NCBI RefSeq assembly: GCF_963921235.1
Contig: NC_086097.1
Coordinates: 18,106,001 to 18,170,000 of the forward strand
Reading direction: 5' to 3'
Length of the DNA: 64,000 nucleotides
Origin: Mobula hypostoma
Lineage: Eukaryota
In this document: in pieces, positions 1 through 64,000 of the stretch
How positions within the stretch are numbered: position 1 is the first letter of the stretch
Layout of the letters: each line of letters starts with the position of its first letter
Position numbers and translations under genes: made by a program
Notes under the pieces: generated by a model
The model's input: the letters and a program-made list of their open reading frames with translations, nothing else
Told to the model about the DNA's origin: nothing
Database searches by the model: none

Positions 1-322
1 TTCCATGGCCTTCTGTCCTCTCCTATCAAATTCACCCTTCTCCAGACTTTTATCTCTTTCACCAATTGACTTTCCAGCTCTTTAATTCACCACTCCCCTG
101 CTCCCAGTTTCACCTATCGCCTACCATCTTATATTTCTTCCTCCCCTCTCCCCACCTTCTCACTCTGACTTCATCTTTTTTCTCCAGTCCTGATGAAGTG
201 TCTCAGCCCCAAATGTCAACTGTTTACTATTCTCCATTGTCGCTGCCAGGCCTGCTGAATTCCTCCAGCAGTTTCTGTGTGCTGCTCAAATTTCCAGTGT
301 CTGCAGATTTTCTTTTGTTTGT
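1..322 (+). mobile_element. Penelope-like element 3' end / pseudo-LTR remnant
   Basis: Same pyrimidine-rich 3' region, degenerate CTGATGA motif (~190) and ...TTTCCAGTGTCTGCAGATTTTCTTTTGTTT end as the GIY-YIG-linked copy at 14401-15438. Confidence 0.7.
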
Positions 323-448
323 GCAATGTAGAAATTAAGCTGTTTCTGCCAATGAGCTCGAAGGGATTGCTGTTAAGTGCCATTGTAGACTCTTTATCTT
401 GTTATTTCATGTCCTCCTTATTTATTGCTATTTATTTATATTTGCACT

Positions 449-2372
449 TCAGAATCAGAATCAGAATCTGGATTATTATCACTGGCATGTGACATGAAAT
501 TTGTTAACTTAGCAGCAGCAGTTCAATGCAATACGTAATATAGAAGAGATAAAATAAAATAAACAATAATAAATAAATAAATTACAGTATGCGTATATTG
601 AATAGGTTTTAAAAATTGTGCAAAAAGCAGAAATATTGTATATTAAAAAGTAAGGTAGTGTCCAAGGATTTAATGTCCATTTAGGAATCAGATGACAGAG
701 AGGAAGAAGCTGTTCCTGAATTGCTGAGTGTGTGTCTTCAGGCTTCTGTACCTCCTACCTGATGGTAACAATGAGAAAAGGGCATGCCCTGGGTGATGGA
801 AGTCCTTAATAATGGATGCTGCCTTTCTGAGACACTGCACCCTGAAGTTGTCCTGGGTACTTTGTAGGCTAGTACCCAAGATGGAGCTGACTAGATTTAC
901 AACCCTCTGCAGCTGCTTTTGGTCCTGTGCAGTAGCCCCTCCGTACCAGACAGTGATGCAGCCTGTCAGAATGCTCTCCATGGTACATTTATAGAAGTTT
1001 CTGAGTGTACTTGTTGACATGCCATATCTCTTCAAAGTCCTAATGAAGTATAGCCGCTGTCTTGCCTTCTTCATAACTATCGATATGCTGGTACCAAGTT
1101 AGATCCTCAGAGATCTTGACACCCAGGAACTTGAAGCTGCTCACTCTCTCCACTTCTGATCCCTCTATGAGGATTGGTATGTGTTCCTTCGACTTACCCT
1201 TCCTGAAGTCCACAATCAGCTCTTTCGTCTTACTGACGTTGAGTGCCAGGTTGTTGCTGTGGCACCACTCCACTAGCTGGCATATCTCACTCCTGTGTGC
1301 CCTCTTGTCACCACCTGAGATTCTACCAACAATGGTTGTATCGTCCGCAAATTTATAGATGGTATTTGAGCTATGCCTACCAACACAGTCATGTGTATAT
1401 AGAGAGTAGAGCAGTGGGCTAAGCACACATCCCTGAGGTGCACAAGGTGCACCCCTGAGGTTGATCATCAGCTAGGAGGATATGTTATCACCAATCAACA
1501 CAGGTTGTGGTCTTCCGGTTAGGAAGTTAAGGATCCAACTGCAGAGGGAGGTACAGAGGTCTAGGTTCTGCAGCTTCTCAATTAAGATTGTAGGAATGAT
1601 GGGATTAAATGCTAAGCTATATTCACCGAACAGCATCCTGACATAGGTACTTGTGTTGTCCAGGTGGTCTAAAGCTGTGTGGAGAGCCATTGAGATTGCA
1701 TCTGCCATTGACCTATTGTGGCAATAGGCAAATTGCAATGGGTCCAGGTCCTTGCTGAGGCAGGAGTTCAGTCTAGTCATAACCAACCTCTCAAAGCATT
1801 TCATCACTGTAGATGTGAGTGTTACCAGGTGATAGTCATTAAGGAAGCTCACATTATTTTTCTTGGTCACATATAATTGTTGCCTTTTTGAAGTGAGTGG
1901 AAACTTCCACCCATAGTAGTGAGATGTTGAAAATATCCTTGAATACTCTCACTAGTTGTTTGGCACAGGTTTTCAAAGCCTAACCAGGTACTCCTTCCGG
2001 ACCTTCCGCCTTGCCAGGGTTCACCCTCTTTAAAGACAGCCTATGTTCTCTGTCTTAGGGTCATCAGGTGCAGCAGGGATCTTCACAGCTGTAGTTGTGC
2101 TCTCCCTTTCAAAGTGGACATAGAAGACATTGAGTTCATCTGGTAGTGAAGCATTTCTGCTATTCATGCTATTGGGTTTCGCCTTGTAGGACCCAGCCAG
2201 AGTGGCCATGCCTCCAATGTCGCCTCCAACCTCGTTTGAAATTGCCTCTTCGCCCTTGAAGTAGCCCTCTGCAAATCATACCTGGTTGTTTGGTACAGGC
2301 CTGGGTCGCCAGACTTGAATGCCATAGATCTAGCCTTCAGCAGCTGACATACCTCCTGGTTCATCCATGGCT
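449..2372 (-). mobile_element. Rex1/Babar-type LINE, 5'-truncated, frameshifted RT
   Basis: ORFs 688-1074, 1040-1468 ([27 protein letters not shown]), 1472-1870 and 2164-2364; (ATTCTG)n tail at 449-468. Confidence 0.9.
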
Positions 2373-4361
2373 TGTTGCACAGTTTGTTGTCTTTTGCACT
2401 CTAATTGATCTTTCATTGATCCTGTTATAGTCACTATTCTATAGAATTGCTGAATATGCCTGCAGAAAAAGAATCTCATTTTTGTATGTGGTGACAAATA
2501 TGTACTCTGATAATAAAATTTACTTCTAACTTTTTGAACTTTGTTTGGAAAGGGGGGTATGGACCAAATCAATGTGGCAGGTCCCAGGCTCGAGTCTCGA
2601 TTAGGTCGATTTAAGCGATGGGCCAGACTGAAAAGATTAGGGTGTCGGGGCCGGAGGACAGGGCTGGGCCAGGTGCTCAGCAAGGTTTACTCATCTCTGC
2701 ACTGAATTGAGGCTGTGGCTACAAATAACTAGCTGCTGGTTCGGTTTTGACTAGCTTCATGTCTGTGGACTCACTTTTGTGAGCTTCTGTTCTGAATGTT
2801 ATTTGCTTACTTTTATTGTTTTCATGATTTGCTTTTTTTTCCTCTGGACACTGACAATCTTTTATTTCCATGGGTTCTGTTGGGATTCATTGTTTTGTTA
2901 TTGCCTGCAACAAGATGAATCTCAAGGTTGTATAAAGTATACAAACTTGGATAATAAATGCACTTTGAACTTTGAACTTTGATCCATAGTGCGTAAAATC
3001 CAAGGGGAGTTGCTTGGAATGAGGGAGTCATAAGTAATGGATTAGTACAAATGATTTGCTGCTCAGTGCAGATTAAGTGGGGCTGAGAAATATCTACCCA
3101 TCCTGTATAATCTTATGCTTGTTAAAGTCAGGAAGAGTCCTTCAGTATCTGCTGCACCACTTCCTCTGGATTTCTGTGAACTGAAGCAGTTCTAGAGGTT
3201 TACAAATAATTGTAGAGCCATTACGAGAAGAATTCAGCCAGTTCCCAATATCATTGATTATCCCTTTATGTAGTTCTAGTGGGGCGAAGGGTTTGTGTGG
3301 CCTGGTCTTTTATATCTAGTTCTGCAGGTACCATTGACAATATAGATTGTCTTGGAATTGGAGCAAATTCTCGGCCTCGGTACAAGGTTGTGGTGCATCA
3401 TCTGGACTGAAAACAGAACTAAAGATTGGACAGGAATGATGTTGTCCGGACCTTGCACTTCCTCTGTGGATTTATCTGTCATCCACTTATTCAGTGAGAA
3501 GGATGTGGATGTGAATGGCACTGGCCCAGCCAGCATTTACTTCCCTTTTTGATTTGCCTCCGAACTGAGTAGCCATTTCAGAGTGTAGTCAAACACAGCC
3601 TTGTTCCCTAAATTGTATGGGGTTTAACATCTGCAGAATACTTTTGTGCTCACTAATGCTGAAACTAGATTTTTAGTCCATATTTAAAGATGGTGAATTG
3701 CTCCACTCCTCCCCCCAAGTTACTATTGCGGGATTTGAACCCTAAACTATTAACCAACACCATTTGGAGAGGCTACAGTACCTGCAACATTCCCATCATT
3801 ACCCTGGGAATCTTTCTGACAGCCAATTACCCTTTGTCAATTACACCAAGGTCATTGGACCTGAGGGAAAAGAGAGATATGAACGGAAAGAATAGTTTAT
3901 AGATACCTGTCCAGGAGACTGACGTTAATCTACTATTACTTTAGGTTGCATTTTGAAATCAGATGCCAAACTCCAAAAGAAGTACTCCTGGCTGCAATGA
4001 CTGGAGTAATCCGAGGAAATTCTGGTCCAGTGTAATGCAACATTGCTGCAAGAATGGTCTTTGATCTTGGGATCCAACAAAAGCTATCTTGTTTTTCTGA
4101 GTGCAGATTGCATTGCTAACCTGCTGTTACTTGGATAATTATTTCAGTGGACTTCCCTTTTTTTGAAGAAGACATGTCACGATGCTCTGATCAGTGATGC
4201 ATCCTGGGGTCATCGGGTGTTTTTGATCTTCTAACATCAGACATCCTCACCCAGGCGACCCAGCCGTGGTTGATGAAGCCATGACTTGTGTTCCGCGATT
4301 GTGTGGTACAGATCCCCATGGAGTTGTTCTCTTCATCTAGAGCCATCTGGAGACTTTCTCT

Positions 4362-4769
4362 TGCAAACACGAGGGATTCTGCAGATGCTGGAAATTCAAG
4401 CAACACACATCAAAGTTGCTGGTGAACGCAGCAGGCTAGGCAGCATCTCTAGGAAGAGGTGCAGTCGACGTTTCAGGCCGAGACCCTTCGTCAGGACTAA
4501 CTGAAGAAAGAGCTAGTAAGAGATTTAAAAGTGGGAGGGGGAGGGGGAGATCCAAAATGATAGGGGAAGACAGGAGGGGGAGGGATGAAGCCAAGAGCTG
4601 GACAGTTGATTGGCAAAGGGGATATGAGAGGATCATGGGACAGGAGGCCCAGGGAGAAGGAAAAGTGGGGGGAAACCCAGAGGATGGGCAAGGGGTATAG
4701 TCAGAGGGACAGAGGGAGAAAAAGGAGAGTGAGAGAAAGAATGTGTGTATATAAATAATGGATGGGGAA
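4362..4769 (-). mobile_element. Penelope pseudo-LTR insertion
   Basis: Near-identical to the 15030-15438 pLTR; 12-bp TSD GAGACTTTCTCT at 4350-4361 and 4770-4781. Confidence 0.85.
4462..4499 (-). ncRNA. Minimal type I hammerhead ribozyme motif
   Basis: Reverse strand reads AGTC-CTGACGA-AGG(GTCTCGG)CCT-GAAAC-GTC-GACT: both core boxes, helix I, helix II and palindromic ACGT helix III. Confidence 0.8.
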
Positions 4770-5675
4770 GAGACTTTCTCTGCTGCCTCGGTGATCTGCC
4801 AATGGCTCTCTGACTCCTTGTACCAGCGATACCCAATGCGCTGAGGGCTCTGTGAAGAGACCATCCAATGAAGCCCCAGCAGTCCACATCAATGGGCATG
4901 CACTTTGCCTTCCATCCCTGCCTTCGACCGTCACTGACCAGTTCCTCGTATCCGGCAAGCTTCCTCTCTTGGGGCTCTTCCAGACTCTTCTCCCATGGCG
5001 CTGTCAGCTCCAGTAAGATGATGTGGTTTGCTGTCTCTGAGACCAACAGGATGTCTGGTCTCAAGGTGAACTTCCCATTGTGCTATGGGGACTTCAGTAG
5101 TTTCTTCAGGCCAGTCATGAGCTGCCAGTTGGGAGCGGATGCCAGAATCCCTGTGGGTGTCTTTGCTCTTGCTTCTGATTGTCCTCCAGCTGTCACAAAG
5201 GTGGCGGTTCGATTGCAGGGTTGAGCTCTTTTGCTGTTACTGATTCTTAAGAACATTGCCTCTGTGAGAGTCCTCAACACCTGAGCATGTCTCCAGTGGT
5301 ATCAGCCCTCTCCAAGAGCTTTCGGGCAGCAACTCAGGATGTGCTCCAAGGTTCGTCTCCTGGAACACAACAGACAGTCTGGGGCATCAACCTTCCCCCG
5401 GCTCTGCAGGTTAGGTGGGCTGGGCAATTCCTTTTTATCAGAGTTTCTGGTTTGTATATCAACAGAGCTTCATAGTTATCTGTCATAGGATCTACATTTG
5501 TTTCTGAACAGTTTCTGAGAGAAAAGAATTAGCATATAAATATGTTTACGTAGTTGGCCAATCTACCTTTTGAAATGACATTTTGCCAGTTCAATTTCAC
5601 TTTTGGTCAATTTATGTTTTTCTCTTTCCTATTTTTAATATTTATTTGGGATGGTACTGAATGTTTTTCGTTCAG

Positions 5676-5834
5676 ATGTTTGTCGTAAAAAAGAACAGCC
5701 AAGATTGTCAGATGAATGTGAAATATGATGAAGCAGAAAAGGCCAACTGCGCACCAAATAAACACCTGAATTCAGCAAAATTGGACACGACACTGCAATC
5801 TGATTCACTCAAGCACCAGGCACAATTGCCTTCG
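5676..5834 (+). CDS. Candidate internal coding exon of an unidentified host gene (MFVVKKNSQDCQ...KHQAQLPS)
   Basis: Non-repeat sequence; T-rich tract ending TTTTTCGTTCAG; 159-nt open frame (phase 0-0); weak donor TCG|GTATTG. Confidence 0.4.
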
Positions 5835-6264
5835 GTATTGCTGGCAACCGTGTGGATCATATAATTTACTTGGCTGCATATTACTGTCAAATCCTCATAA
5901 GTCCCAAGGATTGCAATTAAACACAAATAGGGATAAGCACATTGCATTAGACTAGGTAGCTTTGTGGTGGCTGGAAAAGTACCATTAGCACTGGCAGATT
6001 GACTGAAACGCAGGAGGCATATAACCATGCTCACTTCCATGACTGCAGAGGTCACCCAACATCAGTAGTGCTGTACAGTGGCTAGAGACACCAGCTGTAG
6101 TTCAATAATGTAAGAGCTAATGCAAGTTCAAGCTGCAAGCAAAACATTGCAAATGCTGGTTATCTGAAATGCAGTAGAAAACACTCACCAGGTCAGGCAG
6201 TATCTCTGGTGAGGAGAGCCGGGTTTCTGAGAAAAGGCCATTGACTTAGAACATGAACGGTGTT

Positions 6265-8299
6265 ACACACACAAAATGCTGGAGGAACTCAGCAAACCAG
6301 GCAGCACCTAGGAAAAGAGTTGAAACCCTTCGGCAGGACTGGAGAAAAAAAAAGCTGAGGAGTAGATTTAAAAAGTGGGGGAGGGGAGAGAGAAACAAAG
6401 GTGATAGGTGAAACCAGAAGGGGAGGGATGAAATAAAGAGCTGAGAAGTTGATTGGCGAAAGAGACAGGTGGCTATGAAAGAAAGAAAAGGGGTGAGGAG
6501 GTGATGGGTGGGCAAGGAGATAAGGTGAGAGAGGGAAAAGGGGATGGGATATGGTGAAGGTAGAGGGCATTCCTGGAAGTTTGAGAAATCAATGTTCATA
6601 CCATCAGGTTGGAGGCTACCCAAATGGAATATAAGGTGTTGCTCCTCCAACCTAAATGTGGCCTCATCACGACAGTGGAGGAGGCCGTGGATGGACGTAT
6701 TGGAACGGAAATGGGAAGTGGAATTAAAATGGGAGGCCACTGGGAGATCCCGCTTTATCTGGCGGATGGAGCATAGGTGCTCGGCGAAGCTGTCTCCCAA
6801 TCTATGTCGGGTCTCACCAATATACAAGAGATCACACCGAGCACCGGACACAGTGTATGGCCCCAACAGACTCACAGGTGAAGTGTTCCCTCACCTGGAA
6901 GGACTGTTTAGGGCCCTGAATGGTAGTGAGGGAGGAGATGTAGGGGCAGGTGTAGCACTTGTTCCACTTGCAAGGATAAGTGCCAAGAGGGAGATTAGTG
7001 AGGAGGGACAAATGGACAAGGGAGTCGCGTAGGGAGTGATCCCTGTAGAAAACAGAAAGTGGGGGCGAAGGGGAAGATGTGCTTGGTGGTGGGATCCCGC
7101 TGGAGATGGCGTAAGTTTTGGAGAGCTATGTGCTGGACACGCAGGCTGGTGAGGTGGTAGGTGAGGATAAGAGGAACCGTATCCCTGGTTGGGTGGCGGG
7201 AAGATGGGGTAAGAGCGAGAGCATGTGAAATGGAAGAGATGTGGTGGAGGACAGCGTTGATGGTGGAGGAAGGGAAGCCCCTTTCTTTGAAAAAGGAGAA
7301 CATTGCCTTTGTTCTAGAATGAAAAGCTTCATCTTGAGAACAGATGTGGCGGAGGTGGAGGAATTGAGAGAAGAGGATGGCATTTTTACAAGTAACAGGG
7401 TGGGAAGAGGTATAGTCCAGGTAGCTGTGAGGATCCATGGGTTTACCTGTCCACTGATGTCTATTATAAACCCATGGACTTTCACAGCTACCTGGACTAT
7501 ACCTCTTCCCACCCTGTTATTTGTAAAAACACCATCCCCTTCTCTCAATTCCTCCATCCAAGTGCTACACCTGCCCCTACACCTCCTCCTTCACTATCAT
7601 TCAGGGCCCTAAACAGTCCTTCCAGGTGAGGTGACACTTCACCTGTGAGTCTTTCGTGGTCATATACTGTGTCCGGTGCTCGGTGTGGCCTCCTGTATAT
7701 CGGTGAGACCCGACATAGATTGAGAGGCTGCTTCACAGAGCACCTACACTCCATAGTAGGATCTCCTAGTGGCCACCCATTTTAATTCCATTTCCCATTC
7801 CTATTCCGATATGTTCATTCATGGCCTCCTCCACTGTTATGATGAAGCCACACTCAGGTTGGAGGAACAACACCCTATATTCTGTTTGGGTAGCATCCAA
7901 CCTGATGACATGAACATCAATTTCTCAAACTTCCAGTAATGCCCCCACCACAATCCCTTCACCATTTCCCATTCCCTTTTCCCTTTCCCACCTTATCTCC
8001 TTGCCTGCTCCCACCCGCTTTCTCTCTTCCATGGCCTTCTGTCTCTTTTACCAATCAACTTCCCAGCTCTTTACACCATCCGTCCCCCTTCAGCTTTCAC
8101 CTATCATCCTGTGTTTTTCTCCCCCCCCCACCTTTTAAATCTACTCTTCAGCTTTTTTTCCTCCAGTCCTGCCAATGGGTTTTGGCCCAAAATGGTGACT
8201 GTACCCTTTTCCTAGATGCTGCTCGGCCTGTTGAGGTCCTCCAGCATTTTGTGTCTGTTGCTCGGATTTCCAGCATCTGCAGATTTCCTCTTGTTTGTG
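6265..8299. mobile_element. Penelope element with inverted arms (minus arm 6265-7445, plus arm 7446-8299)
   Basis: GIY-YIG ORF 6246-6875 (LLYIGETRHRLGDSFAEH) and RT C-terminal ORF 6995-7438; degenerate 14-bp TSD ACATGAACGGTGTT (6251-6264) / ACATGAACTATGTT (8300-8313). Confidence 0.85.
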
Positions 8300-9196
8300 A
8301 CATGAACTATGTTCCTTGCTCCACAGAAAAATGGTGATTGGCTATTATTTTTACAAGGTAGTGTAGCAGTTAGCATTATGCTGTTACTGACCCAGGTTCA
8401 ATTCAGAACGTTGTCTGTAAGGAGTTTGTACATTCTCTTCGCAACCACATGGGCTTTCGTCAGGTGCTCCGGTTTCCTCCCATGTTCCAAAGACGTACAG
8501 GTGAGCAGGAAAATTGATCCCATGGGTACAATTGAGCGGCATGGGATGGTTTGGCCAAAATGGCCTGTTGCTGTGTTGTATCGCTTAATTACATTAATGT
8601 ATCAAAATACAGTTTACATGCTATCCAGGCAGGTGATTCTATGCATAAATATATCAGGATTGTTTTGGGGGACAGAGGGGAGTCGGGGGCCAGGATAGAG
8701 TTTAGGGACAGGGATGTGGGGAGTTAGATGTCAGATGGAGTTGAAGCCTTTGCTTCATATTCCACATTCATAGGCCAGCAATGGATGTCAGGACAGTGGC
8801 AAGCGCTGCGGATGAAGACTAGCAAGGATGAGGGCTGCTATACCCTCCCGCTCTGACACCCAGTCAGCAAGTCCACCACAGTATCAATGAGATCAGAAGT
8901 CTGGGCATGCAGGAGGCCCGGTAGCTGGCAACCCCTCGGTATGCAAGACAGCAGGTCCAGAGTTCCAGACCTGGAGCTTGGGCTCCTGTCATCAGCGAGT
9001 TTGAGGCCTGGATTTCGGGTCTGGGGCTGATACTAAAGAGCGAAGCCCAAATGTCGACTGAAAATCTGGAAGTTCAATATTCGAAGCTCTGGGTCTGTAT
9101 GTCTACTGGGGAAGTCGGAGGCCTATTTTCTGAGAGACCAGAAGTCCAGTGGAGGCTAGAAGCTGGCAGGCCTCTGCTGGAATTGGAGGAGAGGAG

Positions 9197-9198
9197 TG

Positions 9199-9261
<63 letters not shown>
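9197..9261. repeat. (TG)n microsatellite
   Basis: Direct dinucleotide run with one interruption. Confidence 0.98.
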
Positions 9262-9264
<3 letters not shown>

Positions 9265-10887
9265 GTGGGGGAGGATGATCGAGAGGAAGGTAAGGGCCTT
9301 GTTTTGTTGTTGGTGTTTTGTTGCTGCTGTTCTGCTGAACATTATGAGCATTATTATGTCGGTGCTGGAATGCATGGTGACATTTCTGGGCTACCTCCAG
9401 CACATCTTTAGTGTTACATTTGTGGTATGAGGAAGCTGGGTGGCCTTGAATAACACACATGAGAAACAGAGGGATAAGGAACAAAGTGTGCACGCTTTAT
9501 TCCCTCTCTTATTACGTCATTATGTTCTGTACATAACACACAGGGAAGCTTGATGGCAACTCGTAAGGGTCAAAATATATATGAATACATATCATATCCC
9601 TTCCCCCCTTACTTTAAAGATTTCTCCCCCTTCACAGACCAGCTGCTGAACTATTAATATTCAATGGAGTAATCATCAAATTCAACCAACAACAAAAAAC
9701 ATTTTTTTCTCTAAACGAGGGAAGAGGACAGTCTGCCTCCATTTGTAGACATAACCCTGGGGATTATTCTGTCCCATGTGCTGAGAGTTAGTCACTAAAC
9801 TAGAGATTCAATCTGTTTGGAGGCTGCCTGTTCCTGTGAGAGTACCGACAGCCTGGGGATGATGCCAAAGTGATTTTATCTCTTGGTGGTGTACGTATAG
9901 AACTGGGCTTGGGTACTACGTTGTCAACAGGGGGCACCTCAGAAAGCACAGGTGATGAAGGAGCTCTGACTGTGTCACTTGATCTGAACGGAGGTTCTGT
10001 AGTCGTTGTCTCAGAACCCTGCCCCATCTCTACAAATGGATCTGGATTATTCAGCTTGTGTTGGTTTTCAGGAGCTGCAGAAATGGGCAAGATGACTTCT
10101 CCAGATGTTGTGGTTACTAGTTTCCACTGTGTGTGATACAGGACCAACTTGAGCCAACAGTGTCACAGGTATCCACTTTGTTCCAGAGATGTAGTTCTGG
10201 GCAAGTCTTGCTGTGAGACATCTGTACGTTGCTTTAGCATGTCTTTCTGCTTGGCTTTTCTATTCATTTTGCACAATCTACTTTGTGTCTGGGGGTCCAA
10301 ACACGTTAAGCCAGGTGCAAAGCCATTTTTTCTTCAGTGTAGTGGCAGGAGCCACTTTGGTGTTGTGACACATGTTTCAGTACATCAGTAAGAAAACACT
10401 GAGACGCTGCTTGAGGGTTTCGCTTCCCACTGAATCTTTGGGGGCTTGTTTCATTGTTTGTACGAATTGTTCAGCAAGGCCATTAGCGGCTGGATAATAT
10501 GATGCTGACTTGATGGGCTCATTACTATCTGCTTCCATAAATGCCTTAAACTCATCAGACAGGAGTTGTGGGTCTTTGTCACTTACAAGCTGTTAAGGAA
10601 GCTCAAAACAGCTAAAGATGGAACGTAGCTCCTCAATGCATTTTTCAGATTATGGTGCTCTTCATGATGGCAACTTCAGGCCATTTTCTGTGTGCGTTTA
10701 CTAAGACAAAGAACATGTGGCCTTCTAAAGGTCCTGCAAGTTCTATGTGAATCCTCGGCCATGGTTCTTCAGGCCATTCTCATGGATGTAAAGAAGCAAG
10801 ATGAGGAACATTTCTTACTTGCTGACAATGTGCATATGCTTTGGCTTTCTCTTCAATGGTTGCGTCTGGTTCTGCCCATCAGAAGTA

Positions 10888-11380
10888 CAGTACTGTGCAG
10901 AAATCTATATATAGCTAGGGTGTACAGTACTGTTGTAATTTATGTATTGCACTGTACTGCTGCTGCAAAACATAAACAAATTTCACGACATGTGGGTGAA
11001 GATAAACTTGATTCTGATATGGGTCTCTATTGTCGACCGAGAGTGGGAAGGGGGTAGGAAGAGGGGAATCGTGGTTAGGAAAAGGGGAAGAGAGAGGGGA
11101 GGTACTGGGAAACATCAGGGAGACATTCTGTAATGATCAATAAACCAATTGCTTAGAATCAAATGACCTTGGGGCTGGCTGTGTCTGAGTCTGCACCACC
11201 CCTGGCCCTGGTGCTCCTCTGCCACCTGCCCCACACTGCTCCCATGGCACTCCACACTCGCCATTCCCAGCATCCAGTTTTACAAGCTTGCTCTCGGCTC
11301 CATATTGACAAATACAGTACTGTACAAAAGTCTTAGGCACAGTAGCTATATACATGTGCCTAAGACTCTGCACGGTACTG
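10888..11380. mobile_element. Composite Tc1/mariner-like MITE (copy 1)
   Basis: CAGTACTGTGCA... termini; TA before and CA (probable mutated TA) after; hairpin mini-element at 11315-11380; interrupts Gypsy integrase sequence. Confidence 0.7.
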
Positions 11381-14300
11381 CAGCTGTGTTTGATTTATTT
11401 TATGCACGTAGCTGGTCAACCACTTGCTTTCTGAACAGTGGAGGAACGACAAAACGATAGCCCCAGAGTAGACATCCTGCTTGGACTGCGAGCGCCCTCC
11501 ATCGAGCATGGTAAGGTTTTGAGTACAGATCGAGATGGTGCCTGCATGCAACCGTCCCTCGGTCAACATCTTCTGGATTGACCTCAAAGCTGTTTATTTC
11601 ATTTCTCTTACATATCATTTTCATCTTAAATGTGTTTCCGGAACTGTTAGAGCCTGCGATTTGGAGTTTGGAGATCGATTGAATAATCCTGCGCTTTGCT
11701 GTCACCGAGAAGATTCTGGGAAGCAAGTGTGAGCTCGAACATCTTCGTGGCAAAGAAGCTACAAGATGGGATGCAAGCCAGTGTTTGACTCTACTTAGCT
11801 AATGAAGGCCTCCATTATTCGAGGTGAATGCGGAAGTTGAACGAGAGCTCAGCACTGACTACCTGCCTTTTGATTGTTCTTGGTATGTTTTTGTGCAGGG
11901 GAGGGGAGTTTGGGGAGTGGGGTTGATGATCATGATGTCATTCTTTTTTGTGCCGGGAGGGTCCGTTTGCTGTTTCTCTTTGAACTGGCTTCTGTGGTTT
12001 TCTTCCTTTCATGGCTATTTGGAGAAGAAGAATCTCAGAGTTGTATACTGCAGACATACTTTGATAATAAATGAACCTTAAAACAAGGGTCCAGTTTATT
12101 CTCGGTGTAGTTGATAAATAAACTCTTCTCATGCTTCCAGCCAGGTACAGGTATCGATTATAACTGAAGGTTCGATGACAAACTCTGCTATCTTCATCGG
12201 GATGATATTTGTACGCTGCTGGAAAGCCGAGAAGAGTCTATTTGAACCTTTCCATTCAGGAGTTACCACGTCCACCACTTTGGATAGAACAGGGTCAGTA
12301 TGTGTGTACTTCTGACTTACGCAGCAGTTGCCAGAGCTGTAGATTCTTCCTTAAAGTAAAATATCTCTTTCAGGGATTGCCCAAGAGTTGTAACAACTAA
12401 GGGAAGTCTGGATAGTCCATCAGCATTCAAAATGGTGCTCGGACCTCCTGTATTTCACAGTGTATCGTACTGATGTGCAGATAGTAACAGAGCCCAATGT
12501 TACATTCAACTAGCAGCCAGGGCAGGAATGCCCACAGGTGGAGCAAAAATTGACATTAAGGGTTAATGGTGTAAATCGTCAAACAAAGAGGAATTGATGG
12601 AATTTCTTAACTCCAAGCACAATTGTGAGTGCTTCCTGCTCAATCTGAACATAGTGTCTTTCTGCTTTGCTTCATGTCCTTGATGCAATTGATTTAAAAA
12701 ACTCATGAAGTGGTTTCAGTTGCTACCTAGGTTAGGAACAAACTTTGTGTGGTATTTTAGTAGACCCAAAAAAGATATTAATTGTCTTACACTCGATGGT
12801 GACGGTACCTCCCAATTGCCTTCACCTGTTTTGGTCCTTGGGAAGCCTTGAGTTGTCAATCACATGGCCCAAATATTCAATCAAAGGTCGAAAGAACTTA
12901 CATTTTTCTTTCCGGAGCCCTAGCCCACATTCCTCGAGTCTTTGTAGCGTAGCACCCACATTTTGTAGGTGCTCACGCCCATGTTTCCCACTGGTGAGTA
13001 AGTCATCCAAATAGCATCATAACCCTGTCAACCCGCTCAGATCCATTGTTTGCTGAAAAGGTGCGGGAACTGAGGTGATGCCAAGCAGAAGCCTTCAGTA
13101 CCTAGACATTCCTTTGCGAGTCATGATGGTCAACAGCTCCAAAGACTCTGCCTCCACATGCATCTGCAAGTATGCTTGACACATGTCAGTCTTGCCAAAT
13201 GTCTGTCCTCTGGCCTATCCTGCAAAAAGGTCATCAATGAGGGGAAGAGGGTATTATTCAGCTGTAACAACCAGGTTAATGGTTACCTTGACATTTCCAC
13301 AAGACCTTAAAGACCCATTTCTTTTTATTATAGGATCCTCTGGAGTTGCCTATTTATTTACACATGCTGGTTCCAATACCTGACTCTGGACCAGTCTTTC
13401 CAATTCAGCCTCTGTCTTTGGTTGGGTTTGAGGGCATGAGAAGCTTGCATTTGGGTGTTGTGTGAGGCTTAACAGCCAGCTTAATGGTGATTCCTTTCAT
13501 ACTGCCCAGTTCTCTGTTGAATACTTTGTGTGTTTCTTCCATACCTTTTGCAGACCAGTGCTCCCACCAATCAAGTGCACTTTGTGCCATTTGAGTTTAA
13601 GCTGCTCCAGCCATGAGCAGTGGGATGTGCTGAATAACTACCTTTAACATTGTACAGTGGAAGTTTCTTCCTCTGTTCGTCAATCTCCACTTTAACATAT
13701 ACTACTCCCCTCACTGGAACAACTTCACCAGTGTAGGTCTTCATAGTCAACCTTGTCCTGTCTGGGGTGAGATGCTGCAATTTCTGCCTGTAAACTGTCT
13801 CTGACAGCAGCAGTACTGCAACACCTGTGTGCACCTGCATCCTCATTGTGGCCCCATCCAACCATGGGATCACCCAATAGCTTTCTTTGTGTCCGATCAC
13901 AGATAAAACCTGCAAAGCTTCTTCAACCACAGAGAGGGAGTCGCTCAGTCCACTCTCAGTGTGCTCCATCTTGTTCACGTTTCCTTTTTACATGTTTCTC
14001 CCGAAAATCATTTTTCTTTGTTACAGTGTCACTGGTTGATGGTGTCTTTTTACTTTTCCGGGCACGTTCAATATGTCCCTTTTTGCCACAGCTTTAGCAA
14101 TCTAAATCCTTACCCAGCATCCTCTTGATGAATACCTAGTTTTGCCATAACGGTAACACTGATTGCAAATAGGTGTCTTATTGTTAAAGTCAGCAGGAAC
14201 TTTATGAACTTGGGAAGACGCACGTAATAGTTGTGCTTCTTTAGCTGCCATCTCCATAGACACACTAATCTCAAATGCCTTGTGTAACATTAGTCTGTCT

Positions 14301-14400
14301 TCTGTAAGCAAGTGTTTCTGAATTGCCTCACTACGTAGACCATGTATGATTCTATCACAAAACATGTCATTCAGCGACTGCTGAAATGAAAGTGTTCAGC

Positions 14401-15438
14401 CCCTGGTCCTCACCTACCACCCCACCAGCCTCCGGGTCCAACATATTATTCTCCGTAACTTCCGCCACCTCCAACGGGATCCCACCACTAAGCATATCTT
14501 TCCCTCCCCGCCTCTCTCTGCATTCCGCAGGGATCGCTCCCTACACAACTCCCTTGTCCATTCGTCCCCCCCATCCCTCCCCACTGATCTCCCTCCTGGC
14601 ACTTATCCGTGTAAGCGGAACAAGTGCTACACATGCCCTTACACTTCCTCCCTTACCACCATTCAGGGCCCCAAACAGTCCTTCCAGGTGAGGCATCACT
14701 TCACCTGTGAGTCGACTGGGGTGATATACTGCGTCCGGTGCTCCCGATGTGGCCTTTTATATATTGGTGAGACCCGACGCAGACTGGGAGACCGCTTTGC
14801 TGAACATCTACGCTCTGTCCGCCCGAGAAAGCAGGATCTCCCAGTGGCCACACATTTTAATTCCACATCCCATTCCCATTCTGACATGTCTATCCACGGC
14901 CTCCTCTACTGTAAAGATGAAGCCACACTCAGGTTGGAGGAACAACACCTTATATTCCGTCTGGGTAGCCTCCAACCTGATGGCATGAACATTGACTTCT
15001 CTAACTTCCGCTAGGCCCCACCTCCCCCTCGTACCCCATCTGTTACTCTTTTTAATGCACACATTCTTTCTCTCACTCTCCTTTTTCTCCCTCTGTCCCT
15101 CTGAATATACCTCTTGCCCATCCTCTGGGTCACCCCCCCCGTCTTTCTTCCCGGACCTCCTGTCCCATGATCCTCTCGTATCCCCTTCTGCCTATCACCT
15201 GTCCAGCTCTCGGCTCCATCCCTCCCCCTCCTGTCTTCTCCTATCATTTTGCATCTCCCCCTCCCCCTCCAGCTTTCAAATCCCTTACTCACTCTTCCTT
15301 CAGTTAGTCCTGACGAAGGGTCTCGGCCTGAAACGTCGACTGTACCTCTTCCTATAGATGCTGCCTGGCCTGCTGCGTTCACCAGCAACTTTGATGTATG
15401 TTGCTTGAATTTCCAGCATCTGCAGAATTCCTGTTGTT
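14401..15438 (+). mobile_element. Well-preserved 5'-truncated Penelope element (GIY-YIG endonuclease + pLTR) inserted in Gypsy gag
   Basis: ORF 14688-15014 (VIYCVRCSRCGLLYIGETRRRLGDRFAEH...EEQHLIFRLG...GMN); no TSD, and a short stretch of gag appears deleted at the site. Confidence 0.92.
15305..15342 (+). ncRNA. Minimal type I hammerhead ribozyme motif
   Basis: AGTC 15306-09, CTGACGA 15310-16, helix II AGG/CCT, GAAAC 15330-34, GTC cleavage triplet 15335-37, GACT 15338-41. Confidence 0.85.
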
Positions 15439-16644
15439 CACCTTCCCCTTAATTCGTTTTATGAAAACTAAACCTCTCAGCTATAATCAAAGGCTTTAGA
15501 TGTACAGTGGTCCTTTAAGACCTTAACTATGTCTTCATAAGGCTTATCACCAGGCTTGGCAGGTTGCAGTAGACTGCATAATAAATTAAGTGTTTTTGCA
15601 TCCCTCACAGTCAGGAATGTTAGAATACGAATATCATCTGAAATTTGATTTGCCAGTGAAAAATAGTCAAATCTTTCAATATATGGACTCCATTTATCTG
15701 TTGTTTTGTCACGGCCCCATACCTCCAAACACTATTACCATTTTCAGGCACAATCACATTCCAGAAAAGTTAACTGATCTTATCCCTCTCTCTCTCTGCC
15801 TCTCTTATTTGTTTTATTTAACTGTCCTGTTCTCGTTGTCTCTCCTCGGTTCTTCACTCACCACCCTTGCTGCACTGCTTTGCTTTCATTGCCTGTGGCG
15901 TCCTCTTTTTTCACACCCACATTACACTTTCCTTGCCGAAGGGAGCAAACAATCGAAATCATGATAGAAGTTGTCACGTCGTCACCAGTTGTTATGCTTG
16001 TAGTATCAGGAAGCTGGGTGGCCATGAATGACACACACGAGAGACAGAGGGATGAGGAACAAAATGTGCACGCTTTAGTTTACTTGTAAATCCTCCTCCC
16101 AGAATGCTCTCTCACATTACATCATTATGTTAAGACACAGGGAAGCTTGACGGCAACCCGTAAGAGTCAAAATATACACGAATACATGACAAGTTGGCTG
16201 TTAATGTCAACAACACATTAATGTGTGATAAATGAAAGAGACTGAAACCGAACCAAAAGGAAAAACTATAACAGAATGCAGGATATATTGTTAGAGTTGT
16301 AGAAAGAAATTGCAGTGCAGTTATAATTCATGAGCTATGATCAGGAGCTCTTTATTGTACAGGAGGTCCATTCAGGAGTTGTAGAATAGCAGGACAGAAG
16401 CTGACACTGAGCCTGTTGGTACATGTCCTCATGCCTTTGTATCTTCTGCTTGATGGATGTTGGGGGAGGGGGGTGTGGAGAAGAGAGAATGACCAGGGTG
16501 TGAGTGGTCGTTGATTATGCCGAGGCGGCAGAAAGTGTTGACAGAATCAGTGGAGGGCCATTGTTTCTACACTGTTGCAATTGCACTGTTTTTAGTTTAG
16601 GTAAATCAAGCCTGCTAATTCCTGATATTCTTCACTGTCTTTTT

Positions 16645-17035
16645 TTATTACTTACTGTCCATTATGCCACTGGTATTTAGGGCAGCAATGAAGGGTCTCT
16701 GTCTCCGGTGGTGTTCAAGACTTCCTTCATCATGTCAATAGCTTTCTCTGGGTTTTCACTACGGTCATGCAAGTCCCGGGTGGAAACTCAGGAATACCAT
16801 TGGACTCAGATGTAGAATGATTCTTTATTGCTGTTTCCGTACAATTTTGTTCTACCAGTCAGGGTAGTTAGTCCTGAGGTGAACCTTTGAACCTGAAAGA
16901 CTGGTGGCCACTACCCTTTGACCTGTTTGGCATGGGTGACCCTACCAAGAGCCAAAGCGTAAAGTCCTGATTCCAGCCAACGTTGCTCTCTGGGTCACTG
17001 GCGTATGCAGGCCTCCAAACCTGGACAAGGTTGTG
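16645..17035 (-). mobile_element. RTE-related short non-autonomous (bipartite-like) element
   Basis: Minus strand ends in CTTCATTGCTGCCCTAAATACC...CAGTAAGTAA, an RTE-like tail; GGCATGGGTGACCCTACC motif recalled from RTE 5' regions. Confidence 0.45.
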
Positions 17036-17329
17036 GTACTCTTTCTTGAAAGTTCACGGTCTATGACACCAATTATTTTAGGTTCATCTGCAAACTTACT
17101 TATCATTCGTCATATATTTTCATCCAAGGTTCAGGGAAAGAGCTCTCCATTTCTTATGCTAATCTTTATAAAGTTGTGGAAGGAGGCCATTCAGCCTGTT
17201 AATTTCATGCTATCTCCAAGGACAGAAATCGCCCCTTGTCAACCTATTCTTTCTCTCACAGGTGCCCATCAACTTCACTTTGATTCTTTTTCAATAGCCT
17301 ACACTAAAAATACTGTAAGTTACAAATAA

Positions 17330-18375
17330 CCTACACAATCATTCCTACAGTTCTGATCAAAAAGCTCCAGAACCTGCCCTCTGTACCTCCATCTGGAACT
17401 GCATCCTTTATTTCCTCACAGTCTGTGTGGATTGGAAATAATACCTCCACCTTGCTGATAATCAAAACTGGCACACCTCAAATATGCGTGCCCAGCCCAT
17501 TGCTCTCCTATCTCTACACCTATGACTGTATGGCTAGGCACAACTCAAATGCCATGGATAAATTTGTTTATGACACAGCGATTGTTGCCAGAATTTCAGA
17601 TGGTAATGAGTGAGATATATCAGCTTGTTAATTGGTATAGCAGCAACAACCTCGCACTCAGCACAGCAAGTAAAAAAGAGCTGATTGTGGACTTCAGAAA
17701 GGGTAAGATGAGGGAACATCGAGAGATCAGAAGAGGAAAGAGTGAGCAATTTCATGTTCCTGGGCGTCACCATCTCTGAGGATCTGTCTTTGGCATAACA
17801 TATCGAAGGAGTTACAAAGAAGTCATAACACTACGTTTCATTAGCAGTTTGAGGAGATTGGGTGTGCTTCCAAAGACACTCACAATGGCTACAGCTGAAC
17901 TGCGGAAAGCATTCTATATTGGTTACCTCACCGTCTGGTTTGTGGGATGGCTACTGCACGAGAATTGTGAACTCTGTCAGCTCCAGCATCGGCACGAGCC
18001 CGCCCAGCATCTAGGACATCTTCAAGAGGTGATCTCTCATCTCTCATTAAAGGCCCCTATCACCTAGGACATGCCCTCTTCTCATTGCCAGCATCAGGGA
18101 TGAGGTACAGAAGCCTGAAGACACATACTCACTGATTCAGGAACAGCTTCCTCCACTCTGCCATTTGATTTCTGAATGGACATTGAACCCATGAACATTA
18201 TCTCACTACTTTTTTTCTCTCTTTTTGCATTAATTATTTAATTTAACCTTTTAAATATATATATACTTCGACTGTAATTTACAGTATTTATTATTACGTA
18301 TTAAAATGTACTGCTGCCAGATAACAATTTCACAACATATGCCAGTGATATTAGACTTGATTCTGATTCTGATTC
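17330..18375 (+). mobile_element. Old Rex1/Babar LINE fragment
   Basis: GTPQICVPSPLLSYLYTYDC remnant (17425-17613); (ATTCTG)n tail at 18360-18375. Confidence 0.8.
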
Positions 18376-19419
18376 TAAGTACACCTTAGGGTAGGTTGTT
18401 TGTCCATTAACATTAATAGCATTAGCAGATGAAGTTATTCATAAATCAACTACCCAGGAGTGTGGATAGAAATGTAATCCACTACATTATATATGTAATA
18501 TTCGGAGCTCAAGGATAATGCCATAAACCCACTGCAGCCCTGCAACATAGCAGTTAGAACATTGCTTTACAGTTCTAGTGTATATATACTTACTAATTTA
18601 AAGTTTTTTTATTATTATTATATATCACATGTACTGCTGCTGGGTAACAATAAATTTCATGACGTATGCCAATGATATTAAACCTGATTCGGATTCTAAG
18701 TTACCCAAAATAATAAAAACTTTAAATTACAGTAAGTGTATATCTGGCAGAGGGGAAGAAGCTGTTCCTGAATCTTTGACTATGTGCCTTCAGGCTTCTG
18801 TCCCTCCTCCCTGATGGCATCAATGAGAAGAAGGCATGTGCTGGGTGATGGGGATTCTTATTGATGTCGCCATTTTGAGTGATGGAGATCCTTATTATTG
18901 GACGCTGCCTTTTTGAAAATTCCAGCCACTGCCTGTCAGGAGTTTGTAGCTTTGTGGGTTTCGTCCGGGTGCTCCCACTTTCCAAAAACACCCGGTTCGA
19001 GCTAATGCGTTGTGTGCATGTTACGTGAGTACCAGAAACATGCGACACTTGCAAGCTGGCCAGCACAATCCCTGCTGATTTGATTTGACTGCTACACCAT
19101 TGCATTGTCTATGCAACAACCTTGCTCCTTCACACAAGCTCCGCAATATTATTCCCTTGCATGTATCTGCAAAATTACCTTTTAAAAATGACGATTGATT
19201 CTGCTTCCACAGCTGTTTGAGCGACTATTTTCCAGACCATAGCTCGCGATTAACAACAACATCTTTTACCCACTCAGATGAGAAGGGACAATCCTGTAAT
19301 TCACTGTGTTGTGTAAGAGAGAAAGACTTGTACCATAACACACTGCATTGCACAACATCACGGGGTGGTTGAGAGTGCAATTACCCCAAAAAAAGTGTTT
19401 TGTTTATTGTGATACTGTG

Positions 19420-19677
19420 CAGAATAGGCTGTACCAGCCCTTCGAGCAGCACCACCCAGAAATCCCTGATTCAGTCCTAGCCTAATCTCAGGACAATTTA
19501 CAATGACCAATTACCCTATCAACAGTACATCTTTGGACTGCAGAAGGAAACCGGAGCACCAGGTGGAAACCCACACGGTCACGGGGAGAATGTACAAACT
19601 CCTTACAGACAGCAGCTGGAATTGAACCTGGGTTGCTGATATGTAAACTGTTGTGCTAACAACTACACTACCGTGCC
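19420..19677 (-). mobile_element. tRNA-derived V-domain (HE1-like) SINE
   Basis: Head GGCACGGTAGTGTAGTTG and B-box-like GGTTCAATTCC; V-domain GTGCTCCGGTTTCCT...CCAAAGA; CR1-like tail. Confidence 0.75.
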
Positions 19678-19881
19678 AACCCAGGAACATGGGCAGGACT
19701 GTAACCCTTTGTATTATGTGGTATGTCAGGTGTGAGGTTAGTGTCATAAATCATTGAAATACATAGTCTCCTAGAGACACGGACAGTGCTGTAACCCACT
19801 CTATTATGTAGAATCTCAGGTATATGAACAGTGGCATAACCCATTGACAACTTCCCAGGAGGGTGGATCATTATTTTATGC

Positions 19882-20180
19882 ATTTATTTATTTAGAGACG
19901 CAGCGCAGAACGGGCCCTTCAAGCCCAACGAGCCGCACCGGGCAGCAAACCACTTATTTAACCCTAGTCTAATCTCAGGGACAATTTATAATGACCAATT
20001 AATCTACTCACTGATATGTCTTTGGGCTGTGGGCGGAAATCAGAGCACACAGGGGAAATCCACGTGCTCACGGAGGGTTTGTACAAACTCCTTACAGGAT
20101 GCATTGCGGTTGAACTTTGAACTAAGGAATGCCCTGGGCTGTAATAGTGTTGCACTAAGTGCTACGTTACCATGGCACCC
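19882..20180 (-). mobile_element. tRNA-derived V-domain (HE1-like) SINE
   Basis: Same architecture as 19420-19677 with a (TAAA)n tail; further copies at ~8355-8580 (+) and 25651-25788/44812-44890 (+, split). Confidence 0.75.
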
Positions 20181-21405
20181 TAGTGACGTAACACGCTCTA
20201 CCTATCTGAGCCCTAAGGATAGTGCCATAACCCCAATAGAATGCAGATTCCCAAGAGAATGAGTAGTATCATAACCAATGGTATTACAGGGTATGGGGAG
20301 TAGGCAGGGGAGTGGGGAAGACCGGAAGAATTGGATCAGCCCATGACTGAATGGCGGAACAGACTCGATGGGCTGAATGGCCTACTTCTGCTCCTATATC
20401 TTATGGTCTTATGGTCTGATGGTAACAAGCAGAAGACATTCTGCAGATACTGGAAATCCAAAGCAACACACACAAAATACTGGAGGAACTCAGCAGGTTA
20501 GGCAGCCTCTATGGAAGTGAATAAACGGTCACCTTTTGGGCCGAGACCCTTCTTCAGGACTGGAAAGGAAGGGGGAAGATGGCAGATTAAAAAGGTGTGG
20601 GGAGGGGAAGGAAGCTAGCTGGAAGGTGATAGATGAAGCCAGGTGTGTGGGAGAGGTAAAGGGTTGGAGAAGAGGGAGTCTGATAGGAGAGCAGCTTGGA
20701 CTGTGGGAGAAAGGGAGGGAGGAGGGGACCCAAGGGAAGGTAATAGGCCGGTAAGAAGAGGTAAAAGGCTAGAGTGGGGAATAGAAGATATTATGTAATA
20801 CTGTATCCTGGGTTATGACAGTGCCATAGCCTACTGAAATGCAGAGTATCTGACAGCTATGCATGTGGCCATAAACGATTGCATCGCACAGCATTTAAAC
20901 AGAGAGGATTGCATCATAACTCATTGCCTGACCCAAATCCGAAAAGAATGGAGTGCCATAACCATTAGCATAGTTATTTATTCTCATATTGATTACATTT
21001 GGATTCTTTCCCATTGGAACTAATTAAATTTAAGGGAAAAGAAATAGAAAAAAACATTTTTTCTTGCAGGAACACTCATTTATATATATCTTTGTCCACT
21101 AATGTTATTAAAGCTCTACACTTGAACAGATTTAATTATCATACTCCTTTGTGGACAATCTCCTGGGAAACTTGAATGGATATCTACTCTTATTTAATAA
21201 TCTGCTAATTAAAATCTGCTATTGTATTTCTCCTTGGCCTTGTTATCGTGTACTTTATTATAGTGAGGTCCTGTGCACAGTAATAAGGAATGATACTAAG
21301 AAAACTCTGTGGAAATATTTTGCTCTCTCTCTGCAACCTGCATTCATTTGCACTTCAGAAACAACCCAATTAAAAGTTGATAATGATCTTTTTTTCTTCA
21401 TGAAG

Positions 21406-21583
21406 TTATATAACAAGATGGAAATTATTGACCGAGTGGTTGATGGGGAGTATTAATGAGATTATTTGCTTGATGAATGCCCATCAGTCAGAATATAAAT
21501 TTCAGATCTTACATTATCTTCGTTTGATTAGAGGCCTCGGTAATTCAGAGGCTGAGGGAAACTGTGTTGATTTTACCATTGAA
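21406..21583 (+). CDS. Candidate coding exon of an unidentified host gene (YITRWKLLTEWLMGSINEII...GNCVDFTIE)
   Basis: In a TE-free block; CTTTTTTTCTTCATGAAG acceptor; 178-nt open frame (phase 2-0) with an in-frame stop just upstream of the AG; donor GAA|GTAAGA. Confidence 0.6.
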
Positions 21584-22050
21584 GTAAGATCCTCACTATG
21601 ATATTCTTGGAACATGATTAAATATAGTAGCATAGTTTCTTTTTAACTCTTGCTGCTTGCCAACTATGGTTTCTGTTACGCTATGAGTGATCAATCAACG
21701 TGCTTCAAATGCCATTAAGTGTAGAATCTGACACAATATTATGACAATAATTCTGGGAATATAAACTCAAACTGGTTTAACCGATACATTATTGAGCACC
21801 ATTTAAGCAGAAATGCCTAATGACATTGTGAATAGATTTATACCTGCAGTATGCTCCTTTTTTTAAATAGTCATTTTAACACCACACCAAAGAATGGAAC
21901 AGTGGTTTTAACAATCCTGGGATCATAGAGCTTAAGTTTAGGTCCTACACAAATTAAATCACCTTGTTAGATTACAATGCAAAATTACTTACTGCACAAG
22001 TGTGATGCTTTCTCTTGCTATGCAGATTTGTAGTATTCTCATACTTGTGG

Positions 22051-22804
22051 TATACTGTGCAAAACTCTTAGATACATATCTATAGCTAGAGTAGCTAACA
22101 CTTTTACTCAGTTCTGTAGTAATTTTATTTATTGCACTATACTGCTGCAACAAAAAAAACAAATTTCACAACATATGTGAGTGATGATATACCTGATTCT
22201 GACATGGGTCTCTATCGTGGACTGAGAGTGGGAAGGCAGCAGGGAGAGGGGAATTATGGTTGGGAAAAGGGGAAGGAAGAGGGAAACACCAGAGGGACAT
22301 TTTGTAATGACCAATAAACCAAATGTTTGGAATCAAATGGCTTTGCCTGGTGTCTCAGGGCTGGGTGTGTTTGTACACATGTCACCACCTCCCCCACCTG
22401 TGGTAAACCATATATATATATATATGTTGTAACTGGGTTACCTGTCTGGACACGCCCCTCTGCTGACTGCTCCTGTGGCTCCTCCCACAGACCCCTGAAT
22501 AAAGGCGATTGTGCCATTGCTCCTCCCTCAGTCCAGGGGCAGATACTCAGCATGGTCGAGGTCACATTTTACTGCTAATAAAAGCCTTTCAGTATTTACT
22601 CTACTTCCAGACTTTTGGAGTAACTGATAGTGCATCACCACCCCTATCCCTGGCACTCCATCTCTGCCACCTCTCCCACACCCCCCACGTGGCACCCCAC
22701 CCTTGCCATTCCCAACATTCTTTGCTCCTGCCAGACGTCCAAACTCGCGATGGTATATAAATATATATATATATATATACACCTAAGACTTTTGCACAGT
22801 ATTG
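22051..22804. mobile_element. Composite Tc1/mariner-like MITE (copy 2), containing a solo LTR
   Basis: Colinear with 10888-11380; ends CCTAAGACTTTTGCACAGTATTG followed by TA. Confidence 0.7.
22399..22637. mobile_element. Solo LTR (239 bp)
   Basis: TG...CA termini; perfect 5-bp TSD CCACC at 22394-22398 and 22638-22642; AATAAA signals; absent from the other MITE copy. Confidence 0.85.
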
Positions 22805-22806
22805 TA

Positions 22807-23272
22807 GATCATAGAATCACAGCCCAGAAATGGACCCCTATGGTCTTCCTCAGCCATGTTGGCTGCATTGCCTTCCTACACTGATCCCATTTTCCACATT
22901 AGGCCTGTTTCTTTCAACATCTTTCCAATTCAAATACCCGTCCAGATGCCTTTTAGATATTGGAATTGTATCTGCCTCTACTGTCTCCTTTGGCAACTTG
23001 TTCCAGATATTCTCTACATTTTGTACTGAAAACCCATTCTTTAGATCTCCTTTAAATTTCACCCTGTTCACCTTAAACCTGTGCACTCTAATTGTAGACT
23101 CCCTTACCATGGGACAGTCATGCTGACTATTTTTCCTGTCAATGTCAGTCATAATTTTATAATCCTCTATCAGATCACCTCTCAGCATCTTGCAGTTTGG
23201 TGCAAATAAACTCAGCCTATCCAACCTATCCTTATAAGCACAGCCCTCCATTCCAGGCAACATCCTGGTGAA
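22807..23272 (-). mobile_element. Old CR1 LINE 3' fragment
   Basis: ORF 22850-23320 (RFTRMLPGM...RGDLIEDYKIM...WNKLP). Confidence 0.75.
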
Positions 23273-24071
23273 TCTCAGCAGGTCAGGCAGCATCAATGGA
23301 ACAGAGTCAACAGTCAACATTGGGCCTGAGACCCCTCATCAGGACTGAGAAGGAGAGGGGAAGATGCCAGAATAAAAAGGTGCCGGGGGGGGGGGTGGTG
23401 TCAAGAGATGATAGGTGAAGTTCGGTGGATGGGAAAGGGCAAGGGCAAGAGAAAGGGCTGGAGATGAAAGAATCTGATAGGAGAGGAGAGTGGACAATAG
23501 GAGAAAGGGAAAGAGGAGGGGACCAAGAGGATGTAATCTCTTGTGCCACTCTGACCTTAAGGTCTTATACTCAGTACCTCAGTTTATGAAACCAAGCATA
23601 CCCAAAGTTTTCTTCACAACCATGTTTATTTGCATTCCCACTTTCAGTAGGATATTGGCTTGTACCTCATATTCTATATGTCCTGCCAAAATTTGACTTC
23701 CAGTAGATGAGACATTAAAATGTGGTCCTGTCTTTTCTATAGATAGATACTTTATTGACTGCAAAGGAAATTGCAGTGTCACAGTAGCATTACGAGTACA
23801 CAGATATAAATACTAGAAGAGAAGTAAGAAAGAATAAAAATATAAGTCATCTCAAAGAGTCTAACAAGAGGGGTCATCACTTCCCCAGCTCTAGGTTGAC
23901 TCATTATAGAGCCTAATGGCTGAGGGCAAGAATGACCTCACCTGGCGCACTTTGGAGCAGCACAGCTGTCTTAGTCTTTTACTAAAAGTACTCCTCTGTT
24001 TAGCCAAAGTGGCATGAAGAGGGTGAGAAACATTGTCCAGAATTGCCAAGATTTTCCATAAGGAGCTGGCT

Positions 24072-25590
24072 CTAGAAATCGTGGACACATTGTAATCACT
24101 TTCCAATGTTCTATAGATTCAGGATCAGTTCCTGCGGATTGGAGGGTAGTTAATGTTATTCCACTTTTTAAGAAAGGAGGGAGAGAGAAAACAGGCAATT
24201 ATAGACTGGTGAGTCTGACATCAGTGGTGGGGAAGATGCTGGAATCAATTATAAAAGATCTAATAGTGGCATATTTGGATAGCAGTGGCAGGATAGGTCC
24301 GAGTCAGCATGGATTTACGAAGGGGAAATCATGCTTGACTAATCTTCTGGAATTTTTTGAGAATGTGACTATGAAAATGGACATGGGAAAGCCAGTGGAT
24401 ATAGTGTGCCTGGACTTTCAGAAAGCCTTTGATAAGGTCCCACATGGGAGGTTAGTGTGTAAAATTAGAGCACATGGTATTGGGGGTTGGGTACTGACAT
24501 GGATAGAAAATTGGTTGGCAGACAGGAAATAAAGAGTAGGGATTAATGGGTCCTTTTCAGAATGGCAGGCATTGACTAGTGGGGTACCGCAAGGCTCGGT
24601 ACTGGGACCGCAGCTATTTACAATATATATTAATGATTTAGATGAAGGGATTAGAAGTAACATTAGCAAATTTGCAGATGACACATAGCTGGGTGACAGC
24701 GTGAAATGTGAGGAGGATGTTATGAGAATGCGGGGTGACTTGGACAGGTTGGGTGAGTGGGCAGATGCATGGCAGATGCAGTTTAATGTGGATAAGTGTG
24801 AGGTTATCCACTTTGGTGGTAAGAACAGGAAGGCAGATTACTATCTGAATGGTGTCAAGTTAGGAAAAGGGGAAGTACAACGAGATCTAGGTGTCCTTTT
24901 TCATCAGTCACTGAAAGTAAGCATGCAGGTACAGCAGGCAGTGAAGAAAGCTAATGGCATGTTGGCCTTCATAACAAGGGGAATTAAGTATGGGAGCAAA
25001 GAGGTCCTTCTGCAGTTGTACAGGGCCCTGGTGAGACCACACCTGGAATATTGTGTACAGTTTTAATCTCCAGATTTGAGGAAGGACATTCTAGCTATTG
25101 AGGGAGTGTAGCGTAGGTTCACGAGGTAAATTCCAGGATGGCGGGACTGTCATATGTTGAAAGATTGGAGCAACTGTGGTTGTATACACTGGAATTTAGA
25201 AGGATGAGAGGGGATTTGATTGAAACATATAAGATTATTAAGGGATTGGACACGCTAGAGGCAGGAAACATGTTCCCGATGTTGGGGGAGTCCAGAACCA
25301 GAGGCCACAGTTTAAGAATAAGGGGTAGACCATTTAGAATGGAGTTGAGGAAAAACTTTTTCACACAGAGGGTTGTGGTTCTGTGGAATGCTCTGCCTCA
25401 GAAGGCAGTGGAGGCCAATTCTCTGGATTCCTTCAAAAAAGAGTTAGATAGCGCTCTTAAAGATAGCAGAGTGAAGGGATATGGGGAGAAGGCAGGAAAA
25501 GGGTACTGATTGTGGATGATCAGCCATGATCACAGTGAATGGTGGTGCTGGCTCAAAGGGCCGAATGGCCTACTCCTGCACCTATTGTCT
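24072..25590 (+). mobile_element. CR1 LINE, 5'-truncated
   Basis: RT motifs [32 protein letters not shown] and KFADD; CR1 3' tail; same subfamily as 31886-34450. Confidence 0.92.
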
Positions 25591-26252
25591 GTTGTCCTTT
25601 GTCTTACTGCAGCCTCCAGTGTATCTATCAGGTAGATATAGAATTTGAACAGGGAGGCACAGCTGCTGCCTCGCACCTTCACTGTCGTGGGTTCAATCCA
25701 GCCCACAGGTGTTCTCTGTGATAAATTTACTTCTTGTTGCTGTGGATGCATGGATTTCCTTTGGGTGCTCTGGTTTCCTCCCACATCTTGGGTGTGTTGT
25801 GAATAGTGTGGAGAGCTGTCAGAGGTTGCAACGGGACATTGATAGGATGCAAAACTGGGCTGAGAAGAGGCAGATGGAGTTCAACACAGATAAGTATGAG
25901 GTGGTTCATTTTGATAGGTCAAATATGATGGCAGAATATAGTATTAATGGTAAGACTCTTGGCAGTGTGGAGGATCAGAGGGATCTTGGGGTCTGAGTCC
26001 ATAGGACGCTCAAAGCTGTTGCACAGGTTGACTGTGTGCTTAAGAAGACAGATAGCCTTCATCAACCATGGGATTGAGTTCAAGAGCTGAGAGGTAATGT
26101 TACAGTTATAGAGGACCCTGGTCAGACCCCACTTGGACTACTGTGCTCAGTTCTGGTCACCTCGTTACAGGAAGGATGCGGAGACTATAAAAAGGGTGCA
26201 GAAGAGAATTACAAAGATGTTGCCTGGACTGAGGAGAATGCCTTGTGAGAAT

Positions 26253-29200
26253 CACGGTGTGATCGTGGAGGAGGAGCGAGGGGCTCAGGAGAGCGCTGAG
26301 TGCTGGGAAGTAGCTGAGGAGCTGAGGTGAGTGTACTTTAAAAGGAGCGTGGAGGGCAACTGAAGGGTTAAACAGAATGTTGATTAGTCGATTAGAGGAT
26401 TAGTTGAGTACTTGAGATAACTGGCAGGGACAAATAAAAGCAGGGGTAACTGAAGAGGAGTGGCCAGGTTGAGTTGGGAGTTGGCTTGACTGGAAGCTGG
26501 TTGTGTTTTGCTTGATGTGTGAGTGTGTTTTGGAACCTGTGGAGGGAAAGAGAGTGGGGAAGGAATGGAAATTGCTGGGAGGGGTTTGTGTGGGTCTGGT
26601 AATGGTGGACAAGATAAGAGGTGGGATTGAGGGAAAGAAAGTGGAAAAGGAGAGGGATAGAGACTTGGGACCAGAGGTAGGCAGCTGGGGAGAGGTGGAT
26701 TATTGTGAAGGGAAAAATAAAGGGAATGAGGAGGTAGTGAGGGGTTGGATGAATAAAAACCAAGACAAAGGGAATAAAAGAATAAGAAATGATAGTGGAG
26801 AAAGCTCTGAAAGTGAGGAAGATGAACAAGCTCAGAGAGGAGGTGTTGTCATAATTAGGTTTAATGAGAAGGCTCAGGGACATATGAAGAAAATTAACCC
26901 ATTTGTGCTAACAACAACTCTGACAAATAAGATAGGAGAAATAGTATTTGCAAAAGTCCTTTGATGGCAACTTATTGGTAAGATGTGTGAATGAGGAACA
27001 ACTTGAGAAAGCACTCAAGCTAAAAGAGATAGGAAAATGCAAGGTGGAATACACTGGGAGGGTGGGAGCACAAAACAGTTGTTGTAAAGGAGTGATCATG
27101 GGGATACCAATGAGTATAAATATGGAGGAGATAAAGAGGAATATCAAAGGAGGGAAAGTAATGAATGTTCAAAGACTGAAAACAACAAAGGAGGGAGTGA
27201 AAAAGGAAAGTGAATCAGTATTGATTGAATTTGAAGAAGAAAGAGTGCCAAGGAAGGTGTTCCTGGGTTTCATGAGTTACCCAGTAAGGGTGTATGTGCC
27301 AAAGCCACTGAGGTGCTATAATTGTCAAAGGTTTGGACACGTGGCTAAAAACTGTAAAAGGCAGAGGAGATGTGCTAGATGTGGGGGTGATCATGAATGT
27401 GGAAAGTGCGGGACAGGAGTTCAACCAAAATGCTGCAATTGTGGAGGAGCTCATAATGTTGCATATAGTGGGTGTGAGGTTGTGAGACGGGAGACTAAAA
27501 TTCAAGAAATAAGAGTGAAAAGAAAGATCACTTATGCAGAAGCTGTAAGAATGTCAAGAGAACAGAATAATGTTCCTAATGAACAGGGAGCAATAGGGAT
27601 ACAAGAGATGCAACAAAGAACAAATGACAGGATTTATGTAGACAAAAAGGCTCTAGTAACATTCATTGCAGGAGTGATTAATAGTACGGCTGAGGTAAAG
27701 TCAAAAAGTGACAAAATTCAGCTGGTGGTAAAAGCAGCAGTAAACCATTTAGGGTTAGTAGGACTGACATGGGAGGAAGTGAGGGAGAATCTCAGTAATC
27801 AGTCAAGCCAGGAAGTGTCATGTGTTGGTTAATACTAATTATGGTGATTCTTTTACAATGGAATGCAAGGAGCTTACTGGCCAATAGCCAGGAATTCAAG
27901 CACTTTATTAAAGAAATGGTTGTAAAACCGGATGTAGTGTGTATTCAGGAAACTTGGTTGAAACCAACTTTAGACTTTGTGGTATATGGGTATACAATGA
28001 TAAGGAAAGATAGAAATCTAGGGAGAGGAGGGGGTTGTGCTATGTTAATCAAGCAAGGTATACCATATAGGGTACTGGAGAAAGGAGATGATCAGGAATA
28101 CATAGTGGAAGTGTGGGAGAGAGGGGAGGGAGTGGTTATAATTAACTACTACAATCCATGTAAAAGGTTGGATTTGGACAGCCTATTAAAGATACAAGGA
28201 CAAAACAGACATAAAGTAGTGTGGTGTGCAGATTTCAGTGCTCATAGCACAATATGGGGGGGATCAGATTACAGATCCAAATGGAAAGGTAATTGAAGAT
28301 TTGATGGAAGAAAGGGATTTGGTGTGTATGAATGATGGTAGCGGCACAAGGATAGATATAACAACAGGAACTGAGTCAGTGTTAGATATTATGTTAGTGT
28401 CTAATACCTTGGCTGGCATTAGTAACTGGGGAGTTTGGACTGCTTCAACAGTAGGCAGTGATCACTACCCAGTTTTATGTTCAGTGGGTGAAAGAGTTGA
28501 AGTAAGACCAGGTGGCGGAACCCCAAAGTGGGTGTTTGAAAAAGCTGATTGGGGTAAGTTCCAGAAGTTGAGTGAAGAAGGGTTGACAAAGATTGATATT
28601 TCTGGAAATGTAGATGAATTAAACAGTCAGGTGACTTCAGCAATTATCATGGCAGCAGAAGGATCTATACCTAGGAGTAAAAATAGGATGAATAGAAAAC
28701 TGGTACCATGGTGGACAGAGGAATGTTGTCAGGCTGTAAAAAAACAGAAATAGAGCATTCAGGCTAGTTAAAAGAACCCATAATATGCAACATTTGGTTC
28801 AATATAAGAAAGCACAGGCAGTGGTGAGAAGAACTATACGTCAAGCTAAAAGGGCAAGTTGGAGGAGTTTTTGCGACAAGGTGGGAAGAACAACACCTGT
28901 GGGAGAGATGTGGGGAATGATTAAGAGGATGGGAGGAGATAAAAGGGAATAGGAATATCCAGTAATGATATCTGAGGAGGAAACTGCAGTCTCCAGTAGG
29001 GATAAGGCTGAGGTCATGGCCAAGTCATTTGTACTGATACACAGTTCAGAAAATCTGTCTGAAGAAGGGAGAAGGAGAAGGGAAAGAATAATGAGCCAAC
29101 ACCCAGGTGTATTAAACAGGAGGGAAGGAACAGATGATATAATTGATGATCCGTTTACATTAGCAGAAATGGCGAGAGCAATAAAGAGATTGAGACCAAC

Positions 29201-31740
29201 CTCCCCAGGGAAAGATCTGATATGCTCTGTGATGCTAAAAAATCTAGGAGAAGGAGCGCTCTTGAAGTTGCTGCATTTTTATAACAGAGTGTGGGAGGAG
29301 GGAAGATTACCAAGTGCATGGAAAGAAGCAGTAGTAATTCCAATAAGGAAGCCTGGCAAGGATCCGTCAAAACCCACTAGCTACAGACCAATTGCATTAA
29401 CATCAAGTATATGTAAGATAATGGAAAGGATGATAACAGAAAGGTTATCATATGAGCTTGAGAAAAGGGGAATGCTGGCAAGTTATCAGAGTGGTTTTAG
29501 AAAGGGAAGGAATTCCATGGACTCAGTGATTATGTTAGAGACTGAAATAATGAAGGCCCAGGCAAATAGAGAGTCAGTAGTGGCAGTGTTCTTTGACATT
29601 GAAAAAGCCTATGATATGATGTGGAAGGAAGGATTATTAATTAAACTGCACAAGATGGGGGTTGGTGGGAGAGTTTTTAATTGGATTAAAGATTTTTTGT
29701 CTGGTAGAAAAATTCAAGTTCGGATTGGATCAGAATTATCAAAACAGTACATAGTGGAAAATGGCACACCTCAAGGTAGTGTGATTAGCCCGTTACTTTT
29801 CATCATTATGATCAATGATGTCTTCACAAAGGTACCAGTGGATATAGGTAGGTCACTGTTTGCGGATGATGGGGCCTTGTGGAAAAGAGGCAGGAACATG
29901 GACCATATAATCAGGAAACTACAAGAAGCAATTGATGAAGTGGTGGAGTGGGGTTATGATTGGGGATGTAGATTTTCAGTAGAAAAAACTCAAACTGTAT
30001 TTTTTACTAGGAAAAGAGTTGAGGTAGGGAAGAAGTTAAGGATGTATGGGGTTGAATTAGAAAGGGTTGCATCATTTAAATTTCTGGGAGTTGTATTTGA
30101 TTCATGATTAACATGGGCAGACCATATCAGGAAAGTTGAGGAGAAATGTAAAGTAATAAATGTGATGAGATGTTTGACTGGTAGGGAATGGGGAGCAAGT
30201 TGTTCAGCATTGAAGAGAATATATGTGGCTTTAGTGAGATCTGTTGGACTATGGAAATATAGCACATGGATCAGCAGCTAGGTCTCTTATAAGGAAACTG
30301 GATGTGATTCAGGCTCAGGCCTTGAGAGTGTGCAGTGGGGCTTTTAAAACGTCACCAGTGTCAGCCCTACAGGTAGAAATGAGAATAATGCCTTTGGAAC
30401 TAAGAAGGATGCAACTGATGGCAAACTACTGGGCTAACTTGCAGGGGCATAATGATTCTCACCCTGCTAAAGGAGTGTTGCAGGAGTGCTGGGAAAATGG
30501 GAGGTTTCAGAGGGATACTTTTAGTCAGGTAGGGAATGATATCGCGAAAGAATGTGGAGTGTTTGATCTAAGGATAAGTCCTTCAGTAGTTTATCTGGTT
30601 GTAGCTCCATGGAAGCTTGTATGGCCTGACATAGACTGGCATTTGTTAGAGGTAAAAAGGAAGGGAAGATATAAAACAGATTTGGTAAATGCATTTAACT
30701 GCCATGTGATGGAAAAGTACAGGGTTTGGGATGGTTATTCCAGCAAAAGAAATTGGAATCAGCAGAAGAACATCTAATAAGTTAGGGGTGTTTACAGTGG
30801 AGATGCTGGCAGTGTTGGTTGCGTTGCAATGGGTGCAGAAAGCCAGACAAGTCAAAGCATTGATATGTTCAGATTCATCCTCAGTTCTAGCAAGTTTAAG
30901 GCCTTTTCACACAAACAGTCGGCAAGATGTACTTTATGAAGTCCTTCAGTTAGTTACAAGAATTGCAAATCAGGGAGGTCAGGTAAAATTTCTATGGGTT
31001 CCAGCACATGTAGGGGTGAAGGGGAATGAGAGGGTGGATGAGTTGGCAAAGAGGGTATTAAAGAAAGAGAATGTAGAAATGCACATTAGTATCAGTAAAG
31101 CAGAGGTTAAGTGTGTAATCTGGGAAATAGTCAACCGAATGTGGCAAGAAAGATGGGACAGGGAGGGAAAAGGGAGGCATTTATATCAAATACAAAAAAG
31201 TGTTGCAGGTACAAGAGTAGGTAATGGAAACAGAAGAGAGGAAACTGTGTGGACTAGGTTAAGGCTGGGGCATTGTGCATTAAACAAAACATTGAAAATG
31301 GTAGGGAAACACCAGACAGGATTGTGTGAGGAATGTCAGGAAGAGGAGTCAGTAGAACATGTAGTTTTGTGTTGCAGGAAGTATGGGATACAGAGAGAGA
31401 TGATGAGAATTAAACTAAGGGAGTTGGGGGTGTAGGAATTCATATTAAAAGGGTTGCTGGGCATGGGTGAGAGAGCACAGGTCCGGGTATTTTTAGTGTT
31501 CTTAAGGGGTACAGGGGTTTTTTATAGGATATGAAGGATAAACAGGAATAGGATACTAGGATGGTCAAAGATGGGAGGGTAAAGTGTAGGGGTGTATGTG
31601 TGTGTGTGTGCGCGTGCGTGAGCGAGATTGGGTGAAGGGATTTAGATTATATGTCTAGTGCACATTCCGGAGCAGAGGGTGGCGGTAATGCACCATTAAG
31701 CTGGATGCCGACCACCGTAAAACAAGAAAGACAGACAGAC
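26253..31740 (+). mobile_element. Near full-length I-group (Nimb-like) LINE: ORF1 with three Cys/His knuckles; ORF2 APE-RT-RNase H-CCHC; frameshifted
   Basis: CYNCQRFGHVAKNC (26948-27832); ILLQWNARSL and GSDHYP (APE); LFADDGA (28965-30107); ICSDS...WVPAHVGVKGNERVD (RNase H, 30731-31435); 3' stem-loop 31678-31716 and purine tail. Confidence 0.9.
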
Positions 31741-31755
31741 AGAGGAGTGGCCAGT

Positions 31756-34700
31756 TCTACTGGATTATGTGACTGTGGTAGTTCAGAGACAGTCCAGCGT
31801 GTTTTGTTGAGCTGTAATCGATACAAAATTGAAAGAAGCATGTTGTTCAAGAGGCTATATGGCTTAAATTTATTTTGGTTTTCTAAATAGTAGTCTGGAT
31901 GTAGGGTGTAAGTTGAATCAAGAGTTAAAATTGGCATGTAGCGAAGGTAATGCTACAGTTGTTATGGGGGATTTCAACATGCAGGTAGACTGGAGGAATC
32001 AGGTTGGTGCTGGACCCCAAGAAAGGGAGTTTGTGGCGTCCCTCCGAGATGGATTCTTAGAACAGCTTGTACTGGAGCCTACCAGAGAGAATGCAATTCT
32101 AGATTTAGTGTTGTGCAATGAACTGGATTTGATCAGGGACCTTGAGGTAAAGGAGCCATTAGGAGGTGGTGACCATAATATGATGAGCTTTAATCTACAA
32201 TTTGAGAGGGAGAAGGGAAACTTGGAAGTGTCAGTATTACAGTTTAACAAAGGGAACTATGGTGCTATGAGGGAGGAGCTGGCCAAAGTTCAATGGAACA
32301 ATACCCTAGCAGGGATGACAGTGGAACAGCAATGGCAAATGTTTCTGGGAATAATGCGGAAGGTGCAGGATCAGTTCGTTCCAAAGAGGAAGAAAGATTC
32401 TAAGGGGAGTAAGGGGAGGCCATGGCTGACAAGGGAAGTAATGGACAGTATAAAAATAAAAGAGAAGTAGTATAACATAGCAAAGATGAGTGGGAAGCCG
32501 GAGGATTGGGAAACTTTTAAAGAGCAACAGAAGGTAACTAAAAAGGCAATATGCGGAGAAAAAATGAGGTACAAGGGTAAACTAGCCAAGAATATAAAGG
32601 AGGATAGTAAAAGCTTCTTTAGGTATGTGAAAAGGAAAAAAATAGTTAAGACCAAAATTGGCCCCTTGAAGACAAACGGGTGAATTTATTATGGGGAATA
32701 AGGAAATGGCAGACGAATTGAACAGGTACTTTGGATCTGTCTTCACTAGGGAAGACACAAACAATCTCCCAGATATAAGAGTGGCCAAAGGACCTAGGGT
32801 AATGGATGAACTGAAGGAAATTTATATTAGGCAGGAAATGGTGTTGGATAGACTGTTGGGTCTGAAGGCTGATAAGTTCCCGGGACCTGATGGTCTGCAT
32901 CCCAGGGTACTTAAGGAGGTGGCTTTAGAAATCGTGGACGCATTGGTAATCATTTTCCAATGTTCTATAGATTCAGGATCAGTTCCTGTGGATTGGAGGG
33001 TGGTTAATGTTGTCCCTCTCTTCAAGAAGGGAGGAAGAGAGAAAAAGGAACTATAGACCGGTTAGCCTGATGCCGGTGGTGGGAAAGATGCTGGAGTCAA
33101 TTATAAAAGATGAAATTACGACACATCTGGATAGCAGTAACAGGATTGGTCCAAGTCAGCATAGATTTACGAAGGGGAAATCGTGCTTGACTAATCTGGA
33201 ATTTTTTGAGGATGTAACTCTGAAAATGGACAAGGGAGAGCCAGTGGATGTAGTGTACCTGGACTTTCAGAAAGCCTTTGATAAAGTCCCACATAGGAGA
33301 TTAGTGGGCAAAATTAGGGCACATGGTATTGGAGGCAGAGTACTGACATGGATTGAAAATTGGCTGGCTGACAGAAAACAAAGAGTAGCGATTAACGAGT
33401 CCCTTTCGGAATGGCAGGCGGTGACCAGTGGGGTACCGCAGGGTTCAGTGCTGGGACCGCAGCTGTTTTCAATATACATTAATAATTTAGATGAGGGAAT
33501 TAAAAGTAACATTAGCAAATTTGCCGATGACACAAAGCTGGGTGGCAGTGTGAAAAGTGGTGAAATGTGAGGAGGATGTTATGAGAATGCAGGGTGACTT
33601 GGACAGGCTGGGTGAGTGGGAAGATGCATGGCAGATGCAGTTTAATGTGGATAAATGTGAGGTTATCCACTTTGGTGGTAAGAACAGGAAGGCAGATTAT
33701 TATCTAAATGGAGTCAGGTTAAGAAAATGGGAAGTACAATGAGATCTAAGTGTTCTTGTACATCAGTCACTGAAAACAAGCATGCAAGTACAGCAGGCTG
33801 TGAAGAAAGCTAATGGCATGCTGGCCTTCATAACAAGGGGAATTGAGTATAAGAGTAAAGAGGTCCTTCTGCAGCTGTACAGGGCCCTGGTGAGACCACA
33901 CCTGGAGTACTGTGTGCAGTTTTGGTCTCCAAATTTGAGGAAGGACATTCTTGCTATTGAGGGAGTGCAGCTTAGGTTCACAAAGTTAATTCCTGGGATG
34001 GCGGGACTGTCATATGTTGAAAGATTGGAGCGACTGGGCTTGTATACTTTGGAATTTAGAAGGCTGAGAGAGGATCTTATTGAAACATAAGATTATTAAG
34101 GGATTGGACACGCTGGAGGCAGGAAGCATGTTCCCGCTGATGGGTGAGTCCAGAACCAGAGGCCACAGTTTAAGAATAAGGGGTAGGCCATTTAGAACGG
34201 AGTTGAGGAAAAACTTTTTCACCCAGAGAGTGGTGGATATATGGAATGCTCTGCCCCAGAAGGCTGTGGAGGCCAAGTCTCTGGATGCTTTCAAGAAAGA
34301 GATGGATAGAGCTCTTAAAGATAGCGGAATCAAAGGTTATGGGGATAAGGCAGGAACTGGATACTGATTGTGGATGATCAGCCATGATCACAGTGAATGG
34401 TGGTGCTGGCTCGAAGGGCTGAATGGCCTATTCCTGCACCTATTGTCTATTTAAATCTTTGTTTGGCCAGGAAGAGAATCAACATCTGATTGAAGAGTAT
34501 TATTCAGATTATATGTGAGACTAGGTTGTATTTGAGAATTTGAGTTCCTTGAAGTTCTATAATCAATTATACATCCTGTGGAGGGTTGGGTGTTGGGCCA
34601 GACTGCCATTTGGGGCCATTGATTGAGTGGGTGGGGACTTTGGTGTGGAGGAGCCTAGTAGTTTGGAAAGGGTTAGTTTGTAGCCTATGGCTGCAAAAGG

Positions 34701-37700
34701 GAGAGGGGGGGTTGAGATTGAAGGAGGAGGGTGGGAGACTGGAATACTCCAGAAGTAAGGGTAGCCAAAAAAGGGGTGCATCAAGTGAAAGATCTGAAGT
34801 AATGGGGGACAACAAATTGAGGAAAATGGGTGAATTGGAGGAATTTATAGTTCTGTATAAAATTAAAGGTCAGAAGGAAGGGGAAGGAGGATTTAGAGCC
34901 CTTAATCCTTTGACAGTGGCAGCAGCATCAGAGAACCAAATAGGTAAAGGATTCCAGGCCAAGGTTTTGTCTACTGGATTGCTGAAAATTTGTTGCAAAG
35001 ATATTGACCAATATAACAGTGCTAAAATGGTGGGAAAATTGGTTGTGAAAGTGGAGTGTATTACTCTGAAAGAAAGGAAGGGAATTAAGGGGGTAGTGTA
35101 TGGTATTTGGTCTGGCATGACTGAAAAGGAAATTTTGGACAATATTGAAGGTGGTTGAGTGATTGAAGCCAAATGATTAAAATTGAGAGAAGGTGGTAAT
35201 TGGGATTCTCCTGTTCTTCTGGTTTTTGCAGGTGATGTTCTTCCAACTAGAGTCTATCTTGGGTGCATGTATTATCAAGTTAGAGAATACATAAAGCCTC
35301 CCTTACGCTGCTATGATTGCCAGACATTTGGACATGTTGCTGGTTCATGTCGAGGTAAAAGAAGATGTATGAAATGTGGAGAGGATCATGATATTAAAGC
35401 ATGTAAAGCAGCGGTGCCTAAATGCAATAACTGTGGAGGGGACCATATAGTGGCATTCAGAGGATGTGAGTATTTTAGTAAGGCAAAGCAGACTCAGGAT
35501 GTTAGTATCCAGCAAAAAATATCATATGCTGAGGCAGTAAAGAAAGTTGATAGAGAGCAAAGGATAAGTAAAGAAAAGATTGGAATGATGGGGAGTCAGT
35601 TCATTCTGAGTTCTCCAACTATGGTTCCTTCAGGCATGTTGATGACTAAAGAGTCTTTTTTTGGCGTTTATTGTTGATGTACTGGTCGGGGCTAAAACTA
35701 CAGCTAAGAGGTCGGATATGATAAAAGTAGTTGTTGGAGCTGCAGAGAGATTCCTTGATATAAAACAGATTTTGCCGGAAAAATTACATGAGTATCTGAC
35801 AGGCAAACAATCACTGAGTACTTCCCAGTTGTCAGGATCAGAGAGTACGGAGGAACTTTATGTGGATGAAGAGGCCAATAATTAGTATTTGGATGTCTTT
35901 AATATTACAATGGAATGCAAGAGGTTTATCTGCAAATGGTCAAGAATTAAAAAGATTTGTTGGAACTTTTAAAGACAAGCCTGATTTGATCTGTATACAG
36001 GAGACATGGTTAAAGCCTCATTTAGATTTTGTGATCCCCGGATATGATAGTTTGAGAGCTCACAGAATGGGTAAATCTGGTGGAGGGTGTGCAACTTTCA
36101 TAAAAACAGGACTCCAGTTTAGAAGACTTGATTTTAAATCTAACCTTGAAATTGTGGCTGTGAAGGTTTGGAGCTCTTGTGGTCGAATAACTTTGATTAA
36201 CTTTTATAATCCAAGTAATATGATGTTATCAGATTTAGATGAAATTATGAATAAAGTAAGATCCCCAGTAATCTGGGTTGGAGATTTCAATGCCCATAAT
36301 CCTATATGGGGTAGTGAAAGTAAAGATAGTAATGGAGTGGTAGTAGAGGAGTTTCTAGATAAATACAAAATGGTACTGCTAAATGATGTAAGGCCTACAA
36401 GGTTTAATATTATAAAGAATAATTGTAGTCATTTAGACTTATCTATCACTTCCTCAAACTTAGCTAGCGTTGGGGAATGGGATGTTATGGACAGATGCAC
36501 GCTAGGAAGTGATCACTATCTTATATTATGTAGATTTGGTAGAAACTTGATAGTAGAAGTTGAGGAGAGGTCTGCTAGGTATAATTTTTTTTTAGCCCAT
36601 TGGGATGAGTACCAGGAGAAAGCTGTGGATATAATAGAAGAGATTAATAGCGAGGGCTCTATAGATGATTGGAATGAATCCCTCTGTTCTATAATTCATA
36701 AAGTTGCTCAGTTGACGATTCTGCTACGGAATGTTCCTAAGGCTCGAGCACTAGTTCCATGGTGGAATAAAAATTGTGATATAGCAGTAAGAAACTGAAA
36801 TAGAGCTTACAGAACATTAAGAAAGTACCCAGTGTTAGATAATGTTATGGAGTATAAACAGGAAAGAGCAGTAGCAAGGAGAGTAATTAAAAATGCAAAG
36901 AGGGATAGTTGGAGAAGATTTTGTGGAGCCCTGAGACACCTATAAAGCAGCTATGGACGATCATTCACAGAATGTCAGGGATATATAGGAAACCATTTAT
37001 CCCAGCTTTGCTGGAAGGAGATATTGAAGCTGTAACCAATAAGGAAAAGGTTGATATGTTTGTAGAGGTGTTCCAAGCGTTACACAGTTCTGGAGAGTTA
37101 GGTGATTTGAGAAAGGAAATTATGTTAAAGGAAAGTTGGAAATTGGACAGGAGTTTGGATGATAATAGCTCCATAAATTTGTTTTTCTCCCTTCAGGAAT
37201 TGCAGGAAGCCGTCCAATCAGGTTCAAACAGCTCTGGTAGGGATGGACTGTGTTATGAATTGCTTAAGCATTTAGATGACTCTGTATTAATAGAAATTCT
37301 AGCGTTGTTTAATTCAGTGTGGAAAGAAGGAAAATTACCAGTAGACTGGAAGCATGCGGTGGTAGTTCCAGCTTTAAAGCCAGGTAAGGATGCGTCTAGT
37401 CCTAGCTCGTATCGACCTATAGCTTTAACGTCAGTGCTTTGTAAAATTATGGAACGAATGGTCACCAACAGACTTGTTTATTTTTTGGAAAATAAGGGAC
37501 ATTTTGCTGCCTATCATAATTGTTTTAGAACTGGAAGACCAACAATGGAATCTGTTGCCCTTTTAGATCATGATATTAATGAAGTGTTTCAAAATAGAGA
37601 AGTAATGGTAAGTGTATTTCTAGATACTGAAAGAGCATATGACTCACCATGGAAGGATGGCTTATTAATTAAACTCTATGATGTGGGAATTAGAGGTAGA

Positions 37701-39775
37701 AAGTTTAATTGGATCAAAGATTTCCTTAAGGAAAGGACAATTCAAGTAAGAATAGGCGGAATAAGCTCCAAGTCAGTTAAAATAGGTAATGGTACTGCTC
37801 AAGGAAGTGTCATTAGTACAGTTCTTTTTAATGTCATGATAAATGATATCTTTGATCAGGTAGGGACAGGATTTGGTAAATCATTGTTTGCAGACGATGG
37901 TGCAATCTGGAAAGGAGGAAGAAACATCAAGTATATATTAAGTCAGGTACAAAAGGCTTTTTAAGATCAGTTAAAAACTGGGCTAATAAATGGGGTTTCA
38001 GGATTTCTGCTTCTAAGTCCAAATATGATTTTTGGCTTTAGAAGAAAGATTCCTGATTGTGAATTGTCTATGTGATTCTCCACTAGAAAAAGTCAAGGTA
38101 TTCAAGTTTTTAGGTGTCTGGTTTGATGAAAGACTTACTTGGAGGGTTCATATAGATAAAACAATTGGAAAGTGTGAGAAAGTTTTAAATATTATGAGAA
38201 GTATTGTTGGATGCGACTGTGGAGCAGGGTGGGAAACTTTGTACTTAATATGTCTAGCTATGATTAGATCAGTTATAGATTATGGTTGTATTGCTTATGG
38301 TTCTGCTGCTACGGCAGTGCTTGGAAAACTAGACACTGTGCAGTCCAAAGCACTTAGACTCTGTTGCAGAGCTTTTAGAACAGTATCAGCCCCGGCATTA
38401 TGTGTGGAGATGGGAGAAGTTCCTCTGCATTTAAGACGAATTCAGTTGGGCCTGCAGTATTGGGCAAAACTAAATGGATTCAGTAACAGCTGTCCACCAA
38501 AGTGTCTTTTGCAGGGGAAGTTGGAGCGCCAAGGTAAAATTAAGATACCCATTTTTAGATTGGGTTAATAACTGGGCTGTGAAATTGAAACTGACTGAGG
38601 AAGACATAGTTGACCAAATTTGCTTGCCACCTGTCCCTTTTTGGCTTTTTCTAGAACCAGAAGTAGACCTATTCCTCCTTTTTCAGCTTCAAGGAAACAG
38701 TGCAATTTCATCAGCGTTGATCACAAATGAATATTTAAATAATAAATGAGGATCTTATCTGAAGATTTTTACTGATGGCTCAGTGGACCCAGAGAGCAGT
38801 AGGGCAGGATTTGGGATGTACGTGTCTCAACTTGGAGTTAAGATTGGTCACTGGGCTTCAGATGGTGTTTCTGTCTTTGCAACAGAATTATTAGCAATCC
38901 TCTGGGCCTTGTGGTGGATAGAAGACTCTCGACCATGTAGGGTTATCATCTGTTCGGATTCTGCTGCTGTCTTAGAGGCTATAAAAGGGAGTAAATCAAA
39001 ATCTTGTCCTGACATAGTTATTGAGATTCTCTTAGTATTGTTTAGAGTAGGGAAGATGGGTTGTGCAGTTAGATTTTCATGGATACCTGGGCATGCTGGG
39101 GTGGAGGGAAATGAAATTGTGGATGGCATTGCAAAATCTTCCTTGCAGAGCGGGCAGGTAGAAATTAGAGTTCCCCTAGGCAGAGCAGAATTGAGAAGTA
39201 AGATTAAAAAAAGTATAGAGAAGAAGTGGCAGGAGGATTGGAAGAATGAATTAAGGGGCAGGCATTATTTTTCTAGTCACCCACTAGTTAAAAAGGTCTC
39301 AGACTGTTACCTTTTAAGTCGTAGAGATATGGTGAAATTTACAAGACTTAGGTTGGGGCATTGTGGGCTAAACTATTATTTAAAGATAATAGGAAAACAT
39401 CCTACTGGATTATGTGACTGTGGTAGTCCAGAAACAGTCCAACATGTTTTGCTGAGCTGTAATCGATACAAAATTGAAAGAAGCATGTTGTTCAAGAGGC
39501 TATCTGGCTTAAATTTATTTTGGTTTTCTATTAAATCTTTGGCCATCAAGAGAATCAACATCTGATTGAAGAGTCTATTATTCAGTTTATATGTGAGACT
39601 AGGTTGTATTTGAGAATTTGAGTTCCTTGAAGTTCTATAATTAATTATACATCCTGTGGAGGGCTGGGTGTTGGGCCAGACTGCCAGTTGGGGCCGTTGA
39701 TTGAGTGGGTGGGGACTCTGGCGTGGAGGAGCCTAGTAGTTTGGAAAGGGTTAGTTTGTAGCCTATGGAAGAAGA
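31756..39775 (+). mobile_element. Second Nimb-like LINE with ~370-bp terminal direct repeats, interrupted by CR1
   Basis: ORF1 knuckle CYDCQTFGHVAGSC (35183-35677); APE (35860-36798); RT LFADDGA (36909-37964); RNase H FTDGS...WIPGHAGVEGNEIVD (38770-39565); 15-bp TSD at 31741-31755 / 39776-39790. Confidence 0.9.
31886..34450 (+). mobile_element. CR1 LINE, 5'-truncated within the endonuclease
   Basis: VVMGDFN, ILDLVL and GGGDH (APE); RT ORFs 32691-34367; interrupts the Nimb repeat exactly at TTTTCTA|TTAAATC. Confidence 0.92.
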
Positions 39776-40682
39776 AGAGGGGTGGCCAGTGTGTGAATGG
39801 CTCAGGGTACGAGTGGAGCATTGAGGCTTTGGCGAGCAGAGGTTGCGGACGAGCTTGCTCCCAGTGAGGTAAGGCTGGGTAAGTACCTTTAATTAATTTA
39901 ATTAACTTAGGAGTAGGTAATGGAGGCAGCAGTTAGGGCGGCTGAGTGCTCCATATGCAGGATGTGGAAAGTCAGGGACAGCACAATTGGCCTGATGACT
40001 ACACCTGTAAAAGGTGCATCCAGCTGCATCTCCTAACAAACCGATTTGGGGGAACAGGAGCTGGAGCTGGATGAAGTTTGGATCATTCATGAGGCAGAAA
40101 TAGACAGGAGTTTCAGGGAGACAGTCACCCCTAAAAGTCAGAAGGCAGGTAGCTGGGTGACTGTCAGGAGAGGGAAGGGGAATAGACAGAAAGAGCAGAG
40201 CACCCCTGTGGCTGTTCCCATCAACAATAAGTATACCCTTTTGAATACAGTTGGTGGGGACAACCTACCAGGGACAAGTTGTAGTGGTCGCGTCTCTGGC
40301 ACCGAGACTGGACCCTCAGCTCAGAAGGGAAGGATGGAAAAGAGGAGAGCAGTAGTGATAGGGGATTCGATAGTTAGGGGAACAGATAAGAGGTTCTGTG
40401 GGAGAGATTGAGAATCCTGGATGGTCTGCTGCCTCCCTAGTGCCAGGGTCCGCCATATCTCGGATCGAGTTCTTGGTATTCTCAGGAGGGCGGGTGAGCA
40501 GCCAGATGTTGTGGTCTACGTAGGGACCAATGACGTGGATAGGAAGGAGGAGGAGGTCCTGCAAAGAGTTTAGGGAGTTAGCTGAAAAGTTGAAGGACAA
40601 GACCTCCAGGGTTGCAATCTCAGGATTGCTATCAGTGCCATGTGCTAGTGAGGCTAGAAATAGGAAGATAATGCAACTAAAT

Positions 40683-41158
40683 CAGTTTGCTGATGACACA
40701 ACAATTGTAGGCCGTATCTCGGGTAATGATGAGTTTGAGTACAGAGAGGAAATTAAGAACCTGGTGGCATGGTGTGAAGACAATAACCTATCCCTCAACG
40801 TCAGCAAGATGAAGGAATTGGTTGTTGACTTCAGAAGGAATAGTGGACCGCATGACCCAATTTACATCAGTGGTGCGCAAATGGATCACAAATGACCTGA
40901 CTTGGTCCCACCAAGCAGAGTTCACTGCCAAGAAGGACCACCAGCGCCTTTACTTCCTGAGAAAACTAAAGAAATTTGGCCTGTCCCCTAAAACCCTCAC
41001 TAATTTTTATAGATGCACCATGGAAAGCATTCTTCTAGGGTGCATCACAACCTGGTATGGAAGTTGTCCTGTCCAAGACCAAAAGAAGCTGCAGAAGATC
41101 GTGAACACGGCGCAGCACATCACACAAACCAATCTTCCGTCTGTGGACTCACTTTATA
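40683..41158 (+). mobile_element. Rex1/Babar internal fragment replacing part of the CR1
   Basis: FADDTTIVGRIS...QRLYFLRKLKK; no tail or TSD; CR1 resumes inside its endonuclease. Confidence 0.8.
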
Positions 41159-42677
41159 TGGGTGGAGCTGAGGAACAGGAAAGGTGTGACCACATTAATA
41201 GGGTTGTATTATCGACCGCTCAATAGTCAGAGAATTGGAGGAGCAAACCTGTAGAGAGAGAGCAGACCGATGCAAAAAAGACAAAGTTGTAATAGTAGGG
41301 GATTTTAACTTTCCACATATTGACTGGGACTCCCACACTTTGAAAGGGCTAGATGGCTTGGAGTTTGTTAAATATGTTCAGGAAAGTTTTCTAAATCAAT
41401 ATGTAGAGGTACCTACGAGAGAGGATGCAATACTTGATCTCCTATTAGGGAACTAGACAGGTCAGATGACAGAAGTATGTGTAGGCAAATATTTTGGGTC
41501 CAGTGACCATAATGTCATTAGTTTCAAGTTAATTATAGATAAGGATAGGTCTGGTTCTCAAGTTGAGGTTCTAAATTGGAGAAGGGCCAATTTTGTGGAA
41601 ATGAGAAAGGATCTAGGAAGAGTGGATTGGGATAAATTGTTTTCTGGCAAGGATATGTTCAGTAAGTGGAAAGGCTTCAAAGGTGAAATTTTGAGAGTGC
41701 AGAGTTTGCATGTTCCTGCCAGGATTAAAGGCAAAGTTAACAGGCATAGGGAACCTTGGTTTTCAAGGGATATTTGGTTAAGAAAAAGAGAGAGGTGTAT
41801 AGCAGGTATAGGCAATAAAGAACAAATGAGGTACTTGAAGAGTATAGAAAATGTAAGAAAATACTAAAGAAGGAAATCAGGAAGGCAAAAAGAAGACATG
41901 AGGTTGCTTTGGCAGATAATGTGAAGGTAAACCCGAAGGGTTTCTCCAAGTATATTAAGAGTAAAAGGATAGTAAGGGACAAAATTGGTCACCTAGAAGA
42001 TCAGCGTGGTCGTCTATGTGTGAAGCCTCACGAGATGGGGGAGATCTTAAACAGTTCTTTTGCATCAGTATTTACTCAGGAAACTGGCATAGCGTATATG
42101 GAAGGAAGGGAAACAAGCAGTGGTGTCATGGAACATACAGAGATTAAAGAGGAGGAGGTGCTTGCTGCCTTACAGTGAATAAAGGTAGATAAGTCCCCCG
42201 GGCCTGACATGATATTTCCTTGGATCTTGAGAGAGACTAGTGTAGAAATTGCAGGGGCCCTGGCAGAAATATTTAAAATGTCCTTAGCCACAGGTGTGGT
42301 GCCAGAGAATTGGAAGGTAGCTCATGTTCCGTTGTTTAAGAAAGGCTCCAATAGTAAACCAGGTAATTACAGGCTGGTGAGCTTGACATCAGTAGTAGGT
42401 AAATTATTGGAAGGTGCTCTGAGAGATCAGACATACAAGTATTTGGACAGCCAAGGGCTGATTAAGGATGGTCAGCATGGCTTTGTGTGCGGTAGATCAT
42501 GTTTAACGAATCTTGTCGATTTTTTTCAAGGAGGTTACCAAGAAAGTAGACGAAGGAAAGGCTGTGGATGTTGTCTACACGGACTTTAATAAGACCTTTG
42601 AAAAGGTCCCACACGGGAGGTTAGTTCAGAAGGTTCAGACACTAGGTATCCATGGAGAGGTAGTAAACTGGATTCAA

Positions 42678-43333
42678 TATCACAAATGACCTGACTTTGT
42701 CCAACCAAGCAGAGTCCACTGCCAAGAAGGCCCACCAGCGCCTTTCCTTCCTGAGAAAGCTGAAGAAATCTGGCCTGTCCCCTAAAACCCTCTCAAATTT
42801 TTATTGATGCACCATAGAAAGCATTCTTCTAGAGTGCATCACAACCTGGTATGGAAGTTGTCCTGTCCAAGACCGGAAGAAGCTGCAGAAGATCATGAAC
42901 ACAGCACATCACACAAACCAATCTTCCGTCCGTGGACTCACTTTACACCGCACGCTGTCGGAGCAGTGCTGCCAGGATAATCAAGGACACGACCCACCCA
43001 GTCAACACACTTTTCATTCCTCTTCCCTCCGGGAGAAGGCTCAGGAGCTTGAAGACTCATACAGCCAGATTTGGGAACAGCTTCTTTCCAGCTGTGATAA
43101 GACTGCTGGATGGATCCTGACCCGGATCTGGGCCATACCCTCCAAATATCCGGACCTGCCTCTCGTTTTTTTTTCGCATACCTTACTTTCCCTTTTCTAT
43201 TTTATATTTATGATTTATAATTTAAATTTTTAATATTTACTATTGATTTGTAATCCAGGGAGCGCGAAGCGCAGAATCAAATATCGCTGTGATGATTGTA
43301 TGCTCTAGAATCAATTGTTTGGTGACAAAGTAA
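42678..43333 (+). mobile_element. Rex1/Babar LINE 3' fragment
   Basis: LPSGRRLRSLKT...NSFFP; (AAAGT)n tail; 16-bp TSD AGTAAACTGG(A/T)TTCAA at 42662-42677 / 43334-43349. Confidence 0.88.
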
Positions 43334-46034
43334 AGTAAACTGGTTTCAAAATTGGCTGTGTGGGAGAAGGCAGAGAGTGGTAGTGGATGATTGCTTCTCA
43401 GACTGGAGGCCTGTGACTAGTGGTGTGCCTCAGGGATCTGTGCTGGGACCATTGTTGTTTGTTGTCTATATCAATGATCTAGATAACAATGTAGTAAATT
43501 GGATCAGCAAGTTTGCTGATGACACTAAGATTGGAGGCATTATGGACAGCGAGGAAGGCTTTCAAAGCTTGCAGAGGGATTGGGACCAACTGGAAAACTG
43601 GGAAAAAAAATGGCAGATGGAATTTAATACAGGCAAGTGTGAGGTGTTGCATTTTGGAAGGACAAATCAAGGTAGGGCATACACAGCAAATGGTAGGGCA
43701 CTGAGGAGTGCGGAGGAACAAAGAGATCTGGGAGTTCAGATACATAATTCTCTGAAAATGGCGTCACAGGTAGACAGCATTGTAAAGAAGACTTTTGGAA
43801 TCCTGGCATTCATAAATCAAAGTATTGAGTATGGATGTTATGGTGAGGTTGTATAAGACATTGGTGAGGCCAAATTTGGAGTATTGTGTGCAGTTCTGGT
43901 CACCTAACTATAGGAAGGATATCAGTAAGATTGAAAGAGTGCAGAGAAGATTTACTAGGATGTTGCCGGGTCTTCAGGAGTTGAGTTACAGGGAAAGATT
44001 GGACAGGTTAGGACTTTATTCCTTGGAGTGTAGAAGAATGAAGGGGGATTTGATAGAGGTTTACAAAATTAAGGGGTATAGACAGAATAAATGCGAGTAG
44101 GCTCTTTCCACTTAGATTAGGAGAGATAAATATGAGAGGACATGGCTTTAGGATGATAGGGGAAAGGTTTAAGGGAAACTTCACTCAGAGTGGTAGGAGT
44201 GTGGAACGAGCTGCCATCTAACATGATAAATGTGGGCTCACTCTCAAGTTTAAGAATAAATTGGATAGATACATGGATGGGAGAGGTCTGGAGGGTTATG
44301 GACTGGGTGCAGGTCAATGGCACTAGCAGATTAAAGTTTCAGCACAGACTAGAAGGGCCGAATGGCCTGTTTTCTGTGCTGTAGTGTTCTGAGGTTCTAA
44401 TAGGTTGAGCAAACTTGGCCTTTTCTCCTTGGAGTGACGTAAGATGAGAGGTGACCTGATAAAGGGTTATAAGATGATGAGAGATGTTGATTGTGTGGAT
44501 AGTCAGAGGCTTTATTCCAGAGCTGAAATGGCTAACATGAGAGGGCACAGTTTTAAGGTGCTTGGAAACAGGTACAGAGGAGATGTCGGGGTAAATTTTT
44601 TACGCAGAGAGTGGTGAGTATGTGGAATGGGCTGCCGGCGACAGTGGTGGAGGCAAATACAATAGGGTCTTTTAAGACACTCTTAGATAGGTACATGGAG
44701 CTTAGAAAAATAGAGGGCTATGGGTAACCCTAAGTAATTTCTCAAGTAAGTACATGTTCAGCACAGCATTTTGGGCCGAAGGGGCTGTATTGCGCTGTAG
44801 GTTTCCTGCTTCTACATCTCAAAGAAGTCTGCGTTTGTAGGTTAATTGTAACTTGCTTCTAGTGTGTGATGAATGGTGGAATCTGGGAGATGACAATTTG
44901 AAGAAAATAAGTCTCAGAGAAAATATGTTTGAAAATAGGATGGCTGGGTGAGAATGCAGACTTGATACACTGAAGTGACCATCTTCTATATTCAATGGGA
45001 ATCCTATCCAGTAACAGGGAGCATACAATGATAGAAATTTATGCCTCTGAAGAAGGCAATTCAGCCATTATTTTTATGATGCCAAAATGAACTTTAGGTC
45101 TATCTCACTTCCCAGGTCTTCTGTAGTCAAGGCCCTGCAGGTTCTGGCTTTTCAGTTGCATTTTAATTATGATGCTGATTTCTTTCTCCATTAGCCTGTC
45201 AGTCACTGAGCTCCAGTCACTTGAATGAAATAATCTTTTCTTAACCCCTCCTCTAATCGTTCCCAATGATCAATTTCAATCAATGGTGTTCTGGTTCCTA
45301 ACATGAGTGCCTGAAAGAATCATGGATCTGCCTTCTCCAGAGCAGGGGTTCTTAACCTGGTGTCCATAGGCCCTTGGGATTCTGTGGATAGGTTCCAGGG
45401 AATCTGTGAACTTGGACGGAAAAACATTTACATCTTTATTTTCACTAACCTCTAACTTAAATTTAGCATTTCCTTCAATTATGAATCTAGGCAACAAACC
45501 ACAGTAGTATTAGTAGTACCTGTGACTTAGTCACCAATAGAAATCACAGATATTTTCATATCATATTACAGTGATTAAAAGTACCTCAAAATGTCCTTTA
45601 TGGCACCCTTATCACTATTTCAGAATTATGCTAATTATTAGACCTGCTGCTAGATTGAACGTGATCGCAGTTCTCCTGTCTGCAGACCCTTGAATGATGC
45701 AGGTGGCCAACTATAGGACAGCCTATCATTCAGCCACCAAACAGTGAAGTGTGTCCTCTCATTTGTGACCCAGACATCTGCGTTGTTCTCCATCATTCTC
45801 TATCTCCAGTTGCTTGTTGATCAACGTGTAGGAGGTGAGTCACTTTTATTGTTTGTTAAAGTTTTGCAAAACTGGACCATTCAATTGAGAATTCTTAACT
45901 CTCCAAAATGCCACACAGCCCTTTGTAATACTGATAGGCATGCACACTGAGTGTGAAACAGGGAAGTTCAAACATGTTTGACAGTTGGGATAACTGCTGA
46001 AGTATGTTATTTAAGGTAACATTTTATTACTTTA

Positions 46035-46527
46035 AGGCTGCATCACTGTCTGGTATGGGGTGGGGGCTACTGCACAGGACTGAAAGAAGCTTCAGGGGGT
46101 TGTAATTGAGTGGGCTCCATGTTGGGCACTAGTCTACAAAGTAGCCCAGGACATCTTCAAGGAGCGGTGTCTCAGAAAGGCAGTGTCCATTATTAAGGAC
46201 CTCCAGCACCCAGGGCATGAACTTTTCTCACTGTTACCTTCAGACAAGAGATGCAGAAGGCTGAAGGCACACACTCAGTGATTCAGGAACAGGTTCTACC
46301 CCTCTGCCATCCGATTCCTAAATGGACATTGAACCCTTGAACACTACCTCACTTTTTTAATATATATTATTTTCTGTTTTTTTTTGCATGATTTTGTCTA
46401 TTCAATATACATATACTGTAATTGATTTACTTATTATTTTTTCTATATTATGTATTGCATTGAACTGCTGCTGCTACATTAACAAATTTCACGACACATG
46501 CCGGTTATAATAAACCTGATTCTGATT
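46035..46527 (+). mobile_element. Rex1/Babar 3' fragment nested in the hAT element
   Basis: Matches the 3' end of 449-2372 and 61826-63008; CCTGATTCTGATT tail. Confidence 0.85.
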
Positions 46528-46769
46528 ATAGCTGTTGTAAGCGTTGTAAGTTTGGTGAGCAGCAAAGGTTCTTTCTATTTTTTTGTTTTTCTCTACATAC
46601 TTCCTTTATGTACATCGCTTGTGTGGGACTCTACAGCCACAACACACCGCTCTAACACCGTCTGAAGCAAGACTTTCCAGGCGTAGATCCATGGTCTCGC
46701 GAGACTAACGGATGCCACCACATAACTCCTTATCAAACAAGTTACTTAAAATCAATATGAAAATGTTGA

Positions 46770-47275
46770 GTTTCAAAGTTCAAGCTCGTAGCACTAGATG
46801 TTTCAATCCTTTTGATAAGCAGATCCTAACTTGGGTCATAGCATAGAGATCTTGAGGTGGGTAGCAGATGCTTCCTAGGGGTCATCAGGTGGGCACTCCC
46901 CTTCTTAGATGTTTCGTCAACTTAAGCCCACAACATTTTCTATGTTTACATCTCCAGAGGGCTCAACAGTGCGACCTGGTATCCCAGGTGCACCCCTCTT
47001 CACATCTGGCCACCCATAGGACATTTTAGGGCCCAGCTGCCATCACTCCTCTTCATACATAACCAGTGACTGCTTCACTCAGCTGCCTCCGAAGATTCCT
47101 TTTATAGCTTGCCCCGGCCCTGGCCTCAGACTCCTAATCCCTTCAGCAATCTGACCATGGAAATAGCCACAACTCCTCTGCAGCCAACCGCTACTGGGAA
47201 ACTCTGCACCTTCCATCCACACTGCTTAGTGTCCACGGCCAACTCGGTGTATCTTAACATGTTTCTGCTCAGTTG
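46770..47275 (-). mobile_element. Hero-like RLE retrotransposon 3' fragment
   Basis: RYTELA...GWKVQSFPVAVGCRG in ORF 47126-47335, homologous to the RLE tail at 4633-5064. Confidence 0.65.
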
Positions 47276-47305
47276 AGTCAAATATTTTATTTTAGGTTTA
47301 TATAT

Positions 47306-48192
47306 TGTTACGTAACCAGCAACAATGAATATCAATCAAGACAGGTTATATAAAAACAACCAAACATTTATTAAACACAGATAAACGATGAGAAAAAAAA
47401 CAAATGAAGACCTTAACCGGAAGTTAACCATTATGCAGCCGTTCAACAAATCGTCACTTGGCACTGGATCTTAAAGCGTTAAATGCGAGAACAGTTTTTA
47501 AGGCGATAAAGTCAGATATAGTTCTTAAAATGGTAAATTCGAAAGTCCAACAGATTTATACGTTCAATTGGGAGAGACTTCTCTGGAGAAGTATTTCTTC
47601 ATAGACGCGACTTTCCTGCAGGTTCTGTCCAAAGGATTCACGATGCAGTAAATAAACGGTTTTAAACAACTGACCTTAATTTCTTTGAGAGAGCAAACCT
47701 TTGCACGAACTCTTTTCTCTTTTGGCAAGAGTTATCCTCGATGCAGGTCGCCACTCCTTCAACAAAGACTCAATAAGGTCGATCCTTTGTTAAGCTGCCG
47801 AACGATGCCGACTCCTCTCAATCCTTCGGGTCCTGTACTTCGATAAAGTCTTCACGCTCCCTTCTACTGCTGGAATAGGGTAAATCAGCACATCTAGCAA
47901 AAATTTCCAGTCCAATGATATTGTATCTTGCAACAGAACGTAACAACCGTTTTAAAAATGAAACTGCGTCAAAAAAACAAATACACAACAGAAACGGGGA
48001 GACAGTGCGCTCTACCTGGAAATCTAAAATCTTAAAAACTACCTGCGTCATCTGTGATCTTCCCTTTATATACCCGTGGTGCACATGTCGTCATGTGACC
48101 TCACATCGGCGGGAAAATTACGTCAGGTGACCTCCAAAAGACCATTACATCATTCTCACAAGAAAAACCAGATCTTCTTGAGGCACGTAACA
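47306..48192. mobile_element. Solo LTR (887 bp)
   Basis: Perfect 8-bp terminal inverted repeat TGTTACGT...ACGTAACA; 4-bp TSD ATAT at 47302-47305 and 48193-48196. Confidence 0.85.
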
Positions 48193-50025
48193 ATATTTTA
48201 TACTTTTTGCAGACCCAGTTTAAGTTGACGAGTCAAAAAAAAAGGAAGTATGATGGAAAAAGTTGAGACACTTCCTAAACTTGGATTTACCATTTCACAA
48301 AACCCATTTTTTTTTCAGAAACATCCTTTAAAGTTGCTTACTGGATTTTCAAACAAAGGAAGGCCCACACTTGAGTAAAGTTATGTGCACAGGAAATAGT
48401 CAAGTTGATTTATGAGGAACTGAGGAAGAAACTGGAAAGTGGTTCCCCATTAAAGTGATGTGATACGTTCCAGAATAGTTGATATTTCTTTTAACATTTT
48501 GAAGCAGGTCATTGAGGAATTGGCAGCCTTGCAATTCCCATTCAGTGTGCAACTGGATGAAACTACAGACATCTCTCAATGTAGTCAGCTCCTTGTTTTT
48601 GATCATTATGCACTTGCTGATGCCATCAAGGAAAACTTAGTTTGTGAGTCTCTTTTGGAAACTACAAAGACTGTTGAAGTTTTGGAAATGGTAAAAGGAT
48701 TTTTTTTTGCCAAACAAATCTTTGACTGGAAAGAAAACCTTCATACTGTTTGCACAGATGGAGTTCCTCCGATGCTTCGTAATACTGCAGGTTTTGTACT
48801 TTTAGTGAAAAAGGAAGCTCCTCACATCATTGTCACTCATTGTTTTTTTAACATGACATGCACAGGCAACAAGGCTCTTCCAACAAACTGGAAAGAAATT
48901 TTGTCAACAGCTGTAAAAGTCATCAACTATATTAGAAGCATTAGAAAAATAGAGGGCTATAGGTAAGCCTAGTAATTTCTAACGTAGGGACATGTTCGGC
49001 ACAACTTTGTGGGCCGAAGGGCCTGTATTGTGCTGTAGGTTTTCTATGTTTCATTCTCTGAATAATTGCATTTTAAAAAGACTTTGTCAAAAAATGGGTG
49101 CAGAATATGAAGTACTTCTCTACCACACATGTTTGCTGGCATGCAAGAGGACAAACCTTGAAGCACTTGTTTGAACTAAGGACAGAAGTTTCCCTTTTTC
49201 TGGAAAAAAAAGATCTACTCTTAGAACAGTTTGAAATAAAAGACTCTATTCATGAGTTGACTTACCTGGCAGATATATTTAACTATATGAATGAAATAAA
49301 TCTTTCAGTTCAAGGTTCTGAAGTCACCATTATGGATGCTACTGAAAAATTACAAGCTTTCTTGGCTAAGCTACTGATATGAAAGAAGCAAGTAGAGGCC
49401 AACATCTTTGCAAACTTTCAAATGCTGCAGGAAATACTTAAACAAGATGGAGTTGAGATACAAACTTATCTGTCAGTTTCTTTGAAGAGAGACATCTGCA
49501 AACACTGGAAACACTTCAGAAATCTTTCAAAAGTTATTTCCATTTTGATGGCATTAAAATTGAACCATGGATCTGCAATCCTTTTCTTTCGAATATAAAC
49601 TATGTATCAAATGCTGATCCAGCCAAAGATGAACTCATTGATCTTAGGATACAGCTTACAGCAAATGGAATTTAGCTCAAAAAGCTTTGGAGAATTCTGG
49701 TGTTCCTTGAGAGAAGCCTATCCTTGACTTGTAAAGTGATCTATGGAAGCTTTAATCGAATTTGCAACACCATATATCTGTGAATCAGGATTTTCTACAC
49801 GTAACCATTAAAGCAAAAAATCAAAATTGATCAGATGTCCAATATGACATGTGCTGCTTTGTCAAAGACCACCAACAGTTTAATGTTCTTATTCAAGTTA
49901 AGCAACAGCCTTCCCACTGATATGCCTTTGAAGAAATAAAATTTAATTTTAACTTACCTATATTTTAAATGTATAGTTTTAAATGTATTTGTTATTTAAT
50001 GTGTTAATAAAGAAGCACATATATT

Positions 50026-50339
50026 TAAGGCATCCGTTAGTCTTGCGAGATCATGGATCTGCGCCTGGAAAGTCTTCACTCTCCAGGGCGCAGGCCTGGG
50101 CAAGGTTGTATGGAAGACTGGCAGTTGCCCATGCTGCAAGTCTCCCCTCTCCACGACACCAATGTTGTCCAAGGGAAGGGCATTAGGACCCATACAGCTT
50201 GGCACCAGTGTCGTCGCAGAGCAATGTGTGATTAAGTGCCTTGCTAAAGGACACAACATGTTGCCTTGGCTGGGGCTCGAACTCATGACCTTCAGGTCGC
50301 TAGTCCAATGCCTTAACCACTTGGCCACGTGCCCATGAG
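50026..50339 (-). mobile_element. tRNA-derived SINE with intact Pol III boxes
   Basis: Minus strand GGGCACGTGGCCAAGTGGTTAAGGC (A box)...GAGTTCGAGCC (B box); 11-bp TSD GCACATATATT at 50015-50025 / 50340-50350; its 3' tail recurs at 46670-46717 (+). Confidence 0.88.
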
Positions 50340-51003
50340 GCACATATATTACTATATCACAAGTATGTTTTAAAAATAATTTGATAGCTCTATTTCAATA
50401 TAATTGGTTTTGTTGCAATCCTGTGTATATAATTTGATCTATTTAATTTCATTATTCTGAGAAGGGGTCCACCGGACTGCCAAAGGGGGTCCATGGCATT
50501 TAAAAAAAAAAGTTGAGAACCTCTCTTCTAGAGTTTAGAAGAACACCAGGTAGAGCAGTGGGACCAAGTAAAGGTACCTGTTTATCCTCACTTCTCTCTT
50601 TCGCTCTTCTCTCTGGGTTGGAGTCAGTTCTCAGCCATCTAAAACATAAAAAAAAACAAGGACTGAAGGATTGAAAACATAAACTAGTCATATGTATTAT
50701 TCACACTTTTTACAAGGAAACACAATTGGAACAAAAACAAGGTACTTTTAGTGCATTGAGGTCATAGTGTTGTTAAACCATGGTGGCTCGGGTTTAGCCA
50801 GGTTGTTCATGAGCTGAATGGTTGCTGGGAAGTAGCTGTTCTTGGACCTTGTGATGTGGGACTTCAGGCTTATGTACCCCATGTCCGATGGTAGCTGCGA
50901 TATGATTCCGCTCAAATATCATTCAAGGCTACCACTTCCTATTGCTATTCCTGTTGCTAATGCCAAAGTCAAAGTTAAGTTCATTGTTATAAGCATAAGC
51001 ACC

Positions 51004-51731
51004 TGGTAAAGGTTTTACTGCTGGTGTTGTAGGGACTCCATGTAATGGTCTTTCTGTAGAAGCAGTGTGTTCTGCTGGCAGTGCTTGGCTTACCATTGAT
51101 GATGAGGGATGTGTTATCCAATCAGGAGAGTGGAAATGGGAGAACGTACTAGAGAACGCTGGCATAGCAGTTTTTGTGACCAACACCGAGGTAAGTCGAG
51201 GTCTTTTTTGGCGGGAGATGGAGAGAGAAGGAGCTCAATAGAACTGGCTGTAAGATTTGATTGGGCAGGAATGTGTGATCCAATAGAGCCCAAGAGGGGT
51301 CTCTGGAAATGTGAAACTTTTACCAGGCATGGGAGCTGGTGCAGTGTGTACATCAAAATCAATGGCTTCTGAAAGATTTAAACTATCACATGTGCACTGT
51401 GGTGTTTAAGTATAATGGGCCCTTTTTGGTTTTTTTCATTCCTTCCTTTAATAACTGTTTGCTTAAGTTAACATTCTTAAATATACTCCTTTATAATTAG
51501 ATGCAGTGTACAATTTGTTACTTCCTGCTGATGGGCGATTGCCAGGGGCAGTATATCACACAGCAGTCACACAAACCGGGGTTTGGGTGGGCAAGGCTTC
51601 CGAACCTCACAGATTTTGTGGGACTGAAGTTGTATACACACAAGTTGGGTTCTCGCTGCAGAGTTCAGTGGCTGTTAGTGGGGGGCTAATAAGCCACATT
51701 TCTAGAGATGCCCAGTAAAAGGGGTTTTACA
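51004..51731. mobile_element. Candidate solo LTR
   Basis: TG...TTACA ends; flanks CACC/CAGC (imperfect); interrupts a LINE-tail remnant. Confidence 0.45.
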
Positions 51732-53510
51732 CAGCTGCAATGAAAAACTAACTTGGAGAAGCATTGCAGGCAAAAAATTATCTATGCAGCATTAATAAGG
51801 AAAACATAACTTATGTACACAATTATATACAAAAATTTACTGTAAATATGCATTTAGGTAGCAAGTGAGTGCACTTTCAGACATGAAAGTGATGTCCAGG
51901 GTAATATATGGATTTGTTGTCAAAACAAATATGAATGATTGTATTGTGTATTGGCTAAGTTACAGATGGCTGAATAAAAAAATTGGTCAAAAATCCAATG
52001 CATCCAGGAGAAGATTGGAGGTTTTATGTTTGTCTTTAATAAAGGAATGTGGAGCAACTTCCTCTTGCACATACCTTTGCATGGGCCATTGCCGGAATTG
52101 TGATCTCTGATTTGCATTCAGTCTCTAGGTTTCAGGGCTGGTAGGCATTTTGAAATCTTGTCATTATACTGTTCGTTTTTTTCCCCCTTTCTTTAATCAT
52201 TTTGACCTTGTGCGCTCCTTTAGGTTTGAACAGGTTTTTGTGCACTGTAAGGTTAGCTTGTATACGTTGACCCATCGTCATCTGAGCTGGTGAAAGGCCA
52301 TTCTACAGTAGCACACTTCTGTAAGTCATCAGATGTTTGTGGAAGTCCTCTCGTCCATCTTGCTTTCTTTGTGACACCCTTCACTACCTTAGATCTTGGG
52401 TGATGTGGGCTGGAAGTTATAAGTCGAATCCCCAATCGCTGGCAAAGGACTCAAATTCACAGCTGTGGACCATTGTCTGATTCCACTTCACATGCCTCAC
52501 AAACACAACTTTCAGCAAAGTGATAAATGCTTTGCTGGATGTTGATTGCAGTGTTGCAACTTCCAGGTAATTTGAAAAGTAGTCTGTTAGAGCAATATGA
52601 CTCTTTCCATTACATTCAAACAAATCCACTCCAACTTTGTGGCTTGTCTGGTACAGGGTGTGGTGTAAGCAGTTCAGCTTGCTGCTTAGGTCTGTAAGTA
52701 AGGCATATTTCACATGAAGCAATGGTCCGGCTGATGTCTTGGTTCATTCTTGGCCAGTACATCAGTTCATGAGCTCTTTGTTTACATTTCTCCTCACCAA
52801 GATGCCCGTCATGGGATCATTTCCTTGCTTAGCAAAACCTGGATCACAAATCTGTTGCCTTTGAAGACCATTTCTTTGACCACTGACAGTTCAGCTTTGC
52901 ATGCCCAGTAATCTCAAATACACATTGGACAGTTATTCTTAATTGCTGGCCATGCTTTCTGAATTGTCTGAGTACTTTCATTGTTTCATCTGTCCCTGCA
53001 GTTGTCCTCATCTTCTCTGTTCTCTCAGGAGATACTGGAATGCAGGTGACAATCATGTCAACATAGGCTTGTATGTCAACATCAATCTCTTGGTCACTCT
53101 CCTTTCTCGTTGACTGCTCGAGGCAATGCATCAGCAGTAAACATGTATATTTTCCTGGTGTGTAGTTCATCTGCCTGTCATATTTCTGAAGCCTTATCAA
53201 CATGAGCTGTATCCTTGAGGGATAGTTTTTCAGTGGTTTATGGTCTGTCTCCACTTCAAAAGCTTGTCCATATATGTACCATTGGAACTTTTTGTATGAA
53301 TCAAGAAGCTTTCTTTGTCTGTGCATAGTTAGCTTCCATATTTGTTAAAGCCCTAGATGCTTCAGCCACAGATTGCCATGTGTCATCATCATGCTGCTGC
53401 AGTAGTACTGCTCCAAGGCCACACTAGGACACATCAGCCAAGATCCTAGCAACACACATCAAAGTTGCTGGTGAACACAGCAGGCCAGGCAGCATCTCTA
53501 GGAGGAGGTA

Positions 53511-53548
53511 CAGCCGACGTTTCAGGCTGAGACCCTTCGTCAGGACTA
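53511..53548 (-). ncRNA. Minimal type I hammerhead ribozyme motif
   Basis: AGTC-CTGACGA-AGG(GTCTCAG)CCT-GAAAC-GTC-GGCT; helix I retains a G-U wobble. Confidence 0.75.
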
Positions 53549-54586
53549 ACTGAAGGAAGAGTTAGTAAGAGATTTGAAAGGGGGAGGGGGAGGGGGAAAT
53601 CCAAAATGATAGGAGAAGACAGGAGGGGAGGGATGGAGCCAAGAGCTGGACAGGTGATAGGCAAAAGGGATATGAGAGGATCATGGGACAGGAGGCCCAG
53701 GGAGAAAGAAAAGGGAGGGGGAAACCCAGAGAATGGGCAAGGGGTATAGTCAGAGGGACAGAGGGTGAAAAAGGAGAGTGAAAGAATGTGTGTATAAAAA
53801 TAAATAACGGATGGGGTACGAGGGGGAGGTGGGGCCTTAGCGGAAGTTAGAGAAGTCGATGTTCATGCCATCAGGTTGGAGGTTACCCAGACGGAATATA
53901 AGGTGTTGTTCCTCCAACCTGAGTGTGGCTTCATCTTTACAGTAGAGGAGGCCGTGGATAGACGTGTCAGAATGGGATGTGGAATTAAAATGTGTGGCCA
54001 CTGTGAGATCCTGCTTTCTCTGGCGGACAGAGCGTAGGTGTTCAGCAAAGCGGTCTCCCAGTCTGCGTCGGGTCTCGCCAATATATAGAAGGCCACATCG
54101 GGAGCACCGGACGCAGTATATCACCCCAGTCGACTCACAGGTGAAGTGTCGCCTCACCTGGAAGGAATGTCTGGGGCCCTGAATGGTGGTAAGGGAGGAA
54201 GTGTAAGGGCGTGTGTAGCACTTGTTCCGCTTACAAGGATAAGTCTCCAACCTGATGGCATGAACATTGACTTCTCTAACTTCCGCTAATGCCCCACCTC
54301 CCCCTCGTACCCCATCCGTTATTTATTTTTATACACACATTCTTTCTCTCACTCTCCTTTTTCTCCCTCTGTCCCTCTGAATATACCCCTTGCCCATCCT
54401 CTGGGTTCTCCCCCCCCGCCCCTGTCTTTCTCCCCGGATCTCCTGTCCCATGATCCCCTCGTATCCCCTTTGCCAATCACCTGTCCAGCTCTTGGCTCCA
54501 TCCCTCCCCATCCTGTCTTCTCCTATCATTTTGGATCTCCCCCTCCCCCTCCCACTTTCAAGTCTCTTACTAACTCGTCCTTCAGT

Positions 54587-54624
54587 TAGTCCTGACGAAG
54601 GGTCTCAGCCTGAAACGTCGACTG
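54587..54624 (+). ncRNA. Minimal type I hammerhead ribozyme motif
   Basis: AGTC-CTGACGA-AGG(GTCTCAG)CCT-GAAAC-GTC-GACT. Confidence 0.8.
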
Positions 54625-54904
54625 TACCTCCTCCTAGAGATGCTGCCTGGCCTGCTGCGTTCACCAGCAACTTTGTGTGTTGCTTGAATTTCCAGCATCT
54701 GCAGAATTCCTGTTGTTAGCCAAGATCCTAGAACACTTTTCTGGATCATAAACCTTCAGCACGGGCTCTTCAGTTAGGATTCTTCTCAGGCTCAGGAAAC
54801 ACATTTCTTGCTCGTGAGACCAAATCCACTCATTTCCTGCTCAAGGAGTGACCTAAGTGGTGCTGACACAACAGACAGTTGAGGGATGAACTTAGCCAGG
54901 TAAG

Positions 54905-55828
54905 ATAGGACCAAAAGATATAGTGGTTAGCTCCGCTATTCAATCGTGGACTGATCTAATTCTTCCAGTCATCCCCACTCCTCTGCCGTCTCCCCAAACC
55001 CTTTGATGCCCTAGTTATCTCTGCCTTAAATGCATCCAATGACTTGGCCCCCACAGCCGCTCGTGGCAACAAATTCCACAAACTTACCACCCTCTGACTA
55101 AAGTAATTTCTCCACATCTCAGTTCTAAATGGATGTCCTTCAATCCTGAAGTCATGCCCTCTTGTCCTAACTCCCCTACCATGGGAAATAACTTTGCCAT
55201 ATCTAATCTGTTCAGGCCTTTTAATATTCAAAATGTTTCTGAGATTTCCTCCTCATTCTCCTGAACTCCTGGGAAAACAGCCCAAGAGCTGCCAAATGTT
55301 CCTCATACAGTAACCCTTTCATTCCTGGAATCATTCTCGTGAAACTTTTTGGAACCCTCTCCAATGTCAGTATATCTTTTCTAAAATAAGAAGCCCAAAC
55401 TGCACACAATACTCCAAGTGTGGTCTACGAGTGCTTTATAGAGCCTCAACATCACATCCCTGCTCTTATATTCTACACCTCTAGAAATAAGTGCCAACAT
55501 TGCATTCACCTTCTTCACCACTGACTCAACCTGGAGGTTAACTTTAAGGGTATCCTGCACGAGGACTCCCAAGTCCCTTTGCATCTCTGCATTTTGAATT
55601 CTCTCCCCATCTAAATAATAGTCTGCCCATTTATTTCTTCCACCAAAATGCATGACCATACACTTTCCAACATTGTATTTCATTTGCCACTTCTTTGCCC
55701 ATTCCCCTAAACTCTGCAAGTCTCTCTGCAGGTTCTCTGTTTCCTCAACACTACCTGCCCCTCCACATATCTTTGTATCATCGACAAATTTAGCCACAAA
55801 TCCGTTACTCCCATAGTCCAAATCCCAT
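54905..55828 (-). mobile_element. CR1 LINE 3' fragment nested in Gypsy
   Basis: AKFVDDTKI...WQMKYNVGKC (55381-55842); 7-bp TSD AGGTAAG at 54898-54904 / 55829-55835. Confidence 0.85.
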
Positions 55829-58362
55829 AGGTAAGTCACCATCTCCAGGAACGTCTCACTTCCTCTTTGTTCTGGGGCCTCTCCATCTTCCCAATGGCTG
55901 ATGTCTTCCTTGGGTCAGGCGTCACTACCTCTTCGATATGTCATCTCCTATGAAAGTCATGTCTTAACACCAAATTCACAATTCTCTTTATTGAATTTCA
56001 AATTGACCTTCTGTGTCGTGTTCAGCATCTGTCTCAGTCGTGGATCATGTTCTTCATGTCATTGGTGGACCTGCCCCCAGATGATGTCATCCATCATGGT
56101 CTCGACACCAGGCACGCCCTCAAATATTGTGTTGATAGATTTATGACAGAGTTCAGGCACAGTATACGAAGAAAGCAATTATCTTCTCTCTGGTGTGCTA
56201 AAAGTATGCAGTCTTAAAACTGCCTCATCAAGCTTCATCTGACAAAATTCAGATGATGCGTTGTGTTTGCTAAACCACTCAGCACCTGCAAACCAGGACA
56301 TGACCTCCTCCCACACTGGCAATTTAAAGTGTTCTCTCTCGATGGGTTTATTGAGATCTCTTGGGTGTAAACATGTCAACAATGCTCCATCTCTTTTTGC
56401 ACGATGACCAGGGAACTCACCCAATCTGATGTTTATCCATTACATGTGTGCTCCTTCTTGTTTGAGATTGTCTCCAAGTGCAAACAGAATTTTCCTGCAT
56501 GCATGGACAACAAGAACCACTGTCTCATCTATATAAATCTTGTGTACCCCGGGTAAACATCCAAGCCCCTCAGCGACATCTGTGTACTCTTCCATGAGGG
56601 AAGTGTGGTTATCTTTGGACTGTGAGGCCACAATGAAAACTCTTTTCACCAGGTTAAGCTTTCCACGTGCACTCAGACCGAATATTGGCTGTATTTGCTT
56701 TTCAACAATCAGTAGCTGTGCCTTTAGGTGCTGCCCCTTATGCTTGAAAGTCACTACACAGCCCTCTTTTACTGCAACATTTTCTCCAATAAAGTCTGTC
56801 ACTGTTAACTTAGCTGGGTACATCTTGCTCTTTAGTTTTGGAGTCTTGTAATCATCCGCAGACAACATTTTTACCTGGGTTCTGGTGTCAATCTTGAATG
56901 GAATTACTGTCTCATTCAGAGTTACTGGGACAATCTGTTTTGTCCAACCAGCACCAGCGGTCTGTAGAGAATCTAGAAAAACGTCCTCCATTGCCTTAGC
57001 AACCTTGTGTATCTTTCTCTTGGCAGCCCCAGCTTTGCAACACTTTGCAAAATGATTCTTCTTCCCACACTAGTGGCAGGATGTTCCACAAGCAATACAC
57101 TTCTTTGGGACGTGCCTACCTCCTCATTTGCTGTATTTGCTCTTTGAGCCTATCTCTTTGCTTTGGGAAACACCCTGTGCTCTGCCCCTCCGTTTTCACA
57201 GCAAGCACTGTTGGGTCAGCGCTGTGCAGCTCCTTGGCTTGTGCTCTTGTGGTTTCTGCTGTCCTACACATTCACAGCCTTTTCCAGCGTTAAACCTTTT
57301 TCACAGACCAATCGTTCTCTGAGCTCATTATTTAAAGTTCTGCAAATTATTTTGTCTCTAACTGGTGAGTCTCTCAAATCTCAAACTCACAGCACTTACT
57401 CAGAGTGGGTAGCTCTGCGAAGTATTGGTCGAAGCTAACACCTTGTTTCTGGTCACAGGAAAAGAACTTGCAAATGTGATGTTTTTACTTGGAGAAAAAA
57501 TACTCAAATATTTTCATCAGAATGTCCAATGTCAAGATTGTCTCATCAAACTGAAAGCTGTTGTAGATGTCGAAAACATTTTCACCATTTATGTGTAGAA
57601 AGATAGACAATTTAAAATTTTCCTCTGCCCTGCCAGCTCTGGTCGTTGCTAAGTATATACAGAATCATGGTTTGAAGCATTTCCAGTTATCAGTTAGATT
57701 GTCGGTAAACTGCATAGGTCCGGGAGGACTTAAGTTATCTATTCGGGGCTCTCAGCTGAATCTCTCCTGGTGAATTCAGTGAACAACGGCAGCTTTGGGC
57801 ACAAGGTGCTCTTTGGGTGGCAGCTTCTCTCTGTCAGAACTAGCGTCTTTTTCTTAATCACTGCTAGTACATTTACTATGTTTGTTCTTAATAAAGGCAA
57901 ACAGCATGGGTAAAAACACTAACATATTTATTTACAGGACACTCCAGTCATGGATTTAGCTTGACCTGAACACAATGTCCCAATGTCACTTCTGCTTTGC
58001 ACACTGAGCACTGAAGTTCGTTATCATGTATGCACATAATAACAGAAGAGGGCAAACGATTGTATTAAAGTAAACTTGGAGGAAGGACTAAGTAACTTCT
58101 CTGTGTGGTTGTCACATTCCTGCTTCAATAGTAATTAAAAGTTGTACACTTTATTTTCAAATTCATCATTTGGTCAAATTCTTCAGCATCTACTTTACAT
58201 CTTTTCAAACCAGGTTAGAGTGAAAAATACTGTTAATTCTGAAACTAGCAATAGCTGAAACTAAGACAACAATTTACAATTCTGCACCTGCCAAGGTAGT
58301 ACATTACATTCAAATCTTCTTCCATATACTGTATATCTCTCTCAAAACTTATTTTAAATCAG

Positions 58363-58602
58363 TGAACAAGATGGCAACAAATTGCATTGGGAAGCAGATC
58401 CAATCTATAGAGATTTCACTCACTTTCTCATTAGCCTATTTGCAATGCTGCAGTCCCTTGGCACCGCATCACTGCATCAAAATTCTTCTGTTTCATCAAT
58501 GGAAAATGTTTTTGATTTCCACTTTAATAAAACCAATCCATTGTATTATCCCATAAAAAAAAGTCCATTTCTCTTTTCTGCATTGGAGTTTCAGCCACAT
58601 TT
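58363..58602 (+). CDS. Candidate coding exon of an unidentified host gene (EQDGNKLHWEADPIYRDFTHFLISLFAML...ALEFQPH)
   Basis: Non-repeat sequence; acceptor ...TTTTAAATCAG; 240-nt open frame (phase 2-2); consensus donor TT|GTAAGT, with the frame closing right after the donor. Confidence 0.7.
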
Positions 58603-58970
58603 GTAAGTACACTCGCCCTCTGGATGTTTGTGGCTTCAAGTACCTCTTCAAAGACTGATAATTTAGGCTTATATTCTAAACCAGCAGTAGAACCAACAGG
58701 ACTCTCTGCCTCAAGAAGGCAACATGCATCCTTAAAGATCCTCAGTATTCAAGCCAATCATCTTGGTGGTGTGGCACTTTAGACTCCTACCATCAGGCAG
58801 GAGTTTTAAAGTCTCACACCACCAAGTTCAAGAACAGATACTTCAACCATTTGATTCTTGAACTAACCAGAAGAACTCTAATGATTGGACTTTAGCAACG
58901 TTCTGACCATTTGCACTAAAATGGACTTTGTTTTATTCTAATTGCCTTCTTTCTTGTAAAAACTGTTTAA

Positions 58971-59933
58971 CAATGGACAACACATTTTCATAAGTGTTGC
59001 TTCCACAGCTTTTTCTTTTTGCTTCTGATAGACAGCTTGAAGTTCATCACAAATACAATTTCAACCTACTTGTAATACCTAGGAGTTCGGAGAATCAAGA
59101 AATGAACTGTTATTGAATATAATGTGTTTAATTGCATAACGGTGCAGATGCTTTGCAATGGTATAACTAAGCTAAAAATGTTTTGATGATGATTTTCATT
59201 TGTACTCAGTGTTTGAGGCTTCTCGCTTAAGTGCCAACAATAATCAGCCAGCATTGATGGATTCCAGTTGCGCTGATACCATTTCTCCATGTCAGTAATG
59301 TCCTAGTGAAACCTTTCACCATTTTCGTCATTGACAGTGCCAAAGGTTACAGGGAAGTCATCTAAATGGGAATGCAGAAAATGAATCTTTAGTGACATGT
59401 TGCACTTCATGGTTTTGTATGCTTAAGGCATATTGTCAAACATCTGCACCTAGTCTGGTGCTCTGCAGCTGCCAAGAAAATTTTCAACAATAGCCTTGAA
59501 TGTCTTCCATGTGATTTTCTCCGGTCCCACTAGAAGTTCTTTGAATTGCCCGTCACTGATGGTTTGATTTGTGAACCAATAAAAATGCCTTCCTTAATCT
59601 TAGCATCAGTTATTCTGGGAAACATCTGTCTCAAAAATTGAAACTCTTCACGGAAATTTATAGTCTTTCTAAAGCCTGCCTGCCATGCAGCAATCGCTCT
59701 GCCTAAGCATACCCAGGTATGCTTGGACAAGATAGAAAAAAAATTCAGCTTACATTTACATTGTGAGCAACATTTTAATTGACTTGAATTAGAAATTGAA
59801 GTAACAAATATCAGTGATTTCAAAACAATAGGGTGCAATAGAGAAATTTCAAGCTGATTTTCATAATCAGCAGCCCAAAATCCGTAAGATACACCCAAAA
59901 GTATTCATGAAGCAAAATCTTTGTTGTCCAGTA
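58971..59933 (-). mobile_element. Internally deleted Chapaev3-like DNA transposon
   Basis: AKIKEGIFIG, MSLKIHFLHSHLD...GERFH and MEKWYQRNWNPSMLADYCW; termini CAATGGACAAC / GTTGTCCAGTA (inferred ancestral CACTGGACAAC); flanks TAA/CAA. Confidence 0.65.
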
Positions 59934-61169
59934 CAATCTGTTTAATTTATATTTTTCCCTGTGACTGCTGCTTAGACGATGCTATGTGCCTGTGATGTTG
60001 CAGCAAGTGAGCTCTTCAATATCTACATGTACTTGTACATATGACAATAAACTCCATTTTGACTTTCAAGTGCCATTGTGTTGGAAGCTCTGTCTTTGAA
60101 ATGAGACAGCATCAGGCAGGTAGATGAAAAAGATGCCATGGCACGGTTTTCAAAAAAATTCAGAGAGAGATAGTTAAATTTCCTAGTCAGTATTTAATTC
60201 CCAATCAACATCACTAAAAATAGATGGAAATTTTTTAAAAAGAGCCACAGATGTTTGAAATCTAAAATTAGAACTGGAAATGCTGGAACATTAATTCTAT
60301 TTCTCTTTCCACAAAAATTGCATGAACTGCACGTTCTTTTCTTCCTTCACTCGAAATAAATAATCTGCTGATTATTACATTGTTCCTTGCTCCCTGCCAT
60401 GTTATTACATCTATCATTACTGTCTGTGAATAGTCGCCTATCAGAAATCTGTAGACTACTCTGAGATATCCTGACGTTGTGTCAAGCACAAGAGGAAAGT
60501 GATATTATTGAACACATAAGGTTACAAGGGTTTTGGCAGGATTTGGCAGGAGTTTATGGAATTCATTGCTACTGATGACTGTGGAGGTCAAGTCATTGGA
60601 TATATTTAAAGCGGAGGTTGGTAGGTTCTTTATTAGTCAGGGCATGAAAGGATACGGGGAGAAGGCAGGAGAATATGGTTAAGAGCGAAAATGATGGAAT
60701 GGCAGAGCAGACTCAATGGGCTGAATGGCCTAGTTCTGCTCCTATATGTTATGGTTTTATAGTCTTTTGGATTTATTATGGAGATGTTTTCTTTTGTGAG
60801 AGATTAAAGTCATTGCACAACAGACTTTTACAAAATGGAAACAGGCTCTTCAGCCCATTATATCCATGCTGACCTTTTTACCCATCTATGCCCATCCTGC
60901 AGTAAGTCTGTATCCTTCTAGACCTTGCATATTTAAATGCCTTAAACGTAGTGATTGTATCTGACTACACCATCTCCCTTGACAGTGAGTTCCAGATGTC
61001 AAGCACTCTCTATGTAAAACACTTCACCTCAAAAATCCCTTTCAAATTCCTTCCTCTACCTTCTTCCTTAAACAAGTGCCTTCTTGCTTTTGATCACTGT
61101 TCATTACATGCCATATCGTATATCGTGGGAGATCATAGTCTAATCCATGACCATGTTTGTTTGATGGGT

Positions 61170-61605
61170 CTGGGTCTGGGTCTGTACTCTCTGGAATTTA
61201 GATGGATGACTGGGGATCACACTGAAACCTTTCAAATGTTGAAAGGCCTAGACAGAGTAGATGTGGAAAGGATGTTGCCTGTGGTGGGGGAGTCTAGAAC
61301 AAGAGGGCACAGCCTCAGGATAGAACAAAGATTTAAAACAGAGATGCGGAGAAATTTCTTTAGTTAGAGGGTGGTGAGTTTATGGAAGTTATTACCACAG
61401 GCAGCTGTGGAGGCCAGGTCGTTGGGTGTATTTAAGGCAGAGACTGATAGGTTCTTGATTGGACACAACAGCTAAGGTTATGGGAGGAAGGCTGGGGAAT
61501 GGGGCTGAGGAGGGATAAAAAAAAAGGGATCAGCTATGATTGAATGGTGGAGCAGGCTTAATGGGCCAAATGGCCTAATTCTGCTCCTGTGTCTTATGGT
61601 CTTAT
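61170..61605 (+). mobile_element. CR1 LINE 3' fragment
   Basis: LGLYSLEFR...GESRTRGHSL; (CTTATGGT)n-like tail. Confidence 0.8.
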
Positions 61606-61825
61606 GATTATTCTTGATGCTCCTGTCTCACAGCATTGTAGTCTTTCTCAGCAATGCTGATGGCTGCAGTCTATCTACTTCACTGATTATTCCATGTTCT
61701 GGTCAAGCTTTTCCTTCAGACCACTTTCTCATTGAACACTAAGCTTTCAGGTGCCTTCTGTTTTATGGGGAACACACACAAAGCACTGGAGGATCTCAGC
61801 AGGTCAGGCAGTATTTATGGAATGA

Positions 61826-63008
61826 CACCATCATTCACACAATCCTGATTGATAAGTTACAGAACCTGAGGATAAGTTACAATCCTGATTGGTAAGTTAC
61901 AGAACCTGAGCCTCTGAACCTCCCTCTGCAATTGGATTCTCGACTTTATAACCGGAAGACCACAATCTGTGCAGATTGGTGATAATATCTCCTCCTTGCT
62001 GACGATCAACACTGGTGCACCTCAGGGGTGTGTGCTTAGCCCACTGCTCTACTCTCTCTCTCTACCCATGACTGTGTAGCTAGGCATAGTTCAAATACCT
62101 CTATAAATTTGCTGATGATACAACCATGGTTGGTAGAATCTCAGATGGAGATGAGAGGGCGTACAGGAGTGAGATATACCAACTAGTGGAGTGGTGTCAC
62201 AGCAACAACCTGGCATTCAACGTCAGTAAGACAAAAGAGCTGATTGTGGACTTCAGGAAGGTTAAGATGAAGGAACACATACCAATCCTCATAGAGGGAT
62301 CAGAAGTGGAGAGAGAGCGAGCAGTTTCAAGTTCCTGGGTATCAAGATCTCTGAGGACCTAACCCAGTCCCAACATATCGATGCAGCTATAAAGGAGTCA
62401 AGACAGTGACTATGCTCCATTAGGAGTTTGAAGAGGTTTGGGATGTCAACAAAAGCACTCAAAAACTTCCATAGATGTATGGTGGAGAGCATTCTGACAG
62501 GCTGCATCACTGTCTGGTACAGGGAGGGAGGGGTGGGGGGGAGGCTACTGCACAGGACCGAAAGAAGCTGCAGAGGGTTGTAAGTTTAGTCAGCTCCATC
62601 TTGGGTACTGTTCTACAATGTACCCAGGACATCTTCAAGAAGCAGTGTCTCAGAAAGGCAGCATCCATTACTAAGGACCTCCAGCACCCAGGGCATGCCC
62701 TTTTCTCACTGTTACCATCAAGCAGGAGGTACAGAAGCCTGAAGGCACACACTCAGATTCAGGAACAGCTTCACGGCTCTGCCATCCGATTCCTAAATGG
62801 ACATTGAACCCATGAATACTATCTCACTTTTTTAATGTGTATTATTTCTGTTTTTGTATGATTTTTAATCTATGCAATATACATATACAATAATTGATGT
62901 ACTTATTTATTTTCATCTTTTTCTTCTATATTATGTATTGGATTGAACTGCCGGCTGCTAAGTGAACAAATTTCATGACACATGCTGGTGATAATAAACC
63001 TGATTCTG
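61826..63008 (+). mobile_element. Rex1/Babar LINE, 5'-truncated
   Basis: Same family as 449-2372 (YKFADD, EWCHSNNL, HPGHALFSLLPS); CCTGATTCTG tail. Confidence 0.88.
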
Positions 63009-64000
63009 AAAGGAATAAACAATTGATGTTTCAGGCCCTTCGCCAGGACTGGGAAGGAAAGGAGCAGAAGCCAGAATAAAAAGGAGGAGGAGGGGAAGGA
63101 GTAGAAGCTGGCAGGGGAGACCAGGAGAGGGGTAAGGTAGGTAGGGGAGGGGAGATGAAGAAAGAAGCTGGGAGGTGATAGCTGGATTAGGTGAATGTTG
63201 AAAAAGAAGTTATCTGATAGGAGAGGACATTGGAGCATGGGAGAAAGGGAAGGAGGTGGGACACTAGAGGGAGGTGATGGGCAGGTGAAGAGAAGAGAAG
63301 GGGTAAGAGGTGAGACAGAATGTGGAATAGAAAAAGACTGAAGGGGAAGAGGAGTTATCGGAAGTTAGAGAAATTGATGTTCATGCATCAAGTTGAAGGC
63401 TACACAGGCAGAATATGAGGTTTTGCACCTCCAACTTGAGTGTGGTCTAAACGTGAGACCATGGACCAACACGCTGAAATGAGAATGGAAAGTGTGGCTA
63501 ACAGGAAATCCCATAACAGCATGGTCCTCAGTCTCCCCCCTCTGTGTCCAGCATCTGCAGAATCTCTTGTGTTTGAAACTTCCAGGATTAGAAGTTTACT
63601 AAGATCATTGTATAGGTTTAAGGAAATTCCTGACTCGTGTCCAACAGAAGAAAGCACAAACAAGAGAAAATCTGCAGTTGCTGGAAATCCAAGCAACACA
63701 CACAAAATACTGGAGGAACTCATAGTCATAGCATAGTCATAGTCATACTTTATTGATCCTGGGGGAAATTGGTTTTCGTTACAGTTGCACCATAAATAAT
63801 AAATAGCAATAGAACCATAAATAGTTAAATAGTAATATGTAAATTATGCCAGTAAATTATGAAATAAGTCCAGGACCAGCCTATTGGCTCGGGGTGTCTG
63901 ACCCTCCAAGGGAGGAGTTGTAAAGTTTGATGGCCACAGGCAGGAATGACTTCCTATGGCGCTCTGTGCTGCATCTCGGTGGAGCTCAGCAGGCCAGGCA

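What the first reader, a model, noticed from the sequence alone, without database searches (positions are those of the whole stretch)
31741..39790. A Nimb LINE with LTR-like terminal direct repeats made of its own 3' end fused to its 5' UTR
Seen: after removing the CR1 insertion (31886-34450), the first ~370 bp of the element (31756-31885 + 34451-34690) repeat its last ~370 bp (39401-39768). My manual alignment gives about 16 substitutions and two small indels. The repeat contains the end of ORF2 (CDCG..ETVQ.VLLSC), the 3' UTR and then the sequence leading into ORF1. It stops exactly at ...GTAGCCTATGG, the probable ORF1 start: the 5' copy continues into ORF1, the 3' copy into AAGAAGA and the TSD. 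One 15-bp TSD (AGAGGAGTGGCCAGT / AGAGGGGTGGCCAGT) brackets the whole structure, so it integrated as a single unit. I see no 3' stem-loop like that of the neighbouring Nimb (31678-31716). Established: LINEs normally lack terminal repeats; HeT-A/TART and TRE5-A are exceptions that borrow 3' promoters or carry repeats. Inference: either a lineage with terminal redundancy, reverse transcription more than once around a circularised RNA, or read-through from a head-to-tail tandem donor.
Basis: partly seen in the sequence, partly recalled or inferred. Interest (0 to 1): 0.82.

Follow-up and report, generated by a model that had tools for sequence, protein, structure and literature searches.

The report
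One-off LINE copy with terminal repeats
A single dead LINE retrotransposon copy really does carry 370-bp repeats at both ends, but the odd junction is found nowhere else in the genome, so it looks like a copying accident rather than a new kind of element.

Summary
With the CR1 insertion removed, 31756-31885 + 34451-34690 repeats 39401-39768, with 16 substitutions and two small indels. A 15-bp target-site duplication (14 of 15 identical) brackets the whole structure.

Each repeat is the last 266 bp of the element joined to 102 bp of the family's 5' UTR. Those 266 bp are the ORF2 end plus the 3' UTR up to GGGCTG. The join removes the family's normal 3' stem-loop. All 29 other 3' ends that I read continue into that stem-loop and an (AAG)n tail.

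The join (32-mer, up to 3 mismatches) and the odd 3' terminus (27-mer, up to 2 mismatches) occur only at this locus in the 3.48-Gb assembly. A lineage with LTR-like ends is therefore not supported.

Best reading: one aberrant target-primed reverse transcription made a cDNA about 1.07 units long. It did so by template switching, re-entering twice at the base of the 3' stem-loop. A covalently circular RNA template or a lost tandem donor cannot be excluded.

Interest is moderate. It is a natural footprint of serial template switching in an I/Nimb-type LINE.

In passing: the same 15-bp target was used twice (neighbour LINE, then this one, or the reverse). Also, 7 of 29 sampled copies sit at one identical site of a Tc1-like transposon.

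The parts
26454..26468 (+). Third copy of the target site (AGAGGAGTGGCCAGG), left of the neighbouring LINE
   Evidence: (1 mismatch)
26469..31740 (+). Neighbouring I/Nimb-type LINE of another family. It has its own 3' hairpin (31678-31716) and an (ACAG)n tail, and is flanked by the same 15-mer.
   Evidence: A 90.9% identical copy of its 3' part lies upstream of another family member (L057).
31741..31755 (+). Left target-site duplication, AGAGGAGTGGCCAGT
31756..31885 (+). 5' repeat, segment a, part 1 (ORF2 C-terminus, CCHC motif)
   Evidence: alignment to 39401-39530
31886..34450 (+). Later insertion of a 5'-truncated CR1-like LINE that splits the 5' repeat
Evidence: excision restores the sequence of the 3' copy.
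34451..34588 (+). 5' repeat, segment a, part 2 (ORF2 end and 3' UTR up to GGAGGGTTG)
34589..34690 (+). 5' repeat, segment b: the conserved part of the family 5' UTR up to ATGG of ORF1. Junction J1 lies at 34588/34589.
   Evidence: homology to the other copies begins at 34589 in the 5 longest, at various points further in (query positions 12-38) in the other 24.
34687..35677 (+). ORF1 region, broken into pieces. The 35267-35677 piece shows cysteine/histidine clusters that I read by eye as zinc knuckles.
35860..39565 (+). ORF2 in at least five pieces: AP-endonuclease 35860-36798, RT 36972-37964, RNase H plus C-terminal CCHC 38816-39565
39401..39666 (+). 3' repeat, segment a (ORF2 end and 3' UTR up to GGAGGGCTG)
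   Evidence: 39 of the 39 other scored copies match only up to this point.
39667..39768 (+). 3' repeat, segment b: a 5' UTR segment in place of the stem-loop. Junction J2 lies at 39666/39667.
39769..39775 (+). Short (AAG)-type tail, AAGAAGA
   Evidence: the family tail is (AAG)n; the terminus is unique.
39776..39790 (+). Right target-site duplication, AGAGGGGTGGCCAGT

Best explanation
This is the fossil of one aberrant retrotransposition event of an ordinary I/Nimb-type LINE family.

Shown: the layout is TSD - a b M a b - AAGAAGA - TSD.
- a is the last 266 nt before the 3' stem-loop.
- b is 102 nt of 5' UTR, ending at the ORF1 ATG.
- M is the body of the element.
The a|b join is identical at both ends and exists nowhere else in the genome.

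Inferred course of the event:
1. The reverse transcriptase primed at the nicked target with a short (AAG) tail.
2. Instead of entering the stem-loop, it began copying a family RNA at ...UAUGG. This was either a short 5' RNA fragment or an internal start.
3. It ran to the 5' end of the conserved 5' UTR and switched template to the base of the 3' stem-loop (GGGCUG) of a full-length RNA of the same source.
4. It copied the whole unit and switched again at the same two points.
5. It stopped 266 nt later, and the cDNA was joined to the upstream target end.

The repeated re-entry point is set by the stem-loop, which is the likely enzyme-binding or pause site. Shared GGCUG/G-rich microhomology may also contribute. 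The product is 1.07 unit lengths.

The copy lacks the 3' stem-loop, left no progeny, and has since decayed: broken ORFs, a CR1 insertion, and about 4.4% substitution divergence between the repeats.
For: 1. One TSD surrounds the whole structure, and there is no TSD, tail or stem-loop at the internal joins.

2. Canonical ends of the family. Twenty-nine of 29 other 3' ends continue from GGGCTG into TAATAYGCC... Twenty-seven of these show the full hairpin arms, and 2 (L017, L028) are cut short by the tail. All end in an (AAG)n-type tail. The hairpin folds.

3. Uniqueness in the genome:
- J 32-mer, up to 3 mismatches: 2 hits, both here.
- Two gapped anchor pairs: only this locus, plus 3 canonical tandems that keep the stem-loop and tail.
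- GGGCTG followed by anything but T: 8 exact hits, of which 7 are point variants of the stem-loop (L003).
- 3' terminus 27-mer: 1 hit.

4. Both repeat copies trace to one source sequence. All 16 substitution differences are private to one copy. Five derived states are shared, including a C in b that 0 of 29 other copies have. The GGGTGTTGGGCC form of b is found only here.

5. Initiation is loose in this family. In 6 of 29 sampled copies the tail is joined upstream of the usual point: AAACAG|GAAG in L008, L013, L022 and L029, and inside the hairpin in L017 and L028.

6. The 5' ends are breakpoint-prone. Homology among the 29 copies starts at 34589 in 5 of them, with at least two unrelated upstream leaders. 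The rest start at 34599 or further in, again with other leaders.

7. Precedent in the literature:
- MGL LINE chimeras with double template jumps inside one 14-bp TSD, with switches recurring at the same nucleotide next to hairpins (PMC2104539, abstract and section 9 read).
- R2 proteins jump from a finished cDNA to further 3' UTR RNAs and give head-to-tail repeats (PMC11371274, passages read).
Against: - It needs three switches in one event, two of them at identical donor and acceptor points.
- No other copy shows a landing at the stem-loop base, so that point is not a visible hot spot.
- Microhomology at the join is weak and ambiguous: G-rich, with the boundary uncertain by a few nt.
- No 5'-3' complementarity beyond chance was found.
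- The start at ...UAUGG is unexplained.
- The 13 versus 3 split of private substitutions between the 5' and 3' copies is not predicted.
- Nothing here separates this model from a covalently circular template.
Confidence: 0.45

Rival explanations
1. Covalently circular RNA template. A family RNA lost its stem-loop and tail and was circularised at GGGCUG|GGUGUU, by back-splicing or ligation. The enzyme, after priming on a tail, switched onto the circle at ...UAUGG and went 1.07 times round.
For: - The same junction appears twice, and the two repeat copies trace to one source. Only one novel joint is then needed.
- Canonical copies read CT|GTAATA at the donor side, a possible 5' splice site.
- Circular RNAs copied into tandem DNA are proposed for retrozymes (PMC7761336 and bioRxiv 10.64898/2026.07.22.740005, search-listing abstracts only).
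Against: - No ribozyme or other Rfam family lies in or around the element (1 chance-level hit in 13.8 kb).
- The acceptor side cannot be checked because the source leader is unknown.
- No circular RNA of an I/Nimb LINE is on record in my searches.
- A switch from a tail onto the circle is still needed.
- No sibling products with other permutation points were found.
Confidence: 0.2
2. Read-through of a tandem DNA donor. A head-to-tail array of the family lost the stem-loop, tail, TSD and leader between units, and was then amplified to at least three units. A transcript ending near the ORF1 start of the last unit was then retrotransposed.
For: - Head-to-tail arrays of this family exist. There are 3 canonical own-family tandems.
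- Three of 29 full-length copies lie directly behind another Nimb-type tail.
- GGCTG-type motifs occur at both sides of the would-be deletion.
Against: - No donor exists. The junction is found only at this locus, even allowing 3 mismatches in 32.
- All tandems found keep the stem-loop, the tail and the spacer.
- It needs several rare DNA steps and still needs an aberrant 3' end without a stem-loop.
Confidence: 0.12
3. Post-insertion DNA rearrangement of two or three ordinary insertions at the same target, by deletions, unequal exchange or conversion.
For: The same target site is demonstrably reused here, in the pattern T-X-T-Y-T. Stacked insertions are therefore a realistic starting point.
Against: - The right end would need a LINE fragment made only of 5' UTR followed by a tail, which TPRT does not produce.
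- The same breakpoint would have to arise twice.
- No TSD copy is left inside the structure.
Confidence: 0.08
4. A LINE lineage that regularly carries LTR-like terminal repeats, as the first reader proposed in its first option.
For: The structure itself. The repeat would place 3' sequence upstream of the 5' UTR, as in TART/HeT-A-type promoter borrowing (recalled, not checked here).
Against: - The junction and the terminus are unique.
- Twenty-nine of 29 other 3' ends and 29 of 29 other 5' ends are ordinary.
- The copy lacks the family's 3' stem-loop, which every other 3' end read retains at least in part.
Confidence: 0.04
5. Assembly artefact.
For: Repeats of a high-copy family can mislead assemblers. 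Read support here is thin, because the public runs are kept as short unitigs.
Against: - The two copies differ at 16 sites and 2 indels.
- One copy holds a 2.6-kb CR1 insertion.
- The TSDs sit at the exact ends.
- A unitig with 0 differences and single-copy-like depth crosses J2.
Confidence: 0.03

Closest known systems
Chimeric retrocopies made by LINE template switching (Magnaporthe MGL bi- and tripartite chimeras; mammalian U6-L1 chimeras)
   Same: Several RNA-derived parts are joined head to tail without tails between them, inside one TSD. Double switches occur. Switches recur at the same nucleotide near hairpins (PMC2104539, abstract and section 9).
   Different: Here all parts come from the LINE's own RNA, so the product is a permuted copy longer than one unit. 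The 3'-most part is a 5' UTR piece rather than the LINE's 3' end. The U6-L1 comparison is recalled, not read here.
Pseudo-LTRs of Penelope-like elements
   Same: A 5'-truncated copy abuts a full-length copy head to tail, giving terminal direct repeats (PMC8557442, passages read).
   Different: In PLEs this is a regular family trait and the enzyme carries a GIY-YIG endonuclease. Here it is a single copy of an AP-endonuclease/RT/RNase H LINE. The join deletes the 3' terminus, and a 5' UTR piece also sits at the 3' end.
R2 end-to-end template jumping
   Same: The RT jumps from a completed cDNA to another RNA and makes head-to-tail tandem products (PMC11371274, passages read; Bibillo and Eickbush work recalled).
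   Different: R2 lands on RNA 3' ends. Here the landing is ~36 nt plus the tail upstream of the 3' end. This is a different clade, and it is a genomic fossil rather than an assay.
TART / HeT-A / TRE5-A
   Different: Those are heritable family features. Here the structure is not inherited by any other copy.
Circular LINE products and retrozymes
   Same: They join the 3' end to the 5' end of a retroelement: Zorro3 DNA circles (PMC3510499, abstract and discussion read) and circular RNA retrozymes (abstracts only).
   Different: Zorro3 junctions carry the tail or target sequence, and this one carries neither. No ribozyme is found here.

Membership tests
I/Nimb-type non-LTR retrotransposon | ORF2 with AP-endonuclease, reverse transcriptase and RNase H domains in that order | tested here: met
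   Exo_endo_phos_2 3.8e-20 (35860-36798), RVT_1 1.8e-21 (36972-37964), RNase_H 1.2e-07 (38816-39565).
I/Nimb-type non-LTR retrotransposon | ORF1 with zinc knuckles | tested here: inconclusive
   the translation of 35267-35677 shows cysteine/histidine clusters that I read by eye as knuckles. Pfam gave no hit at E <= 0.01.
I/Nimb-type non-LTR retrotransposon | Microsatellite-type 3' tail, TSD, frequent 5' truncation | tested here: met
   (AAG)n tails, a 14-bp TSD in L037/L016, and copies truncated at different points.
I/Nimb-type non-LTR retrotransposon | RT phylogeny places it in the Nimb clade rather than I, Ingi, Loa or Tad1 | not testable with these tools
No reference set of clade RT sequences was available.
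LINE lineage with heritable terminal repeats | The same terminal repeat or junction in several copies with different TSDs | tested here: not met
   only this locus.
Penelope-like pseudo-LTR architecture | Partial tandem (truncated copy in front of a full copy) as a recurrent family feature | tested here: not met
   The shape is present once. The other tandems of the family keep the tail and a spacer.
Template-switch chimeric retrocopy | All parts in one orientation, joined without tails, within a single TSD | tested here: met
Template-switch chimeric retrocopy | The 3'-most part is the LINE's own 3' end with its normal terminus | tested here: not met
   The terminus is a 5' UTR piece plus AAGAAGA, with no stem-loop.
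Rolling reverse transcription of a circular RNA | A product longer than one unit with one identical junction | tested here: met
Rolling reverse transcription of a circular RNA | Existence of the circular RNA, or self-cleaving ribozymes that would make it | tested here: inconclusive
   No Rfam ribozyme. RNA data were not examined for junction reads.

The most novel reading that the evidence does not exclude
The copy records reverse transcription going more than once round a closed LINE template, either a covalent RNA circle or an RNA held end to end by the enzyme bound at the 3' stem-loop. That would be a natural one-step route from a LINE to an element with LTR-like terminal redundancy. It is the kind of event from which pseudo-LTR or LTR architectures could have started.
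Probability: 0.2. Interest if true: 0.7.

Novelty: new variant of a known kind. Interest (0 to 1): 0.4.

Why it matters
Template switching by LINE reverse transcriptases is known mostly from assays and from chimeras with foreign RNAs. A copy longer than one unit, built only from the element's own RNA with the same join at both ends inside one TSD, shows something further. In vivo, such an enzyme can re-enter its own template at a defined point next to the 3' stem-loop.

That gives a concrete and testable picture of how terminal redundancy could arise in a non-LTR element. It also flags the stem-loop base and the 5' UTR breakpoint as sites to probe biochemically. As a single dead copy it has no functional consequence for the host.

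The side observations may be the more productive lead for specialists. The family reuses target sites, and it repeatedly hits one site of a Tc1-like transposon.

Tried and rejected
I used searches and fetched stretches instead.

- Internal priming on the purine run just after the ATG (AAAAGGGAGAGGGG versus target AAGAGGGGTGG). The 3' end would then have to keep CTGCAAAAGG. The observed AAGAAGA would need a 4-nt deletion plus 3 mismatches in 11, far above the ~4% substitution divergence. Rejected.

- Long-range pairing between the 5' UTR and the 3' end as a guide for the switches. In the duplex-energy test, 259 of 300 shuffles did at least as well. Rejected.

- Ribozymes (hammerhead or HDV-like) that could define RNA ends or make circles. 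None found: the only Rfam hit in 26300-40100 was a chance-level bacterial sRNA at E = 0.19.

- A simple CAGT target motif after the tail. It occurs in 7 of 29 flanks, against 10, 2 and 4 of 29 at control offsets. Not supported.

- Stem-loop base as a general landing hot spot. The 7 other exact hits with GGGCTG followed by a non-T are all point variants of the hairpin.

- Public reads. The four runs laid are short unitigs. Apart from one unitig across J2 they say little, and parts without cover are not evidence. Whether organism B carries the junction could not be read from the truncated table.

- Earlier notes of this scan: nothing on record.

- Hairpin stability. The single-sequence folds of the family hairpin are not exceptional against shuffles (z = -1.5 and -0.85). 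Its reality rests on conservation across copies.

- Back-splice signals. A GT is available at the donor side, but the acceptor side cannot be tested.

Full report
**What is in the sequence.**
The stretch 31756-31885 + 34451-34690 repeats 39401-39768. The two copies differ by 16 substitutions, a 4-bp indel and a 2-bp indel.

The left copy starts right after AGAGGAGTGGCCAGT (31741-31755). The right copy ends at ...GTAGCCTATGG and is followed by AAGAAGA and AGAGGGGTGGCCAGT (39776-39790). The left copy instead continues into CTGCAAAAGGG. The ATG in ...CCTATGG is a reasonable ORF1 start. Twelve of the 29 other copies have the modal 117-nt spacing to the next ATG. In 7 of those 12 the frame from this ATG runs open through that second ATG.

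The body encodes an AP-endonuclease, a reverse transcriptase and an RNase H. It is broken into many ORF pieces, so the copy is dead.

**What the family normally looks like.**
The window lies in a 3.48-Gb assembly that can be searched. A search with 39401-39790 scored 40 of 762 candidates. All 39 hits other than the locus itself match only query positions 1-266, that is, up to 39666.

I read the 29 best of them. Every one continues from ...CCTGYGGAGGGCTG into TAATAYGCCTAGATGCGTCTAAACAGCC GGAAATAG and an (AAG)n-type tail. This is a hairpin with GGCTGT/ACAGCC arms. In 27 of the 29 the hairpin is complete. In 2 (L017, L028) the tail cuts into it. In 4 (L008, L013, L022, L029) the tail follows AAACAG directly.

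In our element, both repeat copies read GGGTGTTGGGCCAGAC... after GGAGGG(C/T)TG. A search with 34588-34990 scored 40 of 193 candidates. It shows that this sequence is the family's 5' UTR. Homology of the 29 other copies begins at 34589 in 5 of them and at 34599 or further in for the rest. Upstream of that point lie differing GGCTG-rich leaders. One copy with both ends in hand has a 14-bp TSD and a 54-nt private leader.

Each repeat is therefore a|b. Segment a is the last 266 nt before the stem-loop. Segment b is 102 nt of conserved 5' UTR. The whole layout is TSD - a b M a b - AAGAAGA - TSD.

**Is it a family trait?** No.
- The junction 32-mer, allowing 3 mismatches, occurs twice in the genome, both times here.
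- Two independent gapped anchor pairs, each a 3' UTR anchor followed within a few hundred nt by a 5' UTR anchor, find only this locus. They also find three ordinary head-to-tail pairs that keep the stem-loop, the tail and a spacer.
- The motif ...GGAGGGCTG followed by anything but T has 8 exact hits. The 7 others are single-base variants of the hairpin (L003).
- The terminus ...CCTATGGAAGAAGA is unique.
- The GGGTGTTGGGCC form of b is unique.
- None of the 29 other full-length 5' ends has 3' UTR sequence fused to it.

These pattern searches need near-exact anchors, and the copies I read are the best-scoring ones. Rare divergent examples could have been missed.

**Same source for both copies.**
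At every one of the 16 substitution differences, one copy carries the family-majority base and the other carries a rare or private base (13 private to the 5' copy, 3 to the 3' copy). At 5 sites both copies share a state that is a minority in the family. One of these is a C in b that none of the 29 other copies has.

This fits two copies that were identical when made and have since diverged by about 4.4% in substitutions. The 14-of-15 TSD and the later CR1 insertion fit the same picture. The 13:3 asymmetry is unexplained.

**Assembly.**
The public runs holding the stretch are kept as short unitigs, so the read test is weak. One 77-nt unitig of run X1 covers 39638-39714 without a difference. Its depth (14.6) is similar to that of the unique flanks, and it crosses the 3' junction. 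The run may come from the assembled individual. The sequence differences between the two copies and the CR1 insertion in one of them argue against a collapse or duplication artefact.

**Mechanism.**
A single TSD, no tail, stem-loop or TSD at the inner joins, and one join present twice mean a single cDNA of about 1.07 unit lengths. Every model needs an abnormal start, because the 3'-most sequence is a 5' UTR piece carrying a short family-type tail.

The family's own copies show loose initiation: the tail is joined at a non-canonical point in 6 of 29. They also show a breakpoint-prone 5' UTR.

I favour serial template switching (0.45). The steps would be:
1. A start with a short tail.
2. Copying of b from a family RNA ending or entered at ...UAUGG.
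3. Run-off at the 5' end.
4. Re-entry at the base of the 3' stem-loop of a full-length RNA.
5. A full pass.
6. The same run-off and re-entry again.
7. An abort after 266 nt.

Published precedent exists. Double jumps occur within one TSD, with switches recurring at the same nucleotide beside hairpins, in the fungal MGL LINE (PMC2104539, abstract and section 9). R2 proteins jump to further RNA molecules and give head-to-tail repeats (PMC11371274, passages).

A covalent RNA circle (0.2) explains the twofold join more economically. It lacks any support here: no ribozyme was found, the acceptor side is untestable, and there are no sibling products.

A tandem DNA donor (0.12) is made plausible by the real head-to-tail arrays of this family. 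However, no donor with the junction exists in the assembly, and all arrays seen keep their stem-loops and tails.

DNA-level rearrangement of stacked insertions (0.08) cannot produce a 5' UTR-only piece followed by a tail. A heritable lineage (0.04) and an assembly artefact (0.03) are unlikely.

**Comparison with known systems.**
The structure works like a template-switch chimera whose parts all come from the LINE itself. In shape it resembles the pseudo-LTRs of Penelope-like elements (PMC8557442, passages). It is neither a member of that class nor a family feature.

The Zorro3 circles (PMC3510499, abstract and discussion) join 3' to 5' ends through tail or target sequence, which is absent here.

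My literature searches for a LINE copy longer than one unit with terminal repeats of this kind returned no such case (template jumping/tandem, Penelope/pseudo-LTR, template switching/partial tandem, rolling-circle RT/circular RNA). One search was a separate search on the Nimb clade itself. The library lacks most subscription journals, and I read no supplements.

**Side observations.**
- The same 15-mer also flanks the neighbouring LINE of another family (26454-26468 | 26469-31740 | 31741-31755). One target site was therefore used twice.
- A second locus shows three successive elements, each followed by the same ~10-bp target copy.
- Seven of the 29 sampled 3' ends lie at the same position of the 5' region of a Tc1-like transposon. 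Six of these have a visible 5' boundary, and each is truncated at a different point, so they are independent insertions.
- Four more share a second repeated target.
- The family thus has a marked target preference, which probably explains the reuse of regenerated target copies.

**Verdict.**
The structure is a new variant of a known kind, an aberrant template-switch product. It is of moderate interest.

Noticed in passing
window 26454-26468, 31741-31755, 39776-39790; L068 (G000:C1:153502500-153511500, reverse strand): Target-site reuse. The same 15-mer flanks both the neighbouring LINE of another family and this element (pattern T-X-T-Y-T). In L068 a Nimb-type tail, an 895-bp truncated copy and a full-length copy are each followed by (A/T)TTCAGTGCT.
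   Followed up: partly
L018, L019, L021, L024, L026, L027, L029 (3' flanks and, where visible, 5' flanks): Seven of 29 sampled family copies sit at the same site of the 5' region of a Tc1-like transposon (...GGTCAAGAGGTTCAGT^TGTTGTTCAGACCAAACATCAGAATGGGG...). Six have a visible 5' boundary and each is truncated at a different point, so these are independent insertions. The Tc1 flanks are only 70-77% alike. This suggests site-preferential integration by an I/Nimb-type LINE. The Tc1 label is my reading of the flank sequence and was not tested.
   Followed up: partly
L002, L007, L020, L022: Four of 29 copies share a second repeated target (TSD about GCCTCTGGCTG, followed by a CT-rich repeat).
   Followed up: partly
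L032-L060, the 60 nt upstream of the conserved 5' UTR: The family's 5' leaders are mosaic. Homology between copies breaks at 34589 (5 of 29) or at 34599 and further in (24 of 29). Several unrelated GGCTG-rich leaders lie upstream, and some are shared by a few copies.
   Followed up: partly
L008, L013, L022, L029, L017, L028 (3' ends): The (AAG)n or (AGG)n tail is joined upstream of the usual point in 6 of 29 copies, twice inside the hairpin. Initiation of reverse transcription is therefore positionally loose in this family.
   Followed up: no
window 31756-34690 versus 39401-39768: Private substitutions are unevenly split between the repeat copies: 13 in the 5' copy and 3 in the 3' copy.
   Followed up: no
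window 39790-40000: The sequence just downstream of the right TSD looks like part of another repeat, with a short ORF start. The stacked LINEs probably sit inside an older transposable element.
   Followed up: no
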